From Mobula hypostoma (taxonomy: Eukaryota), in assembly GCF_963921235.1 (NCBI RefSeq), contig NC_086108.1, positions 79,362,001 through 79,426,000 on the forward strand: a DNA stretch of 64,000 bases. Reading direction: 5' to 3'. Below, piece after piece: positions 1 to 64,000 of the stretch. Position 1 is the first letter of the stretch. Every line of letters starts with the position of its first letter. The notes below the pieces were generated by a model. It was not told the origin of the DNA. It saw only the letters and a list, made by a program, of their open reading frames with translations, and made no database searches. Both the position numbers and the translations under genes were made by a program.

Positions 1-514
1 AAAATGGGAGAAAAGGTCTACAGTCTGCATTGAAGACTCCTGACCTAAAACTGGCCAGTGCGGTAAGGGCAGCAAAAGAAAAGTTCAAGTTTATCTCAGA
101 CCTGGGATTAATTGAGCCAGGAACATAGGAGAAAGAAAGTGAGGCCTTTGCTGAGGATTGTTTCAAATCAGAGAATGGATACAGAAAACAAAGCAGGGTA
201 AGACTGCAGGAACAGATAGAGGTCAAAGGAAAATGGAAATGAAAAAAGATCCAGAGCAAAATTATAATTCAAGAACTTTTGAGATTTGTAATCATTGATG
301 CCTGAAGATGAGGAAATGTCCCTTGTTGAAGTATGAATATTTGATGAACAGAATATTTGGTGCTTAAGTGAAATTAATTTTGACATAACAAAAACATATT
401 CATTGAATTTTCCTAATTGTCTTGCATCGTGAATTGGTCCAGTTTTGTCTCTGATTAAAACTGACAAGAGCACAAAATGCATTGCACACATGCAAATATG
501 GCACTTTCTTTCAG

Positions 515-588
515 ATTCAGATGAACCTCAGTGGGAGATGGTTTATGCAGAAGAACAAACAATATATATTGAAAGTTATCTTGCATAG
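515..588 (+). CDS. Possible terminal coding exon of an unidentified upstream gene
   Basis: Acceptor-like CTTTCTTTCAG ending at 514, phase-1 frame (D)SDEPQWEMVYAEEQTIYIESYLA-stop, AATAAA at 598-603, followed by AT-rich unique-looking sequence. Peptide not recognised. Confidence 0.25.
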
Positions 589-3379
589 TATTTAGAAAAT
601 AAATTACAAATCCATGTTGTATTCTTTCTTAACTTAATAATCTTTTACGTTTTATCATTATGGCTTCACTGATGCATAGTTATACCAGGAAAAGTTGCTT
701 CTATTAGTCTGCCATATGAGTCACATTGATATACAAACAAAAACAATTGAATAATGCATCCTACAAGCTGTATAAAAATTTTAGAGATGAGGATAATATC
801 CTTTACATAGAATCACGTAAAACTTCAAGCAGACTCTGTGAACCTGCCTGTAACTATGAAATGCACAATGAAAAATCAATTGCTATTTTCTGATAGATAC
901 CATGTATTATGTCAAACTGTAAAGGCAATGAAATTCCATTTTGTTTATCTACAGAAGCTGCAGTGTTTCTGATCTCTATCCTGTCATGTGGATTTAAAAT
1001 CCCACATAAATAATGGGTTAGAATCATCAAAGTTTAAAGGAAAATTTTCAAGAATCCATGATATACCAAGAATAGAAAAGATAAGTAGACGCACAATAAT
1101 GTATAAGCTTGATTTTCTTCCCTATCACTCTCCTGAAGCCTCTGTACAACACCCTTTTTCACATCTCAGGTCAAGGGAATAGAGCTGGTTGATTGCTCTT
1201 AGGGTTCTTTGTAGCTGGCAAATTAAATTGTAGAATGGCACCACCTCTGTTTAAATCTGTCTTGTGTGCAACTATAATCTGCAGTCGGTAAGAACCTGGC
1301 ATGATACAACTTCAGTGCCTGAAAGTTTGAGTATTAAACATGGGATTTACTAGCGCTAGAATTTACAACCAAAATAATGAAGAGGCTAATCATGCTCACT
1401 GTTATGTAAGAGCAAATACCCAGTAACATAAAATGTGGATAGATGTCGAATTAAATGTGGAAATTCAAAAGATGCTGGCAGAGTTGCTCTGCTCTAACAT
1501 TGATAATGGCCAAACAGCTTCTCACCACTGAAGTATAGTGGATGGCATCAAATTTCTTTTGTGCAATGCACGGAAACTATAAACTCATTAAGAAGAGGAT
1601 TTGTCTTGTCTATTTCACTTCCACAGAAGAATTCTCATAGCAATATAACACAATTTAATTATGACAATCTTCTTGGTCCCTATTTTGATGTTTTAAGTAG
1701 ATTTTAAAAATTACAACAGTTTCTTTTACTTTTATTTTCTGTCACTTTTCTATGCCCCTCATTCTTAATCCACTTTTGTTTTTCTTTTTCAGACTCAAAA
1801 AATATATGGATCTCGTGAGTTTCAGAATTTTTCAAAGTGGTTGTGTACAAAGAACTTCATGTACAAAGTGATTAGAATGTGAAACTCGCCACCACAAAGA
1901 TGTCTGGAGAATAGGAACGATGTATTTAAGGAGAAGCTAAATAAACATGTAAGGAGAAAGACATTGGATATTATGCTAAAAGGGGGAGGAGTTAAAGAAC
2001 AGCGAGAAAATATGACTCTGGAGGGCAATCCCTGAATAAGAGCCCAATGGTCTGCTTGTATGCGGTAAATATTGTGTAACTCTTCATGTAATTCCCTCAG
2101 CAGCATATTTTTGATGTAAATGAAATTTAGAAAAAGACAAGCTGTGATTTAATTGGATGTTGCATCAGGTTCTAATGGCTTATTCCCTTCTTGTGTTTTT
2201 ATGATCAATTATTCATTTGTAGGACACTTCAGATGAGTGCAATCTTGTTTTCAGTAGCTATCCACCAACACATTTAAATGTACACACCCAAAGACAGACT
2301 CAACAGAGATTTCTAATAATAATCAGAAACAGATCCCTTCAATATTTATCCCCCACACTCAACTGGTACTCTCTTCGCACAGACCACAGATCTTCTGCCT
2401 TTTGTAGCACTGTTGTATTCTCACTCAATGTATCGCCTCACTGAAGAGTTCATTATTGTGGTTGTAACATACTGAATCAGTATCATCAACTGTCACAGAA
2501 TAGCCAAATTTACAAAACCCTGCCTCAGTGACACACTCCCAGAAGTTTTGCTATGTAAAACATTTCATACAGGAATGTGTCCGTGCATCTTTGTTCCTGT
2601 GCGATGAGCATTTTACAGTGAAGTCATTGCCTGAATGAAGCAAAACAAAACCCTGTTTTTCTGTGGTGTCTTTTGTACTGAACAGCTCCTACCAGGAAGA
2701 GAGTTGAACTGATTTATGACATCAGAAAATTCGGGAAACCCATGTTGACCTCCTATATTATGACATTCCGCATCCACAGTTTAAACCCTGTTAGTGTTAT
2801 CATGCCTTGTCCTTACAGCCTGAGAAGGCTTCATTTTGTTGTAAAGGGATTTTAACCTCTGCATTGGTGCCTGGCATAAACGTCAGTGTTTTGTCATGAA
2901 CAAAAGCGGTCTTTACTACTGACCAGTTTTACCTGAAGAGTTCCATTTGCTTTTCAGAGGCTTTAGCTACCACCCCTCAGGCAGGCTGGAGTTATTCAAA
3001 GGGGTATAAATGACCTGTGGTTTGTACAGCAGCCCCCTAACCAATGACTCTAAGAATAGTGTTGGGGGTAGGGTGTGCTGGACGAGATAAGGACTCAGGG
3101 ATGGGGAGGGGTATTGGGGAACAATGATAAGGAATGAGGGGGAGGAGTGGCAGCAGACAGACATAAACATTTTTGATGAGAGATAATTAACTCTTTTGTC
3201 TGCAAAGTGAATGTGGTTTGCAGAAGCAGAACACATCCTCCCTGTATCCTACCACTGAAGCAAAACAGCAACAGTGTTGCTCAAAAGGAGGATTTTATAA
3301 TTCTACTTCAGTGAACTGCCTGGCAATTAAAGATTAGGAGAACAAATTGCTTCAGCAGTATTTTATGCAGCCTATGGGG

Positions 3380-3668
3380 CAATTACGAAGGAAGCACCTC
3401 TGCTTCCTTAGGAGTTTGCAACGATTCGGCACGCCGTCTAAAACATTGACAAACTTCTATAGACGTGTGGTGGAGAATATATTGACTGGCTGCATCACAG
3501 CCTGGTATTGAAACAACAATACTCTTAAACAGAAAATCCTACAAAAAGTAGTGGAGGTGGCCAGTCCATTACAGGTTAAGCCCTTAGTATGCCTGCAAAT
3601 AAATGAATCTCAGGGTTGTATATGGTAACATACATGTACTTTGATCATAAATTTACTTTGAACTTTCA
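3380..3668 (+). mobile_element. Rex1/Babar-like LINE 3' fragment
   Basis: Encodes TNFYRRVVENILTGCITAWY-like motif, with 3' tail ...tactttgatcataaatttactttgaacttt shared with other copies in the window. Confidence 0.7.
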
Positions 3669-3871
3669 GATGTGAACAAATTCACTGTGTCCATCAGCTA
3701 GAAGGTCATGGCAGCCCATGCATGGGAACAGCGCCTCTTCGTAGTTTCCATGAAATTGTCAACATTGTTCAAAATTCCGGAGTTTCCTAACAGCACTGTG
3801 GAATTACCTTCACCACAATGAAGGCAATAGCAGTTTCCATCGCCACCACAAGTGCAACCCAAATCTCAGGA

Positions 3872-3960
3872 ATGAATTCTCTGCACGAAACGTTGACTAT
3901 ACTGTTTTCCCTAGCTGCTGCCTGGCCTGTTGAGTTCCTCCAGCATTTTGTGTATGCTGC
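3872..3960 (+). mobile_element. Penelope-derived terminal repeat fragment (hammerhead family)
   Basis: gaaacgttgact...gctgcctggcctgttgagttcctccagcattttgtgt matches the family arm seen at 45384-45481 and 59959-60048. Confidence 0.65.
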
Positions 3961-5094
3961 TATGAAAACACCTTATGTTTGTTTATGTGAAGAAACTTAA
4001 CAGCAAGCAATAGTGCAAAGCACTCCATGTAAGTATGTGTCACAGTGATAAAATCAAAAGTGTAATATGATTTTCTTTATCATTAATGCAACACATAAAC
4101 ATTATGCTAACCTAAGTAACAAAACAAGAATGCCCAGTTTATACAGCAATACAAGAGACTGCTGATGCAAGGTCTCGATTAGAAATATCAGTTGTCCTTT
4201 TGCTTCCACAGACGTTACTTAACCTGCTCAGTTCCTCCAACAGTTTGTTTTTTGCTCAATTTACATTACATTCTAATGTGGCAAAATGGCCCTTACAGGA
4301 AATTTACAAAATAAAATATTAATGCAGAACCGATAAGGTTATATGTTAGGAGATGATAAAAGAAGTTGGCTTTTAGAAGGGTCTTAAATGAGGAAAGAGA
4401 GGTTGAGAGACAGTCAGATTTTAGGAGTTCCAGAGCTAAAGGCATGGCATTCAATGATGGAGAACTGAAATTCAAATACGCAGGAGGTAATAATTGGAGG
4501 CATGCACATATCTTTAAAGGGTCATATGAGAGGAAATAGGGAAGGGCAATAACAGAGGGATTTAAAGACAAGGATCACAATATGAAAAGCAAAGTTTATT
4601 AATTGGGAGCAGTGTAGAACTGGTGGATAGACAGGGCTTAGACTGAGTAAGGAGGTAGGCATCCAAATGGAGTTAACAGAAAGTGGAATGGGAGAGAGTA
4701 GCTAGGAAATTTGAAATAAACAAGTCTACAGATTATAAAATTGTGGCTGTACATTTTATCATTTTCCTGGGTATACGTGAATGATTATGCTATAACAGTC
4801 CTCTTTAGTCAAGAATTTGCAATAATCATCATGCAGTATGTCTAAATAAATAAATAATCTGCTTGTGAAGAAATTTCTTCTTATCTCTGACCAATCCCTT
4901 ACTTTGCGAGTGTGACCCCAGGTTCTAAACACTCAACCAGAGAAATATCAATTCTACATCCACATTGTCAAGTCCTTTATGGTTTGTTCATTTCAATGAG
5001 ATTATCTCTGTAAAACATAAGCCCAGTCTGCCTAATCTATCCTCCAGTATTGCATAACAAAAACATATCTTACAGTCTTGGTCTTCATTAAGTT

Positions 5095-6363
5095 CAACTG
5101 AATGGCAAAAATGACCTGGTAAAGGTTTGTTTACAAATCTGAAGAAAGTATGATGGTAGAGTATATACTGTATAGTGTATATGGATATCAGTAAGGCATT
5201 TGATAAGGTTCCCCATGCCAGGCTCATTCAGATAGTAATGAGGCATGGGATCTAAGGAGACCTTGCTTTGTGGATCCAGTATAGGCTTGCCCACAGAAAG
5301 CAAAGTGCAGTTGTACATAGTTCATATTTGGCATGGAAGTTGGTGACCAGTGGTGTGCCTGAGGGATCTGTTCTGGAATCCCTCCTCTTTGTGATTTTTA
5401 TAAATGACCTGGATTAGGAAGAGGAACGGTGAGTTAGTAAGTTTGCTGATGACACAAAAGTTGGGGGTGTTGTAGATGGTCTGGAGGGTCATCAGAGGTT
5501 ACAGTGGGACATCGATAGGATGCAGAACTGGGCTGAGAAGTGCCAGATGAAATTCAACCCAGATAAGTGTGAAGTGGTTCATTTTGGTAGGTCAAATTTG
5601 AAGACAGAATATAATATTAATGGTAAGACTCTTGGCTGTGTGGAGGATCAGCAAGATCTTGGGGTCCATGTCCCTAGGATACTCAGATCTGCTGCGCAGT
5701 TTGACAGTGTTGTTAAGAAGGTGTATGGTGTGTTGGCATTCATCAACTGTGGGATTGAGTTCAAGAGCTGTGAGGTAATGTTACAGCTATTTAAGACCTT
5801 AGTTAGCCCCCATTTGGAATACTGTGTTCAGTCCTGGTCACCTCATTACAGGAAGGATGAGGATACTATACAGAGAGTGCAGAGGAGGTTTACAAGGATG
5901 TTTGCCTGGATTGGAGTGCATGCCTTATGCGAATAGGTTGAGTGAACTTGACCTTTTCTTCTTGGAGTGACAGAAGATGAGAGGTGATCTGATAGAGGTG
6001 TATAAGATGATGAGAGGCATTGTTCGTGTGGATAACCAGAGGTTTTTTCCCAGAGCTGAACTGGCTAAAATGAGGGGGCATAGATTTAAGCTGCTTGTAA
6101 GTAGGTATAAGGGGAACATCAGAGATAAGTTTTTCATACAGAGAGTGTAGAATATGTGGAATGCACTGCCAGCGAAGTGGTAGAGCCAGATACAATATGG
6201 TCTTTTAAGAGTCTCTTAGATAGGTACATGGAGTTTAGAAAGTAGAGGGCTACGTGGTAGGGTAATTCTAGGCAGTTTCTAGAGTGGGTTACATGGTTGG
6301 CACAACATTGTGGGCCGAATGGCCTGTAATGTGCTGTAGATTTCTGTGTTCCAGTGTTCTATG
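5095..6363 (+). mobile_element. CR1 LINE, 5'-truncated, degenerate RT region plus 3' UTR
   Basis: Motifs YMDISKAFDKVPH, GVPEGSVL, FADDTK, KFNPDKCEVVHFGR, PHLEYCVQSWSPHYRKD with stops and frameshifts. Ends in the ttctatg-type CR1 tail. Confidence 0.9.
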
Positions 6364-6999
6364 ATGTGATCACCATCTCTGGAATCAATCTAGTGAAGAT
6401 TTGCTGTTCTCAACCAATCAGGCGTATACCCTTTCACTGGTGGGCAGACCAGATCTGTACACTAAATTTCAACTGCTGTATCACCAGTGCTCTATATAAT
6501 CGGAGGAACATGTCTGAGCTCTTATACTTAAATCCTCTTGCAGTAAAGGAAACTATTTGTCTTTCTGATTGCTTGGTGAATGTCTGTGTTAACTTTCAGT
6601 GTTTTATTTGCAATATCAAGTCTTCCAAAACACCAATAGCTTTAAAGCTCTAACTTTTAAAAAATAACTACTTTTTAAAAATATTTTTCTAACAGTGGCT
6701 AAACTCAAAACTTTTCTCATTATATTCCATGTGCCATGTACTTGCCCATTCACTTAGCCTTTTCATATCCCCACTGAAACCTCTCTGCATTCGCCTCACA
6801 TCCTGTATTTCATCCAAATTTGTATCATCAGCATAATGGATATATTACTTTATACTGTCTCATCCAAATTATTGATACAAATAGTTTAGATACAGATAAC
6901 TGGGGTCTAAGCACAAATCCCCTGCTGTACCCCACTAGGCATAATCTCCCACTTTGAAAATAAGCCATCTGGTAAATTAGTGAGTTAGATTATTATTCT

Positions 7000-7740
7000 C
7001 TCAGTTACAGAGAGAGGTACAGTGAAAAACTTAGGCATGACATCTGTACAGATCATTTCATTACAAAAGTGCATTGAGGTAGTACAAGGTAAAACAATAA
7101 TTAAATGTAGATTAGAGAGTCAAAGTGGCAGGGAAAGTGAAGTACAGGCAGGCAGTAAGTGGCAAAGCCACATGAGAAGGACTGAGAGGTTAAGAGTCCA
7201 TATTATTGTACTAGGGAACTATTCAATAGCTTTATTACAATGGGTAGTTGAGCCGAGTGATACGTACTTTCAGGCTTTTTTATATTCAGCCCAATGGAAA
7301 GGGGAGAAGAGAGAGTGTCTGGGGTGGGTAGGACTTTGATTATGTTGACCGCTTTACCAAGGCAGCAAGAAGTACAGGTAGAGTCCATGGAGGATAGACT
7401 GTGTCCACAACTCCGTGGTTTCTTTTGGTCGATTGCTATAGCAAGCTGTGATACATCAAAATAGGATGCTTTCTCTGGTGCATCGATAAAAATTGGTGAG
7501 GGTCAAAGTGCGGTGCCAAACTTCCTTAGCTTCCTGAGGAAGTAGAGGCGCTGGTAAGTTTTCTTGGTCATGATGTTTCTGTGAATGGACCAAGACAGTT
7601 TGTAAGTGATGTTCGCTCCTAGCAACTTGAAGCTTTCAACTCTCTCGGCCTCAGCAGCCGTGATGTAAACAGGAGCTTGGGCACTACCCCTCTTTCTGAA
7701 GGCAGTGACCAGCTCTCTTCTTTTGTTGACAGCTCTTTTG
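7000..7740 (-). mobile_element. Rex1/Babar-like LINE fragment, degenerate
   Basis: Reverse strand resembles QRLYFLRKLRKFG..TLTNFYRCTRESILF, similar to 25430-26150 and 62140-63250. Confidence 0.6.
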
Positions 7741-8589
7741 CTGTTTTTTAAAAACTTTTATTCCATTTATTTGTACTCTCAGTTTCTGTCTGGTGAACAA
7801 CCCTCGATTCACACCAGCATATAAATCCTAATAGCTTTTAATTTAATGATCTTTTGTGTGGCATCTTATGGAATGTCTTTTATAAGTCCAAAGGCAATAC
7901 ATCAGATGGCTTGCTCTTGGTTGTTTTGCTTGTTACAACCTTAAAATTATACCAGGTTTGTCAAAGATGGTGAAACTGTTAACACTTACTATAAATTTCC
8001 AAGTAGCCCTGTTACCATTTAATTTTCCATTCTGCTAAATCCTAACATCTTCCTTTTAACAGATATGGAGCAAAGGCTGGTGGCAATACTGGAGTGGAAA
8101 TTAGTTGACACTGAACAGGATACCTCTGTTCTGGATGTCCAGAATTAGCCAGAGAACATTAGAGGCGTATACATTCTGATAGATATCACAGAGATTTGGC
8201 TTTATCAATCCAAAAATGGAGGAAATGTTTACTCATCTGGAGAGTTACACTGTGAAGGGCTGAAACAAGTGAAGTGCCTGCCACTGAAGGTGGATTTACA
8301 GAAAAGCAGAGGAAAACACAGAATCAGAAGATTCTGAATGAGAGAACACAAAGCAAAGACTGGGTGGGCTCAAAAGCCTTCTGTGTGCTTAAAGGATATG
8401 TTGTAACCTTATCATTTAAAATGAGCGAACAAGAGGCTGGAAAGGTTAGAAAGATGCATCAAAGTGATGTTGTGGAGAGAGCAGTAGAAGAGTTTGAAGG
8501 ATTCGTACTTGTATTCTCCATTAATCATACATTTCTCGGTGCCTGGGTGGGCAGGTGGCAGAGGCCTGATCTCAATCACTGATTTGTAA

Positions 8590-9319
8590 AGGCTGATTTA
8601 TACTTGTGCGTACTAGCTTGCGTCATAGCCCACGCCGTTGTGTGCATTTATACTTGTGCGTTGGTGTGTCTGCGTCGCTCTGCAATTCACCGCCAAAGCG
8701 CTAGTTGGCAGTGGGGTTTCTATGCCACTGTGTTGAGTTTCTTCGTGTTGAAACTCAACATGAAGAAACTCAAACTTCAAACAATGGCGACTGAAACTGA
8801 AGGAGGGTGAATTTTCTGTGCTTGTCCGGCCACTGAGAGACATGGACGAGGAAATGCATTTCAAATTTTTTCGGATGTCGGCAGGTAGATTTAACGATTT
8901 GGTTCATCGTCTCCAACCATTTATTTCGCATCAGTGTACGCACAGTATACTCAGAGAGTGGCAATCACCATTCAAGTTTTAGCTTCAGGTGTAAGTGAAC
9001 AGGCTGTAGCAGCTAGCTACAAACTGGTGTGAAGCACAGGGTCCTCCGTAATTTCGAAGGTCTGTAAAGCTTTATGGAAAGCATTGCAGCCAGAGTTCCT
9101 TCCCTGCCCTTCAGTTGCCCAATGGGAAGCTATTGCAGCGTAGGAGGAAATGCGATGCTACCAAGCGGACCAATCACAGTTGTTGTGGTCTGCGTCGCCG
9201 CGCCGCATAGATACATTTTTGGGGAGGTGTGCGTCAGGCTACAGTGTAGGGTATGGTGTAGGCTATGCGGCTATGCCGTACTTACGGCGTCGATTTGACG
9301 CACAAGTATAAATTAGCCT
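8590..9319 (+). mobile_element. PIF/Harbinger non-autonomous DNA transposon with transposase remnant
   Basis: 22-bp TIRs AGGCTGATTTATACTTGTGCGT / ACGCACAAGTATAAATTAGCCT (1 mismatch), TAA on both flanks (8587-8589, 9320-9322). Internal broken frame [27 protein letters not shown]...[11 protein letters not shown]...[27 protein letters not shown] resembles a Harbinger transposase N-terminus. Confidence 0.85.
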
Positions 9320-9429
9320 TAAGGTATATGTTTTGTATGATGCCCAACGTGACTTGCGTGTAATATTTCCCTCCCCTCCTGAAAAAGGACACAATTAATC
9401 CCATTCAAAGCTGTAATTACCCAAATGAT

Positions 9430-9870
9430 GGTGTGGAATCGTCAATGCCCAGGAAGGGTAAAGTCTACTGAAGGTGGTGGATCAAGGACTCCCACCATCC
9501 AGGCCACGCTAATAACATCAAGCAACAGGTACAGGAGCCTTACGTCTCACATCACCAGGTTCAAGAACAGTTATAACCCTACAACCATCAGGCTCCTGAA
9601 CTGTCATGAATAACTTCACTCACTTTAACTCTGAACTGATTCCACAACATACAGAATCACCTTCAAAGACCCTATAGCTCATGATCTCAGTATTATTTAT
9701 TTCTATCTTTTGCACAATTTATCTTCCTTTGTACATCAGTTTTCTGTCAGTCTTTACTTAGGTATAGTTTTTCATCAATTCTATTGTATTTATCTATTTA
9801 CCTGTAAATGCTGGCAAGAAAATTAATCTCAAGGTAGTATATAGTAACGTACATGTACTTTGATCTGAAC
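9430..9870 (+). mobile_element. Rex1/Babar-like LINE 3' end
   Basis: RYRSLTSHITRFKNSYNPTTIRLLN C-terminal motif and a 3' UTR shared with 42400-42995. Confidence 0.7.
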
Positions 9871-10466
9871 ACAGTTTAGATAAGCTGCAGATGTATTCTA
9901 CAGGGAATGCAGAAACAGTAACAGTTAGGATAAAATCATATTTATTCATTCAGCCATGCATTCCAGAAATACAGTAATTTTGCTTTTAATTTGTTCTACT
10001 CTCACATTTATTTTCTCTCTTTTCTTGATATTTTCAATGTTGAGTTAACTAGAGGAACACAGAGATGCAAAAGAAAAATCTTCATGTGTAACATCAAAAC
10101 ACGTGTATGTCGTAGCAAAATGTTATTCTTATTTTCCAAGTCCTGCAGACATTGATTAAGGAATGTGATTTTTCACATGGCAGTGCGCTCGAATTAACTA
10201 CAATTAAGTGTCTTAAACAGCTCTTTACTTTTATCTCATTCTTTTTCTATTGAAGTTACTGAACTGGATCAATGATCGTGGGAGGAGATGTATTTGAAAG
10301 CTTCAGTGATCAGAATCCCACTGTTGCGGGATGGTTGTGAAGGGAGGGAGGAGACACAGCTTGTCCTGAGGTTCAAAAGCAGCGTAAAAGTCAGGGAAGG
10401 GCATGAGAGACTGAATTAACATCAAACCCGACAAATAAAATCTCCCTTTCCATGAAGAGAAAATAA

Positions 10467-10800
10467 GATTTGAATTTATTAAGCATCTTTCACAGCCTCA
10501 GGATATTTCAAAGAGCTTCATAACACTTTGAAGAAACTTTTGCAACATGGTCACAGTTGTATGGCAGGAAATGCTGTGGCCAATGTGTACATGGCAAGAT
10601 CCCACAATGTAGCAAAATTAAATGCATTTAATCTGTTTCAATGATGCTGTTTGAGGGACCTAGGTTAGTCAGGATACTGGATATAACCTCTTTGTCTCTC
10701 TTCAGCATGGTGCAACATGGAACTAGATAGTTTCTTAGTATAACCTGTCATCTAGAAGACATAGCTTTGATATGGCAATAGTTCTGTGTACTTTTTGGGA
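10467..10800 (-). mobile_element. Deu-domain SINE remnant (SacSINE1/AmnSINE1-like)
   Basis: ctttcacagcctcaggatatttcaaagagc...gcaggaaatgctgtggccaat...gcaagatcccaca...tgtttgaggga...caggatactgg resembles the recalled reverse-complement Deu-SINE consensus. Confidence 0.55.
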
Positions 10801-10970
10801 TATCGGTTATGATTTTAATGCCGAACTATCGCATAAGCAAATATACCACCTGACGTGGCACCAGTAGAAGTGTCCCTAGTGAGATAATTCTTAAAGACAA
10901 GTCATCACAATTGGTAGGTGCTTGACGAAGTAAAATTTATTTAGTGCCTAATTCCATTTCTAGCTTTACA

Positions 10971-10992
10971 TATATATATATATATATATATA
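10971..10992. repeat. (TA)11 microsatellite
   Basis: Read directly from the sequence. Confidence 0.95.
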
Positions 10993-11489
10993 CAGTAATT
11001 ACATTTCTTAAAGCAATGAGTGTATACAGAGATAATTAACTGGTGGTGTTATTGAACCCAAAGAATAAAAATCAATAAAAATACAAATCATAAATCAGGT
11101 TGTCTTAGCGATCTTACACAAATAACTGTTTCAATTATCTTCAGACCATTGAAACCAATAAAACCATCAAGTCGTTTTGACCATTAGTTTGTGAATATTG
11201 TTTCATGATTCCATCTGCACTTAAAATAGTACAGTCCTGATAAATGTCTAACATTTTGCACAATCAGCGATTTTCTCTAATCAGGCTGTTGGTGGCTCTT
11301 ACTATGAAGCTTGTGCTTGAAGAACAGGCAGTCAGCAAACGGAACTGAGAAAGGAGAAACACTTGTGGAAACCATAGTATGCAGTCAGCAGGTTCTAATT
11401 TAAGGTCAATAATTCACTGTAAAATTAATTGACATTTGGAACAGCATGGAATAATAAATGAAAGTTCACATGGATTTTTAAAAAAAAAA

Positions 11490-12800
11490 TCTTGTTTAAC
11501 TAATTTGATTGGATTCTTTGATGAAGGACTGCAGAGGACTAAAGAGGGAATTGAGGTTGACACTGTGTACAAAAGGCTCTTGAGTTCCGCAAAATAGACT
11601 TAGCAAAATTAAGGCCCATGGGATTAAAGGGCAATGCAATGGCTGTGTGGATACAGAATTGAATTGAATTGACTTTATTTTTTACATCCTTCACGTATAT
11701 GAGGAGTAAAAATTTTTACATTACGTCTCTGTCTAAATGTGCAATGTGCATTCATAGTAATTTACAATAATTTATAATAAATAGAACAGTCAATGTAATA
11801 TAGAGTACACTCAGATCAGTGTGAGTTAATCAGTCTGATGGCCTAGTGGAAAAAGTTGTCCTGGAGCCTGTTGGTCCTGGCTTTTATGCTGCGGTACCGT
11901 TTCCCAGATGGTAGCAGCTGGAATAGATTGTGGTTGGGATGACTCAGGTCCCCAGTGATCCTACGGGCCCGTTTTACACACCAGGTGTGTACCTCCCTGC
12001 GATTAAGGGAGGTACAGTTCCCACACCAGGCTGTGATGCAGCCAGTCAGGATGCTGTCAATTGTGCCCCTGTAGAAAGTTGTTACTGCTGACATTTAACT
12101 ACTTTTATGCTAGTTATGTGGGGAGGCAATTTGAACCAAATATTGCAATGTTAAAGGGCTTGAAAACCTAGTGTAAACAAATCTTTGAAGGTAGTACAGC
12201 AAGTTGAGAAGGCTTTTAAGAAGAGCATATTGAATCCTTTATTAATAGAGGCATTGGAGGAGAAAGGCAGGGAACCATGAAAAGCTATGAAACGATACCA
12301 GGGAGGCCTCAGCTGGAGGTCTGCTCAATTCAAGACATTTCAGGAATGATCTCAAGGTCTCAGGGAGGATGTGGCAGAGATTTACTGAGATGGTACTGTA
12401 CCTGGGTAGAGCGACTACACTCACATTGAAAGGCTAACAAAGCTGGGAACGTTCTCCAGTGAATAGAGAAATTTTGGAGGAGATTTGGTAGAGATGTTGA
12501 ATATCACAAAAGGCTTTGATAAGGTAAATAAAGAGATTTTTTTCAGTGACAAGAGGACTTGTAATAATAGATGAAGATTTAAGATAATTGGAAAAGGAGC
12601 CAGAAGTAAAGAAACATATTCAAGAATTCCTGAGATCGTAAAATGTACTGCACTACACAGATTCTAAAGCAACAAAAGGGAATGTGATAAATAATGAAAA
12701 GGAAAACATTTACAGTGCTACAGGTAAGAGCAAGGCTGTGGGATTAAATGTCACCAAAGAGATGCCACAACTATGGACAAATGATCTCCTCTGAGAGACA
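11490..12800 (+). mobile_element. Old, highly degenerate CR1 LINE interrupted by a Rex1-like insert
   Basis: Faint CR1 RT-like segments on both sides of 11660-12085 (tcttgtttaactaatttgatt...; ggagatttggtagagatgttgaatatc). Confidence 0.5.
11660..12085 (-). mobile_element. Rex1/Babar-like LINE 3' fragment
   Basis: ORF 11843..12094(-) TFYRGTIDSILTGCITAW...LFQLLPSGKRYRSIKARTNRLQDNFF, with (aattg)n tail at about 11657-11671. Confidence 0.8.
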
Positions 12801-13239
12801 TATTGTGATAAAAGAAGAATGGTGAAAGAAAAGTTTTGATGTTTTCAAAGACAGTAATAAAAATAGATCCAATATCTTTCATAGGCTTAGAGTGCCTTAC
12901 ATCTAACGAAGTACTTCAGAAATAATAACCTTTTAAATGTTAATTAAGGAATAAATGCTAAAGAGAAAATGTTTGTGAAAACATTTTTCTCTAGCTCATT
13001 GTGTCCATCATCTCCTTTAGAAGCAAAATGTATAGATCAATATTTTGAGTCAAGACCTTCTGGCTGTTTGGTCTCACGGAACTTTTTTAGTACATCTGCT
13101 TTGTAGCTTAAAATTGTATTGAAAAGGGCAGCTAACAACTGTTTTGTAAGTGAAAATTTAGCACCTGATAGCTCATCTGCAGTCTGACTTGACGGGATGA
13201 GGCGGGCAGGCTGGGTTGTTAGATGGGACAGTGATTAGA

Positions 13240-13445
13240 GTTCTGGAAGAACTCAGCGGGCCGTGTAGCATCTGTGAAAGTAAAGAAATTGACATTTTGT
13301 CAAAAACCTGCATTAAGTTTAGTTCAAAACATCAAATCAAGCATTAAATTTGTTTCCCCCTCCAGATGTTGTTCAACCCACTGAGTTCCTCCAGCAGGTT
13401 GCTTATTGGTCCAAATCCTAGTATCTACAGTCTCTTGTGTCTCAT
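13240..13445. mobile_element. Degenerate fold-back Penelope-derived element
   Basis: ctggaagaactcagcgggccgtgtagcatctg ... cagatgttgttcaacccactgagttcctccag form imperfect inverted arms, plus the family tail atctacagtctcttgtgtctc. Confidence 0.55.
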
Positions 13446-14499
13446 TTAGAGTTCTGGGTTGTGGCTGGTCACTGGGAGTTAGAAGTAACATCACTGATAT
13501 TATGGAGGAGGAAGGAAACAGTAGCTGCCTCTGATTCTGTTATTGGGACTTAGTAGAAAAAAGTTGGGATCCCTGCTGTGCTGTATTCAGGGGTGCATGT
13601 AGAGCTACTAGGACTTGATGTTTCAATCCCTACGGTAAGTTGGCACTCTCGATGTTGGCAGTGGGTTTGGAGTGGTGACAAGGAGGGAGGGTACGTACGT
13701 CATCGGGGTCATCAGGTGGGCACCCTCGTTCTTTGACGTTTCGTTGATAAGCCCACGACGTCTCCAGAGGGCTTAACGGTGCTACCTGGCGTCCCAGATA
13801 CACACCCCCACCCCCCTCAGTTCCATGCCCTGTGGTCTGGAGCTTATGGAAAAACATTCTGGTCTTGTGCTGTGCTATGATCAGAACTTGATCAAGAAGA
13901 GCAAATGGAGTTGGGAGTAAGATATTAGCTGCCACCCAACCGAAAATAGACGGTCACTTTTGCATTGGAGATCAGCCACCAGCAGGCAGACACAGGCGAC
14001 CCCACGGAGAGTGCAGTTTTCGTTCAATGCCTATTTGATCAAGTGTTCGTCTCACAATTTCCTGCTCCAGAATGTGGAAGCATTGAAAGGCAATGATACC
14101 CAATAGATGTCATTGTTGGTCAAACCATGGTGACTGTGCATAACCTTAGCATTGATGACCGTGAGTGAACTGGTACTTAGATTCCAAACTTCGAGACGAA
14201 TGTACGTTTTGTAAATAACGGTTAATTTTAAAGCCTTTTATCTTTCATAATATGAAACACAAAATTCTGCAACTTGGAGCAGATAGGAGGAATAATCAGC
14301 GGGACATTCCAGTATGGAATAAATTGAAATATCGGGAAATATATCTTCAGAAATTAAACTACATTAATCTGCTTTTTTGCAAAATGTTAACTTTGCTTTA
14401 AATTTTAGATGTTTTTTTAGAAGGCAGGCTACTAGTATTTTACTGCCAATAATTAGCGCTGTTATATTTAAACGAAAAGTTATACAGTAGGAGCCAGGC

Positions 14500-15496
<997 letters not shown>

Positions 15497-18400
15497 TGAC
15501 ACTTCCGTTTGAATTGCCTTCTTTCCCACTGTGGAGCAATGTTTTTCCAACTATGTAAAAAACAAATGCTACTTTACCCCCGGACATTTGAATAGTTTAC
15601 TGGTGTAAGATATCTTTGCAGTTTGGGCTCAGTAGAAGGGAGAAATTAGATAAAACAGCTTGCTGTTTCATGTCACAAAAGAATGCATTTATAGCCTTTG
15701 TTTATGTCGATTTGGTTTTTTTAATCGTGGGAAGTGTTTATTGGGAGGGGGTGGGTGTTGATTTAGGGTTAGGAGAGGGCGGGGAAATAAATGAAAGCGA
15801 CTCCGTGGTCCCAGGAAAAGGTGTGCGTTACATTATAGATAAGGTAATTGACGTATTTATTCTGTCTGTTTGGATTGCAGCTTTGATGAGAAGGCAGAAA
15901 TTGCAGCTCGCTGTTTTCTTTCGCGAAAACAAAAACATAATCTGTCGTGGTTTTAATTGTATTGAGCTGTCAGAAAGGATAACGCTGCGAGTTGCCTGTC
16001 AGGAATGTTCTTGACTGGAGGGTGAAATACCAATCTAGGAATTAAATCCTAAACTGGAACAAGTACAAATGGCGAATATAATTACATTTTGGATAGAGTC
16101 GCGACTTAAAAGTATCATGATGCACGGTCCAAGATAGCGCTTTTACTTTTTCCTCCCTTCTGAGAACGTCCAATAACGACCAAAGCGAAAGCGGAGATAA
16201 AAGGAAATGGAAGGGAGACAGAGAAAGGGAGCCAAGCAATTTCCATAATAAGGATCGTGTCTCTGTAGTGATGCCAAGGGAAGGAGGTGGGGTGAAAGAG
16301 TGACAAAATAAGAGGGTCATGTCGTGGTTTTTCGTTTGTTTCATAGACGGCATGATTTGTAGTTATTGTATGTAATTTACTAGCTGCTCAGCTGGTCTGT
16401 TTTGATGCATTTCCAGGTGAAATATATGCGCTTTCAGAAAGTGCTATGCCCTTGAATTTTTCATCTTTCTCTCCCGATTCCCACAGACATTGGGGAACCG
16501 AGCCAAAATTGGGTAAATCCTGAGATGACACATCACCCGAGGCTCTGTTGACTTGTTAAAATTGATTTAATAATTTCTCTCATTCTTGCGCCTTGTCAGA
16601 AATGAAACGATTTAAGACATAGCGTGGCCTTGTTAAGATGTACAGGTTCATTGGAACGAACTTCGCCATTAAGCTTTTTAGCATCTTAAATGTTGATTAA
16701 AAATTGTAATTCGGTGTTTTTGCCTTGGAAAAACTCCCGAGTTTTGTTTGAATCTTGACGTGAAACAACACGATTCTAACCGTATAATTCATACAAGTTT
16801 GTACTTGTACAATGCCCCGAGTTTTAAAATTATACATTTATTGACTCGGAAGGAAGGGACTGGACCAAACTAGCGAGGAAGGGCAATCGGTTATGTTTGT
16901 TTTCCTTTATGCCATCAATCGCCACTTCTGTTTGAGATTTAATCCCAAATCGCAGAGTCTGTTGTTGAAGCTCCGCTAAAGGACTCTGTTTAGTGCTATC
17001 TTGACAGTATTCACATGACGACTTCCGTGAAGGTAGGCGACTTCGCAACTTGGGTATTTGCCACCTGAGGCTCCAACCTGGCCAGCTTACAAAGTAGATT
17101 GATGAACGTATTAGTTACTTGGTAGATCATTATCAAGTCTGCGCTAATCGCCTTTCAGATGTTTGGGAGGCAAATAATACTTTATAAGATTTGAATTTTT
17201 GACCAGAGTATCTGGGAGGTGTATATTAATTTAATCGAATGGGCATTTATTTGTGCGTGCGTGTGCGAGGGAGAGATTTTATAACGAATGCAGGCTGATG
17301 AATGAGATTTGGGGGTGACGTACTTCGCTAGTCTTTTGGATGCGAGTGATGTTTTGGTTATGAGTTTCTGAACTGCACTGAGGAGAATTGTTAGATGTAA
17401 ATCCTTGCGTATTTCATTTTATTTCTTCAATGAGGCATGAGGTTAAACTTGTGCTGTATGCTAGTTTATAGTGCCCAGTCTGAAGGAGACAGTTTGAAGG
17501 AACCTTCTGCACAGAATGCTTTGCTGTGCAGAGTGATTTCACCCGGTGATATCTTTTGTCTTGCAGGTCTCGCTTTATGACATATCCTATCAGAAGTATT
17601 GTGCAGTTTGCATTTTTGTATCCTGGTGCATCATTTATACTAAAAGCCTGAAACGCATTCTTAGTGCTAACTGTTCAATAGGCCTAACATCAAGAAGCAT
17701 TTGGATTAACATATTATGAATAATTAAAGCATTGAAGAGTTCGAAATATAGAATATTCAAATTTTCAGGCATTGCACTATGCACCAGGATGGAAGTTTGA
17801 TTCGTAAGAAGAACTGAAGCACATGATTGCAATTCGGTGAACCAGCTAGTGCCCCCTTTGATGCTTAAAACTAAAGCAAAAAACTGATCACAAGTTATTT
17901 TGAAATCTTTATTGTATTCTGGTGAAATTAAAGTACACAAAACAAGGTCCGATTGAATGACTGTTTCAAACATCCTCACCATAATAAAATGCTATAATGA
18001 ATTTGGCGCAGTTAAAATATGTCTATACTGCAAACTGTGAGTTCGCCTGAGTGATGGGAAGGTCAATAATTAATGACATTGCAGTCAATTACTAATGCAT
18101 TGTGCGGTTTCCAATTCAAAAATAAAGTAAATGTTGAGCTTTTATCAGCTTGAATTTGACATACAGCAAATGTTTAAAGGTGAACGTAGAGTTTGCTATA
18201 AATTATTTTCCACAGCAGTAAGTGTGTGATAAATGCATTTCAGGCACTTGTAGTGACCTACACAAATTTTACCATCTTTTATCATCGAAATTGTCTGTTC
18301 TGGTCCTCTAATTGGAAGCTATAATAATAGTACAAATTACAAGTTTATGTTGAAGGCATAAGTTGGGTACAGTGATTTGAGTTTCTTCCAGTCTGTGCAG

Positions 18401-21246
18401 TTTGACTGTAATTGGTCAAACTAATATAAAGGATGAAGGAATTTTGAAGTACATTGTGAATCAGCCTCTGGTGTTTATGTGTTGGTTTAAAAAATATATT
18501 GTGTTTGAAGCCAGCTCTGTTCCAAAAGGAGGTCATGTAGTTAGATTAAATTATTTGCCATGGTGAACTTCAGCTCATTATGCTAACCTTTGGGCTTTTG
18601 AGGAGATTCATAAATAAAATTGTGCACAAGGAGCAGTTTTTTTAAAAAAGTTAAGATAAAACAAATGTAAGTGCATTTAAAAATTAAAATTTATCAAAAT
18701 TATTCTTTAAATTTACTTTCTATTACTGTAAAAATTAAGTTAATTATGGGTGGGATTTGGCAATGAATGTAATTGCTGTTTTATCACTAACTATGCTCAT
18801 TTCTACAGAATTATAAAGGTATCAGATTGTCAAACTTAATACAGATTTTTTAAAAAGTCTTGTGCCATTTACAAGTGCTTTTTCCACATTTAATTGAAAA
18901 TTTGGCATTTGGTCATAGGCAAATAATTTTGAATAGAATTTGAGCAAACAAAATCAGTTTTCCAAACTTGCACAGGTTTTGACTCCAATTTGTGTGTTGG
19001 ATCTGTATTTACCACAGGGTCTAAATACAACAGTTAGAGCATTGATAAATGGTCACAATTCACAAAAATATAATGGGACATCTGATCATTGGAAGTAGAA
19101 AGCCAGTTAAGATTCTGAATGAAACCTCTCACTATAGTGCATCTTGTTTAATCGGCATCATGTTGCACCGATATGTATTTATTATTATGGTAAGGAGTTC
19201 ATTACCCTGGTATAATAGTTTTGCTGATATCTAGGTGAAAATGAAAGACACCAAATTAATTCAGAGTGTTGCAAAAATAACACATAAAGGCGGTAGAACT
19301 CTGATGAATTAATTGTCTTGATTGTTATCAATTTTGTAACTCACGATGATTCATTTGCTTGTCTTTTATTTTCATTTCCAAATACAAGTGATTTCTGAAT
19401 ATGGCCAGCAACTGGACAAATAAGGGATCATTCTGTTTTGCAGAAAGAAGAGGAAATTTTATATATCAGGAGAAGAATTGCACAGTACACGAAGAGCAGC
19501 AGTGTCTTGTGTTTGGTTCGGGAGGATGGGGGGGGGGGAGATGCTGCATTTGTTTTCAGAGCCAGATCAGTAGAAGAACAGAGACTGTTATTTAAACTCA
19601 GCAGAGGCCGTGCAATGCATCATTACATTGTTATTGCGTAAAAATGCAAAGTGTGGGGGAAGGAAAAGAAATAAAAACTGGGAAATCAAATCAAACTTGC
19701 AGCTGGAGGTAAGACTGAACAGACAATAGGGGTGGGATCAAGTGGCATCATTCAAACTGGATTCCGTTAGGTAAATGGAACAGGCAAAAAAAATGATATA
19801 GCTTGACTAATTGTTCTTTTTTGGCATGGTATTGCGTAGTGTTCACATAAGGAATTTAGCAGTTGAATTTAATCAGGCAGTTGGTTTGCAGATGTAAATT
19901 GATGTCTTTTGTCCTACCTTTCTAGGCTAATAAAAGGTTTTGGCTTTTTAAAATTGCATCTAATGTGATATTTAAAAGTTTAATGTTGAAGTGAAATTCT
20001 TTGAAATATAACATCTTAATGTGTGATTAAGCAACAACTATCGGAGCATTGTTTTAAAATAAAATTTCCACTTTGTAGCTGCATTTTCCACATGTGAATA
20101 TTAACAGTCTCTTCAGTTGTGTTGGTGGTGAGGAACTATGGCCATGTCTATTTGTCCACATATGAATTCCCAGTAGGGGTCACTGGTTGGCCACAAGGAG
20201 TGGTCGCTCTTTGGAAACTTTTATTTTCTCCATACACAGCAGGACTAAGGGCTATCATTGCACCTAATAACATTGCAGCATATATCAAGCTCATGTTGAT
20301 CCACTGTAGCGAGGAATTACAGGATGCAGTCTGTTGTGCTATTAATAAAGTTCAAATTTATTATCAAAAGTTTGTATACCATATACAAACTTGAGATTCA
20401 TCTTCTTGTAGGCAGCCACTAAACAAAGAAACACAATAGGATCCACGAAAACCCTACACAAGAAAGACCATCAAACATCCAATGTGCTAAAGAAGACAAA
20501 TTGTGCAAATAGTTAATAAAAAGTGAACAAAGAATGCATAGAGCGTGAGTTGCGGAGTCCAAGGAGTTCAGTTCACAGCTCTGGAGGCAGTTCACCACAG
20601 AGGTGAGTGAAGCCAGTCTAGGAGACCGAAGGCTGCAGAGCAACACCTGCTCTTCAACCTGGTGGCATGCCTAATGTTAGTAGCGAGAAGAGAGGGAGAT
20701 GGGTCAAGCACAGGCAGAATGCCAATTCACTTTCTGTTCTCGGGCTACGACGCATTAATCTGGCTCAACGCCTTAATCAGTGTGGAGTAATAGAGCCGAG
20801 CACGGGTTCGTTTTCTGCTCTTGGGTCTCGACGCAACATCCACCCTCATTGATAGGCATACCTGCATTCTGAAGAGTCAGATTCACCGAATCCTTCAGGA
20901 GATGTACCAGATCGAGTGTTATATTTACAAGGAATGGTATGGTACTGCTAATGTATTCAGTTTTCCTCTTGAAAAGTTTAAAAGCTTACCTTTGTCAATT
21001 ACTTTCTCTGATTTATACTCTAGTTAATAGTATCTGTTTTCATTATAACTTGATACCTACTTGATAATTTTAGTGCTGTTTCAAAACAGAGCTCATTTGA
21101 TCTCACAAGAACAATTTCCTACTGTAATGCTGCTGAAAAATTTACCTTTATTAGATGGTAAATATTTCAATGTTGAAACATTAATTCTTCTGCTTGCGGG
21201 AGTATGATATTGAAGTGTGATTGAGGTGTTTTAAGCTGATAATTCT

Positions 21247-21389
21247 GAACATGAGATGACCTGCAGATGCTGGAAATCCAAAGCAACACACACAAAATGT
21301 TGGAGGAATTCAGCAGGCCAGGCAGCATCTATGGAAAAGAGTAAACAGTTGACGTTTCAGGCCGATGAAAGGTCTCGGCCTGAAATGTC
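21247..21389 (-). mobile_element. Short Penelope-derived hammerhead-family element with 8-bp TSD
   Basis: ATAATTCT at 21239-21246 and 21390-21397. Family arm followed by a mini hairpin tgacgtttcaggccga / tcggcctgaaatgtca. Confidence 0.75.
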
Positions 21390-21992
21390 ATAATTCTTTC
21401 TTGGTTTCCCAATTAAATCTTTTTGATTTTGTCTGTTGGGATAATCAAGCATGAGGACATTGCTAAATAACTTGATCCCACATTTAAAGCATTCAGATTA
21501 GAAAACATTTGAAATAAGGAATTCATCCTCCAAAAGCTAGGTTAATTTTCACTCTCTTGGGAGGGTTATATAGATTTTTGAAATACAACATAAAATGCCG
21601 TAAGTACACTGTGCTAAGAGAGAAATTGAATTAACATTTGAAGTCAAAGGGAAATTAGAATACAAAAGCTTTAAAGTTGCAGAGGAAAGTGAGGGGAAGG
21701 TGAGAGAAGTGGTTTTAAAATGAACCTCGTGATGGAGAACATGAGATTGAATGAAATGTTGTTGAGTCTTTTGAAGGAGGTATAAAGGATTGTGAATAAC
21801 ATCTCACAGAAGTGTAAGTTAGGAAAGTTGAATGAGCTCTACAGAAGTGAGGAAAACCATAAATCCTGAAAAATTGAAATGCAAGCCAGGAAACATTGGA
21901 TTACCTGGAACAGCTGAGTCAGGAAGACTAATGCTCTTCTTTGGAAGATGTGTTTTTTTCCTCATCAATTTGAGCTTTATTGGAACAGAGCT

Positions 21993-23185
21993 AGAACATA
22001 AAACAGAACACTACAGCACAGTACAGGCCTTTCAGTCCATGATGTTGCACCAACCTTTTATCTTCAAAGTCAAATTTATTATCCACCACATGTAACCCCG
22101 AGATTCTTTTTCCTGGGGGCATACTGGGCAAATCTATAGAATAGTAACTATAAACAGGATTGTTGAAAGAGCAATTAAAGCATAGAAGACAATGAACTGC
22201 AAATGCAAATATAAATAAATAACAATAATTAACAAGAACATGAAATAACAAGATAAAAAGTCCTTAAGGTGACGTCATTGGTTGTGGGATCATCTCAGTA
22301 GATGAATGTAGTTATCCTCTTTTGTTCAGAGCTTGATGGCTGAGGGGTAATAACTGTTCTACTCTTAAGATCTTACTGTAAGTTCAATCTAACTGTACCC
22401 TTCTACAGAGCCCTCTATTTTTCTAGATTTATAGTGCCTATCTATGAGTTTCATAATATTAGCTATTTTTTGCTCTGGGAGAAAGTTGCTGGCTATGCAT
22501 CTTTTCTTATACACCTTAATCAAGCCACTTGTTATTGTCCTTTGCCCTAAAAAGAAAAGCCCTCGCTCACTCAACCTTTCTTCATGCTCTCTAATTGGGC
22601 AGCATCCTGGCAAATCTCCTCTACACCCTCTCCAATGCTTCAACATCTTTCCTATAATTAAGGAACCAGAACTGAACACAATATTCCAAGTGTGGTCTAG
22701 CCAGGGTTTTATGGAGCTGCAACATTACCTCACATCTCTTGAACTCAATCCTCTGAGTAATGAAGGCCAGAACACTATGTGCCTTCTTAACAACCCTATC
22801 AACTAGCACGGTAATTTTGAAGTATCTACGGACATTCACCTCAAGATCCCTTTATTTCGTCTCACTGCCAAGAATCCTGTCAGAGGAGGTTGTAATCTGC
22901 CTTCAAATCCAACCTTCCAAAATGGATCACTTCACACTTTTCCAGGTTGAACTTCCTCCACCACTACTCAGCCCAGTTCTGCTTCCTATCAATGTCATGT
23001 TGCAATCTACAACAACCATCCACCGTCTCCACAACTCCACCAAGCTTCATGTTATCTGCACGCTTACCTACCCACCCTTCCACTTCCTCATTCAAGTCAT
23101 TTATAAAAATCACAAAGAGGAGAGGTTCCAGAACAGATCCCTGCGGAACAGCACTGGTCACTGACTTTCAGACAGAATACTCCAT
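21993..23185 (-). mobile_element. CR1 LINE 3' portion, with a nested Rex1-like 3' tail at about 22065-22360
   Basis: ORFs 22964..23161(-) SAVPQGSVLEPLLFVIFINDL and 22621..22839(-) RPHLEYCVQFW. CR1 3' terminus (agaacata) at about 21993. Confidence 0.85.
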
Positions 23186-24885
23186 AACAGTGTTGGAGAT
23201 CAAAGAAAGGAATGGAAACTCGATGGAAAATAAACTGCAGGACAACTGGAAGCTTGCTCAGGTGATTTGTTGCTTCACTAGTAAGGTTTTAAGGCCCAGT
23301 ATGACTGGAAGTGATGATGTAAGAGTAAGTGTTTTGTTACCTGTAGTTGTACTGCAAATTGTCATGGGAACAGGAATGAAGTTTGCTGATGATACAAAGA
23401 TTGGAGGTGTAGTAGACAGTGAGGAAGGTTTTCAGAGCCTGCAGAGGGTCTTGGACCAGCTGGAAAAATGGGCTAAAAAATGGCAGATGGAGTTTAATAC
23501 AGACAAGTGTGAGGTATTGCACGTTGGAAGGACAAACCAAGGTAGAACATACAGGGTTAATGGTAAGGCACTGAGGAGTGCAGTAGAACAGAGGGATCTG
23601 GGAATACAGATACAAAATTCCCTAAAAGTGGCATCACAGGTAGATAGGGTCGTAAAGAGAGCTTTTGGTACATTGGCCTTTATTAATCAAAGTATTGAGT
23701 ATAAGAGCTGGAATGTTATGATGAGGTTGTATAAGGCATTGGTGAGGCCGAATCTGGAGTATTGTGTTCAGTTTTGGTCACCAAATTACAGGAAGGATAT
23801 AAATAAGGTTGAAAGAGTGCAGAGAAGGTTTACAAGGATGTTGCTGGGACTTGAGAAACTCAGTTACAGAGAAAGGTTGAATAGGTTGGGACTTTATTCC
23901 CTGGAGCGTAGAAGAATGAGGGGAGATTTGATAGAGGTATATAAAATTATGATGGGTATAGATAGAGTGAATGCAAGCAGGCTTTTTCCACTGAGGCAAG
24001 GGGAGAAAAAAACCAGAGGACATGGGTTTAGGGTGAGGGGGGGAAAGTTTAAAGGGAAAATTAGGGGGGTGGCTTCTTCACACAGAGAGTGGTGGGAGTA
24101 TGGAATGAGCTGCCAGACGAGGTAGTAAATGCGGGTTCTTTTTTAACATTTAAGAATAAATTGGACAGATACATGGATGGGAGGTATATGGAGGGATATG
24201 GTCCGTGTGCAGGTCAGTGGGACTAGGCAGAAAATGGTTCGGCACAGCCAAGAAGGGCCAAAAGGCCTGTTTCTGTGCTGTAGTTTCTATGGTTTCTATG
24301 GAATGGATATTGATTCACCCTTCTGTCTTAAGAACTTACTAGAGGTCCCTTCAGAATGCTGAAAGGGAAGAGGAAAGCATCGCTAGTGGTAGCATCCCGT
24401 TGAAAGTGTGGAAGTGTTTAGAAAGTGATCTGTTGAACATGGAATCTGGTGGGGTGAAAGGCGAGGGCATGGGAAAATTCCATCCTTGTCTGAGCTTGGA
24501 GAAGAGACTGAGAGCAGGAGTACAGGAAGTGAATGTAGTTGAGAGCTTGAAACTCTGAGAGAGGAAACTGCAGCTGAGCAAAAAAAAATGAGGAATGCCT
24601 GGGAACCACCAGGGTGGAAGGCGATGTCATTGGAACATCTTGCAGAGAAACTAGGAAAAAGGAAATTCTGCAGTGTGGAAGAAACTGTAAACAAGAGTTG
24701 CCGAAGTCCATGTACTTGTAGCAGTTGTCACAAACCTGAGATGGGGATGGAGGTCAAAAAAGTGAACAGTAGCTTGATGGACCATTTGAAAGTGCGAGCA
24801 TGATGGAAATAGATAGCAAAGATGATGACATCCTTAAATTCTTTTGAAGATTTTTTGATGCTCATACAGTCTTCAATATCCAGAA
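23186..24885 (-). mobile_element. Degenerate Penelope-like element fragment split by a young CR1
   Basis: Reverse frames give LAFHPTRFHVQQI and HFHTF...SSSLSAF, resembling the Penelope RT-to-endonuclease linker (LTFHPT..IQ.II.RHFRHLQRD..T..IFPS.PLSAF). Confidence 0.55.
23379..24299 (+). mobile_element. Young 5'-truncated CR1 LINE
   Basis: Stop-free frame from KFADDTKIGG through RPNLEYCVQFWSPNYRKD and LERRRMRGDLIEVYKIM to a frameshift near 24065. Tail tttctatggtttctat. Candidate TSD GGAATG at 23373-23378 and 24300-24305. Confidence 0.92.
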
Positions 24886-24894
24886 GGAAGAGAG

Positions 24895-25280
24895 GAGGAT
24901 CATAAAGCCCTAGAAAACCACAACACTTTGGCCCATCTAGTCCATGCTTAAAAAGCATTTAAACTGCCTACGCCCATCGACTGGGACCATAGCCCTCCAT
25001 ACCCTTACTATCCGTGTACCTATCCAAACTTTGCTTAAACATTGAAATTGAGCTCACATGCACCACTTGTGCTGGCAGCACATTCCACACTCTCACAACC
25101 CTCTGAGTGAAGATGTTTCCCCTCATGTTCCCCTTAAACTTTTCACTTTTCACCCTTGACCCATGACCTCTGGTTGTAGTCCTACCCAACATCAGAGGAA
25201 AAAGCCTTCTTGTAATTGCTGTATCTATACCCCTCATAGTTTTGTATATCTCTATGAAATCTCTCAAGCTTCTATGTTCT
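24895..25280 (-). mobile_element. CR1 LINE 3' end
   Basis: ORF 24968..25267(-) RDFIEIYKTMRGID...FTQRVVRVWNVLP. Confidence 0.85.
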
Positions 25281-25429
25281 AAGGACGGGTGGATTTCAGG
25301 TGGATTAATTTATTAATTATGGACATTAAGGGTTAGGAAGCCGAGGGATGCAAAATGGCATTGAAATGCAGGTCACATTTAATCCAATTCAATTGAGAGA
25401 TGTTGTAAAGAGCATTATGTTAAAGCTGT

Positions 25430-26150
25430 AGAATCAGAATCAGGTTTATTGTCACTGACATATGTTGTGAAATTTGTGGTTTTGTGGCAGCAGTACAGTG
25501 CAAGGCATAAAAATGATATAAATTACAATAAATAAATAACTGGTTCAAAAGAGAAATAGCAAGGTAGTATTCATGACTATCAGAAATCTGATTGACGAGG
25601 GGAAGAAGCTGTTTCTAAAATGTTGAGTTTGTGTCTTCCCTGATGGTGGTAATGAGAAAGTAGTGTGACCTGGATGGTGAGGGGCTTAACAATGGATTTG
25701 AAAATGTCCTTTATGGTGGGGAGGTTAGTGCAAGTGATCGAACTTCTTGAGTTCACGACTTTCTGCAGCCTCTCTTGATCCTGCAGATTGGCGACTCCAT
25801 TCTCAGTGCTGGTGCAACCTGTCAAAATGCTCTCCATCGTACATCTATAGAAATTGATGTCTTTGGATACATACCAAATCTCCTCAAACTCCTAATGAAG
25901 TGCAACTGCTGGCATGCCTTCGTGATTGCACCAATGTGCTGGGTCCAGGATAGATACTTTAAGATGCTGTTGCACAGGAATGAAACTGATCACTCTTTCC
26001 GCCCCTTAATGACGATTGGTATGTTTTCTCCCAACTTCCCCTTCCTGAAGTCCACAAGCAATTCTTTAGTCTTGCTAAAAATGGGCGCAAGGTTGTTGTT
26101 GCATTACCACTCAACAAGCTGATCCATCTCACTCCTCATCACCTTCTGAA
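25430..26150 (-). mobile_element. Rex1/Babar-like LINE fragment
   Basis: ESILTGC motif (ORF 25580..25837) and agaatcagaatcaggtttattgtcactgac tail. Confidence 0.7.
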
Positions 26151-26159
26151 TTTCTCACG

Positions 26160-26410
26160 TCGTTTGTGTCAAATTAAATCAGCGAGGGTTGTGCTGGACA
26201 GCTCACAAGTGCTGCCACGCCTCTGGCGCCAACAAGCATGGCTCTAACTGTGCATTTTTGCATTGTGGAGGAAACTGGAGCACCCGGAGGAAACCCACAC
26301 AGTTACAGGAAGAATGTACAGTCTCCTTACAGACAGCAGTGGGAATCAACCCCTGATCGGTGATCACTCGTGCTGTAAAGTGCTGGTGCTTACTGCTATA
26401 ATGTCATAGC
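26160..26410 (-). mobile_element. V-SINE/HE1-like tRNA-derived SINE
   Basis: gaggaaactggagcacccggaggaaacccacacagttacaggaagaatgtacagtctccttacagac is the reverse complement of the V-domain core. Confidence 0.7.
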
Positions 26411-27954
26411 TGTAAGCACAAGCACTTGATGTCAGTGATGTCAATGGCATGTTTATAGATGCCATTTGAGTTGTGCCTAGCCATTCCAGCCATGTATGTA
26501 AAGAGTAGGGAGTATTTATTCAGGGGTCTGGCACAATTCAAATTATTTGTGATCATCATCTGAACTCTGAACTCTTTGGGTTATTGCCTGGAAAGAAGTT
26601 GATTTACTTCAGGATGGACTTAAGCTTCTGTACTGCCATAGTGTCAGTGCATGGTCAAAGTGTGTTTGAGCTAAAGGATTTAAAACCCCTGTTACAGAAG
26701 TTACTTGGTTTGTCCCATTGGGAAATGGAATATTGTCCTGTTCCACGTGAGTTTTCAGCCTTAGTGATGGAAACAAAATTCTGTGTTCACACTAAGTGGT
26801 AACATTTTGTTCAGTCAAAATGGTTTAACTCTTGCTCACAATAATTTACTTATTAATTGAATTGTCACCAAAAAGTGCCAGCTTTGCCCTCACGCCTTTC
26901 ATCCTGAATGAGATTCATGTTGATACCTGTTGGACTCCTGACATTTCAAAATAGTGGATATTTCTATTTGTGTGTTGATAACTTGTCTTTAAAGGCAAAG
27001 TGTAATCCAAGGAAAAAACATTAGAGATCCAGATCTTTGGTTCTGTGGATTCTCTAAGTCCAACATGACTGAATTAGTGTGAACTTGAAATAGATGACCT
27101 GCATTACAACTTAAATAATGCCGATTTTCCGGTTGTTAATGGAGAAGAATAATGATAGGCATAGTAGTAAAGAAGGAATTAAGTCATTTTCAATCACATC
27201 CATGATTGAATGAATAAATGTATTTACGGCTATAATTAAGTCTCATTCCCTTCTGATATTAAAGCTGGGATTTAACCTGATGAATCCTGGAAACATTATC
27301 ATCCGTTATCGTGTATTGCCAGCAACCATGCCCAGATGCAGATTAGAAACACTTCTACTCCGTCTTCATTGATGTGCAGTGTTGTCCAGTATTTACTAGT
27401 TGCCTACTTGTTGCTCGTTACAACTAGTGAAAAAATCTTTTGTAGGAAACACATTCTGTAAGGGAGGAGCTATAGATGCTTTATTAATGTTCTGCATGGA
27501 TTATAGTTTGAACTGTCTAAATGATTTCAAGTGTATAAACCTTATTTTATTTCGGCTGACAATGCATTTTGTTTTTGGTTGAAGAATTTACTGGTTTTAC
27601 TTTTACCTGTTGAAGGGTTGGATAGGTTTAGATGTGAGGAATTAAAATAACTATTTAGAAACAAATTTAAGTATCTTGTACTACTGCCATAAAATAGTGA
27701 ATTTTAAGTTTGCAGGTTCTGAAATGACAACATAAGTTACACCTAGCTTCCCAATAATAATTTAGGTCAGTAATTTGCACCAAATGGTGTAAGATTGTTA
27801 AAGCAAGATGGTTCAGTGTGCCAGTTTCCTCCTCCCAGGTGCGCTTTGCAATGAATCAGAGTCGTCGTTACTGTAAATTAGATACAGATTATTCAGTATG
27901 CGTTTGTGTAAGCCATTCAATGGTACGTAATCACTATACTATTAAATTGATTAA

Positions 27955-28190
27955 ATATTAGCTTTATTTGTCACATGTACATTGAAACATACAGTGAAGT
28001 GCGTCAAGTCAGTGAGAATGTGCTGGGTTACCCGCAGGTGTCGCGACATTTACAGCACTGACGTTGCAAGCCATTAACTCACTTACCCTAAACGTATGTC
28101 TTTGGAAAGTGGGAGTACCCAAAACGAATCTCGCGTGGTCACTGGGAGAACATACAAATTCCTTGCAGACAGTGGAGGGAATTGAAAACT
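27955..28190 (-). mobile_element. V-SINE/HE1-like SINE, degenerate
   Basis: Similar to 26160-26410 (gtatgtctttggaaagtggga...gggagaacatacaaattccttgcagacagtgg). Confidence 0.6.
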
Positions 28191-30904
28191 TTTTCTACAC
28201 TAAGTGAGAACCAAATCCCTAACCTAACAAGCCACTAACAGTGATTTTTAGAAGCGATTTTTTTAAAAAAAAGAACAAGAATTGTATTGATTTAAAAATA
28301 AATATGATAATTAATACACCAAGAAACAATTAAGGATGTCAAAACAAACACAGCTTTCTGGGAAAAAAGGGCCTTTTCTTCTCGATATTCAGGCCAATTC
28401 CATGCAAGGTTGGACTGACTCCATAAAGAGACCAGCATTGCATATTTCACTCAACGCATCTGAGACTTACGTGAGTTGGTCTGGCTTGACCTGAAGTCCA
28501 GCTGTTCCCTTTGGAAATGCTGGCTACAACCAGTGTGATTTAGTCAGTTGACTTGACAGATCAGTGGAGCTCATGGACAAGACTGGCTAATGTTCCTATT
28601 TTTGGTTGCACATTTAAATATGGGTAAATCTTGGCAAAATTAATATTCAGTGATATGTGCATTGTGATTAAATGCATATTTTAATACCAAGTACATGTGG
28701 AGCTTGGTTATAGGTGTCTCTTGTGTTTCATGGATAGTGGGATACTGCACCATTAAGTTCTTTATTACAAAGAAATGAACCTTCTTTTAGGAGAACTGGG
28801 AATGCTGCTTTGCATCTGATCTCTGCCTTGCATTGGTTTCTTTTTAATGTAATATACCTGCAAAACACATGCAAGAAACAGACTGATCTTGCTTACTCAT
28901 AGATTTGTTTTTAATACTGCCATATTCATAGATATTAATATTTTATGTATGTTTTAATTTGGGTTGGCTTTCTAAAACAGATTCTTGCTCTCATGCATGA
29001 CAGCTGTACCCCTTGCTGCGTATGGCCATTAAATTATGTGAATAATCCACAGCGGATCAGCTGTCGCATACAGCATGCATTTGATCTTCAGTCTGTGGTT
29101 GTCTATTAATGAGTCCTGACAACAACCAATGAGTAGGTTCATTGCGGCATTCAATGGGATTTTGTCGGCACTGACCCAAATCCTGTGGAGGGTAAATTAT
29201 TGTTTCAAGTGACCTAGAGATGGATGATTTGGCCTTAGACAAATTAAAGAAGCAGCATGTGTATTGTATAAGAGGTCATCTTTGTTGTTAGCTATATATT
29301 TATTAATAGTGGAGTGCTGGAAAATAGGGTACATCTGTATTATGTCCCATTCAAATTTCAACAATTACATTAAAGCTTCATATGGCCCTCTGATAAATTG
29401 ACATGTTAAATATGATGTGCATTCATAAGCACTTAATAAACTTTGCTTGAAAGGAACTTCTGAAGAGGTTTTCACATATAACTATAAACTTTGTCAACTC
29501 CAGGAAGCAGAGCAAAGTAATAGTAACTATTATCTCCCCTTTTGGCCAATCTGTTGGATCTTCCTTAGAGGTGTATTTCAATAAATGTTCCCCATTTCAT
29601 TTTTATATACTAACCTCAGTATCCCAGAATAAACTTCCTTGACGTAAACTTAAGATTTTTCTAAAGGTACTGCATTTTATTGGGATGATGTTCCATGTGT
29701 TTAAGCACCTTTGTAAAATATTCTCTTTGCACAGAGAATTGATGAGTTCTGACCATGGCAGGAAATGTAGGTAGCCATGATGTTGTTTCTGTCCAATATC
29801 TGAATACTCATGTCATTTCCAGAAATGTTTACTGAATAGCGCAAATTCAGTTTTAAAATAGTTTCCAAGTTGTGCTGCTAACACTGCCAATGAGAGATCA
29901 CTTAGGTGCATGCTAGGAGTCAATTTTGTTTGTGTAGTATAGTTGCTAATTTGTGCTTTGTTTGGCTTGTAACGTACTGGAAGTCATGCCTCCTATCATA
30001 TTGGGAAAAACACTGGAAAGCAGAAACTACCCTCCTTGATATGAAGAATAGTTAAATCAATGTAGAAATTTGGCTTAATTACAGACTGCCAAATTGGATC
30101 TCAAAATTGCATTTAATGCCATGTGTTAAGCACAAAGAATTGAGGATTTGATGCTAGAGATCAGTATTAAAAAGGACCATTAATAATTCAAAGTTTAGTT
30201 GTTGATTATGGTTAGGACATATGTTTGAAGTAGGATAATAATGTGCTTCTGGATGACTTCTGAGTTGGGAAATGGTGTGGTTAGCTGGGAGCTCAAGAAG
30301 TTGACTTCAGGGTTTCTGCATTATCCAGACATTCCCAGAAATGGAAGCTGTAGTATCCTTTATTCTTTCAGAGCAGGGCAAGCTGTAAGTAGAGAGTTGT
30401 GACATGCTCTTGGCAGGAGATTTAGAGCAATTCTTGCATGTCCATCTCGAGTCATCTGTGATACGCAAGTAGCTCCTCACAAAAGTATGCCACATACTCA
30501 TACCGTACTTAGCCAGTTACTGTTGAGTTGATGGTGGCCATTAAATTCTGTGTTGTATATTATAAGCAGAAGTGGGATACCCCCTCAGAGCATCCCAGTT
30601 TGTCTTGAAGTGTTGCATTAGGGCGATCAGACTTTTTATGTTAAGTGGGTTAACTTAACTGTTGCTAGCCTTTTCTCAAACTGAATTATGAAATTGAATA
30701 ATACTGAATGGACATTGTGGATATTTTAACTAAAATTCTTGGTAAAGTGCCCATTTGGATGACTGACCAATAACTACTTGTGATACCTGCATCTGCTTTG
30801 CTGCACCCTCCCACTTAACCCCACAAAAGTATTTTGTTCTGAATGACACTTTCAAACTTCTAAATTACTACCTAAGAAATAATACTTATTTTGAGATGTA
30901 GCCT

Positions 30905-31260
30905 ACTGTTTGCAGCTGTATTTGTGGGGTATAAATAGGATAGACATCAGTAAACTATTCCCTGTAGCAGAGATGTCTATAATGTAAGTGGCATAGGTTT
31001 AAGGTAAGAAATATGAGGTATAGTGCAAATACATGGAAGAAAATTTTTTTCAGCTAAAGGGTGGTTGGAGTTTGGATTGTACTGCTTGAATGAGTGGCAG
31101 AGGCAGAGACTTACACAAAATTTGAGTATCTGGATGATCACTTGTTTCACCGAAGCATAGTAGGTCATGGGTCAAGTATAACTAAATAGATGTTGATGGA
31201 TACTCAATGGCCAGCATGGATAGGGCGGGTCAAGGGGACCCATTGCTGCGCTGTTGCTCA
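30905..31260 (+). mobile_element. CR1 LINE 3' end, degenerate
   Basis: ggcataggtttaaggtaaga...gggtggttggagtttggattgtactgc...ccagcatggatagggcgggtcaagggg matches the CR1 ORF2 end and UTR of other copies. Confidence 0.6.
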
Positions 31261-34200
31261 ATCTGAAACCCTGAAGTCTTTATTTAGCAAAAGTGACTGC
31301 TCATGTCATTCTCCTGCCAGTTCAGCTTATAACTAAGTAAGGTTATTTAGGTTTGATGTTGTCTGCACATTTCTTAAACTTTTTGGGAGTGAAGAGAAAC
31401 ATATGCAGTTTAGTGCTTTGTTATAGTATTATTTTTAGGGTGTTGGCACGGAATTCTTGGCAATCTAATTTTGTTGCAAACTCTCCAATGTAGATTTCAA
31501 AATTATAACTCTTGCTCTTAGTAAAAATGTTAAAAGTGCTTCTGTTTGACACACCAAGGTATTTTGGATGAGTTGACCCAAATCACTTTGCTGCCCAATT
31601 ACCTCCAAAGAATGCTTGAAGGTATTCAGTGGCAGTAACCATATTTTGCTTTGTAATGAGCATTCCATTCGTGCACTATTTTGCATAGTTTTGCAAGAAC
31701 TGATGTGAACTTTTTAGGGTTTGATACTTACATTGTATTATAAGACAAAATAGCTGATGACTTTGTACTCTGGTCGTGAGAAGCTGAGGTACACAAACTA
31801 AGTAGGAACAGATTCCGTTCCCTTAGTACTGTTTCAGTTGATTTCCATTTGAACAGAATGATAGTGTCACAATTACCACAATGGTGAGCATGGGAAAAGT
31901 AGATACCCCTGCACTGTGGGGAGCCCAGCAAAGAGAGCAGAAGGCTTGGATGTGTTCAACCTGGGGCCAAATAACCTGATAGTACTCCCTGTTGAGACGT
32001 GTATGTGAACACTGTCATTGGGGTAAGTATGTAGCTGTGGATTGTGTTGTCTGTAGAATTATTTTGCAGGAACTTGGCAGTATCTTCAGGTTAAAAGTAA
32101 AAGAGCAACTTATGGAAAATATAAACTTTATTTTTGGGTGTTGTAACCAAGATTTCGTTGCTGCTAACAACGGTGAATATTGATTAGAATTACTTTAATT
32201 AGTTTCTTTCATGCAGTTGACTAATTTAGAGTTTCATTTTGGCTGTAGGACATGATCAGTGAGAGGAATAGATTTAGAGGCATTAGCATTCCTTGAATTG
32301 GTGAGATTTTAGGATTTTCATTTATGTTACATACACCAAGAGGCCTGGTTTCACTGCCCTCCTGCTTAGAATCTTTACCTGAGGTTCCTCATGCCTATGT
32401 TTGGTTAGTCCAAATGACAAGGAGCAGTCCTCTCCTATGCCAAAGCATCCTGGAGTATAGTGGCATCAAGGCCTACAGTGGTACTTCAGGAAGTTTGCTG
32501 GTGAAACATTGCCTCCAGCTATCCTGAATGCAAAAGTATGTGTATATTTTTAATAGATTTTAAATGTTATTGCAGACATTTGAAAGCTATTAAAACTGAT
32601 TTTTAAAATGGTAAATTTAAATGAAAGTTATGAAAAACACATGTAGGCGTCATTCACTGAGTGGCAAATTTATCATATTGGTCTGGTTTTTGAGTTTTTC
32701 ATTTATGCAAACAAGCATTAGCTAATGCAAAAGAAAAAGACTTGCCTTTCCGTTCATCTCTGAACATATTTTTGCAATCCTCATTGAAATAAATGAAATC
32801 TTGGATCTTGTGCCAAGTTTAACCTCGCAAAGTATACGAAAGGGATCTTTTCTCCCCACCCCAAATTGCTGGGAGTTTCACCAAGATTCCTTTGGAGTTC
32901 AGCAGCTGAGCAAACTGGCAGATTGAATGCTCTGAATCTGTTGGAAAATCTGGGACTTCTGATAGCTTTTTTGCTGATGTGTATGAGTGGCTTTACAGCT
33001 GGACATGGTTCCATTCTTCTTGGTACTTGTGTGCTTTCTCAGTCTCATTTCTCATTCTTTGTTTCTAATAGTTCGTCTTTACCTCCAGTGTATTGTATCT
33101 GCTGAAACGTTTTGCATGTATTTTAAAGTACCAAGGTTGTTCCAAAGAAAAATTGTTGTATCTGAAAGTGCAAAATAAAGCGAAGATAAAACATTGGTGA
33201 GTTTTTGACAAGAAGTATCTCTGGAATGAAATAAATGTTGATGCCTCTGGCCAATGACTTTAACATTTTTTTATATTTATGAAGCACTTCGTTTTGTGAT
33301 TATTTTCCCCCTACTTTTTGCCTCTGATGTGATCTTCTAGATATTTAAGCAAGCATTAACTGATTCAATGTGTTGATTGAACTTCAGATCCTTCTTCTAT
33401 GCCTTTAGCTCAATTTTTCTTCAATACCTTTCCCTTTGTCTCCCATATAGTACAATTTTCCTGAGGAAAAATCATCTCCAGAATGTGAAAGTCTGTTGGC
33501 TTTTTCTTAATTCAAAAAAAGGTAATGTTGGAAGCCCTCAACAGCATCCATGGGGAGAGAAACAATCAACTTTTTGGGTTGAGGACCCTTCATTAAAACT
33601 CTAAAGCTGAAAGTGCTTTCATTTACAGAGGGGGGTAGGGGAAGACTGCAGGGAAAGAAATATCTTCATGCAAAGAGACGATATCATCAGCAGGAAGTGC
33701 CTCAAGATGGTGGCATCATGGTTAAGGCCCCTCACCATCTGGATATGCCCTTTTCTCATTACTACCATCAGGGAAGAGGTAGAGGAGCCTGAAGACCCAC
33801 ACTTAATGTTTTAGGAACAGCCCTTTCCCCTCTGCCATCTGAACAGTCCATGAGCTCATGAATATTACCTCACTATTTCCTCTTTCACACTATCGAATTA
33901 TTTACTTTTATTATTGTGACTTTAGTAATTTCTTTTGCTTGCAGTGTACACAAAACAACACATTTCACGAATTACTGAACATCATTGACAATAAATCTGG
34001 TTCCGAATATCTGTGACCTGAGCTTACTGAAGTCACCTGGAAAACAAATTACTTTTCAAAAAAAAAGTATCACCTCGATACAGCAAAGAAAAATAAATCA
34101 ATTGGAAACAGAGAAATACATTCATATTTGTGGAGAGTAAAAGAAATGAGCGGTTATCAGAAATTGTTAAATTTGCATCTCAAAAGGGTCTCAACAAACG

Positions 34201-34659
34201 AAGAGAGAAGAAGTGCTCTTCCATGTGCATTGAAGCAGTACGGAAGTTGAACTGAATGGAGGTGTTTTGAAAAGCATTCATCTAATCTGCCTTTGGCTTT
34301 CTGATATAAAGGAATTGCATTGTGAGAACTAAAGACAGTACATGAGATAGGAAATCAAACGAAAAGCAGACACTGGAAAGCATCTCCGAATCCTGAAAAG
34401 TTGACACTGTATCTCCTCCCATCATTGTGGCCTGAGCTTTGGAGCTTTTCGACATTTTCTAGTTGCTTCTTTGCTTGGAATGATTGGTTGAATCATTAGA
34501 TGGTGGGAAGGAATATATTTAAAAAAAAAACAAGTGTTTCCTCTGCCATGTTTGTATTGGAAAATGCTGTGAAAAGGCCAGCAGTTTTGGAGATGAATGT
34601 TGACCGAGGAGTACTGGAAAGAGGTTTCCAGTCAGAAATCAGAAAATGTGGGGTAGGGG

Positions 34660-34940
34660 AATATCTGTCTGTTGACAAAATCTAGCTGGAGATGGTGGGC
34701 ATGATCTGTTCAAAGTGAAACTGGGGTAGAAGATGAGACACATCTGTCCATATTCCGGCTTGGAGGAGAGGAGATGAGAGCAGAAGTATGGGAAGTAGAA
34801 TATGGGACGTGTGTCAATAAAGAACCCCATTAATGATGGTAAATAGAAAGCCATATTTAAGGCAAAAGGAAGGTATCATAAACATTACTGTGGAAAATCT
34901 AGTCATCAGAACACGTACAATGAGATGGAGGGATGGAATG
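34660..34940 (-). mobile_element. Penelope-like element coding remnant
   Basis: Similar to 24360-24660 (ggggtagaagatgagacacatctgtcc...agagcagaagtatgggaagtagaa). Confidence 0.45.
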
Positions 34941-36134
34941 TGGTTAGTGCTAGTGGTGCTGTAATTTATTATTTATACTTAATTACCCTGGAACTAAAGG
35001 CCCAGTTACATTGGAGTCTTTGAAGTTGCGTATAGAATAAACAGAGGGAGAATGGCATATTCCTTCCCCTGAACTATTTCAGTGAACTGGATTATTTTTG
35101 ATGACAGTGCAAATAAGAACCAGCTTTATTATCACTGTCTCAGATGATGTGGAATTTGTTGTTATGTGGCAGCAGTACAGTGTAGACATAAAAATGACTA
35201 TAAATTACAAAAATAAATTGCACAAAAAGAAGTGTTCATAGACCATTCAGGAATCCAGCAGTTTTATGGTTACCACTACTGAGACTATACTTTTTAAAAA
35301 ATTAATTTAATTACTTGAGTTTAAATTCCCCAGCTGGAATTGAACTATTGTTTCTGGATCAGTGATCCAGTACTCTGGCAGCTAGTCTGATAGCTTAACC
35401 ACTATGCAACCATACTGGTGTTTTGTACTAAGTCTTGCTTAGCCTAGTGTGTTACTCTCATTGACTTCCTATTTATCCCCAAAGCATCAGAGTTACTCCA
35501 TCAACTTATCCCATTATCCTGAAAATGCTAGCAATCTCATGTCCTTTTCAGTTTTGGTGCTGGCTTCTTAGCCCATTTCTTTCAATCTCTCCACATCATC
35601 GCGAGAGCGTTGTAGGGCTCCTGTTTAGATTTCCATTTCTAAGTCGCTAACCTCATCTCTTTAAAAGCCTCTCAACCCACATTATTAATTAAGCGGCTCC
35701 ATATATGTTAAATGCATGTCTGTCAGTCTTCTTGTAATACATTTTATTATCTTGGAAGTAATTGTTTTAATGGAAAGTTCCTCAATGAAAGTAATAGTAT
35801 TGTAGAGTTGCTTTTGAACTTGTATAATTACAAGACATAGTACTGTTAATTGAATGACATATAGATTCAGTACATTCTAGAAGTACAAAATAATCCAGCC
35901 CAGTGGTAGCAATTTAGCCCATCTTCCTTACATTGGCTCTTTCAAAGGGCTATCAAAATAATGAATAGTGACTTTTTTTTTATTACATACATTTTTGAAG
36001 AATGAACTCAGTGACTGAACCTCCACAGCCTTCCAGCATAGAGGCTGGTGAATCTTTGCAATTGAAGTGAAGAAATTTCTCCATGTTTTAGTCCTAAAAC
36101 CCCATGCTTAAAGAATGTGACCTCTAGTTACAGA

Positions 36135-36740
36135 GGGAAAATTAATACAGCATAGCAGCCGGCTTGTCAGCCCACAATGCTGGTGCTGACCAAGATGCTA
36201 GTTTAAACGAATCCCATCTACTTGCGTATGCTCTATACCTTTCCATTCCCCACCACTTCATGTGCCTTTCTAAGTGATCCTTAATGGTGCTTTTGCATCA
36301 ATTTTTTCCATCTCTCCTGGCAATGCATTCCAAGCACCTACTATTGCCCATGTGAGATGAAAAACTTGTCTCACAAATCTTCTTTAACTTCCCCCTCTTA
36401 CCTTGAAGCTCTGCCTTCTCGAACTTGACATTTCCAACCTGGGAGCAAAGACTGACTAACTATCCTACCTCTGCCACTCAATTTTTAAAACACTTCAGAA
36501 AACAATCCAAGTTTGTCCAACTCTCCTTCCAGTTAGTACTCTCTGATTGAGACAAAATCCTGGTGAACTACTTCTGCACAGTCTTTAAAGCCTTCACAGC
36601 TTCTATAACGTGATGATCAAAGCTGCACACATACTCCAATGTGGCCTAACTAGAGTTTTATACAGCAACAGTCTATAAAATGTGACTTCCCATATTGTAT
36701 TGTCATTGCTCAACTGATTAAGGTAAGTGTACTACACCTC
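36135..36740 (-). mobile_element. CR1 LINE 3' fragment
   Basis: Reverse complement of CR1 ORF2 end (ctgcacacatactccaatgtggcctaac; cctggcaatgcattccaagcacctact). Confidence 0.7.
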
Positions 36741-39019
36741 GCACTTGTCCGGATTAAGTTTCTGCTAGTTTGAGGAACGGCACAATATCGTGGGCTGAAT
36801 GGCCTGTACTGTGCTGTTCTGTGTTCTCCAGCTGGACATGTTGCCAACTCAGCCAGAGGAAACACCTGCCCTGTATGCTGCTGTTAAGCATTAAGAATGG
36901 AAAGGTTTCAGTAAGTTCATCTCACATTCTTCTAAACTGCAGCGACTGCATATTGTGTGTAGTCTGTCTCCTCACACAGATAATCCACCATCCCATGAAC
37001 CACTTGGGTAAGTCTCTTGAAAGCTCCTGTGGAATATGAAGTTGCGCTGGCAGCTTTCGCCAGCTGTATCATTCAATACCTGTGCAGTTTAGTTGTCCAT
37101 TTCTCTGTACCTCAAAAAAATATTCTACTGCTGCCAGGTCGCTGCATAGCTGTTGCAGTTATAGGAGGCGTAGGTAACTGATGTGATGAGATTGCGGTAT
37201 CACTGAATGATGGTCTTGATTCCTGGGTCAGATTATTCTTTAATGCTTCATTTACAACTGTTTATTGCTTGAATTTTTCTTTCTTCCTCTAACATTGCCT
37301 TCAACCTAAGCGAATACTGTTCCAAAGATTTAGGAAGGTGGGCATGTCCATATACAGAATGGGGGAATATTTCCAATACTTGACTGGGGGTGTCTTTGAA
37401 ACTGAATCCATTTCTGTGTGAAGCTGCCACCTACATGGGTTTTTTCCAGCTGGGTACAATGGATAATGAAAAGGACCAGAAGCCTTGGTCATTGTGCCCT
37501 GCTTCTAGCTGGCGGAGTTTGAAGCCAGAATGGATTTAACAGATGGGACCCTCCTGGCCTGTAGGGCTCAGCCCACACGTGATTCATTCACGCACTGAGC
37601 CATGGGGAAAATTTCTGTCTTGGCATAATGGTTTATGGTTGTGACAGTCTATTATGTGGCAAGGCTGAGAAAGTATGTTCCAGTCATTAATATGCCTGCA
37701 TGATTGAAAACTCATTTGATGTAAATAACAGAAGCCCAAGTTACTGTTATTCTATAAAATAAAAAATCTTTATTTTCCACTAGTGAATGTTGTCTCTTTT
37801 TCAAAGGCGTGAGACAAGGTGTTTGTATCTAATCTACTGTGAGGGCCTTGTTCTGACTCTACATGGATACAAATGCCTGTCCTGAGGATTGAACAGCTAT
37901 TCTTTCCCATTGTAGTTGTCATTAATGTTTGCTGTACTATATAACGCTTAGAGGCAATGAAACAAAATGAATATATTTATGGGTTCAAAATGCTGCTTGT
38001 TTAACCTTAATTAGCAGTACATACTGCTCTACATGCAGTTCACAAACTGATTAGTGGTTGTGTTTTTGATTAAGACATTTTTCTTTCCTCTCCCTCCCCC
38101 CTATTTCATTAACCAGTTTCAGGCTGATTTATGCAGATTAGGTAGCACGTCTGTCAGCAGTTCACGATTTAAAACTGAATTGCCCGTTATATTTTCTGAA
38201 GCCCAAATATAATTTCAAGATTCAAATTTTAATTCTTAACTTGCAGTGTAATGTACGGCATAGCCGCTTGATCTTAGGAGGAGCTTTTTGAGTTTATTGG
38301 TATGCGGGCGTACTTGCCATTTGGATTTAGAAATTAGTGGAAGGCAAATGTTTTACAAAGGAAGCTGTGCTGAGAGCTCATCATTATAATGGTTGGCAGA
38401 TATCTGTGCTGGGATGTGCATGGTGTGGTATTGTTACCAATAGCATCATATCGATAAATGAAAACAATTCAGCAATAGTCAGGAAAATTCCAAAAATGTT
38501 CTCCATCCAATATATTCCACTCTCACCCTTCCATCCAGAACCCCAAATTAGAAATTTGAGATGTTAATGCCAATTTTTCTTCCTGTGTTTCGCTTTGCTT
38601 GCTCTTCCTGTTAATCATTAGTCTTTTTCTTGTTTTCCTTCTGCATTTTCTTATGACCATTTTCTCCTCCACTTTAAGGGGGGAAACGTGCTTTGTTTCA
38701 TTTTACTCTTTGTTACATTTTTCTTTGGTATTGTTTTTAGTATTGTATTATCTTTTTATGTACACTATCATCTGTCTTTTTCTATTTCTCTTTGCTTGGG
38801 ATATTTCATTTTTTTTGTTTAGCACAAATACTTATGTTCATACATTCATTCTGTCCGTCTCTCCGTCTTGAGTGTGCTGCTTAATGTTGCATAATTGCTC
38901 AGGAAGGGAGAGAAGTGTGAACATATTCGCCAAAATATTATTTGTGAGTAAACTCTTAGAGTTCAAGATCATGTCACTTGAGATGTGGAAAAGAGACTAA
39001 AAGAGAAGATTAAAAGCAA

Positions 39020-39206
39020 AGCAGCAAGCACAAAATGTTGAAGGAACTCAGCACGTCAGGCAGCATCAATGGAAATGAATAAACAGTCAAAGCCTCAGCC
39101 AGGAACGTCAACTATTTATTCATTTCCATAGATGCTGCCTGACCTGCTGAGTTCCTCAAGTATTTTGTGTGTGTTGCTTTGGATTTCCAGCTGTCTCGTG
39201 TTTCTT
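39020..39206. mobile_element. Fold-back Penelope-derived element with 11-bp TSD
   Basis: ATTAAAAGCAA at 39009-39019 and 39207-39217. Inverted arms cacaaaatgttgaaggaactcagcacgtcaggcagcatcaatggaaatgaataaa / tttattcatttccatagatgctgcctgacctgctgagttcctcaagtattttgtg. Confidence 0.8.
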
Positions 39207-39269
39207 ATTAAAAGCAAGCTATGTTGAGTGTTTCTTGGCACCATGCTTTCTTCTAATAAATCTGAGACT

Positions 39270-40068
39270 CAGTGATGAGTGTAGAGATAAAGGAAGCTGT
39301 GAGAAGGGAAGTGTATGGTCATGCACTTTGGTAGAAGGAATAAAGGCAGAGACTGTTTTCTAAATGGGGAACAAATTCAGAAATTGCAGTACACGGCAAC
39401 CTGGGAACGTTAGAGCAGGATTCCCTAAAGGTTAACTTGCAGGTTGAGTTGGTACTAAGGAAGGCAAGTGCAATGCATTCGTTTCCAGAGGTCTACAATA
39501 TAGGAAGGATATAATGCAAAGGCTTTATAAGGCATTGGGTAGACCACACTTGGAATACTTGGAGCAGTTTTGGGTCCCATATCTAAGAAAGTATGTGTTG
39601 GCATTGGAAAAGGTTCATGAGGATGATCCCAGGAATGGAAGCGGCGGAGTATGTGGAGAATTTGATTGCTCTGGGGTCGACTCACTGCAGCACAGAAGAA
39701 TGAAGGGGGTTCTCATTGAAACCTATTGAATATTAAAGCCCTAGATAAAGTGCTGAGGATGCTACCATCTTGGAAGTTTCTAAGACCAGAGGGCACAGAC
39801 TCTGAATAGTAGGACGTCCCTTTACAATAGAGGTGAGGAGAAATTTCTTTAGGCAGATGGTGATGAATCTGTGCAAGTTAATTGGCAGAGAGGGTGTGCA
39901 GGCCAAGTCATTGGGTATATTTAAAGCAGGATTTGGTTGATAGATTCTGGATTAATAACGACATCAAAGGTTGTGGATAGAAAGCAGTAGAAAGGGGTTG
40001 AGAGGGAAAATAGACCAGCCATAATTGATGGGCCAAATGGCCTCATTCTGCTCCTGTGTCTAATGATC
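39270..40068 (+). mobile_element. CR1 LINE 3' portion, degenerate
   Basis: RLYKALGRPHLEYLEQFWVPYLRK, HRRMKGVLIETY and CR1 3' UTR. Confidence 0.85.
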
Positions 40069-40790
40069 TTGCATTGAGCAAGAGCTGTGGAGATGGGGAA
40101 GCATGCAATATGGAAAATTAGATATGTAAAATGAAAAGTAATCCATGTCTCAATCCATGTTGGACAAGTTGATCATCATTTGTAACAATTTTGTGCTTTT
40201 GTGCATTTGTTATCCTGTCCATGTGCCTCCATCCATTCAATATCAATGTTTCAAAACATAAGTGAATTTGCTTTCTTGTTCATGAAGCTTCTCCTTCCTC
40301 TTTATTTTATTAGCAGTATTTTCAAATTGAAGTCTAGTTGGTGGAAATCAGTCACTAAACTACTTAAGAATTAATCACATTTGTTCCACTGTCAGTTTTG
40401 GTGGTGTATTGAGGTTTCGAAGAGGGAGTTGATTGATTGGATCAGATTGCACAGTTTTGGACTACTACAGAATTGACCAAGGTGTGACTTTTGTGTTTTA
40501 TCCTTGCATTCATTAATAGATCTTGCATAAGTGATGTGGAAAAGAGTAACATCATTCTAGGATTTGTAACTGGATATTTCAGCAGTCAAATTTGCACTCT
40601 CGTAATAATAGTAATTTTCCCAGCTGAGATTCTCCCTCTGATATCATTTGTAGTCACGGTAGAAACAGAAACAAATGCTAATCAATTTTTTACATCTGTT
40701 TATTATTCTAAAGAGTGATAATCTGCAATCTTGGAATGAATATATACAGTTTTGTTCAGCCAAGTAAGAAAACCCATTTAACATTAGAAT

Positions 40791-40845
40791 ATAGAGTGCT
40801 GTGCAAAAGTCTTAGGCACCCTAAGACTTTTGCACAGTACTCTAT
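40791..40845. repeat. Near-perfect 26-bp inverted repeat resembling fused Tc1/mariner TIRs
   Basis: ATAGAGTGCTGTGCAAAAGTCTTAGG-CAC-CCTAAGACTTTTGCACAGTACTCTAT, 1 mismatch, TA at both ends. Confidence 0.75.
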
Positions 40846-42399
40846 TTGTCAGTGTAGAGTGGATAATGAGTTTATAAATCTGGTGGGAGCAAAGGATATT
40901 GGGAATGGCGAGGGTGGAGCACCGTGGGAGGAGTGTGGGACAGGTGGCAGAGAAGGATGGCGGGGGTGCAGATGCACCCAGCTCTGAAACACCAGGCAAG
41001 GTCATTTGATTCTAAACAATTGGTTTACTGATGATTACAGATTGTCTCTTTCTGTGCAAATCTGTCTTGTTCTTTCATGTATTTAAGTACAGATTGAGTT
41101 TTACCTGCCGCAAGTGCAAGGCAGATTTAGCTGGATGAAGGTTAACAGCAGCACATGCTAGCATTCAGCCACCCAGTCTGTGCAAGGAACAATTACAAAA
41201 TTATGATTTTAAGTAATAAATAATAATTAAATATTATTTTGCCCAAGGAACTCAGTCTGTGGAGGCAGAGGAATGGTTGATGGATGGGGTCAAGGTCCTG
41301 CATCATTCCTGACTGGTTAGTTCCACCACGTGGCTTGTTTTTGCTCCAGATTACAGCATCTGCAGTCTCGTGTGTAGTTCAATATACATGTGTGTTTGCA
41401 TATGCTCCACAAGCTTGCCTGTGTGGCTTCTTTCAACACCGCTACTCGTTTCCATTTGCAAAACTTTGTCCTCACCTTTGTAATCTATCCTGAGTGGCAG
41501 GGCCACCTTCTGCCTCGATGATATGATAAAATAATGTATTGTTACCGGTCCTTTGTAAAATTAATCTGTAACCCCCGGGTACCAATCTGAATTAAACTCA
41601 ACCTCAATATCGAACAACAGTTCTAAATCTCTAACTTTTGCATAATTTCAGGATTCTACTGGAATTATTTTCAGGATTTCTCATTTGAAGGCCATCAAAC
41701 AGATGATTGATTGCCAGGGTATACAAAAAAAGGGCACACTTCCAGCAGCATCTGCCGGCTTGATCAGTGATCGGGCTTGTGGCTTTGTGTGGCACGTGGC
41801 CTTTATGTCTCATCATTTAGGTTTTTACCTCAGTGTGCAAATTGCAGGCGATCACAAGATATGCATGTAGCTTTGCACCTTGCCACTGTTCTTTGGTCCT
41901 GCATTTCCTGGTCTTGTTACTGCTCAGAGCAGACTTGCTGATTTGGTGATCATTACTGAGGAAGCCATCAGTGTACAGAGCATGTGGTTCAGGTGCCAAG
42001 ACTTATCTGAAGGTGTTCTTAAGTTCACACCAACTACGGTCCTGAGAATGATGGTACTGCACAGCAACAAGGTTCTGGCCAGAGCAGAGGAACACTTCAT
42101 GTTCCATAGCCCACAGCCTTTGTGTGCAGCTGAAACATGTCTTTAGGCCATTTTATGGGCAGGGTGTTGCGTACATTTGCATTCCAATCGCACACAAAAT
42201 CCATTTTCTACTTCCCTGCTCCACTCATTTGAAGTAGATTCCAAATCCCTTTTACCGCAACCTATAATTTGCCTTTTTGTTCATGTGTTTTCATTCAGTA
42301 TATGTGGGGGGGGGGGGAAAACTGGATGTGCAGGCTTATCATCAAAGGTACAACAGCACCATTCCTTTCTTTAGAAGTTTGTGTAGATTTAGCTTGCTA

Positions 42400-42995
42400 T
42401 CAAAAACTTAGACACATTTCTGTAGATACACAGTGGAGAATATCCTAACTGGTTGCATCACAGCCTGGTATAGAAACACCAGTTCCCAGGAACGGACAAG
42501 TCTACAGTAAATGATGAATATAGTCCGTCCATCACGTACAATGTCCTTCCCACTGTCGAGCATGTTTACATGGAGCACTGTCAGAAGAAAGCAGCATCCA
42601 TCATCAACAGCCCTCGCTATCCAGACCATGTTCTCTTCTCACTACAGTATTTCCATCATGCAGAAGCTGGAGAAGCCACAGGTCCCACACCACCAGGTTC
42701 AGCAGCAATTATTACCCTGATGTTATCAGGCTTCTGATCTGCAATGGATAACTTCACTCACCACAACTCTGAACTGATTGTACAACCTACAGACTACGTT
42801 TCAAGGACACTAAAACTCAAGTTCAGAGAATTATCATTTTCTTCTATTTGTACCATTTGTCTTTTGTACATTGGTTGCTTGTCAGTCTTTGTTTATGTAT
42901 AGTTCTTTGTAAATTATATTGTACTTTTTAATAAATGCCTGCAAGAAACTAAATCTCAAGGTAGGATATGGTAACATACACATACTTTGATAATA
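42400..42995 (+). mobile_element. Rex1/Babar-like LINE 3' portion
   Basis: YTVENILTGCITAWY motif and 3' UTR ending catactttgataata. Confidence 0.8.
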
Positions 42996-44559
42996 GTCAA
43001 TTGGTTATGGCGATTGATGCTTTTAAGTGAATACTATTCGTGTGTATTTCACACACACGTGTTTCACAAGTGCAAATCTGATATCCGGTCACCACAGGAT
43101 GCTCCACAAGCAAGTGAAATCCTGTGACCATCTGAGGTCTTAGCTATTGGGCTGGAGTGTTATCTCCAGTATTTTGCTTCTCCTTCTTTGTTCCTTTCAA
43201 CAAAGGGGGAGAAAATAGACCCACTTGTAACATGGATGGATGAGAGTGATTGAGCGTAAACCCACGGCATGAGCGTCACTGTGCACAGGTGGTTGATGAA
43301 GCACAGTAGGTGTGAGGAAGTGCATAAGATGGAGGATTACCTGCAAGATGGGACGTTTTGAGAAGTGTGCTAGAGTGGGCATAAGAGCAGACTGAAATGT
43401 GGGTGATGTTTGCATCAGCATTTATGTAACTGAACCAATGTATTTACTTTCCTGTCCTGCTTGGATTCTTTGCATTGCTTTTAGCATTGACTCCACGAAT
43501 AAGGCAGCTGAGCTCATGGACACACCTTCACTGTTTTATCTGCAACGACCTCCTTCCTCTTGTAGAGAGGAATCTGTCTCTGTGCCCCAGATTTGACCGC
43601 AACAGTAAATGCAAGAGATCTCACTGAGAAGTATTCTTCTAACCTCTTGCCGTTTTCCTAACTCCCAAGATTCATTAAACTGTATATTTTGGAACATTAC
43701 TTTAATTCTGATGGTGACTCAATATACAAAGTGTAGGTACTGGCCTGCTGGGTACTTTACACACTCTAGTAGCTGTTTATTAGTTCAGTACTACTAATAG
43801 CTCTGCAACCCCGTTAAAAGTGATGGATTTGGAACAGAGCTCAGAACTGGAATCTTAAAGGCATTATCAGGAATTAACAACAGTAATGGAGTTGTATTTC
43901 AACCACAGTTGGTAATGTCACGGCTCACTCTAAAAATATCAAGTTATTGTTTACCATCAATTTTCCCTTTGGTGCTTAGAGTAGGAAATATAATTTCTCA
44001 TTCCTTCCTCTCCTTGGGGTAGGAGTCTGAAGCTATTTAGAATGTTTAAGTTTTTAGGATTCATATTGGCAAAAAGTTTAGAGATTGTAATCTTAATTTT
44101 TGTCCCATTATTGTTTATTAATGTTTCTTTTGACATTCTTGAAAGCTGAAATGAGATTGTTTTCTCTGTGGGAATACTTGTAGAAAAATCTTGCACCACC
44201 AGATCGTGTGCATCATAGCGAGGTAGTTGCTGTGTGATCAGTGGTAGGCTTAATTCAGCAGCAGTTCAGAGTTTCCATGGGGTTCGTTTTATTATGGCAT
44301 ATTGGACAGGATCCAGAGACAACCCCTGGTTAGCTGCTATGTGCAGTTCTGCTGACTCTTGCTTCCAGGCATTGCAACATAGAGGTCAGAAACAAGCTGG
44401 AGGTCAGGTGCCCTTTGGGCTACCTGTTCTACCACTGGATTTGGTACTGAGCTCATGAATGGAGCACAAGGGCTTTTTGTCAGGTGTGGCTAGCATAGGT
44501 AGCATGGATCTATTGATTTGAATAGGATCACTGATCCTGATTGAAATGGTAAGTGTGCA

Positions 44560-44975
44560 TTCAGGGAAAAATCAAATCATGTTACTGGGATTAGAAGGCA
44601 TGAGAGACTGGATTGGCTGGGGCTTTATCCCTCTGGGGCATAGGGAGGCTGAGGAGTGAATTTGTAGAGACATATAATATCATGAAGCCATGAGTAGAGT
44701 GAATGGTCACGGTCATTTTTCCAAGCTAGATGAGTTTCAAACTGGAGCGCATAGGTTTAAGGTGAGAGGGGAAAGACTTGTAGGGAAGCCAGATGTGGAA
44801 ATACCTGAGAAATGGTAGAGGTGAAACAAATGCAGTATTTGGAAAGAGTTTCAGCAGGTACATGGATAGGAAAGGTTTGGAGAAATATGGGCCATGTGCA
44901 CTGGTACCTCAGGTGGGAAACTTTGTGGGCATGGGTAAGTTGGGTCCTATGGTCTATATCTCCGACTCAAATAAC
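44560..44975 (+). mobile_element. CR1 LINE 3' end, degenerate
   Basis: ggaggctgaggagtgaatttgtagag...gcgcataggtttaaggtgagagggg...caggtacatggataggaaaggtttgg. Confidence 0.7.
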
Positions 44976-45332
44976 AAGAATTAGGCTGATGTTAGAAATT
45001 GGGAATAAGCACATTAAATACTACAGCCACTTAGCAGGATTCGCTGCTTTAGCTGTCCCATAAAACAGAGCAGGCTGTAAGTGGCAACTCTGACAGTTAT
45101 TGACCTGAAAATGTTAACGCAGTTTCTCTTTACGCAGATGTTGCCTGATCTCCTGAGTGTTTCATTTGTATTAAATAAAATGCGTAACTTTATCTTTATT
45201 GTTTTAAATCATTTTTAGCACTTAAAATGATATGGTGCAGTTAATAGAGCCGTGACTTCACAGCACCAGAGACCCAAGCATCAAAGTTGCTGGTGAACGC
45301 AGCAGGCCAGGCAGCATCTGTAGGAAGAGGTG

Positions 45333-45370
45333 CAGTCGACGTTTCAGGCCGAGACCCTTCGTCAGGACTA
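45333..45370 (-). ncRNA. Minimal type I hammerhead ribozyme motif (mirror copy)
   Basis: Exact reverse complement of 45390-45427 in the left arm. Confidence 0.75.
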
Positions 45371-45389
45371 ACTGAAGGAAGAGTTCAGT

Positions 45390-45427
45390 TAGTCCTGACG
45401 AAGGGTCTCGGCCTGAAACGTCGACTG
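45390..45427 (+). ncRNA. Minimal type I hammerhead ribozyme motif
   Basis: Stem I UAGUC(45390-94)/GACUG(45423-27), core CUGACGA (45395-401), stem II AGG/CCU around GUCUCGG, GAAA (45415-18), then CGUC with predicted cleavage after C45422. Helix III is reduced to the self-complementary ACGU. Confidence 0.75.
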
Positions 45428-45898
45428 CACCTCTTCCTACAGATGCTGCCTGGCCTGCTGCGTTCACCAGCAACTTTGATGTGTGTTGCTTGAATTTCCA
45501 GCATCTGCAGAATTCCTGTTGTTTACCAGAGACCCAAGTTTGATTCTGAGCTCTGTGTGGAGTTTGCACATTTTTCCTTGTGGGCTTCCTCTTGTGCTCT
45601 GGTTCCCTCTCACATCCCAAAGATACGTGTGTTGGCAGGTTAATTAGATACTATAAATTGTGAGTGATTATCGCTGTTTGAATCTGCCTCATACCCATGA
45701 GTACCTCAGCTCACCCCAGGAGGTAGGACCTCGAAGCACAAAGTGCTGAGATTGGTTGTATTGCATCCATGTCACTTGCCAATTATAAGCCACCTAGGCT
45801 CAAATTATGCTTCGACTCTGATCTCAAATTTAAAGTTAATTTTTGAATAAATCTTTTGTGTCATCTTGGGGAAGGCGACAGCACATTCTATGGAAATA

Positions 45899-46306
45899 CA
45901 CTCATTGGCCGCTTTATTAGGTACACCCGAACACCTTGTTAATGCAAATATTTAATCAGCCCATCATGTGGCAGCAATTCAATGAAATAAAAGCAGGCAG
46001 GCATGGCCAAGAGGATCAGTTGTTGTTCAGACCAAACATCAGAATGGGGAAGAAATGTGATCTAAGTGACTTTGACTGTGGAATGATTGTTGGTACCAGA
46101 TGGGGTGGTATGAGTTTCTCAGAATCTGCTGATCTCCTGGGATTTTCATGTACAACAGTCTATAGAGATTACAAAAAAAATGGTGTAAAAATACAAAAAA
46201 AAATCCAGTGAGCAGCAGTTCTGTGAGCGACAATGTCTTGCTTACAAGAGAGGTCAGAGGAGAATGACTAGACTGGATCAAGCTGACGGGAAGGTAACAG
46301 TAACTC
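45899..46306 (+). mobile_element. Tc1/mariner DNA transposon 5' fragment
   Basis: TA followed by TIR-like CACTCATTGGCCGCTTTATTAGGTACACC. From 46044, MGKKCDLSDFDCGMIVGTRWGGMSFSESADLLGFSCTTVYRDY resembles a Tc1 N-terminal HTH, then frameshifts. Confidence 0.8.
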
Positions 46307-47219
46307 AAGAAATGTGATTAAGTAATTTGTTGTGCTGTTGATCTGGCATCTGCTAAATTGTTTTCAGACCTTTCCACCTATTTTTACATTGTTTATCCTC
46401 AAAACTTGTTTTTATTGCCTTAGTTCATTGAAATACCTTTGTAATATACAGTGACATTGCTTTGCTTGCTTCTGATTGTATAGATTTTGCAATTTGAAGC
46501 AGAGTGCAGCCTTAATTTTTAACAGAAATTGTTAGTGTTGAGGTAAATGCAGTATAAAAAGTGATCTTTTGAATTAAGTTCAAACATTTAATATTCTGTT
46601 TTAATAACGGCCTTGGATGATTTCATTTCAGAAGTGCTTTGCATCATTTGGTAAGACCCATTGGGGGAAATGAACCTGATGTGGCAACAAATGCTGAATT
46701 AGTAAACGCATGAACTTGGGCTCCCCGTTGATAGCTGATTGTACTCCTGATATTTAGCTTCCTCCTACTCTAGTACTAACCTGTTGCAGTGATGTTAATA
46801 ATGCTGAACACTTGAACTTTTTTTTAACAGAAGAGATCTTCTGACATTGGAGCTATATTTTTAAAACTACTTCAGTACCAAATAGCAATGTGGAATGAGA
46901 ATTAGATTTATTAAAGGCCAGTGATCCTGCTATCATTTGTGTTCACATCAGAAGTTAATGTAAGGACGTTCGCTGCTTGAAGATTGTAGCCCAAGGAAAT
47001 GTGAAATTGCTTCCTCCTTGCATTTCTTTCCAGTTAATTTGTCGTCAAGGATGATTTATTAAATGTTACACAACTTGATCTACTCTTAATCTGGCTACCT
47101 TTTCTTGATGATTTGAGACTACTGCAAATTTTCTGCAGCTACTGTTAAAGGTAGAGTGTGAACATGTGCAGGTTTGAACGGTGAAACTATTTTTTATTAG
47201 ACAAATAGATCTGTATTGC

Positions 47220-47422
47220 CAGCTGGTGGTGTCGTGGCATCCGCACCAGCCTTCAACACAAGTGATCCCGGGTTCAAATCCAGCCGTCTCCTTGCACGCT
47301 GTCCTTCCTTGCTGTGTTGAGCATTAAGCTAGCAACTTGGCCTCGTTAAAAAACAAACAGATGTGAAAAGAACCGACAAGGTTGGTTCCCGATGCGCCAC
47401 ATGATGTGGAAAGGAACAACAA
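47220..47422 (+). mobile_element. tRNA-derived SINE
   Basis: A-box-like TGGTGTCGTGG and B-box GGTTCAAATCC at tRNA spacing, followed by a non-tRNA body and an (aac)n tail. Confidence 0.65.
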
Positions 47423-48047
47423 ATAAATCTGTTGACTCTTAGGGCATTAGGTTGGAAGGGCTTGTGATACATGCTTTTTTTTTGCAGTATTTCTCATCAT
47501 GTCTTCTCTTGTCTACTGTGATGATCATTTCTGATAATCATCTCCTCATGCCTTTTATAGCTCAGCTTGTACTTGATATATTTCTCCTTTACTCAATTAT
47601 CTTTTTGTTCAGAGCATTTTCTGATTTTAATGAAAGGCACTGTCTAAGTTGATGTGCCTTTTGATAAGCCCTGTGCCTGCTGGGCTGAGTATTTCTCTAT
47701 GATCTTCCTTTTGTTTTTCGATAATGTTCTTGTACTCTTTTTGCTACAATTGCCAAAGTGTTCTTTTAGAGTTGAGGTGCAAATAGGGGCAGTAGGATGT
47801 ATAATTGGTAATAAATATATGGTATTATTTTAATTCTTGGGAATAAGAAGAAAGCTTTATTTTCTTATCAGCTCAGATCTGTTTTTATTGTGCTTTATCT
47901 GGTTTAGTATTACTCATATCACTGGCTTGCTACTGTGTGGGGGATTCTGCAACTGCATGTATCTCACCAGTTCCTTTGCGACCAAAGCAGTGACTGATTA
48001 TTGTAAATACTTGCGTAATCTGTCTTCTTTTACATACACCCCCTTAA

Positions 48048-48547
48048 AAGCTGATATATACTTGTGTGTCAAATGGACGCCGTAACCTACGCAAGTGGCC
48101 TACACGCGTTGTGAGCATTGTGTGTCTGCGTCGCTCTGCAACTCTGGCACGTCGCACATGTGCACGCACCTGCCCGCGCAAGGCTTCATGGTCATGGTAG
48201 CCTGTCTCGGGGTAAACAAGTTTAGAGCGTGCATCTTTTTTTGTAAAAGCCAAATGTGTCCTCCATCATTTCAGAGGTCTGTAAAGCTTTATGGAAAGCA
48301 TTGCAGCCGGAGTTCCTTCCCTGCTCTTCATTTGCCCAATGGGAAGCTATTGCAGCGTAGGAGGAAATGCAATGCTACCAGACAAATCAATCACAGTTGT
48401 TGGGGTCTGCGTTGCTGCGACGCGCAGTTACATTTTGGGAGAGGTGTGTGTCAGGCTACGGCGTAGGGATCCGCGTAGCGACTGTGTAGGGTTCGCGACG
48501 ATACTGTACTTACGATGTCGAGTTGATGCACAAGTATAAATCAGCTT
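48048..48547 (+). mobile_element. PIF/Harbinger non-autonomous element, same family as 8590-9319
   Basis: TIRs AAGCTGATATATACTTGTGTGTC / GATGCACAAGTATAAATCAGCTT, TAA on both flanks (48045-47, 48548-50). The 3' half closely matches 9055-9319. Confidence 0.85.
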
Positions 48548-50724
48548 TAAGTGTGTATCCGTCCTGCAATGACTGAAGCAATTGACAATATCAGTGCTAA
48601 GTTTAGTTAATTGATAACCTACATGAAACAAATATAGTAACTCTTACTTGTAACATCATCGTACTGGAATGAATCCAGGCATACAGTTTTAAACGTGCAA
48701 CGTAATGCTGGTATCATTAGACCTTCCAGGGTGGTGAACATTTTTACTTCTCCACCCCACTTTATCTACTTCCACAAACAGATTGCTTCCTTTTCGGGGA
48801 GCATTGATCCTGCAGGGTTAATGTCTGAATAGAACAGTTGAACATTAGTCGTTGAATTTTATTCAAAATCTGAAACTATAATATCATAAAGATAAATGGC
48901 TCCTGACCATTAGACCCTGCTTTGTTATTCATCTAGTTCACGGATGATTTTCTACCCCAGGGCCATCCCCATGTCCTTTAATCCCTTTGCAAAACACAAC
49001 AGCTGACTTTCTAGTCATCCAGGGTTGAAAATTCCAAATTTTCACCACCCTGTGTGAAGACATTTGTCATTTTGATCTTGAACAGCCTACCCCATATGGT
49101 GCAACTGTGCCCCCAGTCATGGATCCTCAGTCAGAGGGAGCAGCGTCCCTTCATTTAACCTGTCCAGATAGTTGTCTTCATGCACTTCAGCACAGGAGCA
49201 GGAGTAGGCCATTTGGGCTGCTCATGCTTGCTTCATATTTCAGTAAGATCATGGCTGATCTGTCACCTCAGTGCTTATCCTTTCATTCTCTTAATATTAG
49301 GAAACCTTTTGATCTCTACTTTGAATGAACTTTCGGTCCCCTGGTTAAAGAATTCCATAGGTTGACATTCCTCTGACTGAAGAAATTTCTCTGTGACTTC
49401 GTCGTTGCAGTCTTAAACAGGCTGCCGTATTCTGAGACTGTGATCCCAAGTTCTCTACTCTTCTGATGTCTGCCCTGCATCTACCTTTGTAAGATTTTTC
49501 ATGACTTTCAATTAAATCTTCCTTCTGTTTTGAATCTCCTAGTTCAACTTAACTCTGTAGGTGCAATGTAAAGATGAGACTTTTTGAGAAGGGAGATTCA
49601 CTTCAAAGTATGATCAGAGTATAACCTGCTTTTGTCATTTCACAGAGAAGTGCTGCAGCTGTCGGTGGATGTTGCCTGAGCAAGGTTTAATTGACGTAGT
49701 TTGTGGATTGGACCGTAGATCACATTATGATGTGTTTTCTGGTGTCTGGTCGCTCCTTTTTCTGTTGCTATTTTTGGGTGATTTTGTATCGAGCCGGCCT
49801 GCGCATAATGAACGCTGAGCTGAACTGAATATGGGCTCTTTCGTTTTTGTGTTTTGTATTCTGTATTCTCTCTCGTTCTTTTTTGTTGCCGTTTGTGCGA
49901 TTTGTTTTTTGTGTGTGGAGGATGTTTTTCTTTGAACAGGTTCCATGGCTGTCTGTGGGGAAGACTACTCTTGGGTTGTATACTGCATACATACTTTGAC
50001 AATAAATGTACTTTGAATCTTTGAAAGCACTTTGCAGTTCTTTCCACCATGCATTGTACCAACCATAAACACCATTAATTTAGCTGAAGCTGAAACATGA
50101 GCTGCAGAAATCTGACAGGAAGGCGAGGGAGCAAAGAGCAGAAAAGACATTTGTTTTACAGATTTATAGGAGATCTTTAGTTGCCATTTTTATGACATGA
50201 GGGAGTTTTAAACCTAAGCTTATTTCATAAAGATCCATTTTAAAAATGTGAATCACCAAGGCTTTAAGTAAAATTATCTGAGGAATATATCTTTAGGAAT
50301 GTTGAGAAAACTGCATTTGGAAACAAAGAAGTGAACTTTGGTTGATAAGACTAAGAACTTAAGTACTATTTAACTTCCAGCTTCCTTGCTGCACAGCAGC
50401 TTATGCAAAATATACCTTTCAGCTAGGTTCAGAGAAATTATCAAATCATCCAAACTTTGTACCATGATTAGAGTTATTTTGCAAATACAATCCAGGGGTA
50501 AAGTACGGTTGTTCTAAGGATGATCTGTAGTGCTTAATTTGTCCAGTACTCTTAATCTTTGTTTTATCAGCAGTGGCAGCAGTGTTCATCAATGACTTTG
50601 TGGTTTTAGCACAGTTAAAAGACATGCACTCTTATTTCTTCAGTGACTTGTTGAACTTGAGTGGAAATTTTGAGTCAGGGCCATAGCCTTGCATTATGGT
50701 TGTGGTTTGCTAATAACTTAATTA

Positions 50725-50990
50725 TTTGCTTAGTGATATAGCGTGGAATAGGCCCTCCTTCTAGTCGTGCCACTTCAAAAACCCCTATTTGACCCTAATC
50801 TAATCACAGGACAACTTGCAATGACCAATTAACCTACCCAGTGTGCCTTTGGACTGGGAGGAAACCGGTCCAAGCGCCTGGAGAAAACCAATGCATTCCA
50901 CAGGGAGGACATACAAGACTCCTTACAAAAGACACTGGAATTAAACTCCCAAGTTCTGACGCCCTGAGCTGTAATATCGTCATGCTAACT
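50725..50990 (-). mobile_element. V-SINE/HE1-like SINE
   Basis: tgaccaattaacctacc...ctttggactgggaggaaaccgg...ggagaaaacc...ggacatacaagactccttaca, the reverse V-domain. Confidence 0.7.
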
Positions 50991-51389
50991 GCTTCCAGCT
51001 CTTGGCCTCTGGATTCCATAATCTGAATTTTTATCATATTATTTTTCTAAAGACCTCAATGAATTTTGACTAAGCTGCTAGAGTTGGCCAGGGAGTGATC
51101 GGTAAATTAGTCACTTGTAGGTATAAATACAATGATAGGGCACAGAGCTTTTTCAGCAGTGTTCTGAAATTCTGTTTTCTGCCTTGGCCTCCCCACTCAG
51201 AATTACTTGCCTACCATGATAGAATGGCAGGGCAGACTCAGTGGGCCAAATGGCCTACACTGCTGCTGTGACTTATGACATTATGGAACTTCATCCAGAT
51301 GGGAGAACCGAGGTGCGTCATCCCCTGTTTGAACCTTTCCTGCATCCCCTCCTGCCCAAAGGAATATCATCTGCCAATATCATTGTGGG

Positions 51390-51705
51390 GTTGAGAATAG
51401 ATAATGAGAGGTGACAGCAGGTAAGTTCAGAGGAGATATGTGGGTCAAGTACTCTTTGTACAGAGGAGTGGGTTCCTGGAATGTACTGTCTGAGGTGGTA
51501 GTGGAGGCAAATACAACAAGGGTGTTTAAGATGCTGTCAGTTAAGTTCATGAAAGAGCAGAGAATGGGGCAATATGGACATTATGCAGGCAGAAGGAATT
51601 AGTGTAGGTGAGCATTTAATTACTAGTTTAATTACTAATTTAATGCAGCACAACATTGTGTGCTGACGGTCCTGTTCCTGTACTGTACTGTTCTATGTTC
51701 TATGG
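51390..51705 (+). mobile_element. CR1 LINE 3' end
   Basis: GKFRGD...VGSWNVLSEVVVEANT and tail tgttctatgttctatg. Confidence 0.75.
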
Positions 51706-52494
51706 TCCTCGTTGAAGATAATGTTTATCAAAGGCATTGCGTTCCGTGCTTCCTTTAGTAAGTAAATAAGTTGAAATATTGCACTGAAAGGTAGATTGCA
51801 GCATAAAAGCAAAGAAAAATTTTAGCATATTATGACTGTTCTTTAATCTTTCATTAAGGGTGTCATTCTTTTGATTTTAAGATTCATTTTAATTTGCTAA
51901 CTTAGTCGATTTTCCCCACGTTTGGGCCTGATAAAATGTGCTTTTGTTTGACTCTGTGACCGTAAGCTATCAAATCATTACAAGACTATTATATTTTAAA
52001 ATGTTATTCCTTTCTGTTTTTCCTTGCCGTACCCTACCCATTTACATTGCTCTCTGCTTTCTTTGCCCGAAACCTTATTCAGTGTATACATATTTGTTGA
52101 TCTGGAACTTTATGGTTTGCTTTAGGATTTTCGTTTGCTATTCCTGCTTTGTAAATGGAAGTTCAAAATTGTGAAAAATTTCTTGGTGATTTCAAGATGT
52201 GAGTTAAATTTCGGTATGGAGAGAAGAGAGATCACCAACAATTATTACGTATAATCGTTGTGTACTTATTGGTGGTATTCAGCTTAAAATAAAAGAAAAA
52301 GACTGTGCAAATCATCTTGACTTATTAGGTCCTTCACAAGAACACAAAAGAAGGTGAAAATTGGAGCAGAGTTAAGTAATCAGGCCATTCAAGCCTGCCC
52401 CACCATTTAATATGATCATGGCTGACCTATGCTGGCCTCAACTCCTCTTCTGCCATTTTTCCCTACTCCACTCTTCCTTGTTCTAGCAAATACT

Positions 52495-54000
52495 TGTACA
52501 CCTCCAGTTCAGAGGAGACGAGTCTTGGAGCAATCATTTGGCTGTTAGGATAGTGGCATGCTCCTCCTGCAGGATGTGGTTGCTCTGGGAGACTTCCAGA
52601 GTCACACCTAAGGTACAAGCAGAAAGGAAAGGGGAGTAGGCGGGTAGTGCAAGATTCGCCTGTAGCCGTTCCCCTCAAAAACAAGTATAGTGTTGTGGGA
52701 GAATGCGCCCCCTTCACCATTTCCCCTCTCACCTTATCTCCTTGCCTGCCCATCACATCCATCTGGTGCTTCCCCCCTCTTTTCTTTCCTGACCTTCTGT
52801 CCTCTCCTATCAGATCCCCCCCTCCCGCCTCCATCCTGTATCTCTTTTACCAATCAACTTCCAGGCTCTTTATTTCATCCCTCCCCCTTCAGGTTTCACT
52901 TTTCACCTGATGTTTCTCTTTCCCCTCTCCCCACCGTTTAAACCTACTCCTCAGCTTTTTCTCCAGTCCTGCTGAAGGGTCTTGGCTGGAAACATCGACT
53001 GTACTCTTTGTTGCTTGGATTTCCAACATCTGCAGATTTTCTCTTGTATAGTGTTACGGGACTAGCTGGGCGGGTTTCAGTTCCGGGGAAGGCAGCAGTA
53101 GCCTGGTTTGCTTCATCTTTAGCCAAAGGTGAGATGTCCCTTGTTAGTCATCTGTATCAATGTACAAGGCATGGTTAGTAAATGTGCAGATGACCGTATA
53201 GTGGACAGCAAAGAAGGTGTCTTCTTACAGGGCACTTTGATCAGCTGAGGAAGTTGGCCAAGGAATGACAAATGGAGTTTAATTTGGATAAGTGTGAGAT
53301 GTTGCATTTTGGAAAATAAAATTCAGGTAGAAGTTTCACAGTGACTGACAGGTCCATGGGGAGTACTGTAGCACAAAGGGACCTTGGAGTACAAGTGCAT
53401 AATTTCCTTTAAACCGAGTCCCAGGTGGACAGGAGGGTGAAGAAGGTCTTCATAAGTGAGGGCACTGTGTATAAAATATGGAGGTCATGGTATCACTGAT
53501 GGGATCTTACCTGGAATATTGCGCTCAGGTTTGTTTTGCCCTACCATTGGAAGATGTTAGTAAACTAGAAAGAGTGCAGAAACAATTTCCAAGGATGATC
53601 GAGGGACTGAGTTGCAGGGAGAAGATGGACAGGCTCGGACATTATGCTTTAGCGTGTAGGAGAGTAAGAGGTTTTCTTATGGTGTATAAAATCATGAGGG
53701 TGATGGACAGGGTGAATGCACTTGTTCCCAGAGTTGGAATATTAAGAACTAGAGGATATAGATTTAAGATAGACTTGATTGGCAACTTCTTACACAAAGG
53801 GTGGTATCAATGTGGAAACAGTTGCTAGAGGAAGTGGTTAAGGCAGGTACAATAATAACTTTTGAAAGATATTTGCACAGGTATATGGATTGGAAAGGTT
53901 TAGAAGATTATGGGTCAGATGCTGTCAAAAAGTACTAGGCATCTTGGTTGGCATGGAGTCAAAGGGCCTTTTTGTGTGCATTTTGACTCTCTGACTCTAA
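52495..54000 (+). mobile_element. Internally deleted CR1 LINE (ORF1 remnant plus RT 3' portion)
   Basis: ORF1-like CSSCRMW and VQDSPVAVPLKNKYSV at 52555-52694. RT remnants at 53130-53900 (YLEYCAQV, KLERVQKQFPRMI). Tail tgactctctgactcta. Confidence 0.75.
52695..53045 (+). mobile_element. Penelope-like 3' UTR fragment with mutated hammerhead and 10-bp TSD
   Basis: GTATAGTGTT at 52685-52694 and 53046-53055. Pyrimidine-rich body, then CAGTC-CTGCTGA-AGGGTCTTGGCTG-GAAA-CATC-GACTG at 52964-53001. Confidence 0.8.
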
Positions 54001-54044
54001 GCATTGCCCTGCCAAAATGAACAGGATGAATGTAAAAACAAAAG

Positions 54045-54170
54045 ATTGAGCAGATGCTGGAAATCCAGAGCAAAACACACAAAATGTTGAAGGAACTCAT
54101 CAGGTCAGGCAGTATCTATGGAAATGAATAAACATTTGACATTTCGAGCTGAGATCCTTTATCATGACCC
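54045..54170 (-). mobile_element. Penelope-derived terminal repeat (hammerhead family), degenerate
   Basis: gcagatgctggaaatccagagcaaaacacacaaaatgttgaaggaactcatcaggtcaggcag...ttgacatttcgagctgagatcctttatcatgac. Confidence 0.7.
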
Positions 54171-55194
54171 AATCAATACCCAATCAACCTCTTCTCAATT
54201 TATGATAAAACAGGGGAAGAAATCATTATTCATGTTGTTAAGAAATGACTAATCATATTAATTGGCCTGGAGCTACTGTGCTGGAAATTGTGGGGCCCCA
54301 AATAAAGAGGATTAAAAATCTGTAATAAAAATGAAATCTTTATTTTAAAAAAAGTGATAAATAGAAGTTGTTCTAATTTGTGGAATGGGAGAGAACAATT
54401 TGAACTCCAGGTTGGGAACTCCTGCCTGAAAGGGTGAAGGAAGAAAGTTTAATTTGGGCTTTCAAAACATACAAGAATAAATGAAACTTTGCAGGGTTGG
54501 AGATCTGGCTTATCATTCTGTGATTTTGTGAGAATCTCTGTGGAATCTGCAAAGAGATGAATGTAGTGTCCGGATAGTGCGAGATATGAGTTTCAAATAG
54601 TCTTTGAAATTCAGAGGGATTGTATTCAGTTTGCAAGGATAAAACACCTGTGTGCTAATTCTAACCTTTAACTTTTGACCCCCTGAGATATAAATTTTCT
54701 ATTATGAAATTGTGAAGTAAGAGTGTTCGTTTATGAATTTTGTAATTACAGTGAAGAGATCCTAGAGGTTCTGTGATATATTGATATTCCATCTTTGTAC
54801 AGATTCATACCCAAGTTAAAATTAAATCTGATTTAAATAATAAAATAACAGCATTGAATGAGGCCATTTTACAAAAAAAAAGCTTTATGTAGATGTACTT
54901 GCTCTAGTTGGAACTTTCAATTGCTGCAGTCTACTATACATATTTTTTATATCTGTCCTTGCTCTTTCCTTTCTGGTACTTTAATTGATACAGTCTTTGC
55001 CTCTGTGGCCACTTATCATAAAGCATTCCAAGCTGTGGAATACATCTATGTGAAAACCTTTTTTTTTCTCTAACATTCCTTGGTTCTTTCATGGATAACT
55101 GGTGCTATGTCCTATTATAGAAGTTAGAAACTATGACCTCCAACTACTGAAAAACACCATTTACTCTTTTAAAACTCTTTATGGCTTTAGGAAA

Positions 55195-55400
55195 TGTGTA
55201 CCCCTCCCCTCCCTGACCTAGCAGTTCAACAAAAGATGGTAGCCACAATTACATCTTTGTCTTCCCCCGTTCTTTTTAGTGGGTGTCTTCCACCTTCCTT
55301 TCCAACCCTGAAGGAGGGTCTTGGCCTGAAACGTCAACTATTCGTTCCCATAGATGCTGTCTGACCTGCTGAGTTCCTCCAGCATTTTGTGTGTATTGCA
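55195..55400 (+). mobile_element. Penelope-derived terminal repeat with degenerate hammerhead
   Basis: cctgaaggagggtcttggcctgaaacgtcaact...atagatgctgtctgacctgctgagttcctccagcattttgtgtgt. Confidence 0.7.
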
Positions 55401-55595
55401 TTAAATTTGCATGATTGTTTTGGTGAATCCTTGCTGTTTCCTTTCCATAAATCTAATATTCTGAAGTGACCATAATTTATGTTATTACCTCTGTATTGAA
55501 TTCAGAGTTTGATCATATATCTGGTAAAATATGTATTTTGTGTGTACTACCAGATGCATCTGTTCCTCCATTCTGTGAAACATGTTAACTTTTGG

Positions 55596-55890
55596 TGCAA
55601 CACACACAAAATGCTGGGGGAACTCAGCAGGTCAAGCATCATCGATGGACAGGAATAAACAGTCAATATTTTGGGTCGAGATCCTTCATCAGGAATAAAG
55701 AGTCGAAGTTTTGGGCTGAGACCTTTCATATGGACTGGAAAAGAAGGGGGAAGAATCAAGAATGTCGGGGGAGGGGAGCAGTAGAAGCTGAAAGGTGATA
55801 GGTGAAACCAGGTGAGGAAACTTGGTCAAACAACAGGAATTCTGCAGATGCTGGAAATTCAAGCAACACACATAAAAGTTGCTGGTGAAC
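55596..55890 (-). mobile_element. Penelope-derived repeat with a tandemly duplicated hammerhead unit and a second short copy
   Basis: 40-nt imperfect tandem repeat 55651-55690 / 55691-55730. 55829-55890 is near-identical to the reverse complement of the tail of 45279-45524. Confidence 0.7.
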
Positions 55891-57007
55891 TTAGTGCTCC
55901 TTCTTAAAAAACAATATACTGTACAGTTCTTGCCATGAAATTGTCTTTGCCTATAGGGTGGTTCAAAGGAATCATTTTGCTGTTCGTTGGTAATATAGCA
56001 GTGAATAAGCAGCATCTTCAATTATTTTCATGTAGGAGGTGGGATTGGGGGGTAGGGAGGGATCGGTGCAGAGTTTGTCTATTGTGCAGTTCATCTGCAC
56101 TGGATGAGTTGTGCAAAAAAATTTCTAATTCAACCTTTCCTTTTTTTGTTTGTTTTTGCTAGTTTTTGCATTTTGATCAAGCCCAGATGCTTGAAAGGCT
56201 GGACCAGTACATGTGATTCAAACCCTTATCACCAGTAGAGAATCAAATGTTTCTTTGTTTCTCCAGCAGTTGCATCTGTTTATATTGCATTCTGAAAGCA
56301 AAGGGCGGCAACACTGTGACCTGAATAAATGTAGTTTATTGGATAAATAGTGCCTTGATGAAAGCTGGGAATGTTGATGGTAAAAGAACGAAGGTTTGGT
56401 AGGAAGGGAGGGCACAAACTCCACATAGTTTATGTCCCAGGCAACGCAAAGCCTTGCAGGCAATGCAAAGAATTGACTCCTTGTTTGTTTAATGGACAAG
56501 TTTTATACACACATCAGATTTCAATCAAATATATTATGGTGATGAAAGCTCACCCATGTTTTGGATGTTGCCAAATCCAAAGGTGTGTCACAGCTTAAGC
56601 TTGGTACTGAAGGTCTAAAAGTTTATTTTTCAAATTCTTACATAAAATGTTGACAAAACAGATGTAGTAGTTTTTGAGCTGAATATTTACACAGTAACAC
56701 CCTGATATTCCAGGATCTGATTGCCAGGAAATCCTGACTGCTCATCTCCGGGCTGGCACATTAGACTCGAATGAGAGTCTGGGGTTTGAAGCGTGGCTAG
56801 TTCTGTGGGTCAGGTATGCAGTGGGCTGAAGTATTTGTGTCCTGATTCCCAAGAATTGGGAACATGGCTGGGTTTGCAGCTGGACTTCAGGCTTTGAATA
56901 TTTGGTTATTTTCTTTACCATTTTTCCCCTCACTGGATTCACTGAAAATGGTATTGAACTAATGTGTAGCATGCTCCTTTTTTAAAAAAAAAGTTATATG
57001 AAACTAG

Positions 57008-57551
57008 TGTAACCCTCAGGTTTGGCCAGCATGCGTTTGTCTAGAGGAAGACAGCCTCTGGCCCAGCTAAACGGAGGAATCTTGTTTATATGGATGTTGT
57101 GTGATGTGTTGCCCGGTTACCAGTCTGTACCGCAAAATATCAGACAGTACACCATATGCAATTAAATGATTGAACTTTATAAATCTTAATATGACTATAG
57201 GGTTAGTAAAGAAAATAAAAAGATAAAGGGCCCATTTTAATGAAACAGTCTAATGTGCACGTTGGAGCTCACGTTTCCCTCCATTCATTCCCCATCGATC
57301 TCCGAGCGTTACTGACCCCGGACCCTCGTTCCAAGTCCACTCTGTCCAGTTGTCTACCAGCTCACTCTGTTTGCGTCTTCTCTCTTCATCTCTTGCCGAC
57401 AAAAGACTGCAAATTCCTTTTTTCAGCTCCACAAGAAAGAAACAACATGCCTCTCATTGGATGGTGTACATTCCAAAGCTCCCATTATCTCTAGTCATAA
57501 CCCAACATTGCTGCTACAGAGAAACCATTACATTAGCAGTGAAACCTTACA
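57008..57551. mobile_element. Possible solo LTR
   Basis: About 540-bp block starting TGTAA and ending TTACA (alternative end at 57532), compositionally distinct from the flanks. No perfect TSD. Confidence 0.4.
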
Positions 57552-57661
57552 GTGCATTATGCTGGGTATTATTAGGAGTTGGTACTGGACTATCAGAGAT
57601 CGACTACTGTATGCTGATTGCAAATATTCTAGTGGTCACCAAAGTCTTTCAAGTTTTTTAA

Positions 57662-57752
57662 ATAACACACACAAAGTGCAGGAGGAACTCAACAGGCCAG
57701 GCAGCAGCTATGGAAAAAGAGTACAATCGACATTTTGGGCTGAAACCCTTCA
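57662..57752 (-). mobile_element. Penelope-derived terminal repeat, single arm
   Basis: aacacacacaaagtgcaggaggaactcaacaggccaggcagcagctatggaaaaagagtacaatcgacattttgggctgaaacccttca. Confidence 0.7.
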
Positions 57753-59822
57753 ACTAAGCTTTTTTGCAATTTTATATTGTAATATGAATTGATCCAAAGC
57801 AACTTGCTCTGTTTTAATAACCTTAAACTTGAAATGAAATTAACCATACTAATGATTTGTCAAGTATGTGAATTTATTATGTGAATAAAAGCCACATCAA
57901 GCTGTGCAAAGACACATTAAAGTATTTAGTGATTGATACTACCGACATTTTTTTTTGTTAACTGTACCGTGGTGTATTTAAATTAATGAAAACATTTTGA
58001 ATCCTCAATGACAAGAGCATGTATGGTCATATGGCTCAACTTGAGGAAATAGTGTTCAGTGTTGTTGAGTAAATGCAGATTTTTTTATTTGAAGTGTACA
58101 AAAATCGATTTATCCTCAACTATGAATAAAACATTATTATTGAAGCAGTATATCCGTTATCCACATCCAGTATAAACATTATTAAGGCAGGCATTGAAAG
58201 ATGCATGCTCAAACTTGGATCCTTGTACATTTTGTGCATTTTAAGTCCAGTCATTACACAAAATGTTCATGATTGTGATTTATCCCTGCCAGTGGTTTGT
58301 TGGGCCAAATAAATGTTATTTCTCTCCACTACAGATCTGAAATTCCACTGACATCTTACTTTGCTTTTGACCAATGCTTTAGCAATTGTTTGTGATTTAG
58401 TATCTTGGCAGTGATGGAGACTTAGTTTTCACCTCTCTTTTTAGCTGGACAAATCTACGTCACTTGGACCTCTGCCTCACTCTCTTGCTAACCAGCACCT
58501 TTCCACAGCCACAAGAAATTTCTAAAGTGGTCAGTAATTGGGGTGCCACATCCTTGAAAGGTTTCAATAGTACAAACATTTGCTGTTTCTTAGAACAAGT
58601 ACTTGAACACACAAGTGGGTTTGCTACTTCAAAATTGGTCATGGTGTCTTTTTTGTGTATTAGATGTGTGTCTCATTTAGCCTCTTGCTGGGTTATTGTG
58701 TGCAATTTCAATTGCCAACAGCAATTGCCAATGGGCAGAGTAACATTGCATTCTTTATGGAATTCCAAATTGCCTTGGACATTTTTCCTCTCCTAGTTAT
58801 CCAAACACAGTCTATTTGCAACTTAGAATTATTTTTCCTTGACCATTCTTTTAAAAGGAAGGCCAACTTTCTACTTAAGATACAGCTTGCCAAAAAGAGT
58901 GTTTTCTTTTCTGAATAAAGATGTTATTTTCTCATGAAAGAAAAGAAATTCCAGAAATATTGGCAGTTTTGTCACTTGCCAAACTGTCGCTGTTTCTTTC
59001 CCTGTACGTGCGTCTCAGTTTGATATTTGTCTTGCTCTTTGAGCAGATGATCTACTATGCAAATTCAGGAGCAATTCTAATTTTTTCACTGAATTAGTTT
59101 ACCTTTGGGAGGTAGGGAGATAAAGCCAGATAACTGAGGAAGGTCACATGTACCAGCTTGATTGGGCAAGCTTAGCGAAACCTGTTTGTGCGTAATTTCC
59201 CTTCAGCACTCCTTGATGGATCTAATAGTTGAGAGTTGGCTGACCCCATCCCACTTTTGAGGCAGGTGAATGGTTTCAGAGCAACTCGATGCATTTTTGC
59301 ACCAGAGCCTCATTCCTGTTTCATGTTGGAAAGGGTCTTGCACTTGTAGATTCCTGTCTTGTAAAATTGTCCTCTTTGGTTACTGGATAACACACTGCAC
59401 TCAGGAGAGAGAGGGATGTTGCCACTAACATTGACTTTTACTTGTCAGGGCCCACTTGCAGTGGGAATTCAAATATGAATTAACCATAATTCAAATTAAG
59501 ATGCATGAATTAAACATCGTTTCAGTGGAAGGCATTTTTGCATTATCTCAATTCAAAGTAACAGACCATTCAAATAAAGTAGGCTTGCTCAAAAGATCTC
59601 AAAAACAATATCTTGTCGACGCTTGTCAGGCATAATAATTTGTGATTTAAATGCAAAATAATTCCTCTTATCTTGGGTCAAATGGCATGTATGTTATAGT
59701 ACTAAAATTACATAAATATTACAATAAGACTATTTAAACTCTAAAAATAGCTCTTTAATCATTAGATCACAAAATCAAACAATTTTAACAAGAAGTGTTA
59801 AACAAGCATCAGACAGAATCGG

Positions 59823-60048
59823 AAACAACAGATAATCTGCAGATGTTGGAAATTCAAGCAACACACACAAAATGCTCGAGGAACTCATCAGGCCAGGCAG
59901 CATCTGTGGAAAAGAGTACGGTTGATATTTTGGGCTGAGACCCTTCAACAGGACTATAAAGGGTCTCAACCTAAAACGTCGACTATACTCTTTTCCATAG
60001 ATGCTGCTTGGCCTGATGAGCTCCTCCAGCATTTTGTGTGTGTTGCTT
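59823..60048. mobile_element. Fold-back Penelope-derived element, imperfect 90-bp arms
   Basis: Arms 59856-59945 and 59959-60048 are imperfect reverse complements. The unpaired family tail lies on the left. Confidence 0.8.
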
Positions 60049-60547
60049 ACAACGTCTGATACCACTTTTTCTAATCTGTCTGAATTATTTCTCTGTAATA
60101 TTTCCAATATTTTTCTGAGTTTAAGATTTTATTCCACTTGAAAGATTCAGTACATTTTATATGATTTGCATTTCAATCGTGCTCTTGGAATCCCATTTAC
60201 AGTGTAACTTTAAAAACATCAACTTTTTGATTGCTGAAAAACTAGTCCTATCATTGCTCATCTTGCTTCAAGTGGATTGAAGCAGTCACCCATTCGATGT
60301 AGACTCTGTTGAATTTACAAGAAAATCAGTGGGTGACAAATTGGGATGGGTGATTACCAATTGGATTATCCTCCTCCCTCTCCCAGTCACATGTCAGACC
60401 ATAAAATCAAAAAAAATTACAGCACAAATTAAGGCATTCAGCCTATGTCTTGGCTAGGTTAAAAAAAGTTATTTAGGTTATTCCCAGATTCTCAGGTTTA
60501 GTTTGTGCACGTACTTTTTATTAAAGACAAAATCCATGCAAACATTG

Positions 60548-61695
60548 GAGACACAAGAGGCTTCAGATGCTCAAGTATGGAGCAACATCAGATCTACTGG
60601 AGGAACTTAGCAGGCCCAGCAACATCAGTGATAGAAAAGACATTGTCAACATTTTGGGTCAAAATCCTGCATCATGACTGAGAGGAAAGGCGAGATGGCC
60701 AGCAAGGCCAGGAGAAGGGAGTTGCAAGAAAGGACTCTGAGTTGGTTAGTGGACTGAGGAGGGGTGTAAGGTGGTGGACAGCTGGGTACAGTAACTTACT
60801 CTGCCTCCTTCAACACCATTCAGGGAGGTAAATAGGCCTTTCAGGTGAGTCAAAGGTTTGCATGCCTTTCCTGTAACCTTGCCTACTGCATATGGAGCTC
60901 TCAAGGTGACATCCTTTGCATCAGTGAGACTAAGTGCAGACTCAGCAATGGCTTTACAGAACACCTGCTCAGTCCACAATAGCCATCCTGAGCTTCCAGT
61001 TACAGACCATTTCAACTCCCTCCCTGTTCTCACACTGACATGTCCATCCTTGACCGGGATGGAAACTGGAGGAGTAACACCCTGTATTCCACCTGGGTAG
61101 TCTGCAACACAATGGCATGAATATTGAATTTTCCAGTTTTAGTCACCCTCCCCACCTTTTTTACTTTATTCTCCCCCTCCCTTTCTCCTTCTGATCCTCC
61201 AGTCCTCCCTTCTTAGTCACCTTTCCCACCGTCCCTACAGCATCTCCTTCACCCATCCTCATCCCTTTCCCCAAAGCACTTCGCACAAAGATTTCCCATC
61301 TGGTTCCAACCATTGTTTGTCTCTCCTTTCTCATCTAATGGTTCCTCATCAGAACCCAGCATTGGTATTCCTGCTGGTCTCCCATCCCTACACTCTGCTC
61401 CTCTGTGTTGCTGTACGTTTATTTTTCAATTTTTCTCCCCCCCTCCCCTCCTCTCCTGGCACAGGCTTCCAGTTACACACCAGCTCACCACACCTCTCTG
61501 ACACAACCTTCCTGCCAACTTGCACCCCCCCCCTTGGTCCACCAATTGTCTCGGAATCCATTGTTGACTTCCTCCTCTCTGTGCTGACCTTCTTGCCTCT
61601 CCATTCTCAGTTATGATACAGGGGTTCATTCTGGAACGTCCATAATGTTTTTCCTCTCACTGACGCTGCTCAAACTGCTGAGTTCTTCCAGATCT
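60548..61695 (+). mobile_element. Penelope-like element: inverted 5' terminal repeat, GIY-YIG endonuclease remnant, 3' terminal repeat
   Basis: 60812-61140 translates with breaks to TIQGGK*AFQVSQRFACLSCNLAYCIWSSQGDILCISETKCRLSNGFTEHL...PELPVTDHFNS...FHLGSLQHNGMNIEF, typical of the Penelope GIY-YIG domain. Flanked by oppositely oriented family repeats (60548-60715 minus, 61600-61695 plus). Confidence 0.8.
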
Positions 61696-61749
61696 TGCAA
61701 AGGATAGTTATTATTTGTTGCACTTTGTAACCTTCTCTTTGTTTCCCTT

Positions 61750-62042
61750 CATAATCGATGTAGCTACAAAGAAGCCACGACAGCGGCTATATTTCATTAG
61801 GAGCCTGAGGAGATTTGATATGTCACCAAAAACGCAGTCAAATTTCGACAGATGTACTGTGGATTCTAACTGGCTGCATCACCGTCTGGTTTTGGGGGGG
61901 AGGCGGTGTTGGGGAGGCTACTGTACAGGGTCAAAGTAAGCTGCAGAAAGTTGTAAACTCAGTCAGCTCCATCTTGGGCTCTAGATCCATAGTATCCAGG
62001 ACATCTTCAAGGTAAGGTGCCTCAAAAACCAGCGTCCATCAT
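61750..62042 (+). mobile_element. Rex1/Babar-like LINE fragment
   Basis: KKPRQRLYFIRSLRRFDMSPKT..NFDRCTV, ILTGCITVW. Confidence 0.8.
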
Positions 62043-62129
62043 TTAAATCTGAGTCATGTTTAATATCACTGGTGTGTATCGTGAAATTTGTTAACTTAGC
62101 GGCAGCAATGTATGTGTATATGTGTATAT

Positions 62130-63250
62130 AGTTCAAGGGTTCAATGTCCATTTAGGAATCGGATGACAGAGGGGAAGAAGCTGTTCTGGAATCACTGAGT
62201 GTGTGCCTTCAGGCTTCTGTACTACTTGATGGTAACAGTGAGAAGAGGGCATGTCCTGGGTAATGGGGATCCTTATTAATGGATGTTGCTCTTCTGCGGC
62301 ACCACTCCTTGAAGATGTCTTGGATACTTCTGAGGCTAGTACCCAAGATGGAGCTGACTGATTTTACAATTTCCTGTAGCCTCTTGCGATCCTGTGCAGT
62401 AGCTTCCCCACACCCCACTCCCCCATACCAGACGGTGATGCAGCCTGTCAGAATGCTCTGCACGGAACATCCGCAGAAGTTTTTGAGTGTTTTAGGTGAC
62501 AACTCACATCCCCTCAAACTCCTAATGAAATATAGCCTTTTTACAGCTTCTTTATATATTGGGACCAGGTTAGATCCTCAGAGATCTTGACATCCGGGAA
62601 CTTGAAATTACTCACTCTCACCACTTCTGATCTCTCTGTGAGCATTAGTTTGTGTTGCTTCATTTTACCCTTTCTGAAGTCCACAACCAGCTGTATGGTC
62701 TTACTGACATTGAGTGCATGGTGGTTGCTGCAACACCATTCAATTAACTGGTGTATCTCGCTGCTGTGTGCCTCTCGTCTTCATCTGAGATGTTGCCGAC
62801 AATGGTTGTATCATCAGCAAATTTACAGATGGCATTTGGCTATGCCTAGCCACACAGACATGGGTGTTTTATGAGTAGAGCAGTGGGCTAAGCGCACACC
62901 CCTGAGGTTTGCCAGTGTTGATCATCAGCGACAAACAGACATTATTATCAATTTGCATAGATTGTGGCCTTCCTGTCAGGAAGTTGAGGATCCAATTGCA
63001 GAGGGGGTACGGAGGCCTGGGTTCTGTAGCTTTTCAATCAGAGCTGTAGGAATGATGGTGCTAAATGCTGAGCTGTAGTCAATGAACAGTATCCTCAATA
63101 GGTGTTTGTATTGTCCAGGTGATCTAAGGCCACATGAAGAGCCATTGAGATTGTAGACCTATTGTGGTGATAGGCAAATTGAAATGAGTCCAGGTCCTTG
63201 CTGAGGCAGGAGTTGATTCTGGCCATGACCAACTTCTCAAAGGATTTGAC
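62130..63250 (-). mobile_element. Rex1/Babar-like LINE RT fragment
   Basis: ORF 62209..62517(-) SPKTLKNFCGCSVQSILTGCITVWYG. Upstream reverse-strand motifs [33 protein letters not shown]. Confidence 0.85.
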
Positions 63251-63749
63251 AATGAAACTGTCATTGTGATTTCATTTATACTCTGGACTTTTTATAATTT
63301 TATGAGTAGTATTGAGGCCAGTTTTAAAATTTAAAATTTTTATGTCTTCTGAGTAAATTAATTCAAATTTAGAACAAGAATGTCTTGAAGAAGAATACTT
63401 TCATGCAGATTCACACTGTCAAACACAGACAAAGACTTTGTGAAATAAATGTCTTTCTTTTGTTTCCCATATCTTTACCTCACCTGGATGTGGCAATATT
63501 TCTTTGTTTATAGTGGACACAAATACTGTGTTGTTATCCCAAAGTATAGCAATGTAAGAATTAGGACCAGAGGTACCACACCTGGTCCTTCAATTCTACT
63601 CTGCCATTTATCAACATCATGGCTAATGTTCTGATGGAGGAAATTTGTCCTATTCGAAGTCCTTAATAATCTACCCTTCATTTTGAGCTCTCTGTCTGGA
63701 CATTTTAGCCAGAGGAAACATCCTCTTTCCAACTGGTAATATATATAGG

Positions 63750-64000
63750 CATCCGTTAGTCTCATGAGACCGTGGATTTGTGCCTTGGAAGGTTTCCAGG
63801 GCGCAGGCCTGGGCAAGGTTGTATGGAAGACCAGCAGTTGCCCATGCTGCAAGTCTCCCCTCTCCACACCACCGATGTTGTCCAAGGGAAGGGCATTAGA
63901 ACGCTTACAGCTTGGCACCGGTGTCGTTGCAGAGCAATGTGTGGTTAAGTGCCTTGTTTAAGGACACACACGCTGCCTCAGCCAAGGCTTGAACTAGTGA
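63750..64000 (-). mobile_element. Probable tRNA-derived SINE
   Basis: GC-rich block with aagtgccttgtttaaggacaca (reverse of the tgtgtcctt...caaggcactt box common after SINE tRNA heads) and a B-box-like remnant at the window end. Confidence 0.5.

What the first reader, a model, noticed from the sequence alone, without database searches (positions are those of the whole stretch)
45279..45524. Perfect 98-bp palindromic retroelement with an intact hammerhead ribozyme core on each strand
Seen: a 246-bp non-coding insert with mismatch-free 98-bp arms, a 7-nt loop, a 43-bp tail and an exact 14-bp TSD (ACCAGAGACCCAAG). Each strand contains stem I - CUGACGA - stem II - GAAA-CGUC - stem I'. Established: Penelope-like elements carry minimal type I hammerheads in their terminal repeats, with a vestigial palindromic helix III that is proposed to work as a dimer. 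Inference: this is a very recent insertion of a tiny non-autonomous, ribozyme-bearing hairpin element, mobilised in trans by a Penelope enzyme. I cannot tell whether this form is already catalogued in elasmobranchs.
Basis: partly seen in the sequence, partly recalled or inferred. Interest (0 to 1): 0.82.

Follow-up and report, generated by a model that had tools for sequence, protein, structure and literature searches.

The report
Two-armed Penelope retroelement stump insertion
This 246-base perfect palindrome is an ordinary dead-end insertion of the tail end of a very abundant Penelope-like jumping gene, laid down as two mirror-image truncated copies; its hammerhead-like RNA motif comes from the parent element and would likely be locked inside the hairpin rather than act as a ribozyme.

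Summary
There are 98-nt arms that are 100% complementary, 7 nt between them, a 43-nt tail on one side and an exact 14-bp target-site duplication.

This is not a distinct hairpin element. It is a head-to-head pair of 5'-truncated copies of the 3' end of an endonuclease-bearing Penelope-like element (PLE). Longer copies run upstream into a reverse-transcriptase and GIY-YIG reading frame.

The hammerhead-like core occurs 39,897 times exactly in the 3.48-Gb genome. The exact 98-nt arm occurs 1,123 times. About a third of sampled insertions are two-armed (11 of 28 and 9 of 28), and their turn points differ. Our junction occurs only 11 times, each with different flanks and subfamily variants. The mirror half is therefore built anew at each insertion.

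All 42 pairs with both 3' ends visible carry exactly one tail. The "loop" is templated parent sequence.

This architecture is already published (Arkhipova 2013, Craig 2021, Frangieh 2024), and so are PLE minimal hammerheads (Cervera and de la Pena 2014). This scan has reported the same thing before, including in this genome. No Rfam hammerhead model matches, helix II is weak, and the RNA would fold into a -220 kcal/mol hairpin. Low interest.

The parts
45265..45278 (.). Left copy of the 14-bp target-site duplication ACCAGAGACCCAAG
   Evidence: direct repeat D1, 100% identical, abutting both ends of the insert.
45279..45383 (-). Inverted, tail-less, 5'-truncated copy of the PLE 3' end (105 nt). 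It runs from family position +87 (...TTTGATG) back to -18 and includes the 7 nt previously called the loop (45377-45383).
   Evidence: The loop GGAAGAG is the reverse complement of the parent's CTCTTCC. The BLAST match to a long copy covers ref 87..-18.
45333..45370 (-). Hammerhead-like motif of the inverted copy (mirror image of 45390-45427)
   Evidence: exact 28-mer on the - strand at 45338-45365.
45384..45524 (+). Direct 5'-truncated copy of the PLE 3' end (141 nt, family positions -10 to +130), including the tail
   Evidence: (nhmmer E = 5e-52).
45390..45427 (+). Minimal type I hammerhead-like motif. It reads: stem I UAGUC/GACUG, core CUGACGA, bulged A, helix II GGGU-CUCG-GCCU, GAAA, CGUC. 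The predicted cut is after C45422.
   Evidence: Sequence, fold of the isolated segment, comparison with the descriptor of Cervera and de la Pena 2014. Cleavage is untested.
45469..45490 (+). Predicted stem-loop AGCAAC-N10-GUUGCU, inside which the tail-less 3' ends of family copies fall (family positions +87 to about +104). It is inferred to be the proximal start site of reverse transcription.
   Evidence: fold of 45384-45524. 3' end positions come. The analogy to the stem-loop start site of PAc comes from Frangieh 2024. Inferred.
45482..45524 (+). 43-nt 'tail', present on this arm only. It is the sequence between the inferred proximal and distal start sites of reverse transcription.
   Evidence: The tail signature TTCCAGCATCTGCAG is at 45496-45510.
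45525..45538 (.). Right copy of the 14-bp target-site duplication

Best explanation
The 246-bp insert is a head-to-head pair of 5'-truncated copies of the 3' end of an endonuclease-bearing Penelope-like retrotransposon, flanked by a 14-bp target-site duplication; it was likely made in a single integration event in which both nicked target strands primed reverse transcription from two different internal start sites. Shown: the arms are ordinary family sequence; the parent family encodes RT followed by GIY-YIG; the 'loop' is templated; two-armed insertions with variable turn points and exactly one tail are routine for this family. Inferred: the element's GIY-YIG nuclease made nicks staggered by 14 bp. 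One 3'-OH started cDNA at the distal site, giving the arm with the 43-nt tail. The other started at the proximal site inside a stem-loop, giving the tail-less arm. Both cDNAs ran to nearly the same point just 5' of the hammerhead (-10 and -18), which is probably the 5' end of a short template RNA. They were then joined by a template jump with no added bases. The product has no promoter and no ORF and is dead on arrival. Its hammerhead-like motif is a passenger from the parent's 3' region. In a transcript through the palindrome it would be sequestered in a 98-bp duplex, and one RNA holds only one sense copy, so it cannot form the tandem dimer that such minimal hammerheads are proposed to need.
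For: Anatomy.

Family size: the 31-nt core has 19,921 + 19,976 exact matches (reversed control 0). A 3' 25-mer has 69,329. The exact 98-nt arm has 1,123.

Parent is a PLE. Copies extend more than 1 kb upstream. An RT frame shows YLLPKFHK, FTMDVQSLYT, QTKGVAMG and RYIDDC (Pfam RVT_1 E = 9e-5). It is followed by CX4CX2C and GVIYC..LLYIGETRRRLGDRFAEH (Pfam GIY-YIG E = 1.9e-4, 22.1 bits against a cut-off of 22.6). This frame ends about 300 nt before the motif.

Two-armed form is routine: 11 of 28 insertions and 9 of 28. Among the first 100 core hits, 10 close (-,+) pairs were seen against 1 (+,-) pair. Among 100 hits of the 3' anchor, 14 against 0.

Hairpin is not inherited: our junction is found 11 times exactly, plus 4 with one mismatch. 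These have different flanks, TSDs, subfamily variants and tail sides.

One tail per pair: 24 of 24, 15 of 15 and 3 of 3 pairs spanning two loci, giving 42 of 42. Single copies carry a tail in 8 of 19.

5' ends cluster: 38 of 100 arms end at -32..+8 and 49 of 100 at -32..+47. Ours end at -18 and -10.

Literature (passages or sections read). Craig 2021, PMC8557442: an inverted 5'-truncated copy adjacent, a 30-40 bp tail often at one end only, the hammerhead in the pLTR. Arkhipova 2013, PMC3846280: an inverted pLTR, a tail on one of the inverted pLTRs, palindromes at the junction. Frangieh 2024, PMC11167929: the enzyme cuts and extends both strands, there are two internal RT start sites, the tail is the sequence between them, and the hammerhead is protein-assisted and not needed for insertion in vitro.

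Reality of the junctions: contigs of run X1 cover 44751-45304 and 45503-45623 with 0 differences.
Against: Both Pfam matches (RVT_1, GIY-YIG) lie below the curated cut-offs, so the PLE call rests on motif order and architecture. No intact full-length copy was sought or shown, and the PLE clade was not determined.

The two-strand priming model comes from an Anolis element in vitro, where start-site use did not differ between strands. Nothing here shows that two primers were used. A separate short transcript copied in trans cannot be excluded.

No read or contig spans the palindrome centre at this locus, and run X1 may be the sample the assembly was made from.

Breakpoints are good to only about +/-10 nt at palindromic junctions.

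The samples all come from the first 3.8 Mb of one contig. Eleven pairs were chosen because they share our junction.
Confidence: 0.88

Rival explanations
1. This is a distinct, tiny, non-autonomous hairpin element with a ribozyme on each strand. It is transcribed as such and copied in trans by a Penelope enzyme, so the palindrome is part of the element.
For: The insert holds the 3' region where reverse transcription starts. Arkhipova 2013 reports that pLTR sequences alone suffice for integration in trans. The same junction recurs at 11 places. A 2026 preprint (abstract and two passages seen) argues that animal retrozymes are non-autonomous PLE derivatives.
Against: The 11 places differ in subfamily variants that are mirrored in both arms, in which side carries the tail, and in flanks and TSDs. 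Turn points vary continuously among insertions. The arms are identical to the 3' end of long copies carrying RT and EN. A palindromic RNA would be a -220 kcal/mol duplex.
Confidence: 0.04
2. Same element, different mechanism. A single cDNA snapped back on itself (self-priming), as Arkhipova et al. 2013 proposed for palindromic inverted junctions. In this view the second arm is a copy of the first and not a second target-primed cDNA.
For: The difference between the arms' ends is tiny (7 nt here; 0-60 nt in most pairs). No untemplated bases are present. Arkhipova 2013 infers self-priming from such palindromes.
Against: In a simple snap-back of a tail-primed cDNA, the arm with the tail must also carry the turn, so it must be the longer arm. 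Here the tail is on the shorter arm. Among places with our junction, the tail is on the longer arm in 6 and on the shorter arm in 4 or 5. A copy-back should also run through the tail and give two tails, which was seen in 0 of 42 pairs. Pairs with arm ends 322-957 nt apart exist.
Confidence: 0.2
3. Assembly or sequencing artefact, meaning a chimeric fold-back read, and not a real genomic palindrome.
For: No contig of the runs laid spans the centre at this locus. Craig 2021 notes that PLE tandem and inverted structures trouble assemblies.
Against: An exact 14-bp TSD flanks the insert. Both insert-flank junctions lie in contigs of run X1 with 0 differences. The same architecture recurs at dozens of sampled loci with their own TSDs and is the published PLE pattern.
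Confidence: 0.02
4. A fold-back DNA transposon or MITE with 98-bp terminal inverted repeats.
For: Long inverted arms plus a TSD.
Against: The ends are asymmetric, with a tail on one side only. The outer ends are the retroelement's 3' ends and not conserved TIR termini. The inner breakpoints vary between copies. The arm sequence is the 3' untranslated region of an RT/EN element.
Confidence: 0.01

Closest known systems
Insertion architecture of endonuclease-bearing Penelope-like elements: an inverted 5'-truncated copy or inverted pLTR, an optional 30-40 bp tail at one end, and a TSD (Arkhipova et al. 2013, PMC3846280; Craig et al. 2021, PMC8557442)
   Same: It shares 5' truncation, an adjoining inverted 5'-truncated copy, a palindromic junction, a tail at one end only (43 nt here), a TSD, and a hammerhead motif in the terminal region.
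   Different: Nothing differs in kind. Here both copies are very short stumps (105 and 141 nt), so the whole insertion is one perfect hairpin. The family is very abundant, with tens of thousands of copies.
Minimal type I hammerheads of metazoan PLEs (Cervera and de la Pena 2014, PMC4209133)
   Same: It shares the CUGANGA core, GAAA, and a cleavage-site C. It has a short helix I (5 bp), an unpaired base after A9, and no helix III loop, with a palindromic ACGU that could pair only between two copies. That paper also noted dual motifs close together on opposite strands.
   Different: Helix II has 4 pairs, against 6-8 in the paper's consensus. The 10.1-11.1 pair is G-U and not the conserved G-C; older subfamilies in this genome still have G-C. 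Activity is untested.
PAc (a Poseidon-clade PLE of Anolis carolinensis) reconstituted in vitro (Frangieh et al. 2024, PMC11167929)
   Same: The geometry matches: the hammerhead, then about 60-100 nt downstream two alternative 3' ends 26-43 nt apart, with the proximal one in a predicted stem-loop. The tail is the stretch between them. Extension of both strands in vitro fits a two-armed product.
   Different: In PAc the hammerhead overlaps the start of the ORF. Here it lies about 300 nt after the end of the ORF. In vitro, start-site use did not differ between strands, whereas here every pair has one of each (42 of 42).
5' inversions of LINE-1 made by twin priming (recalled from general knowledge; no paper read here)
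   Same: Two cDNAs are primed from the two target strands and joined head to head within one TSD.
   Different: Twin priming inverts a different, more 5' part of one RNA, so it gives no palindrome. Here both arms cover the same segment.
Non-LTR retrozymes: tandem hammerhead repeats giving circular RNAs (Cervera and de la Pena 2020, search listing only; Li et al. 2026 preprint, abstract and two passages)
   Same: They are hammerhead-bearing, non-coding and related to PLE terminal sequence.
   Different: Retrozymes are direct tandem repeats with a sense ribozyme in each unit. This insert is an inverted pair with one sense motif per strand.

Membership tests
Endonuclease-bearing Penelope-like element (insertion product) | The parent family encodes a PLE-type reverse transcriptase followed by a C-terminal GIY-YIG endonuclease | tested here: met
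   RT motifs and GVIYC..LLYIGET..RRLGDRFAEH lie in the same orientation upstream of the motif. The Pfam matches are weak (RVT_1 22.7 bits against a cut-off of 29.6; GIY-YIG 22.1 against 22.6).
Endonuclease-bearing Penelope-like element (insertion product) | 5' truncation with an adjoining inverted 5'-truncated copy | tested here: met
   The arms end at family positions -18 and -10. The same form is seen in 11 of 28 and 9 of 28 sampled insertions.
Endonuclease-bearing Penelope-like element (insertion product) | A 30-40 bp tail at only one end of the insertion | tested here: met
   A 43-nt tail lies on the right arm only. 42 of 42 family pairs have exactly one tail.
Endonuclease-bearing Penelope-like element (insertion product) | Target-site duplication | tested here: met
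   14 bp, exact. Other copies show TSDs of about 10-15 bp by eye.
Endonuclease-bearing Penelope-like element (insertion product) | Partial tandem or pseudo-LTR arrangement of longer copies | tested here: inconclusive
   In L032 the tail and the roughly 30 nt that follow it recur about 2.1 kb upstream at 84% identity. Only one locus was examined.
Hammerhead ribozyme, minimal type I form of PLEs | Conserved core C3-U4-G5-A6-N7-G8-A9, G12-A13-A14, A15.1-U16.1, H17 | tested here: met
   CUGACGA ... GAAA-CGU-C at 45395-45422.
Hammerhead ribozyme, minimal type I form of PLEs | Short helix I, unpaired base between A9 and 10.1, palindromic 15.2-16.2 | tested here: met
   UAGUC/GACUG is 5 bp with one G-U. 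A45402 is unpaired. ACGU is palindromic.
Hammerhead ribozyme, minimal type I form of PLEs | Stable helix II (6-8 bp in the published consensus) closed by G10.1-C11.1 | tested here: not met
   GGGU/GCCU is 4 pairs, two of them G-U, and the 10.1-11.1 pair is G-U. Older subfamilies have GACCC or GGCCC, which gives G-C.
Hammerhead ribozyme, minimal type I form of PLEs | Match to a curated covariance model | tested here: not met
   No Rfam hammerhead hit at gathering score or at E<=10. This is expected for motifs that lack helix III.
Hammerhead ribozyme, minimal type I form of PLEs | Compensatory changes in the stems across copies | tested here: inconclusive
   The young family is nearly invariant. 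The changes between subfamilies lie on the 3' strand of helix II opposite G and U, where any transition keeps a wobble pair, so they say nothing.
Hammerhead ribozyme, minimal type I form of PLEs | Self-cleavage | not testable with these tools
   The hammerhead fold of the isolated segment scores -7.7 kcal/mol, against an MFE of -13.1. In the full insert the motif lies inside the 98-bp duplex.
Non-LTR retrozyme | Direct tandem repeats, each with a sense hammerhead | tested here: not met
   The arrangement is inverted, with one sense motif per strand.
Fold-back transposon / MITE | Conserved terminal inverted repeats shared by all copies | tested here: not met
   The outer ends are asymmetric (one tail), and the inner breakpoints vary between copies.

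The most novel reading that the evidence does not exclude
The genome keeps a natural record of how Penelope-like elements integrate. Every two-armed insertion carries one arm started at the distal site and one at the proximal site (42 of 42), and the two arms usually stop within a few bases of each other. This fits a dimeric enzyme that primes from both nicked target strands on one and the same short RNA. One reverse transcriptase would start at each of the two adjacent start sites, and the trailing cDNA would then jump onto the displaced leading cDNA at the RNA's 5' end, just upstream of the hammerhead. That would explain the long-puzzling tail and inverted repeats of these elements as two faces of one coupled reaction.
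Probability: 0.3. Interest if true: 0.45.

Novelty: already known. Interest (0 to 1): 0.15.

Why it matters
For this locus it matters little. It is one of tens of thousands of dead end-fragments of a known kind of retroelement, and its ribozyme-like motif is a passenger.

The family as a whole is a large, clean data set for the still unsolved integration mechanism of Penelope-like elements. Three features can be tested in the in vitro system published in 2024:
- the strict rule of one tail per pair;
- the linked stopping points of the two arms;
- the pile-up of 5' ends just upstream of the hammerhead.

On the practical side, perfect palindromes of this size are hard for assemblers and aligners, can look like microRNA precursors, and may be fragile or give double-stranded RNA if transcribed.

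Tried and rejected
Rfam: nothing at gathering score in the whole window. At E<=10 on 45200-45600 there were only sub-threshold microRNA and sRNA models, which match the long hairpin, and no hammerhead.

DNA search of the own genome with the 141-nt copy returned nothing, because very common words are skipped. Exact patterns were used in its place.

A gapped pattern to count all tight palindromes was not accepted by the tool because of a pattern length rule. I sampled loci as a substitute.

Empty site:
The empty site in the relative therefore stays a suggestion.
- A search for paralogous uninterrupted target sites among the held sequences found none.

Expression: no RNA holder is listed for this stretch. 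Two runs guessed to be RNA cover parts of the flanks and the repeat. This says nothing either way.

Covariation of the hammerhead stems was uninformative.

Folding of the isolated motif and of two copies together did not favour the hammerhead fold. This is not evidence against activity, because published PLE hammerheads are poor in vitro or need protein.

The protein atlas gave eukaryotic RT clusters, mostly from rotifers, with no family name. This is a lead only.

The PLE clade (Poseidon, Neptune or another) was not determined.

The organism was not identified.

Repbase and Dfam are not on hand, so I could not check whether this family is catalogued. A paper search for Penelope elements in cartilaginous fishes was seen as a listing only and not read further.

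Start of arms at the predicted cleavage site: 2 of 100 arms start at +29, against about 0.2-0.3 expected per neighbouring position. This is a weak hint and not a result.
Full report
WHAT IS THERE.
- Arms 45279-45376 and 45384-45481 are 98 nt long and 100% complementary, with 7 nt between them.
- A further 43 nt (45482-45524) follow on the right.
- ACCAGAGACCCAAG flanks the insert on both sides (45265-78 and 45525-38).
- The string CTGACGAAGGGTCTCGGCCTGAAACGTC lies once on each strand. No match was found in any of 100 shuffles.
- As RNA the insert folds at -220.1 kcal/mol, z = -31.6.

WHAT FAMILY IT BELONGS TO. The 31-nt core has 19,921 + 19,976 exact matches in the window's own 3.48-Gb genome, against 0 for the reversed control. 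A 25-mer nearer the 3' end has 69,329 exact matches. The exact 98-nt arm has 1,123.

Thirty loci lined up on the core show that many copies run on upstream through a shared sequence (...CACTCTTCCTTCAGTTAGTC-CTGACGA), for more than 1 kb.

In a 10-kb stretch (L032), the sequence upstream of the motif, in the same orientation, holds the following:
- A 421-residue frame with the RT motifs YLLPKFHK, FTMDVQSLYT, QTKGVAMG and RYIDDC (Pfam RVT_1 E = 9e-5, below the curated cut-off).
- After a frameshift, CKRNKCYTC ... GVIYCIWCSRCGLLYIGETRRRLG.

In another copy (L055) this C-terminal part is open for 291 residues and matches Pfam GIY-YIG at E = 1.9e-4 (22.1 bits, cut-off 22.6). It ends about 300 nt before the motif.

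RT followed by GIY-YIG is the defining gene order of endonuclease-bearing Penelope-like elements (Craig 2021 and Frangieh 2024, passages read). The arms of the finding are therefore the last 105 and 141 nt of such an element.

THE HAIRPIN IS MADE AT INSERTION, NOT INHERITED.
1. The 7 nt between the arms, GGAAGAG, are the reverse complement of the parent's CTCTTCC, which lies directly 5' of TTCAGTTAGTC. The left, inverted copy is simply 7 nt longer than the right one, and no untemplated base is present.
2. Two-armed insertions are common and turn at different places.
   - Among the first 30 core hits (28 distinct insertions), 11 have a head-to-head partner. Their arm ends include -12|+1, -20|-22, -8|+30, -31|-24, +57|-3, -1|-323, -137|-1094 and others.
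   - Among the first 30 hits of the 3' anchor (28 insertions, partly the same loci), 9 have a partner.
   - In the raw lists, close pairs are almost always (-,+), that is head to head: 10 against 1 among 100 core hits, and 14 against 0 among 100 anchor hits.
3. The very junction of this locus occurs only 11 times exactly, plus 4 times with one mismatch, in the whole genome. These places have different flanks and their own TSDs. They carry different subfamily variants (CTACAG, CTATAG, CTAGAG) mirrored in both arms, and the tail is on either side. Two of them (L039 and L040) look like a segmental duplicate.

A hairpin master that was being copied would give the opposite picture.

THE TAIL. Family copies end at the 3' side in two ways. 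Some end near ...TTTGATG(TGTGTTGC), at family positions +87 to about +104. Others end 26-43 nt further on, at ...CCTGTTGTTT.
- Single copies carry the long form in 8 of 19.
- In two-armed insertions exactly one arm carries it. The counts are 24 of 24 pairs with both 3' ends visible (three further pairs lack one 3' end), 15 of 15 and 3 of 3 pairs spanning two loci. That gives 42 of 42, with none having two tails or none.
- Eleven of the pairs were chosen for sharing our junction. The rest are unselected hits from the first 3.8 Mb of contig 1.
- If the arms chose independently at the single-copy rate, about half the pairs would have one tail.
- In our copy the tail-less arm is the longer one at the turn. 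Among the same-junction places the tail is on the longer arm in 6 and on the shorter arm in 4 or 5.

WHERE ARMS STOP. I aligned the sequence upstream of all 100 listed anchor hits to a long copy.
- 38 arms end between -32 and +8 relative to the C of CUGACGA, and 49 between -32 and +47. Five more fall there if arms with imperfect alignments are counted.
- About 35 arms run beyond -300.
- Our arms (-18 and -10) lie in this pile-up.
- Breakpoints at palindromic junctions are good to about +/-10 nt.
- Two arms start exactly at +29, the base after the predicted cleavage site. The neighbouring positions average about 0.2-0.3 each, so this is a weak hint.

HOW IT MOST LIKELY AROSE. Published work describes this architecture.
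- Arkhipova et al. 2013 (passages) describe an inverted pLTR completing the insert, a TSD, a 31-bp tail on one of the inverted pLTRs, and palindromes at the inverted junction. They take the palindromes as a sign of self-priming.
- Craig et al. [quoted passage not shown]
- Frangieh et al. 2024 (main text read) show that a purified Anolis PLE protein cuts and extends both target strands. It starts reverse transcription at two adjacent internal sites of the RNA, the tail is the sequence between them, and the hammerhead is protein-assisted and dispensable for insertion in vitro.

Putting these together with the counts above, I infer the following sequence:
1. The nuclease made staggered nicks 14 bp apart.
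2. One 3'-OH primed at the distal site, giving the right arm with the tail.
3. The other primed at the proximal site, inside the predicted stem-loop AGCAAC...GUUGCU (45469-45490), giving the left arm.
4. Both cDNAs ran to almost the same point, probably the 5' end of a short RNA.
5. A template jump joined them.

A simple snap-back of one cDNA fits our copy less well, because the tail would then sit on the longer arm and copy-back should duplicate the tail. These steps are inference. Nothing here shows two primers.

THE HAMMERHEAD QUESTION. The letters fit the minimal PLE hammerhead of Cervera and de la Pena 2014:
- the core CUGACGA, GAAA, and a cleavage-site C;
- helix I of 5 pairs;
- an unpaired A after A9;
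- no helix III loop, with a palindromic ACGU that could pair only with a second copy.

It departs in helix II. GGGU/GCCU has 4 pairs, two of them G-U, and the 10.1-11.1 pair is G-U where G-C is otherwise conserved. Older, more diverged copies in the window and loci read GACCC or GGCCC there, which gives G-C. The abundant young subfamily differs by a C-to-T change at a CpG.

These changes lie opposite G and U, where any transition keeps a wobble pair, so they are no evidence for or against selection on structure. No Rfam hammerhead model matches.

The isolated segment does not prefer the hammerhead fold (-7.7 against an MFE of -13.1 kcal/mol). Two copies together prefer an extended duplex. In this insert the motif sits inside a 98-bp duplex, and each transcript would hold one sense and one antisense copy, so the proposed tandem dimer cannot form in cis.

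I therefore regard the motif here as an inherited passenger. Whether the parent's motif cleaves in vivo is open.

AGE AND REALITY.
- The arms are identical to each other and to 1,123 other places, all CpGs are intact, and the TSD is exact. This fits a young insertion but bounds the age only loosely.
- Contigs of run X1 (same species, possibly the assembly's own sample) cover 44751-45304 and 45503-45623 without a difference.
- A 618-nt contig of run X5, from a different organism label, aligns with its first 523 nt to 44750-45278 and stops exactly at the end of the left TSD. Its last 95 nt do not lie on the insert. That is what an empty site would give.

EARLIER NOTES OF THIS SCAN. I read these after my own reading was recorded. 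They describe the same thing on other DNA and in this genome:
- palindromic mini Penelope insertions whose mirror half is built anew each time (e1-7858806);
- a two-armed insertion in this genome whose short arm starts at the predicted cleavage site (e1-9822609);
- hammerhead-bearing Penelope tail fragments in this genome (e1-7790757);
- breakpoints piling up just upstream of the core (e1-7858061);
- a fold-back mini-insertion with a 15-bp TSD (e1-7812055).

My searches test and agree with the first and fourth. For the second I find only a weak hint.

VERDICT. It is an ordinary, probably recent, dead-on-arrival two-armed insertion of a Penelope-like element's 3' end. Interest is low for the locus. 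The strict one-tail rule and the linked arm ends across the family are of modest interest for the mechanism of these elements.

Noticed in passing
window 59825-60048: A second, older two-armed stump of a related subfamily. The arms are 59856-59945 and 59959-60048: 90 nt, 88% complementary, 13 nt between them. The tail is on the left arm only and the turn lies at about -4|+8. The core has decayed (CTGTTGA...).
   Followed up: partly
window 55304-55437 and 55596-55893: More decayed 3' ends of related Penelope-like subfamilies. One has the core CTGAAGG. There is also a cluster on the - strand with two hammerhead-like remnants in a row and a tail at 55827-55893 (nhmmer hits).
   Followed up: no
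window 21248-21365, 39092-39191, 54045-54169, 57659-57751, 60560-60681, 3878-3962, 33540-33644, 52850-53048: Further nhmmer matches to the same 3' region. The window holds well over a dozen fragments of this element group.
   Followed up: no
family-wide (loci on G000 contig 1): The most abundant young subfamily has G-U where older subfamilies have the conserved G10.1-C11.1 pair of the hammerhead, through a CpG to TpG change. The most successful lineage therefore carries the weaker helix II.
   Followed up: partly
L054 (G000:C1:443161-446185): This insertion's inverted arm is little more than the tail. A second short CAACAGGA, the start of the inverted tail, is repeated at the junction before CTGACGA. 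It looks like a repeated or abortive start at the distal site.
   Followed up: no
L039 and L040 (G000:C52, about 300 kb apart): Two complex insertions share the same junctions and the same flanks, so they are probably a segmental duplication and not two events.
   Followed up: no
L049 and L103 (G000:C1:170434 and 2960805): Two single copies start at about +34 with the same flanking sequence. Either the host sequence is itself repeated or the region was duplicated.
   Followed up: no
L089 (G000:C1:2252511 and 2252572): Two 3' anchors lie in direct orientation only 61 nt apart. This is an internal short tandem duplication within one copy.
   Followed up: no
window 45295-45465: The hairpin scores 52-54 bits against the plant microRNA model MIR1144 (gathering score 90) and 31.5 bits against mir-1237. 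Such palindromic stumps could be mistaken for microRNA precursors by structure-based screens.
   Followed up: no
window 45100-45165: By eye, the left flank (...CCTGAAAATGTTAAC...CAGATGTTGCCTGATCTCCTGAG...) resembles the stretch downstream of the hammerhead in related subfamilies. The insertion may sit next to an older, decayed stump. nhmmer did not report it at E<=1e-3.
   Followed up: no
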